From the NCBI RefSeq assembly GCF_009914755.1, contig NC_060927.1: 64,000 nt of DNA; one strand, written 5' to 3'. Shown here in pieces: positions 1-64,000 of the stretch. The notes beneath the pieces were generated by a model. It did not search any database and was not told the DNA's origin. It saw only the letters and a list, made by a program, of their open reading frames with translations. How positions within the stretch are numbered: position 1 is the first letter of the stretch; the number at the start of each line of letters is the position of its first letter. The DNA comes from the human T2T-CHM13v2.0 reference genome, Homo sapiens. Made by a program: the position numbers and the translations under genes.

Positions 1-216
1 CCTACATATTTCTCCCACTTTGGATGCTTCCTGCCCTTGAACATTGGACTCCAGTTTCTTCTGCTTTGGGACTCTGACTGGTTTCCTTGCCCCTCAGCTT
101 GCAGAGGGCCTATTGTGGGACCTTGTGATCATGTGAGTTGATACTACCTAATAAACTCCCTTTTATATGTATAGATCCAATTAGTTCTGTCCCTTCAGAG
201 AACCCTGACTAATACA
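1..216 (+). mobile_element. MLT2A-like (ERVL/HERV-L) LTR, 3' part (5' part outside window)
   Basis: Diagnostic CCTCAGCTTGCAGA.GGCCTATTGTGGGACCTTGTGATCAT-GTGAGT, AATAAA at ~150, and terminal GAGAACCCTGACTAATACA. Confidence 0.9.
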
Positions 217-2410
217 ACATTGAAATCATGTTTCATTTTCATTGATTGTTCATGGAATTCATGGAAATGCCTTGGACATTTTGAATCAAAAACATTCTGA
301 TCAAAATAGACCCGTAGGGTACTATAATGAACACTGGGATCTTGTGTCTAAAGGACTGTCACCTTTTATAACAGCAATAACTGCTACTTCCCTGTTAATA
401 AGAGCAACCAAATGATAGGATCTCTCATCACTATTTTAGTCTGCATTCTGTGGAAGTGCTTCTAAACTTGTACCACACTCAAACTTATTCAGTTAGTAAA
501 CTAGTTTCTTATGATGTTCTTCCTTCTGCTCCCCATTTTACTATCTCCAGATGAAATAATCTAAATTCTGTCACTCTTCTGTCCCTGCCTTCAGAAGAAA
601 TGCCATATAATTGTATAATCTTAACCAACCAGCTTCTCTCTCCTAGAATAAACCTGTAAGAAGCCTCCCTTGCTAATTCTGATGTTACTTGGTATATAGA
701 TGGATTTTACTTAAAGGACAAATGTGAAATTTATCACTCAGGTTATGCTATAGCATCCTTGACCGAAGAAATAGAACATTCTTATCTTTCAGGATTGACC
801 AGAACTCAACGAGCAAAATTAATAGCATTAGTTGGAGCCTGCAAATTTTTAAAAAGAGTAACTTCTCATATTTATACACATAGCAGATACAGTTTTTGGG
901 TAGTTCATGACTCTGAAATGCTTTGGAAATAAATAGAATTTTTAACTTATTGTAGTCAGTCCATAAAAATGAATACATTGTTGCAGAATTACTGGAATTA
1001 TTGGAAGCCATACTATTAACCAAATCATTAGATATTATCAAGATCCCAAGCCATTCAAAGTCAGACACTCCAAAAAGCAAGGGAAATTAATTAGAAGATA
1101 GTACAGCAAAAAGAGTGCCCTTAATGTATTAGAACAAGAAAACCAACCCATTTTATCTTTTTAGAAAGCACTTGATTTTGATACAATAATTTCAAAAATT
1201 CCAACAATTAACACAATCAAAAGTTCCAAAAACAGAACAAGAAAATTGGGAAACAAAAGGGCGGATGTATTCCTCCACAACTGAGATATGGTATGGACCA
1301 AACAGTTTATTACACTTCCAACCAAATTACAGTCATCTTTCTCAAGTTACATATTTCCATGATTAAACCCAGTGGGGCCCCAGAAAGATGGTTTGTTGGG
1401 GGAAAACGATATTAATAGGAACATTCTCCAGTGGTTGTTCATAAGATGTTGCTATATCTCCATAAAACATAATCCAAGATAAACTTTACACAGTTCTCAA
1501 GGTAATTTTTCTTTACCAGAAGGCCCTTTCAAGGGATGACCACTAAATTTTATTTGGCTACCACTATCACAAGAATACAAGTACGTTCTAATGATGACTT
1601 GTATGCTTTCTCATTGAGTAGAAGCACTTCTATGTAGAAGAGAAACAGCCTTAGCAGTAAGTAAAATTCTCTTAGAAGAATTATTGCAACTTGTGGAGTT
1701 CCCTTAGTACTTCATAGTGACAGAGTCACTCATTTTACTGGACAAATAATGCAGTCAGTATGTAAAATTTGGCCTATTCTCCAACATTTCCAGTGTGCCT
1801 GTCATGCCCAGTCACTATCATTCTGTTAGTGGAATGCACAAACAGAATCATCAAAACTTAATTGGCAAAATTAACTGAGGTTTTAAAAATTCCTTGGCTG
1901 CAAGCTCTTCCATTTGTTTCATTTGACCTAAGATCAACCCCTTTTTGTAAATACCAACTGTCTTCATTTGAAATCCTAACAAGCACACCTATACAACTGT
2001 CTCCAGAAAATTGTCAATCTATGATATTAAAAGGGAATATGTTGTATTATTGCAGCAGCCTTATGAGGCAGCTAACACAAAACTGTATTTCAGAAGACTC
2101 TTTCCATGGTGAGTGCCCATGATATGAAATCTCAAGTACCACAGAATTCAACCAGGAGGTTTTGTCTATTAGAAATGATATCTTTTAAAAGATTCTCTTC
2201 AACCAAGGTAGAAAGGACCTTATCAGGTGTTCCTAACCAACCCCCGTGCTGCTAAGCAAAAAAAAAAAAAAGAAAGAAAAAAATCAATTTCTGGATTCAT
2301 ATCACGAATTTAAAGACAACTGCTTTGCCAATTTGGACTTCATCTCATACCAGTGATCTAAAATTGAAATTTGTCAAAACCAGCAAGAATGAGAAAAAGA
2401 CATCTGTGAT
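217..2410 (+). pseudogene. pol: Decayed class I (gamma-like) ERV pol: RT connection, RNase H, integrase
   Basis: Translated fragments NALDILNQKHSDQNRPVGYY, TWYIDG..SGYA, QRAKLIAL, HIYTHSRY (RNase H, ~687-930), YKYVLM..VEA, LHSDRVTHFTGQ (integrase core), KGPYQVFLTNP; many stops and frameshifts. Confidence 0.88.
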
Positions 2411-2474
2411 AGCTTTCCCAAGATACCAGACCAGTCCATTGATTACCAATGAATATTGGTAATCATTCATAGAT

Positions 2475-3795
2475 GGAAAATGTCTTTCTTTGCAAGTTAC
2501 CACTAAATTTTTTTTCATCCCTAGTTCTTATGTTTTGTTGCTACTATCATTAGCTGCTGACCATGAAGAAAACATCTTCTTGCAATGAGCTCAGGACTAT
2601 GCTAATAGATTATAGAAAAACACTTATTGTGTATGTGGTCTCATGCTCTTTCCAATGATCTTCTTTCCAAGGACAAAATCTTGTCCTTAGAAAGGAAATA
2701 TATATATTTGTGTTTTCAAGAACAATCATTAGTGCTTAATACTAGTAAGAGTAAGTATAATGTACATTACTGGCCTATTAATAAAACTTTACAAAGTAAA
2801 GGACATGAAAAGAACTACTTTTTGGTAAATAAAATAAACATTTTAGCCTTAATGCTGGCACTGCCCCAAGTGAAAGATAAGACAACTCAATTACGGGATG
2901 TATGGCATAAATTTGGAATGGTTTTTGTCTGGTTTACTTCCTCTTTGTTTAGCTTAGTCAGCTTGCATTTTTATGTTGGAAACAAAACAATCACACAAAA
3001 GATACGTGCCCCAAGAGCACTAGAAATATGGGTTGGATATCCAAGGAATAGTGTATCCACATAATAATTGGCAAGCCACTCAATGGTCACTGCAACCAGA
3101 TATTTATTGGCTAGCTCTGAATTGAATGTCTTGTCTATGGTCATGTTTACTGCTAGACTAGACCCTTGTTCTTTGGGTTATGACTGAGCACAAAGTCAGA
3201 TAGTTAAAACCCTCTCAAAGCCTGCATATTTTCCTCATTTACAATCTCGTCGGGTTAGTTCTGTATTGTATTGGTGTGATGATTTAGCTTCCATCTTTCT
3301 GCCACAGCTAAGGATGGAAGAAGTCATTCAGCATGTAGAAGCCATAATGAATTACATACAAAAAAGGCCTTAAATGATATCTCCATGAATATCTAGTTCT
3401 TAAGTAATGAAGTTGCTGTTATGAGAAATGCAGTATTACAGAACTGCATGGCTTTAGACATTCTCACTGCAGCCCAAGTGAGGACCTGCAGTATAGTAAA
3501 AGCTGAGTGTTGTTTCTATATCCCAGATGAATCAGAAAACATCACTTTATTAATAGCTAATATGAAAACCCAAATAACTAAACTTTCAGATCCTATCTCC
3601 TCTCTAAACGAATGGCTAGGCAGCTGGTTTGAATCTTGGGGGACTTAGTGGTAGACACTGGCACTCACTGGAGAAAGCACTTGTGTCTTGTCCTGTTTTT
3701 GTCTTTACTGCTGCTGTGATATTTGTTTGCAATGGAGTCAATACACAACCGAAAACAAAACTAAAATAATGGTTGCTCAAAAATTGTATTAATTG
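2475..3795 (+). pseudogene. env: Decayed ERV env (SU-TM)
   Basis: Hydrophobic signal-like segment ~2520-2560, YCVCG (CWVC-like) ~2625; ORF 3421-3648 has ISD LQNCMALDILTAAQ and C-X6-CC (CSIVKAECC); stops and frameshifts elsewhere. Confidence 0.88.
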
Positions 3796-4033
3796 AAGAT
3801 GAAGCCATGTTGCCTGACTGAAACCACAAAATCATTTCCTTCATGTTGCTTTAAATTTGGCTATAGCCCATCAGCTTTATAGCCTTAAAATGCATCTCTG
3901 CTGTGGCACATGATACTCTAGGAATAAGCCTTCCTGGTGATAGCGGACTAAACTCTAGAACATAAAATGAGTCAAAATCATTTGAGTTCATCTATGATGG
4001 TTTCTTTGAAAGATCTTGATGAAAAAGGGGAAA

Positions 4034-4810
4034 TATGAAGTTAAACAACTGAAACTCAAAGCTCTTAAAACCTTAAATTACTCTAAGCCTTCAGAGGAAT
4101 GTGGCTATGTGGTCTGAGTCCTGTGCATGCAGCTGCAGCTTCTGCCTTTTTGTTTGTTTTCTCTGTAAATAGTTAAGAAGACCAAGTATTTCCAGAGATA
4201 AGACTCCTTTAGGTCATTACACCTTTTAATAGAGTAATCATCTTCCTCAGAATGTAGCAATCTGTAACCAATCAAATCACTGTAATATGCGCACTTGTCT
4301 TCTATGGAAAATGCTGCAATACCAGTAAAACTTCTGTATTTCTGCCTGTAAAAGTGAAACTTTAACGTTTCCACTTCGGAGCACTGACCCCATTGATTTG
4401 GAGTTGCTGTCTTCCAGATAGCTGTCCTCAAGCTTTGTGGGCAAATAAGCTCTATACTTAATTATATTTTTATATTTTCTTTCTTTTTTTTGAGACGGAG
4501 TCTCACTCTGTCGCCCTGGCTGGAGTGCAGTGGTGTGATCTCGGCTCACTGCAATCTCTGCCTCCTGGGTTCAAGTGATTTTCCTGCCTCAGCCTCCTGA
4601 GTAGCTGGGATTACAGACACTGGCCACCACGTCCAGCTAATTTTTGAATTTTTAGTAGAGCCGATGTTTTGCTATGTTGGCCAGGCTGGTCTTGAACTCC
4701 CGACCAAGCTGATGCGCCCTCCTTGGCCTCCCAAAGGCTGGGATTACAGGCCTGAGCCATCGCTCCCGGCCTTAATTATATTTTCTGCATCTTGTTATTT
4801 AAGGTTAATT
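4034..4810 (+). mobile_element. 3' LTR of the ERV1 provirus (MER4-group, LTR54/MER84-like; family tentative), split by an Alu
   Basis: Preceded by polypurine tract GAAAAAGGGGAAA (4021-4033); CCAAT ~4269, degenerate polyA signal ~4444; resumes after the Alu and ends ...TATTTAAGGTT. Confidence 0.75.
4471..4771 (-). mobile_element. AluS inserted in the ERV LTR
   Basis: Full dimer; TSD TTAATTATATTTT at 4458-4470 and 4772-4784. Confidence 0.95.
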
Positions 4811-5214
4811 TGACTATACTACCTTGGGCAAGTTATTCACCTGTAAAATGATAACTTCTTTCATTCCTTCTTTCCATCTAAAAATATTTATAAAACACTA
4901 TAAGATGGGAGAATCAGATTCTATAAAACATCTTACAATGGTTTTCATTATTTCATTTCTTTGAATTTAGTTTGCCTGTAGTTTTCCTACAGAATTTTCT
5001 TTACTGTATATTTCATTATAGTTGTCTGTACTTTCTTAGTCTTCATATTTATATGGCATCTGTTAGAGTATTTGTGCTTAAGAGTTTAGTTATATCTTGT
5101 CATAGCTTATCTTTCTTCAAGGCTTTTACAGGCTTAAAAATGGAGGCTCAATTGAAAAATAAGAATAATGCATATTATTGTATATAGTATTTAACAAGAG
5201 CAATTAAATATTGT

Positions 5215-5262
5215 CTCTCTTTCGCTCTCTCTCCCTGTCTCTCTCTCTCTCACACACACACA
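5215..5262. repeat. (CT)n(CA)n compound microsatellite
   Basis: Direct inspection. Confidence 0.85.
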
Positions 5263-5897
5263 TATAAAAATTAAGGCTTACTAGAGTCGATAACTTTTCT
5301 TCCTTTATGTTACAATCAAATACTCACTGTTGTTTTAATTCTTATTCCTAACTCTTTTTACATATACTTACATGCAGTAAAAACAGAAACATTGTCTTTT
5401 ACGTGCCCTACATTTGACCTGCCTTCCTTTATGCCATGCATTAAAAGGATAACAGCGTCCTAAGTTCTAAGAATGCAACAGTGCATATCACGGAAAAATA
5501 AATTCTTAACCTTATTTTAATTCCGATTTCATTTTAAGTTCTATTATTATTCACATGTATCAGAGTCAGGGAATAGGTGAGACTTCAATAAAATCCATCG
5601 AGTGCATATATGGGAAAAGAGTTGTAGAATATTATAGTTCCAATTTAGTTTAGACATAGGACTAGTTCTTTGCAAATAGAATTTTAATTATGATAATCAA
5701 CATTAGGTGTCTAATTAGAAAACGTTAGTCAAGTCTATATCTGTGTCAATCTTTAGTTTATCAATTTGACCAACTGCGGGGGAAAAGTTTAGCTTCAGCG
5801 GGATTAGTCTTTGCTGAAGAAATACATCGGGGAAACAGTTGCTTCTGTGAATTTGTACTACATAAGCAGGTTTTTTCCTAGAGGCTTTAAGTCTTTG

Positions 5898-6328
5898 GTA
5901 TCAATTTCTTATACCCGCTGTAACAAATTAACACAAGCATAGTGGCTTAAAGCAATAGGTATTTATTATTGTACTGTTCTGAATATCAGAAGTCCAAAAC
6001 TGGTATGAATCAACTAAAATCAAGATATCAGCAGGGCTACATGTCTTTCTGGATGCAAATAGCCAACCAAGTTTTCTTCACATCCCACACTCTGACTCTC
6101 TTCTGCTTCCCTATTTTGCATTTAAGGAACCATTGTGATTGCATTGTATCTATCTGGATGATCCAGAATAATCTATTTTATTTTAAGGCTAGTTAATTAG
6201 CAAACAATTCGATCTGAAACCTTTTAAATTCTTAATTGTCCCTTGTCACGTAACCTAACACATGCACAGGATCTGGAGCTTTTGGGCGTCGGCATTTTTT
6301 GAGGGAGATCATTATTCTTCCTGCTACG
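5898..6328 (-). mobile_element. MLT1 (MaLR) solo LTR, MLT1C/D-like
   Basis: GCTGTAACAAATTA..AGTGGCTTAAAGCAA..AGAAGTCC is the reverse complement of the MLT1 3' end. Confidence 0.75.
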
Positions 6329-6986
6329 TTCTCAGCTATCCCCAACACTAGGTGGATACTTACTGTCTGAAGAAATCCCGGGTTTTCTTCAGGGAACTAA
6401 TCCTTTTCAAACAAACAGTTCTGGGAGTAGAAGTGAGAGGTGTGCTTATTGTTGTACAAAACGGGAATAATTTTCCTCCTCCTGGAAAGACTGATAAATT
6501 ATCTTCATTTGATAGGTAAAGAATGACTAGTTTTAACCTAGAAGGTCTGAATTTATTACACAGTTGACACAATGGTATTGGCTCTGCTGAATGAAGGGCA
6601 ATTATTGTTTACTTTGCAATATATTAGTGTTCATTTTTCTTAATTCTTTTCTGCTTTGGGATGTGACTAGAATTCCTACGAACTTGAATTCTCATAGACA
6701 GTGTAAAATTCCTAAGTCTTGATTGCCATATCATTTTATTTTTGCCCCTTTACTTTTGTTCTTACCATACCTTAAAGATTCACGTGAATCCCATACACAA
6801 CACTTCTGATATTTCTTCCTTTCTTTATTTTTATTTTGGAGATAGTTGTTAACAAAAGGGAAACAAATACAAGTGTTTCTCTTTTGTTTTCCTAAAAAGG
6901 AAAACAACAACAAAAAAATAAAGTTAGGGGAATGCTGCTACAAGCTGTGAAAACCAAGAGGTATCTTAGTTTAAAAATGATCTATT

Positions 6987-7307
<321 letters not shown>

Positions 7308-10300
7308 CTATAACTATCTTTTAAAAACTTGTTTCTTAGATTAAAAATTGAAGTCTTGATAGGTTAAATGTCATGTTCAAGTTTACATGGCAAAGTAGGA
7401 CCCAAATGTGACTTAGAATTCGGGGTTCTTAATAATATTCTGCACTCATCTCGACAAAATAGTGAAGTAACATATTAAACAGCGGTTATGGGAAGAAGTG
7501 TGGCTAAAGCCTTTATGGTTCACAACAGTCAATGAAATTCCAGTAGCATTGTTCCAAATTGGACAAATACCATATGAATCTGCCTGCACTTGATAAATAT
7601 TACCATTTTGACATGATTCCTTTAATGGTAGTTTCACAAGCTATTAATGGTTGTGGTTGAAAGAACATACCTCACACAGTCTGATGTGTCATAATTCATG
7701 CTATAGTCACTGTTTTTTTCTTCTAGGTTGATGGCCTCTTTTTGACTGTAAGTATAGCCTGTCTCCCTATTCTAACCTTACATTTAGTATATCACACTGC
7801 ATGATATGATTACACAACACTGAAAGCCTGCAGTTATAAATGCCACTTCTATAATTATATAACCTGTGCTATAGCTTTGCTATATACAGAAAAGATGCAG
7901 AAGCAGAAACAGTTGAACCTTTGTAAGACATGCAGTGAATGTTCTTTTCTAGTATTATTGATTTGACATAAAACGTGGAAATTTATGAAACTGGAGTTGC
8001 AAAATCAAAACTGGAAGGCAGAAGTTTGTCAAATATGTAATTTTCATGAAAATGTTAATTATCTCCTAAGAATATAATGGATTAAAATAATTACATTCTG
8101 GTCTGACAAGGACTTAACCCAACTCCAGAGTGAATCCATAATTGTAAATTTGTTATTTGGCATACAGATGATGAGTTATTTACATTATACATAACATGCT
8201 AACAATGATATCTACCACTTAAATCATACTAAAGTACAGCTTTATCAGTTTTCATTCTCAAAACCATACACAGTAATAACAAATTCATATTTATGTGCTG
8301 AAGATTAGTGCCATCCCACCTCTCTTGAAAAATTATTCTTTTAATATTTTTGTTAGTGTTTGTTCACATGTATACTTTTTTATTATTTAGTGATATTAAA
8401 CATCATTCGTGTTATGTTTTTAACAAAAACTTAACAAACCTAAATTTCTCTCTGATGGCTACTCTATAATTTACTAAATCATTTCCCATTAATTATATAT
8501 TTATTTAATCTTCAGTTTTTTACTGATATAAATAATTCTGTACTGAATATTTTTATTATTAAAAGTGGCCTGTTTATGTAAATTAATAATTACTTATGAT
8601 GTATTTTCAGAAAGCAAATTGCTGAGTAAAAGAACATGACATTTTTAGTACCTTTTGATTCAAGTTTAGATATTGATTTTCTCTTAGTTTTTGACAAAAG
8701 TTTCACTCACGTTCTGTTATTCACGATTAAAGATTAGTGTAACATTAAATTTTAAGAAGAAAAAATATGAGCATTTTCTGTTTATACTCTAAGATTGGAA
8801 ACAATATTTATGGATTATAAGTGTAACTGTAGGAATAGTAACTTTAGGATTAGAACACAGAACACAATATCAGCTTATCCACATGTAAGTAGTTTTATTT
8901 TTTCTTAAAGTGTTTATAAGCAATACATATTTTATATCACAGGAATCCTCATTGTAGAATGTCATTAAAAAGTTATTATAAATATACTATAAAATATTCA
9001 GAAAAAATGACCAAGAAATCACAGACTTGTTAAATATTAGAACTAATTATCAAGATCTTAAAAGCAAATGAAAATTTCAGTGAATTTATGAAATTAAGCA
9101 GTTTAGTACCTGATCATTCCACTGCTGGAAAAAACAGGAAGAAAATTAATCAACTTTTGTATGTTCTAGGGAAACCAGGATGTATTTTCACAGTGTTTTA
9201 CATGATTCTAGAATGTAAATATAGGGATCTTTTTTATGGGTAATAAAGATTGTTGATGTTTTTTATTCTTTTTCCCCAATTTTAAAGGCTGATCATCAAA
9301 GCAGGTTATATAAATTAACATAAAAATCACCATGGGAACTAGTGATACTGTGTGGCTATTTATATATGTCTCTAATTTTACTTGGATAATTTCCCTAACA
9401 CTTTTTTTTTCTACTGAATAAATAGCAAGCCCCTTCCAGAGCCTTAAACATTAGACAAGCCTTAAAACAATTGGTGGATTTTCATATTTAACATCAGTAA
9501 GATTGCCAATCTATATTTTTTTATTTAAATAGATAAATCCTGAGCTAATTACTATTTATTTACATGTGTATATTTTGTCCTATTTCAAAGAAGATTCTGA
9601 GTGATTCCCTGTCACTTATTGGCAAAGCCAAGAAAAGTTTTCTAGCTTACCTGGAATATTCAAATTCTCTCAGAGGAAATAAAAATAACAAGTCTTAAGA
9701 TCATGATTAATGGTGAGAATATAAGGATGCCTCTAAATTGAACTAACTTCCTCTTTGCTTGTTCACTGCTTTTTTCTTAGCATTTACCAGTACCAGCTTT
9801 TAAAAATCAATTGTACAGGAATAGTTGGTCATTTTAGCCTTAATTATTTAGGCTAATTCCAAAACACATCCATCTGAAAATATATCAGTTTTACACAGTG
9901 AGAGGACAGAGTGTTTGGGGTTTCTGTCTGAAAGTTTTTGGCATATATCAGTCGATGTTGTCTACTCCTTTGTCAACATCCCTAGGTCCTATAGCTTGTA
10001 GCTTTTAGCCTTACATTTTTTATCTTTTCTTTATCCTTCCCTAATTCTCACAGTTTCTCCTACTCTCTCTCCTGCTTTTGGGAAACTATTTTAAAGAAGT
10101 TGAGCCTGAGAAGGATTTAAAGTCTAGATTCTGGAAACTTTGGAGATAAGAGAAAAGCTCATGTATGATTGGCAATCTGTGATGGACGGCAAGGAGTGGA
10201 CGTACTCAATACTTACTACTGAAAAATTAGATTCATTAAAAAAAGAGAGTCTTTTGCATTTTGGCAGGAGCTATTTATTTTACATTTGGTTTTGCTGTAT

Positions 10301-11596
10301 TCATGCCATAGCATTCAAGGCATTCACTGACCCACGTGCTTACTTTGTCTGTCTGCTGAGATGAAAAGCCAATGCAGCGACAAACATATTTTTAGGAAAA
10401 GGTGTCAGACATCTTTTTTTTCATCTCAAAAGCTTATCTATTTTCTATCATAATTAAATAAAAACCAGAAAAAAATGAAAGAATAAGTAGTAGAATCAGG
10501 ATCAAAATAATTTATGTGTAATTGTCCTACTAATATAGCAAGATACATAGACTAAAGTAAAATTTTTTTAAAAAGCAGACTAAATTGTTGTGATGTTGTT
10601 AGCATATTCTTTTCAAACTGTATATTAAGAATGGACTTAAGTATAAAGTAATATAGTTTTAAAAAGCCTTTAAATTAATATATTTTTTGTATTGAACTTA
10701 TTATATACCTAGTGCCATTTTGATGTTTGGCCTTTGGAATCTAGGTGCCCCATGAATGTAAGATTTTTACCTGCTGAAAATGACTAATCAGGTTTATAAG
10801 TCTTCATTCTGTTAGAGTTCAAGAAAAGTGTTTTGGTTACATGAATTCACAAATTGAATTGATTATCTAAAAGGTTTTTCTTATAAGCCCATTTTATGAG
10901 TTCAAACAATAAATGCATATACTGTTTATGTAATTCTCATCTATTCACTAGGGCTTGTGCATGTGATTTGAACATATTTTTAGCAATTTTCTGAGCCTTT
11001 CCAATTATTGATTTGCCATTATATACACTGCAGAAACATTTCATTACCCAAGTATTCTGTTTAACTAACTATATGAGGCTATTCCATTGTCATAGCTGGA
11101 AAACAATTTACTCTAAGGCCACATAAATCTGGGTTCAAATCACAACTATACCCCTTATTAATTCTATAATTTTATACAAATTGCATAACATCTTTTTAGC
11201 CTTTTAATTCTCATAAACAGTAGTGAAAAAAATACTTAGTATATTTTATGGTCTATGTAAATAAATAAAATAATTCTCAATTAAATTAGATTTTTTTAAA
11301 TGTTTCAATATAACGGTTATCACATTCTGTAAACAAACCAGATTAAGTCAGATAGTATTTTCTAAGTGGGAGTTTTCTAATCTAGAAGCTCCTCTCTGTA
11401 GACCTGGGTAGCATCTGTCTTTTATTCCCTATGAGTTTTATACTGTCTTTACACTACATTGCCTGGGTGAGTGAAAAAGTGACTGCCCATAATACATTCT
11501 TTTGCCAAGGTTTGTGTTTTCTCAGAAATGCTACCATCAATTGATCCATCATCATTAGTTCTATAATGACCAGCATTGATCACAGCCCCACAAGAA

Positions 11597-11740
11597 TTCA
11601 AGTGGTAACAAGCTTCCTTCTTAGTTAAAGGTTTTTGAATTTCCCATATCTTCACAAGGAATTTGATTCAGGTGATAACGAGCTTGCTTCTTAGTTAAAG
11701 GATTTTGAATTTCCCATATCTTCACAAGGAATTTGGTTCA
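11597..11740. repeat. Tandem duplication, 70-bp unit x2
   Basis: AGCTT(C/G)CTTCTTAGTTAAAGG(T/A)TTTTGAATTTCCCATATCTTCACAAGGAATTTG begins at 11611 and 11681. Confidence 0.95.
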
Positions 11741-14700
11741 AATGAAAATATATTATAATGAAACTGTAATATATTTAAATATTAAGCATTTAGAATAGCA
11801 CTGAGAACAATGCTATACATGTACAAATTTGTAGACATTAAAAAGGACATGGAAATCAAATTTTCTTTGCCTTTGTATGGTTAAAATGAGTGACTCTTAG
11901 ACCATTTACAAACAGAAAATACAAATATTTTTGAGCCCTCTTCATAAAATAATTCTGAAAGATTTCACACAAGTAACTGGAACTATGGCTTAAATATAAA
12001 AAGCTGGTTTCATTTGTGGATTGTTTACTGTGCACTGAATCTGAAATAATTCATGGATTCAAAAGAAGACAGATAAATTTTGTATTAAAAACTGGTGGTA
12101 GAGCTTCAGTGAAGGGATTCAGAAGTTACTGAACAACAACAATGGACTTGATTTTCACGGCAGAAACAGGCTTCTGTATATTTGTAACTGAGTTAGTTTG
12201 AGGCCAGGTCCTGAAAGCCTATTTCAAATAAAGACTGTGTTATTAGATGACTCCTTGATAGAATTTCTATGTGAAGCTTTAGATCACAATTGAACAGGTT
12301 TGTAGTTTGACAGGTAACATATGATCCAACTAAATACACAGTCCTGATTCAGAGAGACTAGAAATATGCCTTTCTTTTTGGTGCTGTCGGTAACAAAATG
12401 AATTTGATAAAAAAAGAATCTGGGGAGAGAGCCTTGACAGTATCATTTCACATTTTTTTTTTTAACAACCTTTTTACATCTAATCTTTTGGCTATCTAAT
12501 GTCTCTAAAATTTTTGTTTGCTGCCAGTTTTTCATAGTGACACTCAACGAACATCCAGATATTTATTTGTTTTTGCTATACATAGTAAGGAAAACTTATA
12601 GTTCAACACTGATATGTTTGTAAATATTCAGCTAAGCTAATTTTGAACTTTCAGTGAAATATTAAATTCATATGCACTGTTTTCCAGTACTTTGCATTTA
12701 AGGACCTTTTAGAGCCAGACTTGGAGGTATGTAGAGGGACTAATTGTGGATTAACAAGGCCTGACAGCTTCTTTGCTATAAAACCCCTTTCCCAGAAGGG
12801 TTAAAAAAATTAAAAGTGATTGATTTAACCAAAATATCAGTTTCTTGATTAAATTAATTTTCTTTAAACATCTGTCAGATATGATTAGTTCTAGTAGGAC
12901 ATTTGTTGTGTGTGGTGATGTGGATGGAGACCTGACTTGGTGCAGGTGATGGTACCAGTAACTTCTATTATCTACCTGATAATAGGAGACAGAGCCTGTG
13001 TGGTTCAGGAACTCTGAAGCTATGCCAATAGTCCACATTTGCCCTCCCAAAAGCACCATTACTAGTAAGAAGCAAACGGAAGGGAAAGCAGAGCATTAAA
13101 AGAGTAGCCAGATCACCTTATGAAAAATGTGAGACTATGTTCCACATTTCAACTTTAATGAAACAGTAAATGTAATCACTTCAAGAGTGAAGTTACTGCC
13201 ACCATCAGTTAACTGATCAGTTTCAATAAGACATTGGGTCTCAATAAATTTGGAGGAAGCAGAGAAGGTAGTGTTGATAAAATGGCTGAAAATTCTAGAT
13301 GTAGATTTTAAAATATTTACATATACATGCACTCATACATATGTATTCATTTTTGACTTTGATTCCTTTTGGCATTCTTTACAATACAATTTCCATCTTT
13401 CTTTTTCTCTCAAATTATTCTGACTGGTATTACAAACTATCTTTTCTAAATCCAGTATGAATGTCTATCTGTAACCACAACTTAGGTGATTTATCTATTG
13501 GCTGATTTCTCCACTTATGATGCTTTACCCTTAATTCCTTCCCGGGAATTCATGATTCTATTTTCTCCTGATCCTTTGTATTTTTAATTTTACTACTGTT
13601 TGTGCTATTTTGTGCAAAATATTTTTATTCTTTCTTTTCTTAGTTACAGTTATCTGCAGAACTCACTTTTTGTTAAGCTTTATCTTGTTCTTTAAGAATC
13701 AATGCTCCATATCAATTATGACTTAGACATCAGTGTGTACCATATTTATTGTATGACTGTATACAAGGAATATGATTACTGCTATTGCTTCAAATAAGGA
13801 GTTAAATAGTGGCAAATACAAAAGTAACTAATAATGACAAGGTTACCATTAGGTTTGCACATGACATTATTTTGGATATAATTGTAAATAATATAAAAGT
13901 AAAAAGAATCTGAGTAAAACATCACAACCGTAGTTGGTCAAAACTAGAATTTTAACAACATAAGTAGAAGGCAATGTAAAATCAATAAATTTGACATCTG
14001 AATGAGAAAATGAAAGTTAGGTATACAATATGTCATTTAAAAAAACATAATTTAGTTCTGGTTACATTCTTTCTATTAGAAATTTCATTAAAATGTCTAG
14101 AAATCAAAATACAAAGATAAGTTAAATAAAAAACTGCAGTATCCATTCAGCTTCAAATACAAATTAGCAATTACTTCTTTTTTTTTGAAAAAAAGATATC
14201 TATATTTTCCAATATTTTAAGTAGTCAGACTTCAGGTAATCTATGTTACATTTGAAAAGATTGTATTGAAAATTAAACTCATAAAAATTACACATTTTTC
14301 TTATTCTTTTTTACCTTGGGCTCCAATTAACTTTAAAATTTTCTTTAAATTAAACATTTCTTCAAAAATGAATTCTACATGCTTCCACGTGGAAAGAACT
14401 AAAATTTGTTTTGTTTTCCAATACATTAATAAAATTTAACAGGAAGCACTAGTATGTTTGTTAATGACAAGAAGCTTGTTACAAAATCTCTTTAGTGTTA
14501 TTATTATATAGGTATCAGATCAATCTGTTTAAAAGTTTGAACCTAAGACTTCCTTTCATTGAGTCACATACTGAGAATTATTAGAAATTAAAACAACTCT
14601 TGGTGCCTCTGTGACATTAGAGATGTCATCTAACCTTCCAGAGGCTTAAATTTATTTCCATAAAATTAAAGTAAACTCAGATAATGTCCAAGATCCCATT

Positions 14701-14888
14701 TAACTACAAGGCTCTGTTTTGTTTGTTTGTTTTTGTTGTTGTATTATACATCACCCTCAAAAATTCAATGACCTGTCTCGCTTTCTGTTTCACAGTGTGA
14801 TTTTTTTTCTTCTCTATCTACACATGGACACTGTGAATTGCCTGACATGTTACTATGACTACTTCAAACCAGGAGGAGGCCCTCAGCT

Positions 14889-14899
14889 GTGTGTGTGTA

Positions 14900-14942
<43 letters not shown>
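14889..14942. repeat. (TG)n(GA)n microsatellite
   Basis: Direct inspection. Confidence 0.9.
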
Positions 14943-15545
14943 ATTATTTTTACCTTCCCAGCTCACCTTGACAGTCATTCTGAACAAGAGGCCTGGGCTG
15001 GTTTTATTGGAATCCATGCTACTCTGCTTCCAAGAAAAGCTGAAGTGAATGCGAAGTGGCTACAGAATAATTTGACAGTGACAACATGTTTGATAAGACC
15101 CTGTTGAAATTTACTGCCAGATCCCATGCAAGCTAGGCATTTTGATTAAAGCTGTGCTATTGCTTCTGCTTGACTTCTAATAAGTTTAACATTTTCTGAT
15201 CACTGAAGCCGCCAGCACAGCTTCAGTGCTGGGATATCCTGAGAGTAATGAACAGCATAAAGAATCATGTTCCCTCTTTTCCCCAGCATTCTCATTGTTT
15301 GTGGAGTCTCCTCTGATTCAACCTGAATTCACCTTTTACCTAATACTAGTTGTGAACTCCTAATCAGCACCACAGTCTTCACTGTAACTAGCGACACATT
15401 AATTAAACTCCTTGATTGAGGCTTCCTTACGTACTGAACTATAACAATCTAAAATGATACAAAATATAGAATTGGCTTTCCATGGTTGAAAACATTACAC
15501 TTGGAAGTAAACAGTTTTTAAAATAATGTGTAAAACATAATGTTA

Positions 15546-15632
15546 CACTGCACTCCAGCCTGGGTAACAGAGCAAGACCCTGTCTCTAAAACACACACAC
15601 ACACGCACACACACCTACACATGCATGCACAC
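15546..15632 (+). mobile_element. Alu 3'-end fragment with (CA)n tail
   Basis: CACTGCACTCCAGCCTGGGTAACAGAGCAAGACCCTGTCTC followed by an AC repeat. Confidence 0.8.
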
Positions 15633-15888
15633 GGTTACCTTTTTAAATAGATATTTAAATCATTACTAATTAACATGAGAAGAAAGAAGAAAAATGATTA
15701 ATAAGAGAGACAAGGGAATGTGAATATAAACACAGGTGAGACCCGGCTCTGTCACAGCTATTGCTGTGCAGATCAAGCAAGACATGCAATTGTATACGCA
15801 CACATGCATATATTATTTTGGTAAAACAAAAAGTACTTCTCACCCTTTGACCTTCTATTATCTTTTGCTTTGAAAAAGTCCATAGTAA

Positions 15889-16171
<283 letters not shown>

Positions 16172-18451
16172 CCAATATCTTTTGGAAATGAAAATATATG
16201 TATGTTTTCTGATGGGCGAAATATCTTAATATTTGTATTTTAGAGTTTATTTGTCCCAGGCCTATGCTATGAGGCTCCACGAAACAACACTATAGTATAC
16301 TTTGATGCCTAAGTCTGTATGGGCCAAAGAAAAATAAGTTATGGTTGGCTTACTTCATAGGAATTTGTGATGAAAATCTTCCTGCTACAGGCTGATGGGT
16401 GGTAAATTGAGTGATTTAGGTGTCTGGTCCTATTTAAGTCTCTTTCTGATAATTTGCTGTAGTAGTGACCTGTGATGAGTGCTATTATTGCCATGCTTAG
16501 GTACCATCCATTACTATTTAATAACTTCCATCACAATTGCTTTTTATATTATTAAGTTGTCACAAATAATTTATTTGGACATTGTACAATTTATTTTAGG
16601 AATTAAAAATAAAAATTTCTAGTTTTCTGTTATAATTATTTAAACATTGCATCACTTTGTTATAGATAAGATTGAATTTTCTGTGGTAAAGAATACTGAA
16701 AAGGAACCTAAAATTAGATATCAAACCCCTATTTCAGGAATAGATTTTTATGGAACTTTTTTTTTCTTTGATTAATGTCTGTTTACAGAAATGTTTTAAG
16801 TAATTATCTGGCTTGAAAGCTATGTTTTAAAATGGATGTTTATTTACCTCTTCTACCCTGAGTGACATTGACTTATAGGTTTAGTACCTAATGCCAATTA
16901 AATCATCTTAGAAACAACTGCATTTGCACATGGGAATATTAGGGACTTTTAAACAACTATTATTGGGAGAATTTCTAGCAGCATATTGACAGTATTATTG
17001 AAAATATATCTTTATACTTTTAATCTCCATTGCAGCCATTGTCATTGTGCTACAGGGCTCGAAACAACACGAGATGGTGCCTTCCATCTCGTTTTTTGAT
17101 CTAAACTTTTAACCTGGTGATCTTATTTCTTGATTCCTAAGGAAATACTTTTCTCAGACTATTGCATTGGGCTTTTTCCCAATCCGTTCAAATTATCGTA
17201 GAAAAAACAAACAAACAAACAAATAAACAAACAATTTCCTTCTGTTCTGATTGTGTCACTCCTCCCTGGACAGGTTATCTTCTGGTAAAACATAAACTAT
17301 TCTCATAAGCACCAAGTACCTCTGGGCTACTTGAGGTGAACAAAATTGCACCAATTACTTTCAAGCGTAAGTATTTTTGCCTGAAAGTGCTGAGGAACTT
17401 TTGAGTTTATAAACCTGTTCAATCACAGGAGTCCAGATTATATATAGCACCACACACTGCAGAAGTGTCCAAACCCCTGAGGCATATTGCTACTTATCAG
17501 ATTCATAAGTAGAAGAAAGGAGGGCTTATAAAGAAGAATTTTTTTAAAAAAGATATAATGACCACAGCTCAAATAAAGGACTTAGATGAGCCAGATAAAA
17601 TGAGTCTATCTAAGACTAGGAAGTTAGTGATGTTTCTAATTGTGGGGCTGACAAGGAGGAGATTTGGAGAAGGAGACGTCATTTATAGCTCTATGTACAT
17701 GGTTAATCTGAAAATGCAGTTAGAATCATATGGATGGTTTGCTTCTTTTGGTACTAAGTCATGCTTTGGAAATGCAATGGAGTGTTTCTGAAATCCAGGT
17801 CACTTTAGTGTCTGCAAGACAATGGCTTGTCAAATTTGAGAATTTGGGGAATTTTTCTATTGCTTTTAAATTTGGAAGACAATCTAAAAAAATTAATAAC
17901 TAAGGTAGTGATTAAGTGATTTTAATCATTATGTTAATTATTTTTTAGTCAAGTACTCACTGGAGTCACAGTTGTATTTGTGAATTTAGAGGGTTATCTG
18001 AAATCCCGTGAAAAGTTGTCACACTAGATATGAATGGGTGTGGCTCACATCAAATGAGATGGACTGAGGAGGCTGGGAGATGTTTGAAGTGTGTGTGTTT
18101 TGTGTATTCCTACTGAACTCAGTTCACTCAGTTGCAGTTTTCCGCATTCATGTACTTTCTCATGGAAGATACCATTCATAAGCAAGCACAGTATTTGTGT
18201 TATGCTTAAGTCGTTCCCTAATAAATCATTCACTTTGGAACAAATCTGCAATTTTATAACTAGCATTACAGCAAAACTGATTGTGTGTAGATAGGTACAC
18301 ATACTGTAGTGGTTGTCTGAATATTATTCACATTTTGAGATGCAAGTTAGCTTTACCAAAACAGCATCATCTATCTCGTTATAATTGAATTATTCATCTG
18401 ATTTTCACTAAAATTGTATAATTTTAAATTTTAAATTTGTATTGGATTTCT

Positions 18452-18755
18452 TTTTTTTTTTTTTTTTTTTTTTTGAGACAGAGTCTGGCTTTTGTCTCCC
18501 AACCTGGAGTGCAGGGGCGAGATGTCGGCTCACTGCAAGCTCCGCCTCCCGGGTTCAGGCCATCTTCCTGCCTCAGCCTCCTGAGTAGCTGGGACTACAG
18601 GCGCACGCTGCCACGCCTGGCTAATTTTTTGTATTTTTAGTAGAGACGGGGTTTCACCGTGTTAGCCAGGATGGTCTCGATCTCTGACCTTGTGATCTGC
18701 CCGCCTCTGCCTCCCAGAGTGTTGGGATTACAGGCGTGAGCCACCGCGCCCGGCC
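18452..18755 (-). mobile_element. AluY
   Basis: CACTGCAAGCTCCGCC and TTAGCCAGGATGGTCTCGATCTC diagnostics; 19-bp TSD AAATTTGTATTGGATTTCT (18433-18451, 18756-18774). Confidence 0.95.
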
Positions 18756-20130
18756 AAATTTGTATTGGATTTCTATATAGCTGCATAAGACCTATGTGCA
18801 TGGAGATTTTATGCTGAAGTTGTATTTTTTGTATGGCAAAATTACACTCTAATTCAAAATGATTTAGCACTGGAGTTCTGAGATATTTTTCCCCTGTAAA
18901 ATTCTTAGTTTCAAGTTGACGATATATGTAATGTTATAGAAAACTTTTGTCATCTTTTCGCATTTCTATCTCCCTAACAGCTTCATGTCAAATACCAAGC
19001 AAAGGATCCTAGAATGAACCCGATGGTATAGTTCATTGCCATGTAAATACTCATGCTAAAAGAGATATAACATAATCTGGTAGATATGATTAATAAGATT
19101 TATTCATTACAAGCCACCTTACCTTCCATCTTCCACTTTTCTCTCTTTTGGCTTTCAATTTGCTCATAGATATTTTAAAGAAAAATTATAAATTAAAAAA
19201 GAGAAAAAAATGTGAGAGGATATTACACATATGGCTATATTCAAATTTAAAATTTCTAGAAGCTAGAAATTATGTTTTTAATATTTCTTTTGCAAATGTT
19301 AGACTGAAAAAAGCCTATTCTTTAAGAGCATACTTAGGATTTCGGAAAGGTATATTAATTACTTAAGTCCAGAAGGTACTAAGAAATGTCTAGTGTGCCT
19401 ATCATGTATTAGGCTTCAAACAGCTAATTCAGGTACCAAATCCACAAACATTTTTCTCTGTGGATGAATATCCAGCCTTTTCTATTTCCAAGGGAATTAA
19501 GAATTAATAACTTCTGGCTAGTTTTAGCGAATAAAAAAACCTTATCTCTATCATTCAATATTTCAGTTAAAAAGTGTTTCTTGGTTTTGAGTCATCTATT
19601 ATTATTGCGTTACTTCTTCACTCCATTATTCTCTGAGATGTCCATTTTGGATCAATATATATTAAATATCATTCATTAAACAGCTGAAATTTGTTGGGTT
19701 GAAGACAAATTTCTGGGGAAGATAATGTGTCATCTCACATGTGAATTTCTGCTAGGAGGCTGTTACAAGCAACTATGTTTTAACCATTATTGCTGTGAGA
19801 CTGATTTAAACTGTTCTAACAAGTAAAACTAACACTTCAGCATGGTATCATCACAGCAGTTCTCTGACATATAAAATTTTCATTTTTACTACTGTTATTT
19901 TTTTCTGAAAATTAAAAATTGCAAAGACTGTCTCCTTTCCTTCTTACTACCTCCCTCCCTGGTCCCCCACTTCGTATCTCTCTCTCTCTCTCTCTCATCA
20001 TTCAAGTCACTTGCAGTATACAGAAAAAATCTAAATATTTTTGCATATGTTCTAATAGAATGATTCTCATATACTTTGAAGAGAAAAAATAAACATGCTA
20101 ATTATATATGTAAATAATATACATATGATA

Positions 20131-20756
20131 TGAAGGATCTCAGAAAATGATACTCCAGAATGAAGGCCTCAGAAGCAACTCTCTCTGACTTTCTCCTGTC
20201 CTGCTATCTCTGGCCTCTCAGTTTCCCTCGAGGATAGCCATAGAAACTAGAATTTCTCTTAACCAAAGTGGGTCAGAGAAACCAGAACCCTTTTTCCAAG
20301 AAGCCAGGATTAAATGTTTAAAATTACTCTAACTTTTTCCACTCCTTTTTGTTAAAAACTGCCATAAAGAAATGATCTGACTTACCTTTTTTGACGGTAT
20401 GTCAGAACACCCACATTCCAGAGATAGATGTCGCACACCAAAAAAGAAGGAATGCTTCACAGAGAGGCCAAGAGGAATCTGGACAGGCCAGGCAGATTCC
20501 AACAGTCTTTTAGCATTAAATCATAACCTTTTTGTCCAATTGTCTTTCTACTTGGCTGTTCATACTTTTTGAACCTAAGCATAAAAATGAACATTTTTTT
20601 TCCTGTATCTTAAGGTCCTCATTCAGAAGGCTTTCATGTAATGTAAAATGGTGATATATAAATTGGCATGCCTTTTCTCCTATTAATCTGCTTCTTCTCA
20701 GTAATTTTCAGCAAACTTTCAGAGGGCAAAGAGGAAATTTTCCCTTGGTCTCTAGA
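20131..20756 (+). mobile_element. ERV1 solo LTR (MER39/LTR29-like, tentative)
   Basis: CTCAGAAAATGATAC..TGAAGGCCTCAGAAGCA..TAGCCATAGAAACTAGAAT..AGAAACCAGAACCC; ends CAGAGGGCAAAGAGGAAATTTTCCCTTGG. Confidence 0.7.
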
Positions 20757-20764
20757 AACATTGT

Positions 20765-20767
<3 letters not shown>

Positions 20768-20798
<31 letters not shown>
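20768..20798. repeat. (TA)n microsatellite
   Basis: Direct inspection. Confidence 0.9.
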
Positions 20799-20799
<1 letters not shown>

Positions 20800-21349
20800 A
20801 AATTTTGCATATTTAAAATATGAGATGTATAAGGCATCATGTTTATATAGAAATGATTATCTGTCTACTTTAAAACTTAGCATAACTCTTATAGGATGTT
20901 TCAGGTTCAGGTACACTTTAGAGAAAATATATTTATTAAATAAAAAATTACAGGTTTTTTAAGTGCTTCAAAGTAAAAGTGAAGAATGCTAAAGTCAAAA
21001 TAATTATAGTTTGGGAAGTGGCATGGCTCGGGAAAGCTGAAAGTGGAAGCACAAATACTAGAATGTTGAATTAAGCAGAAGTGAGGTATAAGTATTTTTT
21101 AAGTACTTTTTTTGCAGGCAGAACAGTAGGTATGAGAGCAGTAAGAGACTGATTAGTATGACCATGATACACACCTGGAGGATTCTACAACACTCAAAGA
21201 ACACTGTGGCCTGGACTCATGGGTGGTCTGTGGAGATGGAGGGCACTAAACATGAAAACAATATCTACTTTGAAAGTAGATTGGGGATATAAGAGGTTGA
21301 GGATTTGAGAAAAGATAAGAATATTGCCCTTACACCTTGATGTATATTA

Positions 21350-22039
<690 letters not shown>

Positions 22040-24294
22040 TCAAGTAAACTAAGATGAGGTAGATGTTTTTTAGCTTCAACTAGACAAGTTGTGAACACTA
22101 CTTTTTAATCCTAGGATATTTTTATCACTTTCAGGTTTCTCTATTCATAGACAAAGACCTTGAATTTGGTAATCTTTGGACATTTTTCTTTACATGATTT
22201 TCTTAGGCATATTTGATAACTGATAGCCCCTGCAAAAATTATATTATACTTGATGGGAGTGGAGGTAATTAGTCCTACAATTTAGTGAAATTCTAGATTT
22301 AGAAGAACTACCACAAGAATACTTATATGAACTACTATATGATCTTCAGATATCTTCATATTTATTTATCCTTTTGAAAGTAAATGACCCTTAAGGGTAT
22401 TGTAAATAATTTAAACATGTAAGGTGGAACCATATGAAGTATTTATATAACTATGCCTTCTATATATGCATTAAGTATATTGATTTGTTTTAAAAGGCAA
22501 CAAATGGTGAGCCTTTTGTGACTTTTACTCCTCTTTCATAAACTACTCAAATATTACTTTCCCTGTAATGCATCCCCTCTATGCCGTCCTCTTGATGGAG
22601 CAAATCACTGTGCCCTTGTACCCACACTGTAACTTGAGCACAGGTGAGCATATGTTTTAACAACGCTTTAGATGTTTATGCCTGTTTACCAATCCCTGTG
22701 CCTCAGGGTTTATTCCTTTCTGTCACCAGTGCCTAATTTACAGTTTGATACAAAGTAACAGCTCAAACCACACTTATAAAGAAGTATTGCAATAATTTTC
22801 TTGGAGAATAAGGATTATAGAAATAAAAGTGTTCTTAGATTCTTTTAATTTAATCTCTTCCATTTTTAGGTGACAATATTGACAGCCCAAAGTATTAAAT
22901 GCCTGCCAAAAAATTAGTTATTATTAAAGGCTTAAAAATGATCATTTAGTTGGCAAAACATGTTTAAAAAGATGAAAATCAGTACAATGAATGTATTTTA
23001 CTTAGAGAAACAAAAACTGAGCAACATAGCATTTTCCCAGGGTAGGGTAAAAAAGAATGCCATAATATATAAACTAGGGAAAAATATATATATCCCCATT
23101 AGGAAACATGAGGTGAAGGTGCACTCATAAAAGTTTTGGTCTTAGATATGTTTCTTCTCTCTAAACATATTTGAAGTAACTTGAAAAAAAATTATTCACA
23201 TTTCATATACATATATATGTTCCGTTGTATATGGGTAGAGAATATTTTTATTTTGTGACAAAAAGGAATACTTTCATATAGTAATCCTAAAAGGAGGCAT
23301 GTTTTCTACTCACATTACATAAATATAATATTCATTTTTTCTAAATGCTGTTGAAACATGATATCTGAGAAACCAAATTAAGCAGACTTCCCTTGAGTCA
23401 CAAGTGGAGAATTTTCTCTCCATCTGCGTAACAGTGGAGTAGTTTCACCTTTGGGGAGATTGTATAATAACATACAGAAAGCATTTATTTTGGGATCAGA
23501 ATGAGTGCCTACTTCTCTCTGCCGTGGGATTTATTTACACATCATCATAAAATCTAGACACTGCCAAAGACTTTGGGATTATGCAGTCTAACCTTCTACT
23601 AGGCATTTGGATTTCCAGAATAAGATTTTTAACAAAATTCTTCTCCTTCTTGGACCAATGCTAATGGGTTCCTTAATTGCTATAGAGTTTTACTATGTCT
23701 TTGAAAATTTCAAATTGTTAAAAAAATCATCTTCATAGTCAGCTAAATTATATCTACGTATAGTCTCCTTTTACTTATTTCTATTTTTTAAAGTCATACC
23801 ATTGGAAAATCAAATGTCTCTCAAAATGATACTTCAAATATTTGAATATCGTTGTCCTATAAATTCAAAGTTTCAATTTATATAGGCAAAACCTTATTTG
23901 TTTCAGATATTCCCTTTGTGAAATACTATTACTATGTATCCATGTTTTAATCGCTATCCTCTGATGCATTTTCTTATTTGTCTATATCCCTATCAAATTG
24001 TATAATCCGGAAGTGAATAAAGTATACTAAATGTGATTTCACGAGCTCAAGAATTACTGTTGCTCATTTGGGACATACATTTATTTAGTAGCTATTTATT
24101 GAGCACATACATATGAGAAGCAGCAGCTTGCTATGGTCAGGACAGTCAATTCCCCTGCCATCATGGAGTCTACTAATTGTAGACATTTTTTGGGGATTCT
24201 CTGCTCACTGTTTAAGCTTTCCAGTGTTGTTTTGAAGCCACCTCATACAACTCAATGATGCATTTCTCTTAACAGTTTCGTTTTTAATGATATA

Positions 24295-24446
24295 CCAATG
24301 GCAGCTTGAAATTGGCCACAAAGAAAATATTTACACCATGGAAATCTGTTAATGGTATATATTTTTGGTGGTTGTTTTGATTGGTTGTTTTGCTTGGTTT
24401 TGTTTTAAGGAGCTGGCTGCTAAAGATTTATTAGCATATTATTACT
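24295..24446 (-). mobile_element. MER63-like hAT DNA transposon fragment
   Basis: GGCAGCTTGAAATTGGCCA..ATTTACACCATGGAAATC..GGAGCTGG..TAAAGATTTATTAGCATATTA. Confidence 0.6.
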
Positions 24447-25236
24447 CTTCTTTCATTTGGAGCTCCTTCTTCCCACACTTTTGGAATCCTGGCAGTGGGT
24501 TTTTACTAAAAGATTTGGTGTTATGTCTATAATTGATTAGGCTAATGGTGAACATAAACTAGGCCATTTACAGATACTTGAAAATAATGGTTATGCTATG
24601 TTATTAGGATATAAAATATATTAAAACACATTAATTATGCTTATTCTCTACACATTAATCAATACTTTTAAATTTAATTCCTACATCTGATAACAATGAT
24701 ATTAATATACAAGCCATGTTGAAAGGGCTTTATTGCCCTATTCAAACATAAGCATCCTTGAGTGGACTGAATTACTCTTCATTTGGAAGATATATGCCTC
24801 TCTCATTTTTTATTGATGCTTTTGATTCATGTAATACTTATTTCAATTGCCATCTATAGTTTAAAGCAAAGCTTGTTATTATAACTTCCAAACACTGAAA
24901 TCATTCAAATATCTTTAAGAAGACACTCTTGCCTAGTTGAGAACAATATTGCCATAATACACATATGTTTTATGTAGAAACATCATCTCAGGCATTCAAT
25001 AAAAGAATTACTACTCTGAGGAGATGCAAAAATATAAAAGCAACTTTAATGGACATTACATAGAATTTTATAATTCTAGATGGGCAGAAATCAATGTATT
25101 TATACAATAAAGATCCTTGTATTTAGAAAGCGTGGCAAAAGAGGGAAAGTAGCTCATTGAAGATCCTGTTACTAAAACTGGAACTCAACAAGGCTAGGGA
25201 TTATTGCTGGATGTGCCATAAACAATAGACTATGTG

Positions 25237-25561
<325 letters not shown>

Positions 25562-28500
25562 TTAGTTGACTAATACCTGTGACAATTATATCTGCAAGCA
25601 AAATTAAAAAAAAAATATCTGACTAAATGGAAAGTGTTTCTCATAAACACTTAGGTACAGAAAATGCCTCTGAAATTGCTCTAGAAGCAGCGTTGGCTGC
25701 TTTTGTTGTGTTTTACTTGCTAAAATGTAATAAAAAATGTGATCCACTTGTATTGTTTGGTAGACAAAAACATTAACTGAACTTACTATGGTAGCTGATT
25801 AGTATTTGCAAAAATTGCCAAGATAAGAAAAGGTAACTTAGGTTTTATAAATCAAAAGCTTTCAAATTTTAGGAAGTAAACAGAGAGTTTATAGAGGTTG
25901 AACTACAGAACAAAATCCATGTAAATGTAGAGAATTTTTACAAAGTCTTTTATGTAATAAGCTATGGATTCTCTGAGAAGAAAGATATACATTAAAAAAA
26001 TCAAGACAATCAACCTTATATCAAAACCTTTCCAATGTCTGACCTGAGATTAGAATTATGCCCAAAATGCACAACAAGCGCTTTCTCTTTTTAGGGCAGT
26101 GTGGGAAAACTTTATTAACATTTATGCTCAATTATTTCAATTATTGCCACTAGATCATATTGGTATTTATGTATTTAGCATGCTTAAGTAGTATCTAAGG
26201 TTAAAAGCTCATTATCACAGAGCTCAAGAGTTGGATCCCCTAAAAGTCTTACTGGTTTTTACATCTGTACCGATTTTTTGTTGTTGTTGGGGGAGACAGG
26301 AGTTTCTATTTTAGATTGATATGCAGGTACAGAATTACTTCTCCCTTATTTATAATAAAATAAAACCTCTTTTTTTAAGTTTAGGTATGTTATATATTTT
26401 CCCTCAGATACAGTCTATTTAGAGTTCTCTGCTTAGTAGAAATGTGAGATCACTCTGCCTTAATCGCTTGTAAGAATCAAAATCTACTCTCTCACAAATA
26501 CAAAATACATATTTTTTCTCTGTTGTCCATTTTTGTTCTCAACTCGTAACAAATTCATATTTATTCAACATATTTACCCAGTTAAGACAATGCTGAATTC
26601 AACTAAAACACTTCTCAATTTTTCCAATAGCCTTTCTATACAAAATCGTAGAAAAGTACACATCTCATTAAAGAAACATGGATTTGTGCCAGACACGATA
26701 AAATAATTGTTGTAATTTTTTCCTTTTTTCCCACTGAAACGAACTTACCTACATATTTTTAATAAAATGCAGTCCCACTAAGTGGTAGCATTATATACTA
26801 CCTTCTTTTTATATTCATTAATCTTTGTGGTCTCTCATGTTCTTTTCCATTTCATGTTCTCCAGTATCTTTGATTAGAATTCTTTAAGGTTACCCTGAAA
26901 GTTTCTTTATTATTTCAAATTCTTAGAACATTGCATGAATCTACGTTTCCTGAATATTGTGACTTTTATTCAATATATCAGTGACCTTTACTAGCTGTCT
27001 CCTCAATACTAGCATTAAAAGAGAGTCTATAATTTTATTTCATTTTTAGCACACAGAGATCACAAGCCTTCTCAAGAGTTACAACAGTTATGTGTATCCT
27101 GAATGTTTTACTTAGGGCAGAATTGCTCTGCAGGAGAGCATGCCCGTCTTCTTCCTGAGTGAGGGTTATCCTCAAAATTGCCAGGTCAACTACAGTTATA
27201 TGAGCGCTCACTTTCCTGGGCATGACTGGCTATTGTCAACAATGTATGCTGAGAAAGGCATCAAGGACTAATCCCCTATTACATTTAATGCAAGGTAATG
27301 CTCAAATCCTCAGTCACAAACACCTTCAGAAGGTTTTTCATCCTCAAATAAACCATTTTCAGGTCTTGGAGATTTGGAGTCTGTGATTAAAGTAAGCTTT
27401 TACCTAATGTTCTTCTGGGAAAGGATTTGCTTTAGGAATAATCATGTAAATTAAGAGAACAACAATATCCAATTACCTATGCTAAAGAAGCCTTCTTTAT
27501 ACACCTAAGACAAATTTTACCTTTTTCTCCACATATTTCCAGCCCATTTTTATGAAAGTTATATTTAGGTATATTTATCACTTCAATTTATGCCTAAAAT
27601 GTAATCTACTTATCCAGTATGTTTTCTAACTTGCAGCTGCTTCTACATAGACAAACCACTGATTAAATAAATTATTTTTGTGACTAGACATATTATTTTT
27701 CTCAATCATCATTCAACTGATTTGGTGGTCTTTCAACTATGAAATCTTACCATATATAAATAATGAACGTATGAATTTTTTTCAACTTTTAAATTGCATA
27801 TTTTCTATTTTACTTGTATTGCCTAATACTTTAATATCAATAATGAATAATACAATATTTGTCACTGATCTCTTGTATCTGACTTTAAAGAAAAGCCATA
27901 TAGTGTATCACCATTTGTAAAGTAATAGCTTTTCACATTTACATTTATTTTGGATTTTTTTGCCTTTTCAAAGGAATTTTACATTATTCAGATTTTAAAA
28001 GTTTCTTCTTTTCTTTCTTAAAGAAGAAGGTTAAAATTTTGGAAAAATAACTTTGCAGCTAACATTGCATATTTTTTCTTCTTTGTTTTATTAACATGAC
28101 AAATATTTTGTTTTAGATTTTTGCTTTTATTATGGTTGAAATAAGTTTTAAGGCTTTTCTGTGGTTTGGAATGGTTTAAATAATAGTGAATTTATCTAAT
28201 CTTTGAATACTACATATTATTTATGACTGAAGCCTCCAGGCTTGATGTTTTCTGTGTTGATGTGGGGCAGATTATGGAAACTCTTGAATAATTTCAAGAA
28301 GTTTCCAGACTTATATGGTTATTTTAATTTTCTGCATATATCAACACTATTAAAATTATACAGTTAGTAGAAAGTAATATAGATGGATTTTCATAAGGTT
28401 TCAAAAGTACTCTAATAATATTATTCTATGAACTTTTGCTGTGTTTGTGATTATGTCAATATATTGTTTAACATGAAATTTGTTATATTTTCTTTCTCAT

Positions 28501-28562
28501 TGTAATTTATGTTTATTTTTGCTTTTTTTCTGTTTATTACTTAATGAATTTATCTCATCCTA

Positions 28563-28985
28563 TTTGATTGGTATTTACTGTGGCTATAACAAATTAACAC
28601 AGATTCAAACAACAAAAATCTATTATCAGTCATTCTGTAGATCAGAAGTCTGAGATGGGTCTCTTGGGGCTAAAGTAAAAGTATCTACAGGGTTGTGTCA
28701 CTTTTTAACTTTAAAAGGAGAACCCATTTTGCTGCTTTCCTGTTTCTAGAGACTTCCCATATTCCTTAAGCAGTAACGCTTTCCTCCATCATCAAAGCCA
28801 GAAACTCTGACCCTTTTTCCATTGGTATATCTTCTTTTGACCTTTGCTAGAAAAAGTTCTCAATATTTAGGGAATCGTGTAATCACATTTGTGAAGTTCC
28901 TTTTACCATGTAAGGTCACATTCATAGATTGTGGAATTAGGACATTGCCATCTTGGTGTTGTAGTAACATTATTCGGCTTCTATC
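28563..28985 (-). mobile_element. MLT1 (MaLR) solo LTR
   Basis: GCTATAACAAATTAAC..CAACAAAAATCTATTATC..CAGAAGTCTGAGATGGGTCTC..TAAGGTCACATTCA. Confidence 0.7.
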
Positions 28986-29590
28986 TTTGATCTTTCTTTC
29001 TCCTCTCCTAAGTTACAACATTTACATTTTTATTATTAGGCTCTTTTAAACATCAATAAGATTCTATTTGTTAATTATACTTATTCTTTATTTATTGAGT
29101 TTAAGGGATAGAAAATGAGAACATTATTCACTTATTAATCTTTAATCCTACTAATATTTTTGAGCACCTACCTGTATCCTATTGTAGATAATGGAATTAT
29201 AACATTAAACAAAATGTAAAAAGAAAATCGTTTCTTTGGAGTCTACATTTCAGTGAGTGTGTAGAAAATAAGCAAATCATGCATAGTATGCCAGAGGTCA
29301 TTAATTCTATGAAGAAAAATAGAGAGGAGAGGAAAATTGGGAAGGCAGGGCAGAGGGGAAAGACTACTGTTTTGTGGAGGTGTTCTATTTAATTAGGTGA
29401 CATTTAAACAAAAATATAAAAAAAATTGAAGAAGTGAAACATGAAGATATCCAGACAACTACTGGAGGCAGAAAGAACTCCAAATACTAAGATGCAACTG
29501 AAATGTGCTTGACAAATTAAAGAAACCTAAAGGGAAGGAAAGGTGGAACAAGCAGCAGAATTGCGAGAAGTAGACTGAAGATAGAGTTGA

Positions 29591-29974
<384 letters not shown>

Positions 29975-31059
29975 TGAAGGCCATGATTTATTCTGTTTTT
30001 AAAAATGTACGCTGACTGCTGTATTGAGAATAGTCTGCAAATGAGCATTGAGAGAAGCAAAGATATCAGAAAGGAGGTCACTGCAATAATCCACAGGAGA
30101 AATATTACTATGATGAACAGCAATGTTAGCTATAGCAGTAGGAGAAAGTGTGAGTGATTCTAAGCCTACAAGATTTGCTAAAAGACCCAATATTTTGTAT
30201 AAAAGAGACATTCAGTGGTAGCTTTAAGAGGACTGTGACAGGAACAGGTCTGGGGAATGAAGGTGGGAGGAAGTGTCATGACTTGGGTTTTATAAATGTT
30301 ATGTTTGAGACATCTCTTAAATACCCAAGAAGATTTGAGAGAAGCAGTTGAGTAAATGAGTCAAGAGTTCAGGTCTTCAGCCTGAACTGAAGATAGAAAG
30401 TTGTAAGCACTATAGATAGTATTAAAGCTAGAAGAATGGATAACGTAGGTATAAAAGGGGTTCAAGAGGTGAGTCCTAGTAACTCCAAAATTTAGAAATT
30501 ACAAATTTGAGAAAACATCAGCCTGAAAGCAAAAATAATAGATTAGTTTAAAGAAGAATAAAGAAAATCAGGAGTGATAAATTGCAAGTTAAGAGAAGAG
30601 TTTCAAAAAGAAAGTGTGGGCAACCGTGTTAAATGCTTCTGTTAGGTCAAATAAGACGATAATTCAGAATTCATGATAAGATTTATCAACACACAGTTCT
30701 TATCAACTTTAAAAATAGGTTTTTGTGGAATAGTACCAGAAAAAGTCAACTCGAATGGATTCAAGAGAAATAGAGTGGGAGGAATTGAAGAAGTGAGTAT
30801 TGAATATACAGCCCAAAGTAATTCTTCATGAGTGAAATATCGGTGTGGAAAAAGGAAAAGATTTAACAATGGCTGTAGGAGTTTTCTTCTTTACAATTAA
30901 AAAGTTGAGGACAGAATGTAATAAGATGGGAGGGTCACATTAGTGGACTATTTTTTAAGAAGTTTTTTTTTTTTCTTTAAAAGAAGTGAAAAAATGTGGA
31001 TTATATGTATATTTTGTATAGAAAATATCACAAAAACTTGTATATTAATGAAATACTAT

Positions 31060-31280
31060 TAATAGATATGTAGCACTTAAAATGTGCCAGGACCTATGAA
31101 TTTATGAATGAATCAATTTAGTCCTGACAACAAACTTATGAGGTAGACACTATCATTTTCTTCCCCTTTAGCTAGATGGGTAAAACTGAGAAACAAATTA
31201 ACTTGTTCAATTTCACACTGCTAATAAGTTGCAGAGCCAGAATTTAAGCCAAGTTAGATCAGCTCCAAGGCACAACACTT
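31060..31280 (-). mobile_element. MIR
   Basis: CAACAAACTTATGAGGTAG..AAAACTGAG..CACACTGCTAATAAGTTGCAGAGCCAGAATTT. Confidence 0.65.
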
Positions 31281-31349
31281 CTTGAGTGTAGTAGGGGAAA
31301 AAATAGATGATTCTGAAAAGAGAATGGATAGTAATTTTTTATTAGGCAC

Positions 31350-31749
31350 TGCTATGTCTTGAATATTTGTGCCTCTTCCAACATGTATGTTGAAACTGAA
31401 TCTCCAATGCAACAGTATTAAGGGGTAGAGCCTTGAATAAGTGATTTAGTCATGATGGCAGAGCCCTAACGAAGGGGATTAATAATCTCATAAGAAAAGT
31501 ACATGGGAACTGTTTGTCCTTTTTTCCCTTCTGCCTTCCACCATTTGAGGACACAGCATTGGTGACCTCATGATGACATAGCATCAAGGCACCATCTTGG
31601 AAGAGGAGAGAGCAACTTCCATGTGACACCAATGGCAAAACTTTAATCTTGGATTTCCCAGCCTCCAGAACTGTGAGAAATAAATGTCTGTTGTTTACAA
31701 ATTACTCGGTCTCAGGTATTTTTTTATTGCAGTAAAAGAGACTAAGATA
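31350..31749 (+). mobile_element. MST/MLT1A (MaLR) solo LTR
   Basis: TGCTATG..TGTTGAAAC..CCAGCCTCCAGAACTGTGAGAAATAAATG..GACTAAGATA; 5-bp TSD GGCAC/TGCAC. Confidence 0.85.
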
Positions 31750-33289
31750 TGCACAGAGACAGAATTTAGTAATCAAATGGAAGGGTTGCCTTAGATCAGA
31801 GAAAGTACAGTTTATCCATAGTAATAACAGGAGAAGAAGCGTGTAAGGATGCCATCATTGCTATGTTGACAGGGATTATGGTGTGCAAATGTAGAAGTTG
31901 TCTTCTAATTGTTTCTATTTTCTCAATGAAATAAGATTAAAATAAAAGTCATAAGCCAAGAATGAAAATGAGATGAGATGTTGCACAGTTCAGAGTAGAG
32001 AAGAACATGTAGGTAGTTACCTAGGAAAGTGGAAATTGAGAGAACTAAACCAATATGGCATTATTGCAGGCACCCTTAAGGGAATGCTCAATAAATTAAT
32101 ATTCATGAATTTAAAGTAGTACCATTCATCATGTTTGGGTGCTTTTGATATACAACTGCGTTGGCAGAGGTAATTGTCTGGTTTTAGACTGCTACAACTA
32201 TTCAGAAAAAGAAAATTTCAAGGATTACTTCTGGTAGAAAAAAAATGGCACACATTTTTCTTCAATCTCAACTTAAATATCCTTATTATCTATTTTCACT
32301 TCCGCCCCAATCAAATGAAGGTAAAGATAGACAAAAACTTGACATTTGAATATGACTCTATTGATTCCCAGGAAAGAAAGAGTCTATTAAATGTGGATTG
32401 CTATGTGCCTTTTCTCTTTGGGTGACCAATTGCATCCATAATATTAGGTTGGTGCAAATGGAAGATTGGAAGTGTTACCAGTTTTAGTAGGCAATTACAG
32501 TAGTGGGTAAAGACTTTCATTATATGAGTCATTCTTTCATTTTATCTTGACCTATATACTCTTCTCTGTTCCACATTCTGTCTCTCTTTAAACAGTGAAA
32601 GTATTCATAAGTTTTTCTTTTCAATTTTGTACCCTTGTTTTTGTGAAGTAGGAAAAAGGAATGTTGGTGGGAGTAGCTATTGCACTACTTTCTAGAACAT
32701 TTGTTATATAACTAACATGGCAATTTTCAATGGTCATGTTTTAAGGCTATTTTTCTACTTCTTTATTTGTTACTTGAGTGCTACAGATGTATGTTCATTC
32801 CTAGATTTTCCTTTCTTCACTTGTTCATTTTTTTGGGGGGGAGGACAAGCTGTGTTATTAGCTTGTTTAACTGTCATACAGAAATTCCTTAAGTTATCTG
32901 TTTAATAAATAAGACTATAGTTCTGTTCTTTTAAAATTAACACATTTGTCTGAATTTTTCTTGTTGAAATAGTATGTTCTCAATCTAATATATGACTTCA
33001 TATTACCATTTCTGAACATTGGAGCTGGATTTGCCCATCAAAAACCTCTTAGTAATTCCATTTTGTGTATGTGTTTTTAGCAAGGACTACTGGGATTGAT
33101 TAGAGTATCATATTTTCTTATTTTTTGATATACTTAAAATTCTTGTGTTTGTGTTTGTAGAAATAAAGTAGACGTACTATAAAAATACCTATTGCAAAAT
33201 TTCTTGAAATATCTGGAGAAAATATAACATTTTAAAAAGTCCATTGCTAAGCTTTGAAAATTAAAAGAAATCCGTAGAGGCTACTAAAG

Positions 33290-34620
<1,331 letters not shown>

Positions 34621-36150
34621 AAACTCTTCATAACGCTAATATTTTCCACCAACACTAGAGAGAAGAGAAAGTAAAACTGTCTTGATTTCCACTTACTATA
34701 TGAGTGATATGCAGATGCAATAATTTGGATCCCAGCTGTCATGAAGTTTATTTAATATTATAGAACTGTTTCTTCCTAATCTGTATGACAGTAATGATAA
34801 TGTATAATTGTCTATCACGTTAACACAAAAGTTAAATGAAATTGCTTTAAAGTTTCTGTCACATAAATGTTACACATATTTTAATCTCACATAAAAACAC
34901 ATCTGCCTGAAGACACAGACACTAAAATCTCTCTCAGTGACACTATTTTCATTATCTTTGTACCTCTGTCTGCTATTTCTAATCATACACTATTGGTTTA
35001 ATTTTCACAAAAGTACTAAACTCTCTTTCATGGAAAAAGTCTGGAAGATTTAAGAGCATAGGATACTTTTGTTTCACAATTGAAAAGCCTTTCACCCAAT
35101 ATCTTGTTATTTATTTGAAATTCATGATTAAAATATTCCTACTAAAATTAATCAAGTTCAGTGTTCTCATCTACTCCTATTTTTTAGACAATCAGGATAC
35201 TGAATTACCATAATTGGATGGGTTATACATGTCAGATGTTTTTTTCTTAAGTTAGTCATTTATCTGAAAAAACTTATCTATATTACAAAGATAAAAACGT
35301 GGTTCATTTATTTTTATTCATTCATAATATAGAGACATTAAACTTGTTTTTGGAAAATTAATGGAAGAAAGATAATTTAGATAGCAAAATGTTTGGACTA
35401 CAAAAAGATATGTAAAGTGTAACTCTTGGATATATGTAAGAAAAAAGCTTTGCGGCATCTATATCAACTGCTGATAATGAATATGACAAATGATTCTTTT
35501 TGTGATTATTTGATTATTTGTATCTTTTGCATATTTTGATATAAATGTATATAAATTTTGCAGAAAACATGCAACCAAGATATATTCAAATTATGGGAAA
35601 AATCTTATGAATTGAATAACAGAATAGGTTGTGTTCATAACCATCAAGTTAGACAAACATGTAATCAGTTCAATCATGTGTCTTATTTTCTCCAGAACTG
35701 GCTGATGTTTGATTCACTTAAATTGATTCACAATTTTTTTCCACTATCATCTAGGCAGTCTCTTAGAAGTACTTTTGAAAGAAACCTTCTGCCTATTAAA
35801 CCTAGTTTTTTTGTTTTTAAAAAGCAATTTTTTCAGAATTCATTTCTTGCTACAGGTGCTGCTTTATGAATATACCATTTGTCCATTGGGCATTCAAGTG
35901 GTTAATAGACTAAATCTGTCTAATTATAGAGGAAATCAAGATGTGTTGACAGCTCTGTTATTTTGGTGGAGTGACAACCCTGGGTGCCTGCCACATTCTG
36001 ACATTCAAGCTATACTTGTTAGTATCAGAAATTCTTTGTAGGTGGCTCACTGAAGAAAACAGTGGCGTGTATTTTGTCAGATTTGTCTGCTCAGCTGTGA
36101 CTTCAATTTTCCCTCACATTGCTCCAGATTCAAAGTCCAAAGAGTTAGCA

Positions 36151-36456
<306 letters not shown>

Positions 36457-38025
36457 AGAGTTAGCAACAGAATAATGCATTTTATTGCTACAAGGATCCT
36501 TTCCTCTCAGGGTTAGTATGGAATTGCTGAAAGGGCATCAGGGTGGGAAACAAGAAACCTGGGTTCTGGCCTTGGTCTACTTTAACAGATAAGTATGACA
36601 GATGCAATAGCTGAAACCCTATCTCTATAACTTGATAGGGATTTACTTTCTCATTAAATAATTAGATTAAATCTTCTCCAAGCTCCAATTTGGATCTAAA
36701 TTTCTGCTATTTTATTTTTAATTCATGTATGGATTTTGGAGGAGAACAGTTTACTAAGTCTTTAGGATATTTACATTTATCTTAAGACAATAACTTTCGT
36801 ATATTTGCAAGGCTAGTTTTCATGACACATTTCCTCTCTTAATTCCTGTTTCATTTTAAATATCATCAGAAATAATTTCTCACACAAAAGACTTTGGATA
36901 CTTTTATAAATATTGTTTATAAAAAGCTTTTCATCATTTAGTAGGTATGGCTACAAAGAATTATATATCTATATCATATATCAGATTTATATCTCTATAT
37001 CATTATCTATGATCTATATCTATTTATCAATATACACACATATTGTTATAAAAAACCTGTGTGAACTTTTCTCCTATATTTCAACAACCTCTGTCTGATA
37101 GACTGAAAACTTCATTTTGTGAATAGTGAATAATATTCTTGCTTCATTAATCAAACTTGGGAAAATTTATGAAATATATTTTCATATGCTTCTCAGATTC
37201 CTTATTTATTTCATGAAATTTGGAATAATTAAGAAAATTACAGCTAATTTTGCTAAAATAAAATATGATGAAAGATTTATATAAAGTGTTTTCATATGGA
37301 ACACACATGATTCACTTATTGTAAATAAAATCAAATTCCTAGAAATGTTTGAACATTTTGAAAAATAATTTTATATTTGATATTACATTTTAAAATTTTA
37401 AAACATTAACAATGTATGTTTAGCTCTAAAATATGTATATTGGTTTATTTCTATAGAGCTTGTCAAAATTGGCAAAAAAAAAAAGAGAATTAACTCATTA
37501 ACTTTGGTAGGCAATCTTGAATGTGTGGCAAATATTTTAATTCATTAAATCAATAATCCAGAAGAAAATTAGAAATAATTTAGTACCTCTATAAGCATCC
37601 AAGTAGAAATCACTTAATGACTCCAGTTAAATTAATGTCTTTTTTTTTTTAAGGTAAAATAAAAACTTTCATTTTTCTCATTTTTAATTGGTGTGACAGT
37701 AGGCAGTTTGTTCAAAATAGTAATAGCAACAATGTGCTTACGTGCAAATGAAAGGAATGACAGCAATGATACAAGAGATGGGAGGGAGGAATTAGAAATG
37801 TTTTGTAATTATAAGATACTTGCACTCCTCACAGAGCAGTATAGTGTTACAAGGATACCAGGGGGCTCTTGTGGGTTTGGCTCCAGACCACTGCAATAAA
37901 GCAAATATTGCAATAAATTGAGTCATGTGAGTTTTTTGTTTCCCAGTGCATATAAAAGCTATATTTACCCTATACTGTAGTCCATTAAGTGTGCAGTTAC
38001 ATTATGTCATAAAAAATGATGTACC

Positions 38026-38438
<413 letters not shown>

Positions 38439-38688
38439 ATGTACCTACCTTAATTTAAAAATACTTTAATGCTAGAAAATGCTAACGATCATCAGCCTTC
38501 AGCAAATTATAATCTTTTTTTCTGGCGGAGGGTCTTGCCTCATTGTTGGTTGCTAAAGTAATGTCTTAAAAATATTCTCCCACTAATCACTCTTTATCAT
38601 GTCTAAAATGTGAAAATTTGACAAATGTGTGGTAGTCAGATGCTTTAAAGATAAAATTCAAATTCAGGTCACTCTTATCTCACTATAA

Positions 38689-39043
<355 letters not shown>

Positions 39044-39341
39044 TAGAAAATTTTTTATTAATTAGTTTCTCCTTTTATTTTCATGCGTCAGCTTGTGTTA
39101 CTTGAGCTATTTTTTTTTTTTTATCTTTCATGCATCACCATACTACTTTTACTCACTGTAAACAAGAGGCACATCTACTCCAAATGGTCAGAATAACAGC
39201 CATAATAAAAATAATGCCACAAGCTACCATGCTTGTTTAGGAAATTTTGTACTTTTTTAAAAGGATAATATATGTTTGAATTGTTGGTGAATCCCTTTAT
39301 CATACGTTGATTTTTTTTCAAAACAAAAACCTCCCTTTAGA

Positions 39342-39789
39342 TGTGTGGTAGATTTTAGCACTGGACCAAAATCTCCACTAACCCCCATGCCCTTGACCTT
39401 TGCCTTGTGAATTTGTCTTGATCTTCTTTTTGCTCTTATATATAATTCTCAGTCCCTGGGGTCAGCCGTATTTTGCCCAGTGAGAGTGTTGAAAAGGATT
39501 TATGCGATAGGATTTTGTCTCTTTTGTCCTTTTATCATTACAAAGGGAATAGCATACTTAAGTTAGTCTTCTGGTCTTAGAAGGGTAAGAGATAATGTAA
39601 AGTAAAGTAGAAATGTCCTAGACTAGAATGAGTCAGATGCCTCTCTGACGCAAGAACGGCCTTGGTTGAGATCAGATAACTTCTAGCAGAAACCTAGACT
39701 TGTGAGTAATCAGCACATATTGTAGTATGTCACTGAGGTGTGTGGTTGTTTATTTTGCAATAGTTTGTGGTGACAGCAAACTGATACAA
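39342..39789 (+). mobile_element. Old MLT1 (H/I-like) solo LTR
   Basis: TGTGGTAGA start, CCCATGCCCTT, ends CACTGAGGTGTGTGGTTGTTT..AACTGATACA. Confidence 0.6.
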
Positions 39790-41676
39790 GAGCTTTTCAA
39801 AATCATCAGCTGTATCAACAATAATTATAGCAAGAATGGCTGTCTCAAAGATACTTTTTCATCAGAAGAATCAATGCCCCAGTATTGTGGCAAATCAATT
39901 GTGAAAGCATTATTTCACATGTAAAAATTTTGTGATGAAATTCTGAATTTGTCCATAGTACTAGATTTTAGATCTGTGCTGTGCAACATGTTTCTGTCAA
40001 ATTATTTTGTCTTCTTCAATTTTTGTCACTTTTGTTGTTAACTAAAAAAAATTTCAAGGTGACATAATTTTTAAAATCACTGAGGGACTTTTTGTTTAAA
40101 ATTTGAACCAAATTATTTTTTCAATAATAGGCATTTGGAATTTATTTTGAATAATTGAGTAGAATAATATTCAGATCAAAAATACATTTAATATTAAATC
40201 AAAAATTCTCCTTTTTCTGTATTTTCATTTCACATTTTTAGTATAATACTTAACATATAAATATAGGTAGACAGATAGATAGATATAGATAGGTAAACAG
40301 ATTTTTTCAACATGCTTATCTCTCTCTAAGGGAGCAAAATATGTATTTCTCATTCTAAGACACTAATAAAGGTGTCAACAGATATTTAGTTTTAGAATTC
40401 ATCAGATGAATTCAGTAGTTTGTGAAAGGTTGCACGGGAAGGCAAACATGATAAAAACAGTAGTTGCTAGTTTGAATTACACTTTTGGAAGTGTAAAAAT
40501 ATATTTACTTTGACAACTATTTCTCATTCTGAATACGTATTTCTCTTCCGAATGTGAGGGTAGAATTTCAGCTCTAAGTATTATAACCAGTAAATGTTAA
40601 GATTTTAAATTTCAAATGTTCTTTTTGCAGTTAATACTGAGCATTTGATAGTACTTTCAAAATTTATTCTAAAACTTGAATTTCATGTGACTGTAAGTGG
40701 TCTTTGGCAAAACAATATGAATTCTATTTGAGAAATTTCATAAAAAAAAATTGTATCGATGGTGAATTATCCTGTAAGAAAGACTTTTGCTTTCAATCTT
40801 AGTTAAATTTTAAAAGAAAATACCCTGTGTTTTTAAAAATTATAATATCACCTTGAATTTTTTTTTTTTTAGTTAACAACAAAAGTGAGAAGCTGGCTAT
40901 ATTGCTGGAAAGGACAAAAAATGCAAATAGTGATATTTCTCCTTAAAACTTGTAAACTCCTCTTAAGCATTTAAAATAAAATGTATATGATTGTGTAGGC
41001 TTCTTTCCATAGGTGCATTTTAAAATCAGTATTTTGAATGAATAGTATTAAAAACTAAATTTATTGACTTTTCTGTATTTACTTCTCTCTCTCTTTTTCA
41101 TCCAGCAAGTGATGCTAATTCAAACAGTTGCCAAAGAGAAGAATTGGGAATATTTTAATTTTTTCTATATATTCATCAGTGCTATTATTCTCTCCTTAAA
41201 TAGCTCTTAAATTCATGCATTCCCCCGATTTGTTTTTAGTGCAGATCTACTGTTATCTCTTGTTTGCATTTTATACAACAGTCTCCTAAAAAGTTTGTCC
41301 TTTCCTCACTGCAATTCAAAATTTTTTCTAAAATATAAAACTATTCAGGTCAGATTTTCTTACTTTCTTTTTAATGAACTCCTAAGGCTAAGTTTGATAT
41401 CCATAGTGTCCCCAGAACACCCTGAATAAAAGCAACATAGCATATGTCATATGGTATTTTGGTCTTAATTTGCATATTTCTTGATTTAATCCTAATTAAA
41501 TTGGAAGCAAATTGATGGGAGGTCGAATGTATTATTCACCATTCCAATTCCAGTTCTGAAAACAGTGCCTGGAAAATAGCATATGATCATTAAACATTTA
41601 TTGATTGAACCAAGCATTCATATTGTTTTGGCTTCCCAATTTTTGTTTTTTTATTTAAAAATTAAAATCACATTGG

Positions 41677-44600
41677 ATTATATATATCATATATAATATA
41701 TTGTATATAATATATAATATATTGTATACAATATATATCGTATATAATATATAATATATTGTATATAATATATAATATATTGTATATAATATATTATATA
41801 TTGTATATAATATATTGTATACAATATATTATATGATACATTATATAATATATTATATATAATATTGATAATATATATTTATTATATATTAATAATGTAT
41901 ATTTATAATATACTAATATATAATGAATATATATTATTTATTTATAATTATCTATTTATAATAATATATAATTTAAAATTATATCTATAATATAATATAT
42001 ATAATTTAAAATTATATCTTTATAATATAATATATATAATTTATCATATATGTAGAATACAATATATATAATTTATAATTATATATTTATAATATAATCT
42101 ATATAATTTATCATATTGTATGTATGTAGAATACAATATATATAATTTATAATCATATATTTATAATATAATCTATACAATTCATCGTATTATATGTAGA
42201 ATACAATATATATACTTTATAATCATATATTTATAATATAATCTATACAATTTATCATATATGTAGAATACTATCTATAATTTATAATCATATATTCATA
42301 ATATAAACTATACAATTTATCATATTATATGTAGAATACAATATATATACTTTATAATCATATATTCATAATATAATCTATACAATTTATCATATTATTT
42401 GTAGAATACTATATATACTTTATAATCATATATTTATAATATAATCTACACAATTTATCATATTATATGTAGAATACAATATATATACTTTATAATCATA
42501 TATTCATAATATAATATATACAATTTATCATATTATATGTAGAATACTATATATACTTTACAATTATATATTCATAATATAATCTATACAATTTATCATA
42601 TTATATGTAGAATATAATATATATACTTTATAATCATATATTCATAATATAATCTATACAATTTATCATATTATATGTAGAATACAATATATACACTTTA
42701 TAATCATATATTCATAATATAATCTATACAATTTATCATATTATATGTACAATACAATATATATACTTCTTAATCATATATTCATAATATAATCTATACA
42801 ATTTATCATATTATTTGTACAATACAATATATATACTTCTTAATCATATATTCATAATGTAATCTATACAATTTATCATATTTCATGTAGAATACAATAT
42901 ATAAACTTTATAATCACATATTCATAATATAATCTATACAATTTATCATATTATGTGTAGAATACAACATATATACTTTATAATCACATATTCATAATAT
43001 AATCTATACAATTTATATTACATGGAATACAATATATATATTTTATAATCACATATTCATAATATAATCTATACAATTTATCATATTATATGTAGAATAC
43101 AATATATATACTTTATAATCACATATTCATAATATAATCTATACAATTTATTATATTATATGTAGAATACAATATATATACTTTATAATCACATATTCAT
43201 AATATAATCTATACAATTTATCATATTATATGTAGAATACATATATATATTTTATAATCCATATTCATAATATAATCTATACAATTTATCATATTATATG
43301 TAGAATACAATATATACAATTTATAATCATATATTTATAATATAATCTATACAATTTATCATATTTTGTGTAGAATACTATATACAATTTATAATCATAT
43401 ATTTATACTATAATCTATACAATTTATCATATTATATTTATAATACTATATATAATTGATAATCATATATTTATAATATTATATATAATTTTATATTATA
43501 TATTTATAATACTATATATAATTTATAATTATATATTTATAATCTAATATATAATTATATATTACATATTTATAATATTAATATTTATAATATAATATAT
43601 AATTATATGTTACATATTCATAATATAATATACAATTTTAAATTACATATTCATAATATAATATATATAATTATATATTACATATTCATAATATTATATA
43701 TAATTATATATTACATATTCATAATACAATATACAATTATATATTACATATTCATAATACAATATATATAATTATATATTACATATTCATAATACAATAT
43801 ATATAATAATATATATTACATATTCATAATACAATATATATAATTTTATATTACATATTTATAATACTATATATAATTTTATATTACAAATTTATAATAC
43901 TATATATATAATTTTATATTACATATTTATAATACTATATATAATTTTATATTACATATTTATAATACATATATAATTTTATATTACATATTTATAATAT
44001 AATATATATAATTTTATATTACATATTTATAATATAATATATATAATTTTATATTACATATTTATATTACAATATATATAATTTTATATTACATATTTAT
44101 AATATAATATATAATTTTATATTACATATTTATAATATAATATATACAATTTTATATTACATATTCATAATATAATATATATAATTTTATATTACATATT
44201 TATAATATAATATATATAATTTTATATTACATATTTGTAACATAATATGTATAAATTTATATTATATATTTTAATATAATATATAATTTATAATTATATA
44301 TTATAAGATAATATATAATTTTATAATTATATATTATAAGATAATATATAATTTTATATTATATATTATAATATAATATTCATAATTTATAATTGTATAT
44401 TTATAATATAATATATATAATTTATAATTGTATATGTATAATATAATATATATAATTTATAATTATATATTTATAATATAATATATATAATTTATAATTA
44501 TATATTTATAATATAATATATGTAATTTATAATTTTATATTTATAATATAGTATATGTAATTTATAATTTTATATTTATAAAATAGTATATATAATTTAT

Positions 44601-44882
44601 AATTTTATATTATATAGTTGTAAGATACTATATATAATTTATAATTATATATTATATATGTATAATATACTATATGTTATATATGTATAATATACTATAT
44701 GTTATATATGTATAATATACTATGTTATATATGTATAATGTACTGTATGTTATATATGTATAATGTACTGTATGTTATATATGTATAATGTACTGTATGT
44801 TATATATGTATAATGTACTGTATGTTATATATGTATAATATACTGTATGTTATATATGTATAATATACTGTATGTTATATAT
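41677..44882. repeat. ~3.2-kb AT-rich compound minisatellite (~20-, 70-, 35-37- and 25-bp units)
   Basis: ATTTATCATA recurs at 42591, 42661, 42731, 42801, 42871, 42941 (period 70); ~35-bp ATATATAATTTTATATTACATATTTATAATATAAT units ~43560-44270; 25-bp TATATATGTATAATGTACTGTATGT units ~44660-44882. Confidence 0.97.
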
Positions 44883-45879
44883 GGTTAAAAACACAACAAA
44901 ACACGACAGGTAAAATCAATGAATATTTTATGATGCAAAATAATATTTTTTGTCTTATCTCTCTTCTTTCAGGCAGTTACCTTTACCAGCTTTCTGTTTT
45001 GAGTACATCTTATGATTACCTCAATTTTCTAAATACTATGCCAAGACACTTTTTCATTATTCATCAATTATGTACACTTTTTTCTGTGCTCCCATTATGA
45101 TGGATGAAATCCTAGCTTACTCAAACAATGTGATGCCTCTTCTTCCTGTTATCTCTTGACATATTTATATCAGTATTTTCAGAGACTCTATTTGTCACTC
45201 CAGCTTTCAAACAAATCAGTATTATATATTAATTTTTTAATCAACCATATAAATATCTTTATTTTTTCTTTTTAATGATTATAAAATATTCCTCCTTCCC
45301 TCTCTTTTCCATCTCCTTTTAATATTCCATCTCTGTTCATTGATTTACTTTTATATTTTTAAGGTGAATACAATCCATAATTTTTTCTATAACTATGTTT
45401 TGTGGTTTTCTTTTCCAGTCATTGTACAATGATCCTTTAATCACGTTCTGATGTGCTCTATTTTTTATTCTGCCATTACAGTATTTTCATTTTCTTCATA
45501 GGCACTTTACTATGTGAATATTTGAATTGTCCTCTCCCAGATCCAGAGATCCCCTCTTCAATCTCCTCTTGAAGGCTCTGTCATCTTGTCAAATTTGTTA
45601 TTATCATTTTACGGACCTGCTGATCTTTGATCCTGAAATATACACTTTTCTTAATAGCACATCTTTCTCTACAGTAACTTTGATAGAATGAATCTTTAAA
45701 TAATTTCTAAGAAATGTACATGAAAATAATAGTTCTGAATACTAGAAATTTCTTTATTCCTGAAATGCTTTTGTTTTTCCCTTCCACTTGAATTATATTT
45801 TAGGTAGATACATTATTCTACATTGAAAATAATTTGTCTCTCAGAAATTAGGTCCTTTTTCTTTTCTCCCCCAATTTTT

Positions 45880-46156
45880 CTAATACATAATACAAACAAA
45901 AATTTTATGTATTCATAGTGTATAGAATATGTTTGTATGTATGTAGACATTATGGAATGGCTAAATCAAGCGAATTAAAGTATCTGTCACCTCACATACT
46001 ATCATTTTTTGTGGTGAGAACATTTAAGCTTTACTGTCTTAGCAATTTTCAAGTGTGCAACACATTATTGTTTACTATAGTCACCATACTGTACAATGGA
46101 TCTCCAGAATGTATTTATCCTAAATGAAACAGTGTACCCTTTAACAAATATCTCCT
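45880..46156 (-). mobile_element. L1MA 3'-end fragment
   Basis: ATGGCTAAATCAAGC..TTTTGTGGTGAGAACATTTAAG..CTTAGCAATTTTCAAG..ACTATAGTCACCATACTGTACAAT. Confidence 0.75.
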
Positions 46157-46328
46157 TGTAGGCCTTCTTTCTGTTTATTGTACCAAAGAATTTTGTACAT
46201 GGGTGTTAAGATGCTAGACAGATTTCTGTTCTTTTGTAAAATATTTGTGTACTCATTTCCCTGCTTGCCCTATTCTTACATTCTTTCTAAAAGCTCTAGA
46301 ATTTAATTTTAATCGAGGTGATCTAGAA

Positions 46329-46815
46329 CAGTGCTAACCCATATGATGGCCACTAGACATTTATTGGTATTGAGTACGTGAAGTTTGTCTAATGCAACTG
46401 ATGCAAATGTCTTTACATTTTATTTTAAATAGTTTAAATTTGTATTGGATAGTTTAACTAGTTATTAAAAACTTTAAAAAATATTTAGAAAAACTTGTTC
46501 ATGTAAATCTATTTTTTTGAGCTGTAGATTTTATAAAATCTAAATATAGATTAAATACTTTGTACAAAAATTTAGCATCCAAATGAAATGTGTTATAACA
46601 ATAAATAGTGAATTTTGAAGACTTATACAAAAATGAGCTCCAAATATCTCAATAATTCAGCATTGATTAAAAGCGAAGTTATGATATTTTGGGTATAGCT
46701 GGCTTCAACAACGTATCAATAAATTTATTTTTAACCTATTTCTTTTGCTTTTCAGAAGTGACTATTGAAAAATTTAAAATTACATATGCAGCTCAAATTG
46801 TATTTCTATTTGGCC
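46329..46815 (+). mobile_element. MER33/Charlie-type hAT DNA transposon
   Basis: GGCCACTAG..TTGAGTACGTGAA..AATGCAACTGA; AAAATTTAAAATTACATATG..TATTTCTATT. Confidence 0.6.
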
Positions 46816-49503
46816 AAGAATCATCTGTTATTCAGAATATAGTGCCCTAAGTAAGGGTTTTGTTTGTTTGTTTGTAATGTGTCAGTGTGAGCCCTTTCAA
46901 TAGAAAGACCCTTTTCTTAAACTCTGGAAAATTTTCCTGTAATTTTTATTTAATAAATTCGTCTTTATTACCATCCAAGTAATCTACTTTTCTTATGTTA
47001 TCTCTGTAACTTTTAAAAATCAGATAAAATCAGCGTCTTACTGTTTTATTCGCATATGCTTCATTTCTTGTTCTTTTTTTCTTCTAAATATTCTTTTAAA
47101 AAACTTTTCAGCTCTTTTACTGAATATTTGACTTTAGTTCTTGTTCTTGGACTTTTTTTTAATCTTCCTAAGTTTAGATGCTGTGTTTTTCAAATATTGT
47201 TGATAATACAAATCACAATTTATGATCTGTGTGCTTATCTGTTTGCTAAAGTTCCTTACTCTTCATGATTTCAGTATATGAGTTTGAGTTGATTATCTCA
47301 GTTTTTCTCTTTGATACTGCAATCTCGTAAGATATTGGAGGCTCTTGGATATCCATTTATTTTTATTTTATGGCAACATAAAAGCTGGACTCAATTACTG
47401 TGTATTGAGGCATGACTTGTGGACTTTTTTAAGAGAATTCTTCAGTCGAGTTACTGATTGATTTATTGATTATTGTTTGATGATAAAGTGCCAATCTATC
47501 TGCCCAGAGTGGTGCTTGAGCAAGAGAAACTTGCAGCTGGTCTATATGGACATTCAATCTATTCATTGTTTCAGCTAGCCTTCTGACTTGAACTTGCTTG
47601 TCTGGGGGTCTTGCCTTCATCAGGGTTCTGGAAGTCAAAGACTTTCTCATTGCAGATTTTATTTTGTCACTTTGTCTTCGATTCATCAGGCTCCACTTCT
47701 CACCTGATTTATATCATCTAAACACTTTTTATTGCTGCGAGTTGGTCTTTTAACTCTTTACTGAACTTTTATGATATCATAGGAAAGGAGATGAATGAAT
47801 GTGCTCAGATCATAACCCTGGAGTAGATTGTCATTAGAAGGTGGATGGTCTTTACCATATTTTCATCTCTTAAAAAGTGTAATTTTATTCAGGCACTTTA
47901 GTGAAGAGGAACTAGAAATAAAATTCAGTTATTCTAGCCCTTATGATTAAGAAAAATTTTGTTGAAATGTGATAATTCATTCCCTATTTCATTTTAGTTA
48001 TTTTGTCATTGTCCATGGTCAAGTTTTCAAAATAATACACTGTTCTTTAATCACATCTTTAAAGTAATAGTAAAGTTGCAAGCTTAAAGACATCCTTGAA
48101 AAATGTCTAAGAGCAAGGGAGAGGTTTGGGCTAAAGACAATGTAGTTCAAAATTTAGAAGATCTATCATACTAACATTCCACCAAACGAAATAAAAACTA
48201 ATAACCTTGCAAATGAGTGAAGATATCTTTTTCTATTAGATATACATTAAGCAAGGAAAAGTTGAGTGAAATTTAAATGCATTTTATCATTGCTAAAACA
48301 ATAAAATTACCTGATCATGCAGTCATTAGCAGCTTTGAGAAGTTTGCTGTGAATTAATTCATCTCTGTTGGGAAATAATTGCAAAAGTTTCTAACTTTTA
48401 AGGTATGCTGACACAGAAAATTTTACTTTATAAAGCACACTATTCAAAATTGGACTATGGTCAGCATAACTAATAAAACAAAAAGGCCATACTTTTTTAC
48501 TCAAGGGTCAGGTCATTATTGTCCTCAGTTCTAAAAAATTTGTTTAAACTTTTATATCAAATGTAGTATCACATGTTGAGAACAAGGGTTATTTCACTTC
48601 AAAAATTTATTTTGGTGGAGTTAATGAATCCACTAAGAGGTTTGGACTAAAGACAATGTAGTTCAAATTTAGATCCTTCTAACCTTTTAACAGTAGTAAT
48701 TTTTGTAGTGGCCTTCTGTAAAAATATTGTTCTCAGCTGCTTTTTTAACATTTTTAATGTGTAGACATGGTTACTTCATGGAAAATAAAGTTTGTGCAAA
48801 ATTTGTATATTTTCATTTATAAGTTGTCTTTATCATAATAGCTTCTAATTATATTTAGTGTGGAGGTGATATAATTTTACATTATCTCTTTCCTATTCAT
48901 GTTATTGTTTTATATTTTAAGTGTAACTTCAGAACAGTGAAGTGATGGACTTCATAGAACATCACAGGAGTAGTAAAGATTGTTTTCTAATCTACAAATA
49001 TTTGTCTTTTTTAACAGAATCTAAATTTATTGGAGATGACAAGTACCCTGTTAAAATCCTGTATTCTGTAGCACTAATTGAAGAAACAACTGAAGCTACA
49101 GTTACCATCTTAAAATTGACCTTAAGGGAAAGGACACAGACTTATAGTGACATCAACCCAGAAATCTTTGGGTTGCTACTTTAGATTAAGACTGCCTGCT
49201 TTCATTCTTGTTGTTACTTGAAAAAAATAAACCTCAATCTTGTTCAAGTCACTATTATTTGAGATTTCTCTTGCCACTTTTAAAAGGTGCCCCAGGAGAA
49301 TCATGTGAAGCTCAGGTTGAGAAACCATCCCTCCAAGTGTTCCATTTGGTCTATCCACTACAGGCATGGTGACTTGGCTAAAATAATTAGTCCCACTTCA
49401 GAAATTAACTTTATAAATATAATATATACTTTTTGTAACTCAAGTTCTGGAAATGACTAAATGTCCCTTGTATGATTCTTTTAAATGTGATATTTTTCAA
49501 TAG

Positions 49504-49836
<333 letters not shown>

Positions 49837-51661
49837 AGGTTATAATTTTTAAAGTTAAAATAATAAGGAGTAGTGTCCTGAAATTATCTTGTAATACTTC
49901 CTCACTATCAGGTATTGACAACGAAAATATTTCCATTCCAATTGAAAAATGGTATGTGCATATACGTGTTTATAAATAAACATTATGAAAAGACAAATGT
50001 AATGTTGTGTAAAAATAAATGAACTCATGGATATAAAGTATCCCTTTAATCTCGTGTTATGTTTATTAATTTCAAATGAAACAAAGCAGTGGCCATAATA
50101 TCATTCATTGTGTCCTATGTAAGAAGTCATATGATAAATTTTCCTTAGAATTTAGCATATAAAGAGTTTGATATACTTTATAACACCCTATCCCTAAATG
50201 CCACAAGCCAGACACAGAAGCCATGCAAAAGTGACTATCACACACAGGTACAGAGTACCACCAAGCAGAAAGGGGTTAATACTGCAGAGAGAGCCCCAAA
50301 GTACAGCTTGAGGAACACAGGGAGTCATCCCAAGACCTTCACTTGGCTGCCATGGAAACAGCAAACACTATAAGCTTTGCTTCATTCAGTCTTCCGAAAT
50401 GAAACGTTAATAGGGAAGACTCACTAACACTTGTGGTGAACACGGTTAGCAAGGATGCAATGTGTCTCCTGGGCTGTAGGACTCCGTCTGCTTCAGCTGA
50501 ACTCTCAGAAATTACAGATGAGAGAGATATATGCATATGCACATACATATACACATATCTGTATGCACACAGATGTATTTAAATGAAGGTGCATACACTG
50601 GGCTAAAATACAAACAACAGAAATCAAAGGTCATATAATAAAAGGCTAAATATAACACAGGCCTAGAACTAGCTCCTGGTTGGGAGCTGGGGAAAGGTAC
50701 ACAATTTGTGGTGGGCTGGGAAAACTATGTACACAATTAGTGGTGGGCAGGGAAGGCATCAGTGTAGAGAACTCAGACTCACTTCACAATACTGGCCCAC
50801 AGGAATGTGTGATGTTATCTCATGTACATAAATAGACTCTAACCTTGCTTTTGTGCAAACCAAGCTTGGTAGGCACCCAGGAGGACCGTGGGTTTGTCTT
50901 GATGACAGGGCACTGCACCACACTGCTGCTAAACCTTCCAGCCCTAGGAACTCACCTGCTACCATCCCCTTACACTCCCTTTTAGGCCCTTGGGCTTTTT
51001 CCCATCCAACACCTAGAGCCTGAGGCCTGCCAAACTACCTAGCTTCACATGACTAATTGCAGTGACTAACTTCATGGCTTCCTGCAAGCAAGGTCCTTCT
51101 GTATCTGTCTCTTTCTCTGACCCCAATATGAAAACATTTCTGTAAATGTCTGGCACCTAATAAACATGATGGTTGTGGACAATGTCACAAGTACACAGGA
51201 AGACCCAGTAACAAGACATGCAAGGTGAGGGCAAGGGGCGCTGAGCTGCTCTAGCATTTCAAAACCAGGACTGTAGCTTTCCATACATTCAGCGGGGTAG
51301 GAGAAGGGATGTGCAGAGCTGATGACTTCACTGGCTCCTCAGCAGCATGTACATTCAAATTGAAGATGTCTTGAGAGCCCCACTATACCCAAATCGTGAG
51401 TCTGGTCACTCCTCTAGCAGAGCTTGGTGCAGTGACAGCTAGAAAAGCTGAGTTCCAATTGAGTCTGTTGCACCAGAGTTCTTTTGAAGATGCTCAGCAA
51501 AGTAATTATTTTCTTTTGAGCAGATGTACAGCACATCCATGAGAAGGCCAAGTAAAGGATGCTCTCCAGCCCAGTCAAATGATCCAATCCCCCTACTATC
51601 TCAGACCCCTCTGAGTTTCTTCCTATGGCCGCCCTCACTGTACAGAAATAGCGGAGCAGCA

Positions 51662-52609
51662 TCAGGGTGAGTCATCAATGGTGGGCAGCCAGAAGACCAT
51701 GCTGGAACACGCACTGGCAAAAGTCATGAACTTGGGGTTGAACTGCAAACAGGTAATTGGGCCGGTGTGTTTACCATCCAACACAGCTACTTTTATACCA
51801 CTCTCTCCATTCCAGACATGGATCTTGCCATCCTCTGAACCAATCATAATAAACTGAGAATCTGGAGTAAATGAAGCCTCCAGTGTGACAGCTTTGCTGT
51901 TGGCATAACCCTCAAACGTGTGCATCACCACTCCTTTGAAAGCATCAATGAGGGAAATGAAGCTGCCGTTGGTGGAAATGAGGATGACCTTGCCATCGTT
52001 GCTGAATTTAAGTCCTGTCCACTCACAAGTTCGATTACACTGCATCCTAAAGGTAGTAAATGGCCCTTTATCAAAAGAACGAAGGTCGTAAAGTTTGACC
52101 ATCTCAGAGTTGACACCTGCAGCCAAAATTAACCCTTCTGGATCAAAAGAACAAACTGGCTTCCCCTGTAGACTCATGAGGCCCTGGCAGTTAGGAGCCC
52201 GGAGATCCCAGAGTCGAATGGTCTTATCAAGAGACCCAGAAATGAAAATGTCATCCACAGGTGACATGGACAAGGCCACCACTCTTTTGCTATGTCCAGG
52301 AAAGTATCTGATGTATTTGTTGTCATGCAAGGACAAGTAACGAATAGTATCGTCTATTTTGTTAGAGCTGTAAACAGCTGTGTTTGCCTCATGAGTGTAT
52401 CTGATGAGGTCCACGCCATATTTCTTACTGTACAGGGTTCTCTTTGGTTTGCCCTCCTGGCAGTCATATAGCACGATGGAGTCGTCGTTGCTGCTTGAGA
52501 TGACCGTCTGGCCGTTGGGGCTGAAATCGAAGCAGTTAATCTTGTCCGAGTTTTCGCAAAACACCCTGGCGACGCGGAAGCTCCGCAACACGCTGTCGGT
52601 CAGCTTCAT
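51662..52609 (-). CDS. WDR82: Intact WDR82-like (Swd2/COMPASS, PNUTS-PP1 subunit) WD40 protein, 315 aa
   Basis: [14 protein letters not shown]...[13 protein letters not shown]...FWLPTIDD(SP)*; ATG at 52609 in GCCGCCATG Kozak context; no frameshift or premature stop; expression unproven. Confidence 0.7.
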
Positions 52610-52910
52610 GGCGGCGGGTGGGGAAGGCAGCCGGGACTGGCAGCGGGCGGGCTGCTGAGGGGCCAACCCCTGGTGGCGGCGGTGTTGAGCCGGTGGCTAG
52701 CGAGAAGTCGGCCGGCAGTGGGGCCGCCTCCTTTTCTTCCTCCTGCTTGGACGACTGTCTTCCGCCTCAACTGTGGAGCCTCGCCGACCGTTAGTCCTCA
52801 CAGACACCTCAGGGGCAACCGACGCAGCGCCACCTCATCGTGTCCGCCATCTTGGGGCGACGGCCAGAAGTCCAGGGCTAGGAGCCTCAGCCGGCGGACG
52901 CCAGGAAACA
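52473..52910. promoter_or_regulatory. CpG island with YY1-type motif (CCGCCATCTT, 52844-52853)
   Basis: ~41 CpGs counted by hand in ~430 bp, against CpG-depleted surroundings. Confidence 0.75.
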
Positions 52911-54542
52911 GGTAGGGATAGATATTTTCATTGAATATGAAACGCAGGATTGGAAGGGATTTTTTTTTCCCTAATGGAAATTTTAGGATTTTTAATTTTT
53001 TTCATGTATTTTCTGTTGAAATTCATCTCTCTTATTATTGCTGTTTTGAAGGTAATGCTTCTTATCTTGCTCATTCAGGTAGAATTTTTTGTTCTTTGTT
53101 TTCTGAAGTCTTCCTATGATATGTCTGTGTGAATTGAAAATTATTAGAAATCATTTTTCCTAGATTTCGCAGAGATTTTTGTGTATTTGACTTGGCGAAG
53201 TCTTTTTTCTCTTCTTTGCTTCTAGGATTTCAGTTACCATAATAATATTGGATCTTTGCGGTATGTCTTTTACACTTTTCATCTTTCTGTGCTTCAATTT
53301 GGGTATTTTTTTCTGTCTCATCTTCCAGTTTATTTATTCTCTTCTTTTTGGTGATATCTACTGAGTCACTAATATATCTTAATTATATTTTTCCAATTCT
53401 AGAATTTTTATTTAACTTTTTATAGATTTTATTTAACTCTTTATAGATCAATATTGATATTTTATATTTGTAATTGAATATATATAGAAAATATAAATGC
53501 AATTTACATTAATATTATATATGCGAATATAAATATCTATCATCTACATATCTTTAATGACAGAAGAGTGCATTAGTATCTGGTTTAGTGATTTAAATAT
53601 TTAATAAAAATTAAGTAAGATAATCTTTCATGGTATCTTCTAGAAGTCTACTACATCAAGATAAGCACTAAACCAACATTTGTATTCCCTTAGTACATGT
53701 AGATTTTACCCTTACCTGAGAATTGTAAACTACAATCAAGTGTGATATAATTGTATATGTGTTTGTAACACACCTTTACTATAACCAAAAACTTTGAATG
53801 TGAAAACCATTATTTCAAACTACAGCATTTATTGATATTTTATTAAACTTACTATTTATTTTTGCTATCCGAGAGCAATTTAAAATTAAGAGAAGCAGCA
53901 ATGGACATGTATTATTGAGAATTTCAAATCTAAGATATCATTTTTCTTTTAAGCACAAGCAATCTATATAGTTACTATATTTGAAGTCGTACTCTGACCA
54001 ACCTCAATTTCAAATTTGTAGCTAGCTGACCCAAAATAATGATATTGGTCTGGCGACTTCATGCCTTATGGGACTTGTGGAGAAAAAAAAAAAAACATAA
54101 TCGATCTTCTTTCATGAGATGTTGAGCCCTGTAGGCTTCCTTCAAAGGAGTTCTTTGTCCTCATGTAGAAAGAGTAAAGGAAAGGAAGAAGGAAAGAAAG
54201 AGCCCAACTGGGTTTTAATACAGAGTCTGTGAAAGTGATTCAGTGAGGCAGAAAGCTTCATTGCGAGTTTATGATACAGGTCCAGTTACAGGCAACAAAG
54301 AGAAAGTAAATTCCAAAAATCTTTTCAAAAAAGTAGATTTAAAAACAACAATGATAACGCTGGAAAGCCAGATCAAATCAAGAGTTGTAACCCCCAAAAT
54401 TAACAAATCTAGAGAAGTGAAAAAAAAAATTCCTGTGCTAAATTAGTTTCATTAAATGGCCATCAATTCATGTTAACTTCCTATGGTGGTAACACTATCA
54501 AAAATGTTTTTTCCTATTTCCTTTGTTTCTGGTAACACTATT

Positions 54543-54549
54543 ATCTATC

Positions 54550-54592
<43 letters not shown>

Positions 54593-54607
54593 GTCATCTA
54601 TCTATCT
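54543..54607. repeat. (TCTA)n tetranucleotide STR
   Basis: Direct inspection. Confidence 0.92.
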
Positions 54608-54849
54608 GTATTTGGAAAATATATTTTTAGTATAATATTTAGGCTTCAAAGCATAAAAGCCTAATGTTCAAGTTAGACAAAAATAATGAACTTTTTTTTA
54701 AAGAAATGAAGACCCATGTACCTAATATACCCTGCAGTTGTTTGTGTGTGTTGATGGGAGGTTGCATGTGTATGAATGCTTGTGCATTGTGCATGTGCAT
54801 GCTTTTCTATGTGTGAATGTGCTTTTATTATGTGTGCACACACCAAATA

Positions 54850-54851
<2 letters not shown>

Positions 54852-54880
<29 letters not shown>
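54852..54880. repeat. (TG)n microsatellite
   Basis: Direct inspection. Confidence 0.9.
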
Positions 54881-55480
54881 ATATTTTGGCTTACAATATA
54901 TTAACCTATAGCATAATAATGTTAACCTATAAAATTCATGGCCCTTCACATAAAAATCTGGATTTTCAACTTCGCTTAGAAGAGAGAAATATGGGAAAAT
55001 ACCAGGCCAACAATTTGCTATGGAAATAGTTTGCTGGAGCTCCGCTCTCTTTAGACTGTGTACATTCCTTTGCCATAGTACTTATTTCTCTTATTATCTG
55101 CCAGATTGAGATGTTTGTTAACTTTTGTGGAAGCTTGGATTATTTAATTGTAAATTTAGGAGAAAGATTTTTCTTCATGCGTCTATGAAAATATGAAAAA
55201 AAAGGCTAGTGGTCTGTGCACTTTAGATAAATGGTAGTAAGCACTGTTCTTAGTAGAAGTGAAGAATATTTATTCCTTTTTATATTCAAGGTGTGTTGTT
55301 GTGAAAAGAGTAAAGACACTGTTTAAAAAATAAGTCACATTAAGATACATGCCAGAAATTAGAATTTTTAAATGACTAAAGAAGGAAAAAGAGCAACCAG
55401 AAATAAAAGTGGCAAGCCAGCATGTTTTATTTTAGATGTTGTGCTGCATATAAGCCCTTCTCTTTGAACACCCATATCTT

Positions 55481-58400
55481 TTTAAAAATTATTTTTGTTT
55501 TTCTTTATTTCTTCTAAAAAAAAACCAAAATGGGATATATATACATAATATGCAGGGTTGTTACATAGGTATACATGTGCCGTGGTGGTTTGCTGCACCT
55601 ATTGACTCGTCCTCTAAGTTCCCTCCCCTCTCTCCTCACCCCCCAACAGGCCCTAGTGTCTTTAGTTTCGCTCTCTGTGTCCATGTATTCTCACTGGTCA
55701 ACTACCTATTACGAGTGAGAACATGCAGTGTTTGGTTTTCTGTTCCTATGTTAGTTTGTGGAGGATGATGGCATCTAGCTTCATTCGTGTCCCTACGAAG
55801 GACGTGATCTAATTCTTTTTATGGCTGCATAGTATTCCACGATGTATAGGTACCACATTTTCTTCATCCAGTCTATCACTGATGGGCATTTGAGCTGGTT
55901 CCATTTCTTTGCTATTGTAAACAGTGCTGCAATAAACAAATGTGTGCATGTGTCTTTATAGTAGAATGATTTATAATCCTTTGGGTATATACCCAGTAAT
56001 GGGATTGCTGGGTCAAATGGTTCTGGTTCTAGATCCTTGAGGAATTGCTATACTGTCTCCCACAATGGTTGAACTAATTTACATTCCCATGAACAGTGTA
56101 AAAGAGTTCCTATTTCTCCACAGCCTTGCCAGCATCTATTGTTTCCCAACATTTTAATAATCACCATTCTGACTGGCATGAGATCATATCTCATTGTGGT
56201 TTTGATTTGCAGTTCTCTGTTGATCAGTAACGTTGAGCTTCTTTTCATATCTCTGTTGGCCACATAAATGTCTTCTTTTGAGAAGTGTTCATATCCTTTG
56301 CCCACTTTTTGATGGGGTTGTTTGTTTTTTTTTCTCATAAATTTGTTTAAGTTCCTTGTAAATTCTGGATACTAGATGCTTGTCAGATGGGGGTAGATTG
56401 CAAAAATTTTATCCCATTCTGTAGGTTGCCTGCTCACTCTAATGATAGTTTCTTTTGCTGTGCAGAAGCTCTTTAGTTTAATTAGATCCCATTTGTCAAT
56501 TTTGGCTTGTGTTGCAATTGCTTTTGGCATTTTTGTCGTGAAGTCTTTGCCTATGCCTACATCCTGAATGGTATTGCCTAGGTTTTCTTCTAGGGTTTTT
56601 ATGGTTTTGGGTTTTACATTTAAGTCTTTAATCTATCTTGAATTAATTTTTGTATAAGATATGATGCAGTGGTCCAGTTTCAATTTTCTGCATTTTTCTA
56701 GCTAGTTTTCCCAGCACCATTTACTGAATAGGAGATCCTTTCCCCATTGCTTGTTTTTTTTCAGGTTTTTTGAAGATCAGATGGTTGTAGATGTGTGGTA
56801 TTTCTGAGGTCTCTGTTTTGTTCCATTGGTCTATATGTCTTTTTTGGTGCCAGTACCATGCTGTTTTGGTTACCATAGTCTTGTAGTATAGTTTGAAGTC
56901 ACGTAGTGTGATGCCTCCAGCTTTGTTCTTTTTGCTTAGGATTGTTTTGGCTATACCGGGACTTCTTTGATTCCATATGAAATTTAGAATAGTTTTTCCT
57001 GTTTCTGCAAAGAATGCCAATGGTAGTTCAATGGGAATAGCATTGAATCTGTAAATTACTTTGGGCAGTATGGCCATTTTCAGGTATTGATTCTTCCTAT
57101 CCATGAGCATGGGATGTTTTTCCATTTGTTTGTATCCTCTCTTATTCCTTGGGCATTGGTTTGTAGTTCTCCTTGAAGAGGTCCTTCACATCCCTTGTTA
57201 CCTGTATTCTTAGGAATTTTATTCTCTTTGTAACGATTATGAATGGGAGTTCCTTCATGATTTGGCTCTCTGCTTGTCTACGGTTGGTGTAAAGGAATGC
57301 TTATGATTTTTGCACATTGATTTTGTATCCAGAGACTTTGCTGAAGTTGCTTATCAGCTTAAGGAGTTTTGGGCTGAGATGATGGGGTTTTCTAAATATA
57401 GAATCATGTCGTCTGCAAAGAGAGACAATTTGATTTCCTCTCTTTCTATTTGAATGCCCTTTACTTCTTTCTCTTGCCTGATTTCCCTGGCCAGAACTTC
57501 CAATACTATGTTGAATAGAATTGGTGAGAGAGGGCATCCTTGTTTGGTACTGGTTTTCAAAGGGAATGCTTCCAGCTTTTGCCCATTCAATATGATATTG
57601 GCTGTGAGTTAGTCATAAATAGCTCTTATTATTTTGAGATATGTTCCATCAATACCTAGTTTATTGAGAGTTTTTAACATGAAGGGATGTTGAATTTTAT
57701 GAAAGGCCTTTTCTGCATCTATTGAGATAATCATGTGGTTTTTGTCATTGGTTCTGTTTATGTGATGGATTACATTTATTGATTTGCACATGTTCAACCA
57801 GTCTTGCATCCCAGGGATGAAGCCAACTTGATTGTGGTGGATAAGTTTTTTGTTGTGCTGCTGGATTCAGTTTGCCAGTATTTTACTGAGGATTTTCACA
57901 TCGATGTTCATCAGGGATATCGTCCTGAAGTTGTCATTTTTTGTTGTATCTCTTCCTGGTTTTGGTATCAGGATGATGCTGGCCTCATAAAATGAGTCAG
58001 TGAAGAGTCCCCACTTTTCAATTTTTTGGAATACTTTCAGAAAGAATGATATGAGCTCCTCTTTGTACCACTGATCAAATTCATTGGAGAATCTATCTGG
58101 TCCCGAGGTTTTTTTGTTTGGTAGGCTATTAATTACTGCTCCAATTTCAGAACTTGCTATTGATCTATTCAGGGATTCAACTTCTTCCTGCTTTAGCCTT
58201 GCGAGGGTGTATGTGTCCAGGAATTTATCTCTTTCTTCTTAATTTTCTAGTTTATTTTCATGGAGCTATTTATAGTATTCTTGATAGTAGTTTGTTTTTC
58301 TGTGGGGTCAGTAGTGATACCCTCTATCATTTTTTATTGAGCCTGACTCTTCTCTCTTTTCTTCTTTATTGGTCTAGCTAGTGGTCTATTTTGTTAATTG

Positions 58401-61400
58401 TTTTTCAAAAAACCAGCTCCTGGACTCATTGAATTTTTTTTTGGAGGACTTTTCATGTCTCTGTTTCCTTCAGTTCTTCTCTGATCTTAGTTATTTCTTG
58501 TCTTCTGCTAGCTTTTGGATTTGTTTTCTCTCTAGCCCTTTTACTTGTGATGTTAGGGTGTCAATTTAAGAACTTTCTAGCTTTCTGATGTGGGCATTTA
58601 GTGCTATAAATTTCCCTCTTAACAATGCTTTAGCTGTGTCCCAGAAATTCTGGTACATTGTCTCTTTGTTCTCATTGTTTTCAAAGAACTTCTTGATTTC
58701 TGCCTTAATTTCATTATTTACCTGGGAGTCATGTAGGAGCAGGTTGCTCAGTTTCCATGTAGCTGTGTGGTTTTGAGTGAATTTCATAATCCTGAGTTAT
58801 AATTTGACTGCACTGTGGTCTGAGAGACTGTTTGTTATGATTTCAGTTATTTTGCGTTAGCTGGGGAGTGTTTTACTTCCAATTATGTGGTCGATTTTAG
58901 AGTAAGTGCCAGGTGGCACTGAGAAGAATGTATATTCTGGTGATTTGGGATATAGTGTTCTGTAGACATCTACTGGGTCCACCTCATCCAGAGCTGAGTT
59001 CAAGTCCTGAATATCCTTGTTAATTTTCTGTCTTATTGACCTGTCTAATACTGACAGTGGGGTGTTATAGTCTCACACTATTATTGTGTGGAAGTCTAAG
59101 TCTCTTTGTACATCTCTAAGAACTTGTTTTATGAATCTGGGTGCTCCTCTATTAGGTGCATATATATTTAAAATATTTAGCTCTTCCTGTTGAATTGTTC
59201 CCTTTACCATTATGTAATGCCCTTCTTTGTCTTTTTTGATCGTTGCTGGTTTAAAGTCTGTTTTGTCAGAGACCAGGATTGCAATCTCTGCTTTTTTTTT
59301 TGCTTTCCATTTGCTTGGTAAATTTTCCTCCATCCCTTTATTTTGAGCCTATGTATGTCTTTGCACATAAGATGGGTCTCCTGAATACAGCACCCCAATG
59401 GGTCTTGACAATTTATCCAATTTGCCAATTTGTCTTTTAACTGGGATATTTAGCTCATTTATATTTAAAATTAGTATTGTTATGTGTAAATTTGATCCTG
59501 TTATGATGTTATCTGGTTATTTTGCACACTAGTTGATGCAGTTTCTTTTTAGTGTCATTGGTCTTTATATTTTGTTGTGTTTTGCAGTGGCTAGTACAGG
59601 TTTTTCCTTCCCATATTTAGTGCTTCCTTCAGGAACTTTTGGAGGGCAGGCCTGGTGGTGATGAAATCCCTCAACATTTGCTTGTCTGGAAAGGAATTTA
59701 TTTCTCCTTCACTTATGAAGCTTAGTTTGGCTGGATATGAAATTCTGGGTTGAAAATTAATTCATTTAAGAATGTTGAATATTGGCCCCCACCCTGTTCT
59801 GGCTTGTAGGGTTTCTACAGAGAGATCTGCTGTTGGTCTGATGGGCTTCCCTTCGTAGGTGACCTGGCCTTTCTCTGTGGCTGTCCTTAACAGTTTTTCC
59901 TTTATTTCGACCTTGGAGAATCTGATGATTATGTGTCTTGGGGTTGATCTTCACATGAAGTATCTTAGTGGTGTTCTCTGTATTTCCTGAATTTGCATGT
60001 TGGCCTATCTTGCCAGGTTGGGGAAGTTCTCCTGGATAATATCCTGAAGTGTGTTTTCCAGTTTGTTTCCATTCTCCCCGTCTCCTTCCGGTACTCCAGT
60101 CAATCATAGGTTTGGTCTTTTTATGAGGTCCCATATTTCTTGGAGGCTTTGTTCATTCCTTTTCATTCTTTTTTTTTTTTTTCTAGTCTTGTCTGAATGT
60201 CTTATTTCAGCAAGGTGGTCTTCAACCTCTGATATCCTTTCTTCTGCTTGGTTGATTCAGTTATTGGTACTTGTGTATGCTTCACGAAGTTCTCATGCTG
60301 TTTTTCAGCTCCATCAGGTCATTTATGTTCCTCTCTAAACTGGTTATTCTAGTTAGCAACCCCTCTAACCTTTTATCAAGTTTCTCCGCATCTTTGTATT
60401 GGGTTAGAACAGGCTCCTCTAGCTCAGCGTAGTTTCTTGTTGCCCATCTTCTGAAGCTTACTTCTGTCAATTTGTCCATCTGATCCTCTGTCCAGTCTGT
60501 GTCCTTGATGGAAATAATGTTGCGATCATTTGGAGAAGAGGCACTCTGGCCTTTTGGGTTTTCAGCATTCTTTCATTCATTCTTTTTCATCTTTGTGAGT
60601 TTGTCTAGATTCAATTTTTGAGGCTGCTAACCCTTGGATGGGTTTTGTTGGGGGCTTTATTTGTTGTTGATGCTTTGTTGTTGCTTCTGTTAGTTTGTTT
60701 TACTTTCAATGGTCAGGTCCCTCTTCTGCAGGGCTGCTACAGTTTGTTAGGGGTTCACTTCAGGTCCTATTCATCTGATTCACTCCCACGCCTGGAGATG
60801 TCACTCAAGGCGGCTATAGAAGAGGAAAGATGGGTGTCTGCCCTTTCTTCTGGGAACTCTGACCTCGAGGGGCTCCAATCTGATGCCAGTAGGATCGCTT
60901 CTGTATAGGGTATCTGACAACCCCTCTTGGAGGATCTCACACAGTTGGGTGACATGGAGAAGGGGATGTATTTAATGAAGCACTTTGTCCTTGGTGGAGA
61001 GGGTGTGCTTTGCTTGTGGGAAACCCGCTCATCTGGGCTGCTCTGATTCCTCAGAACTACCAGGAGGAAAGGCTAAGTCTGCTGCTCCGGAGACTATGGC
61101 CACCTCTCCCCCAGGGGCTCATTTCCAGGGAGATCCAGGTTCTATCCCTGAGCCTCTGGCTGGAGTTATTGGAGTTCTTGCAAGGAAGCCCTTCCCAATG
61201 AGGAAGGATGGGTCAGGGTCAACACACAGATGGCCACAGCCGGTGTGTTGGGCTGTGGAAGACCAAGCTATCCAGCCTCCCTGGCTGCAGCAGGGGAAAA
61301 GCCCAGTCTGGAGCTATTGAGATGGATGCCACCCTTCTCCTGCTCAGGGAGCTTAGTGTGTTAGGCAGTTGAGAGTCTCAGTGTTGGCTGCTGCCCCTCC

Positions 61401-61801
61401 CTCAAGGAGCTCAACTGGCTTAGCAGGCAGTGGCAGCCGGTGCTGGTCACCCCTCCCCTCTGGAGTTCCTTAGTCTTCAGCAGATTCCAGCTGAGAGGCT
61501 GTTGAGAATCTGTGCATTCCAGGGTTGGGACACTAGGCTCCGGTGGCACGGGTTTGCGAGTGGGATCTTCTGATCTGTGGGTTGCACAGTTCCGTGGAGA
61601 AAGCATGGTTTCCCCGGCTGGGTAGCACACTCACTTACTGCCTCCCTTAGCTAGGGAGAGGGGTGTCGCTTGCTCAGTGTGGGTCTCAGGTGGGCTACCA
61701 CACTACACTGTTCTTCCTTCCTCTCATGGCTCATGCCAACCTCTTAGTCAGTTTTGATGAGAGAACCTGAATACCTTGGTTGCTGGTGAAAGATTCACAC
61801 A
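55481..61801 (-). mobile_element. Near-full-length LINE-1 (L1PA8A-like); ORF1 ~60590-59570 and ORF2 ~59504-55698 both disrupted; lacks the first ~70 nt of the 5'UTR
   Basis: ORF-track fragments: endonuclease CCIQETHL / LNIYAPN, RT QGCPLSP and [11 protein letters not shown]-terminal [18 protein letters not shown]; T-rich tail at 55481-55515. Confidence 0.95.
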
Positions 61802-61944
61802 ATGATCACAAGGTCCCACAATAGGCCGTCTGCAAGCTGAGGAACAAGGAAACCAGTTGTGACTCAAAGCTGACAAACTTGAAGTCCTATGTTCAATGGC
61901 ATCCAGCACAGAAGAAAGATGAAGGCTGGGAGCCTGAGCCAGTC
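61802..61944 (-). mobile_element. MLT2A LTR-derived exon 5'-transduced with the L1 (inside the TSD)
   Basis: Reverse complement GACTGG..CCTCAGCTTGCAGACGGCCTATTGTGGGACCTTGTGATCAT aligns to window positions 1-132; TSD TTGAACACCCATATCTT at 55464-55480 and 61945-61961. Confidence 0.88.
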
Positions 61945-62802
61945 TTGAACACCCATATCTTAACAATCTTTTTAAGTTTCAGGAACTTGAAATATTATCA
62001 TTATCACCTATGATGTGATATATAATAAATATTCTATCAGTGTTAGTGGAAGGCAAGGCCTAAGGAGGTTGAAATGTATATAATCATTTTCTCAGCCATT
62101 CTTGTTGCCAGAGTTTGGGCATGTGATTTGAGCTACATCTATCAGATGCACTGCCCTAGACTTTGAATTAAGAGTAAAAGGTTAAACCATTTGGGGACAA
62201 TAAGTATCTCTTTCTCTTGTTCAGGCTAATTGCAGCAAGATGGACTCTGAGGTGGCATGTGCTTCATGCCAATTACTGATCTAGTGCTATTAGTGTCAGT
62301 AGAACCACATCTAGATTACAGTGGAGATGGTCATGGTTTTCTCACCTGTTTTGAGCAGTGATTTGGGACATTGTTACTGACACTGAAAACTCAATTAGCG
62401 GAAGTTAGTTTCTTTTATTTCAACTAAGGGCCCTTAGAGTCAACTCAAATTGGTACCAAAACCCTTTCAGATTTTCAGAAAATCTTCATTAGTTACCTGG
62501 ATTAAAGGCAAGAGAAATAAAAAGTACTATACAGGAATGAGATTCTATTAGCTTGTAGTAAGCTATAGACAGATTAAACCAAACATTTTCCAGAAGTGTG
62601 TAACAAAGGGGGCAGGCTTAAGTGAACCATAGGTTTAATCAAGATAATGATGGCCACAGACTCTAATAAGGGTAAAAAGAGAATAAAGAGGTGGTAGGTT
62701 TAGTGGATTGTAACTTCAGATTAGTTTGAAGTCCATTGGACTAAGTGTTTTAGAAAAAGTTGTTTGAAAAGAGTGGGTTTTATTTAAAGAATTGATTATT
62801 TT

Positions 62803-62992
<190 letters not shown>

Positions 62993-63009
62993 AGAATTGA
63001 CTATTTTAA

Positions 63010-63700
63010 TTTCAGATGTTGGTATGTGTACAGTTCTCCTCTGCTGATACTTGCTCTATTCATACCACACATTTTAATTTTACATAGGCTGTAAGTCTAT
63101 TAATTATTGTCTTTTTTTAAGCACAATTATCTTTTAAATATATTTAAATAATGTGATAAAAGATTATTATACTTACGCACTTACCATTTCTGCTATTTCT
63201 TGCATTTTTGTGGGGATTCACAGTGACATCTGGCATCATTTTTCTTGCTGAAGGACTAATTTTGACATTTCTTTCTCTTAGTCAGGCTAAGGAGTTGGCT
63301 GAGATGATGTGGTCTGACAAGCAAAATTGACTTTCTTGTAGTACAGATCTGCTGTATTGCTTCAGCTTTCCTACTTCTGACTTTGTAAGATTTGTTTCAG
63401 CTTTTGCATGACTGAGAATGTCTTGATTTGGTCTTTGTATTTGAAAAATATTCCTTTTTTCTTTTATTACTTTAAATAAATTGCTTCACAATTTTCTCAC
63501 TTGAATTGTTTCAAGTGAGAAATCTGCTGTCCAGTTTAATCTGTACATGATGTGTCTTTTTCCTCTGGCTATTTTTAAGACGTTATCACTGGTTTTAAGC
63601 CGTTTAACTAAGGTGTTGTGTTGTGTTTCCATGCTTGACTTTGAACTTCTTGGATCTGTGGGTTCATTTATTTTCCATTTTTTTACAACATCAAAAAATT
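63010..63700 (-). mobile_element. Ancient L1M fragment (5'/ORF1 region)
   Basis: TTTCTTGTAGTACAGATCTGCTG..TGAGAAATCTGCTGT..TCTGGCTATTTTTAAGA..CTTCTTGGATCTGTGGGTT. Confidence 0.5.
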
Positions 63701-63825
63701 GTTTTTATTAGTTATTAACATAAGAAAATAAATTAACATTCAGCTATTCATTTTAAAACTTTAATTTAAAGATATAACTTTTTTCTGTGTTTCCAAAGCA
63801 ATAGTTTTTGAATATTTGTGTATGT

Positions 63826-63826
63826 G

Positions 63827-63860
<34 letters not shown>
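63826..63860. repeat. (TG)n microsatellite
   Basis: Direct inspection. Confidence 0.9.
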
Positions 63861-63863
<3 letters not shown>

Positions 63864-64000
63864 TTAGTGAGTCTTGACTGCTGGATCATCTCAGTATCTC
63901 TCATTCACCAGGTAAATGATTTCAGTATCTCAGTATCATTCATAGGCTATAACTAACTTCTTTATCTGGAAGTTATTTACTTAAACTGGCTCTGCTATAA

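What the first reader, a model, noticed from the sequence alone, without database searches (positions are those of the whole stretch)
55464..61961. LINE-1 retrotransposed from an MLT2A-LTR-driven, spliced chimeric mRNA (spliced 5' transduction)
Seen: a perfect 17-bp TSD (TTGAACACCCATATCTT, 55464-55480 and 61945-61961; minus-strand TT/AAGA, an L1-endonuclease-type site) encloses both the L1 and a 143-bp MLT2 segment in the same orientation at its 5' end. The MLT2 piece stops at ...GACCTTGTGATCAT. The MLT2 copy at the window start continues at this exact point with the splice donor GTGAGT (133-138). The piece joins TGTGTGAATC in the L1 5'UTR, and the normal L1 start with its YY1 site (CAAGATGGCC) is absent. 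From recalled consensus, the exon begins at (A)GACTGG about 30 nt past the LTR TATA box (the expected TSS), and the L1 join follows an AG. Established: MLT2A/HERV-L LTRs are DUX4-responsive promoters at cleavage stage that make spliced chimeric transcripts. Inference: a source L1 bypassed its own promoter by using an upstream ERVL LTR first exon and retrotransposed in the early embryo or germline, possibly seeding a small chimeric subfamily.
Basis: partly seen in the sequence, partly recalled or inferred. Interest (0 to 1): 0.9.

Follow-up and report, generated by a model that had tools for sequence, protein, structure and literature searches.

The report
Embryo-LTR exon spliced onto jumping LINE-1
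An old, now broken LINE-1 copy on human chromosome 3 carries, inside its target-site duplication, a piece of a retroviral LTR that runs from that LTR's known transcription start to its splice donor, and three more LINE-1 copies elsewhere have the same cap, so LINE-1 likely jumped several times from spliced RNAs started by a promoter family known to fire in 4-8-cell embryos.

Summary
Observation confirmed. A 17-bp TSD (55464-55480, 61945-61961; TT/AAGA) encloses a 143-nt MLT2 piece and a near-full-length dead L1, both on the minus strand. In intact LTR copies the piece starts ~211 nt into the LTR (published TSS 205-215) and is followed by GT in 27 of 29. The L1 join follows AG in 23 of 29 relatives and skips ~70 nt including the YY1 site. 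Recombination at a 7-nt microhomology would give a junction 3 nt shorter. No sibling and no source locus were found, so the 'subfamily' idea is unsupported. New result: a screen for MLT2 exons that stop at the donor gave 17 hits, and all 4 that lack upstream LTR lead into a sense L1 5' end (this one, C1:151.02 Mb, C1:185.06 Mb with TSD, C12:123.25 Mb; three L1 types). The other three have 23-82 nt of extra sequence before the L1, which favours cis-splicing. Spliced L1 5' transduction is published (8q21.11, RAP1GDS1); an MLT2A-capped class did not appear in my 10 literature searches. Embryonic timing is inferred. New variant of a known kind.

The parts
61945..61961 (-). Target-site duplication, copy at the 5' end of the element (site TT/AAGA); its last A could also be the first base of the exon
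   Evidence: A precedes the start point in all 29 intact LTR copies
61802..61944 (-). MLT2 (ERV-L LTR) first exon, 143 nt: published TSS region to splice donor; MLT2A1-type layout; 7-nt internal deletion; no upstream LTR (U3)
   Evidence: PMC8559712
55481..61801 (-). Near-full-length old primate L1, beginning about 70 nt into its 5' UTR directly after the AG of relatives; ORFs broken
59076..59348 (-). ORF2 fragment (endonuclease region, residues 69-142)
57870..58238 (-). ORF2 fragment (residues 427-549)
55481..55514 (-). Decayed poly(A) tail
55464..55480 (-). Target-site duplication, copy at the 3' end
1..220 (+). Separate ordinary MLT2 LTR used for comparison (donor GTGAGT at 133-138); 84% to the exon like other family members, so not singled out as its source

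Best explanation
The element is one L1-type insertion (17-bp target duplication, A-rich tail) whose 5' end is an MLT2A LTR exon joined exactly at the LTR's splice donor to an AG-preceded site in the L1 5' UTR, so it was likely copied from a spliced RNA that an MLT2A LTR upstream of a source L1 started, probably in the cleavage-stage embryo or germ line. Shown: the boundaries, the splice-site match and three more such chimeras. Inferred steps: (1) a solo MLT2A LTR lay upstream of an active L1 in the same orientation; (2) the LTR promoter fired and its donor spliced to a cryptic AG about 70 nt into the L1, removing the rest of the LTR, the intervening DNA and the L1 start; (3) the RNA still carried both ORFs, so its own ORF2p copied it to the 5' end into a TT/AAGA site; (4) the copy has neither the LTR promoter nor the YY1 site and left no detectable offspring.
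For: TSD and tail enclose both parts. Start matches the published TSS window 205-215, and the end falls near the published donor at about 350 (PMC8559712). AG precedes the join in 23 of 29 relatives. The junction has exact splice-product length, 3 nt longer than a join at the shared C(A/G)TGTGA microhomology (read). Of 17 screen hits, all 4 exon-only pieces are followed by a sense L1 5' end; one has a matching TSD about 6.4 kb downstream. Those three have 23-82 nt of extra sequence before the L1, as an acceptor in the source's flank would give. In one, a paralogue of that sequence has a pyrimidine-rich run and AG at the join. Cis precedents: 8q21.11 (PMC12350158) and RAP1GDS1, with an acceptor 15 bp upstream of the L1 (PMC13174262).
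Against: No source locus: none of 43 MLT2 copies lay within 1.35 Mb upstream of any of 119 listed L1 5' ends, though both lists are small samples. The sources of the extra sequence in L100 and L110 were not found. The acceptor is poor by consensus, with 4-9 pyrimidines in the 20 nt before the AG. In 15 of 17 published mRNA/L1 chimeras the donor gene has no intronic L1, which the authors read as trans-splicing. The TSD of L099 was not found as an exact 13-mer and that of L110 was not sought.
Confidence: 0.68

Rival explanations
1. Trans-splicing: the MLT2A exon came from an LTR transcript at another locus and was spliced onto a separate L1 RNA, which then retrotransposed.
For: It predicts the same TSS start, donor end and AG. 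No source was found. The acceptor here lies inside the L1, so no flank is needed. It was proposed for most of 17 mRNA/L1 chimeras.
Against: The three sister chimeras carry non-L1 sequence between exon and L1 start, which an L1-promoter RNA would not have. Source loci this old can be lost or too diverged for my limited search.
Confidence: 0.22
2. Template switch or RNA ligation during insertion: ORF2p left the L1 RNA near its 5' end and continued on an MLT2A-initiated RNA.
For: A 7-nt microhomology, C(A/G)TGTGA, is shared by the LTR donor region and the L1 join. It also predicts a TSS start and sense orientation.
Against: A switch at that microhomology gives a junction 3 nt shorter than seen. 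Exact donor plus AG by chance is about 7e-4. All four chimeras end on the same donor base.
Confidence: 0.06
3. Separate events: a pre-existing or later MLT2 fragment sits next to a 5'-truncated L1, and the boundaries come from deletions.
For: Donor-truncated LTRs do occur without the exon-only form (L109 keeps the ~24 nt of upstream LTR that I fetched). Empty sites could not be checked.
Against: A perfect 17-bp duplication at an endonuclease-type site lies outside both parts. There is no LTR sequence in 216 nt upstream. Chance of the three coincidences is about 5.5e-6.
Confidence: 0.03

Closest known systems
8q21.11 source L1 with spliced 5' transductions (PMC12350158; passages read)
   Same: External promoter, first exon spliced to acceptors inside the source L1, RNA retrotransposed in the germ line.
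   Different: There the promoter belongs to one lncRNA gene and the source is known, with 22 offspring. Here it is a multi-copy ERV-L LTR, the events are old and independent, and no source is known.
mRNA/lncRNA-LINE-1 chimeras and RAP1GDS1-L1PA2 promoter co-option (Law and Burns, PMC13174262 and its preprint; passages, methods part 1, term search of 6 supplements, part 1 of 3 plus one row of Table S5)
   Same: Sense first exon ending at a donor, near-full-length L1, TSD; acceptor inside or just upstream of the L1.
   Different: Their 17 cases are gene exons. 'MLT2' has 0 occurrences in main text and in 6 supplements, and two exon strings were absent from Table S5 (long cells are cut and one PDF was unreadable).
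MLT2A1-initiated chimeric RNAs of 4-8-cell embryos (PMC8559712 passages; review PMC13690279 passages)
   Same: Same start window and donor; the review says 71-80% fuse to other TEs, particularly LINE1 and Alu.
   Different: The passages read describe RNA only; here such RNAs are fixed in DNA as L1 insertions.
SVA_F1 (MAST2 exon 1 on SVA; named in PMC12350158; mechanism recalled)
   Same: A foreign first exon sits on the 5' end of a retrotransposon.
   Different: SVA_F1 became a subfamily; no sibling of this junction was found.

Membership tests
L1 insertion made by target-primed reverse transcription | Target-site duplication at an endonuclease-type site | tested here: met
   17 bp, TT/AAGA
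L1 insertion made by target-primed reverse transcription | 3' A-rich tail and L1 ORF2 homology | tested here: met
Spliced L1 5' transduction (external promoter, cis) | Non-L1 5' segment inside the TSD, in sense | tested here: met
Spliced L1 5' transduction (external promoter, cis) | Segment starts at a transcription start and ends at a GT donor | tested here: met
   PMC8559712
Spliced L1 5' transduction (external promoter, cis) | Join follows an AG acceptor | tested here: met
   AG in 23 of 29 relatives, but weak pyrimidine tract
Spliced L1 5' transduction (external promoter, cis) | Source locus with the exon upstream of a matching L1 | tested here: inconclusive
   43 x 119 coordinate check negative, samples incomplete
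Spliced L1 5' transduction (external promoter, cis) | Empty orthologous site lacks both parts | not testable with these tools
   no other primate genomes held
MLT2A1 LTR exon | LTR of about 444 bp, TSS 205-215, donor about 350 | tested here: met
   relatives: ~211 + ~151 + 83-87 nt where no repeat expansion; Dfam label itself not checked
L1PA8A subfamily | Diagnostic 3' UTR and 5' UTR positions | not testable with these tools
Chimeric subfamily (SVA_F1-like) | Several insertions sharing one junction | tested here: not met
   1 exact match genome-wide; 30 of 61 near matches inspected, none chimeric beyond the window itself; 39 of 39 non-self DNA hits cover only the LTR part

The most novel reading that the evidence does not exclude
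MLT2A LTRs, promoters of human embryonic genome activation, repeatedly launched L1 retrotransposition across several L1 lineages by supplying a spliced first exon. The genome holds roughly 5-25 such MLT2A-capped L1s, each a built-in timestamp for an L1 jump at the 4-8-cell stage that bypassed silencing of the L1's own promoter.
Probability: 0.45. Interest if true: 0.8.

Novelty: new variant of a known kind. Interest (0 to 1): 0.64.

Why it matters
When heritable L1 insertions arise, and how L1s escape promoter silencing, are open questions. A stage-specific LTR exon on an insertion marks the RNA that made it, so these copies would date jumps to the window when MLT2A is active. They would also show that MLT2A-LINE1 chimeric embryo RNAs can be written back into the genome. 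It predicts that present-day intact L1s downstream of active MLT2A copies can still move in embryos or in DUX4-expressing cells, which long-read data can test.

Tried and rejected
Siblings: junction pattern with 2 mismatches gave 61 matches (control 27), 1 exact; 30 were inspected and only the window is chimeric. Source by the exon's 7-nt deletion: 18 matches, 8 fetched; three LTRs share the deletion but are only 81-82% identical, so it recurs and does not mark a parent. The DNA downstream of those three could not be read, and a long-gap pattern linking donor to acceptor was not accepted, so that check stays open. Source by coordinates: negative. Sources for the extra sequence of L100 and L110: not found. 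The X-chromosome match to L099's middle piece (L102) is a paralogous old repeat, not the source. TSD for L099 by exact 13-mer: no copy downstream. Pfam found nothing for 5 short ORF fragments; PDB sequence search of 2 of them did. Of 17 screen hits, 8 proved to be ordinary LTRs with a changed donor region (L065, L101, L104-L108, L111), 1 keeps upstream LTR (L109), and 4 were not fetched and judged LTR-like from 5 bases only. Literature: 10 searches listed no paper on MLT2-capped L1 insertions; two searches were uninformative because the prime sign cannot be searched. PMC5932605, PMC9341517, PMC5860796 and PMC2912911 (passages) showed no LTR-exon case. Earlier scan notes were not available.

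Full report
Observation. On the minus strand the element reads: 17-bp duplication (61961-61945), 143 nt of MLT2 LTR (61944-61802), 6,321 nt of L1 with an A-rich tail (61801-55481), duplication (55480-55464). The duplication is perfect, cannot be extended and occurs only twice in the window; the site is TT/AAGA. Two ORF fragments match L1 ORF2p. The longest stop-free stretch is 154 aa, so the copy is dead. By the supplied annotation it lies in intron 1 of LINC00879, antisense.

The 5' piece is an LTR exon. All 39 non-self hits of the junction query cover only the LTR part. In 29 of them the piece starts 204-213 nt from the LTR start in 25 copies, with a TATA-like box 30-33 nt upstream in 24 (the LTR-start motif used was recalled). 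GT follows its last base in 27. Hashimoto et al. (PMC8559712, passages) place MLT2A start sites at 205-215 and MLT2A1 donors around 350, with expression from the 4-cell stage and DUX4 motifs upstream. My donor position is about 362 by LTR count, slightly beyond their round figure. The relatives' length, about 447 nt where no simple repeat has expanded, fits MLT2A1 (444 bp). No LTR sequence lies in the 216 nt upstream of the piece.

The join. In 29 L1 relatives the matching point follows AG in 23 (one locus was mis-registered by an indel), a median 62 nt after CCAAGATGG, so about 70 nt of L1 are missing. A crossover there would read GATCRTGTGAATC. The window reads GATCAT TGTGTGAATC, 3 nt longer, which is the exact splice product with two changes typical of CpG decay. 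Against splicing, the acceptor is purine-rich (4-9 pyrimidines in 20 nt). Rough chance values are 5.5e-6 for random ends and 7e-4 for a template switch.

Age. The L1 5' region is 82.5% identical to 12 relatives, which are 85.2% identical to one another. At 0.17% per My (PMC13174262) that is roughly 44-51 My uncorrected, probably inflated by CpG decay. MLT2A entered simians 45-65 My ago. The order is compatible but not proven.

Siblings and source. None found. The searches score or list only part of each family, so absence of a source is weak evidence. Absence of siblings is stronger, since the junction pattern was counted genome-wide.

A class, not a one-off. I searched for the exon's last 22 bases followed by anything unlike GTGAGT: 17 hits, control 0. 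Eight are ordinary LTRs, one keeps its upstream LTR (L109), four were not fetched, and four are exon-only pieces, each leading into a sense L1 5' end. L100 (C1:185.06 Mb) starts G-AGACTGG directly after a flank whose last 12 bases recur exactly behind an L1 3' end and tail about 6.4 kb on. It ends at the donor, has a 37-nt spacer, then a complete younger L1PA-type start, 92% to L085. L110 (C12:123.25 Mb) has no upstream LTR, a TT/AAAA site, the exon, about 23 nt, then an L1 start. L099 (C1:151.02 Mb) has the exon, about 82 nt of an older repeat whose paralogue shows a pyrimidine-rich run and AG at the join, then the same L1 type as L110. That type matches by eye the element labelled L1PB1 in Law and Burns. 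The four exons are 81-90% identical and sit on three L1 5' types with different joins, so they are independent. With an estimated screen sensitivity of 0.38, the three unselected cases imply about 8 (1.6-23) besides this one; the sensitivity comes from a biased sample. TSDs are shown for 2 of the 4.

Mechanism. The spacers in the three sisters are what cis-splicing to an acceptor just upstream of a source L1 leaves, as for RAP1GDS1. I therefore put cis promoter co-option at 0.68, trans-splicing at 0.22, template switch at 0.06 and separate events at 0.03. That no exon-only piece lacked an L1 fits the known preference of ORF2p for its own RNA (established knowledge). Timing in the cleavage embryo is inferred from MLT2A expression; the same paper shows some copies active in pineal gland and amnion, and germ-cell activity is not excluded.

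Known and new. Spliced 5' transduction from an external promoter is established: review figure (PMC6035798), 22 germline events from 8q21.11, 17 mRNA/L1 chimeras. MLT2A1-LINE1 chimeric RNAs are known in embryos. I found no report of MLT2A-capped L1 insertions in 10 searches of an open-access library, and 'MLT2' is absent from the closest catalogue and its readable supplements. Subscription papers and one unreadable supplement could hold it. Verdict: real; new variant of a known kind; interest 0.64.

Noticed in passing
L100 and L103 (G000:C1:185061800-185068400, +): Second MLT2A-exon-capped, full-length L1 with a 12-bp exact target duplication and a 37-nt spacer; younger L1PA-type, so its source may be traceable in apes or macaque.
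   Followed up: yes
L110 and L112 (G000:C12:123248277-123248830, -): MLT2A exon without upstream LTR, ~23-nt spacer, then an L1PB1-type 5' end; TT/AAAA site; 3' end and TSD not checked.
   Followed up: partly
L099 (G000:C1:151020840-151021340, +): MLT2A exon joined to ~82 nt of an older repeat and then an L1PB1-type 5' UTR; flank looks like an Alu tail; TSD not found as an exact 13-mer.
   Followed up: partly
L109 (G000:C11:91929506-91929831, +): MLT2 LTR that keeps upstream LTR sequence (only ~24 nt seen) but stops at the donor and continues into unrelated DNA; a deletion, an insertion, or intron loss by a spliced cDNA.
   Followed up: no
window 61773-61774 (-): A donor-like site (CCAAG|GTATTC) lies 27 nt after the join, about position 97 of the L1, the same number as the donor in SpIRE names. 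It was not used here and might have helped define the weak acceptor.
   Followed up: no
window 61890-61910 (-); L092, L094, L097: The exon's 7-nt deletion between short TGC repeats recurs in at least three unrelated MLT2 copies.
   Followed up: yes
window 50184-52911: By the supplied annotation the WDR82P1 pseudogene and LINC00879 start head to head and overlap; the GC-rich pseudogene 5' end may serve as the lncRNA promoter.
   Followed up: no
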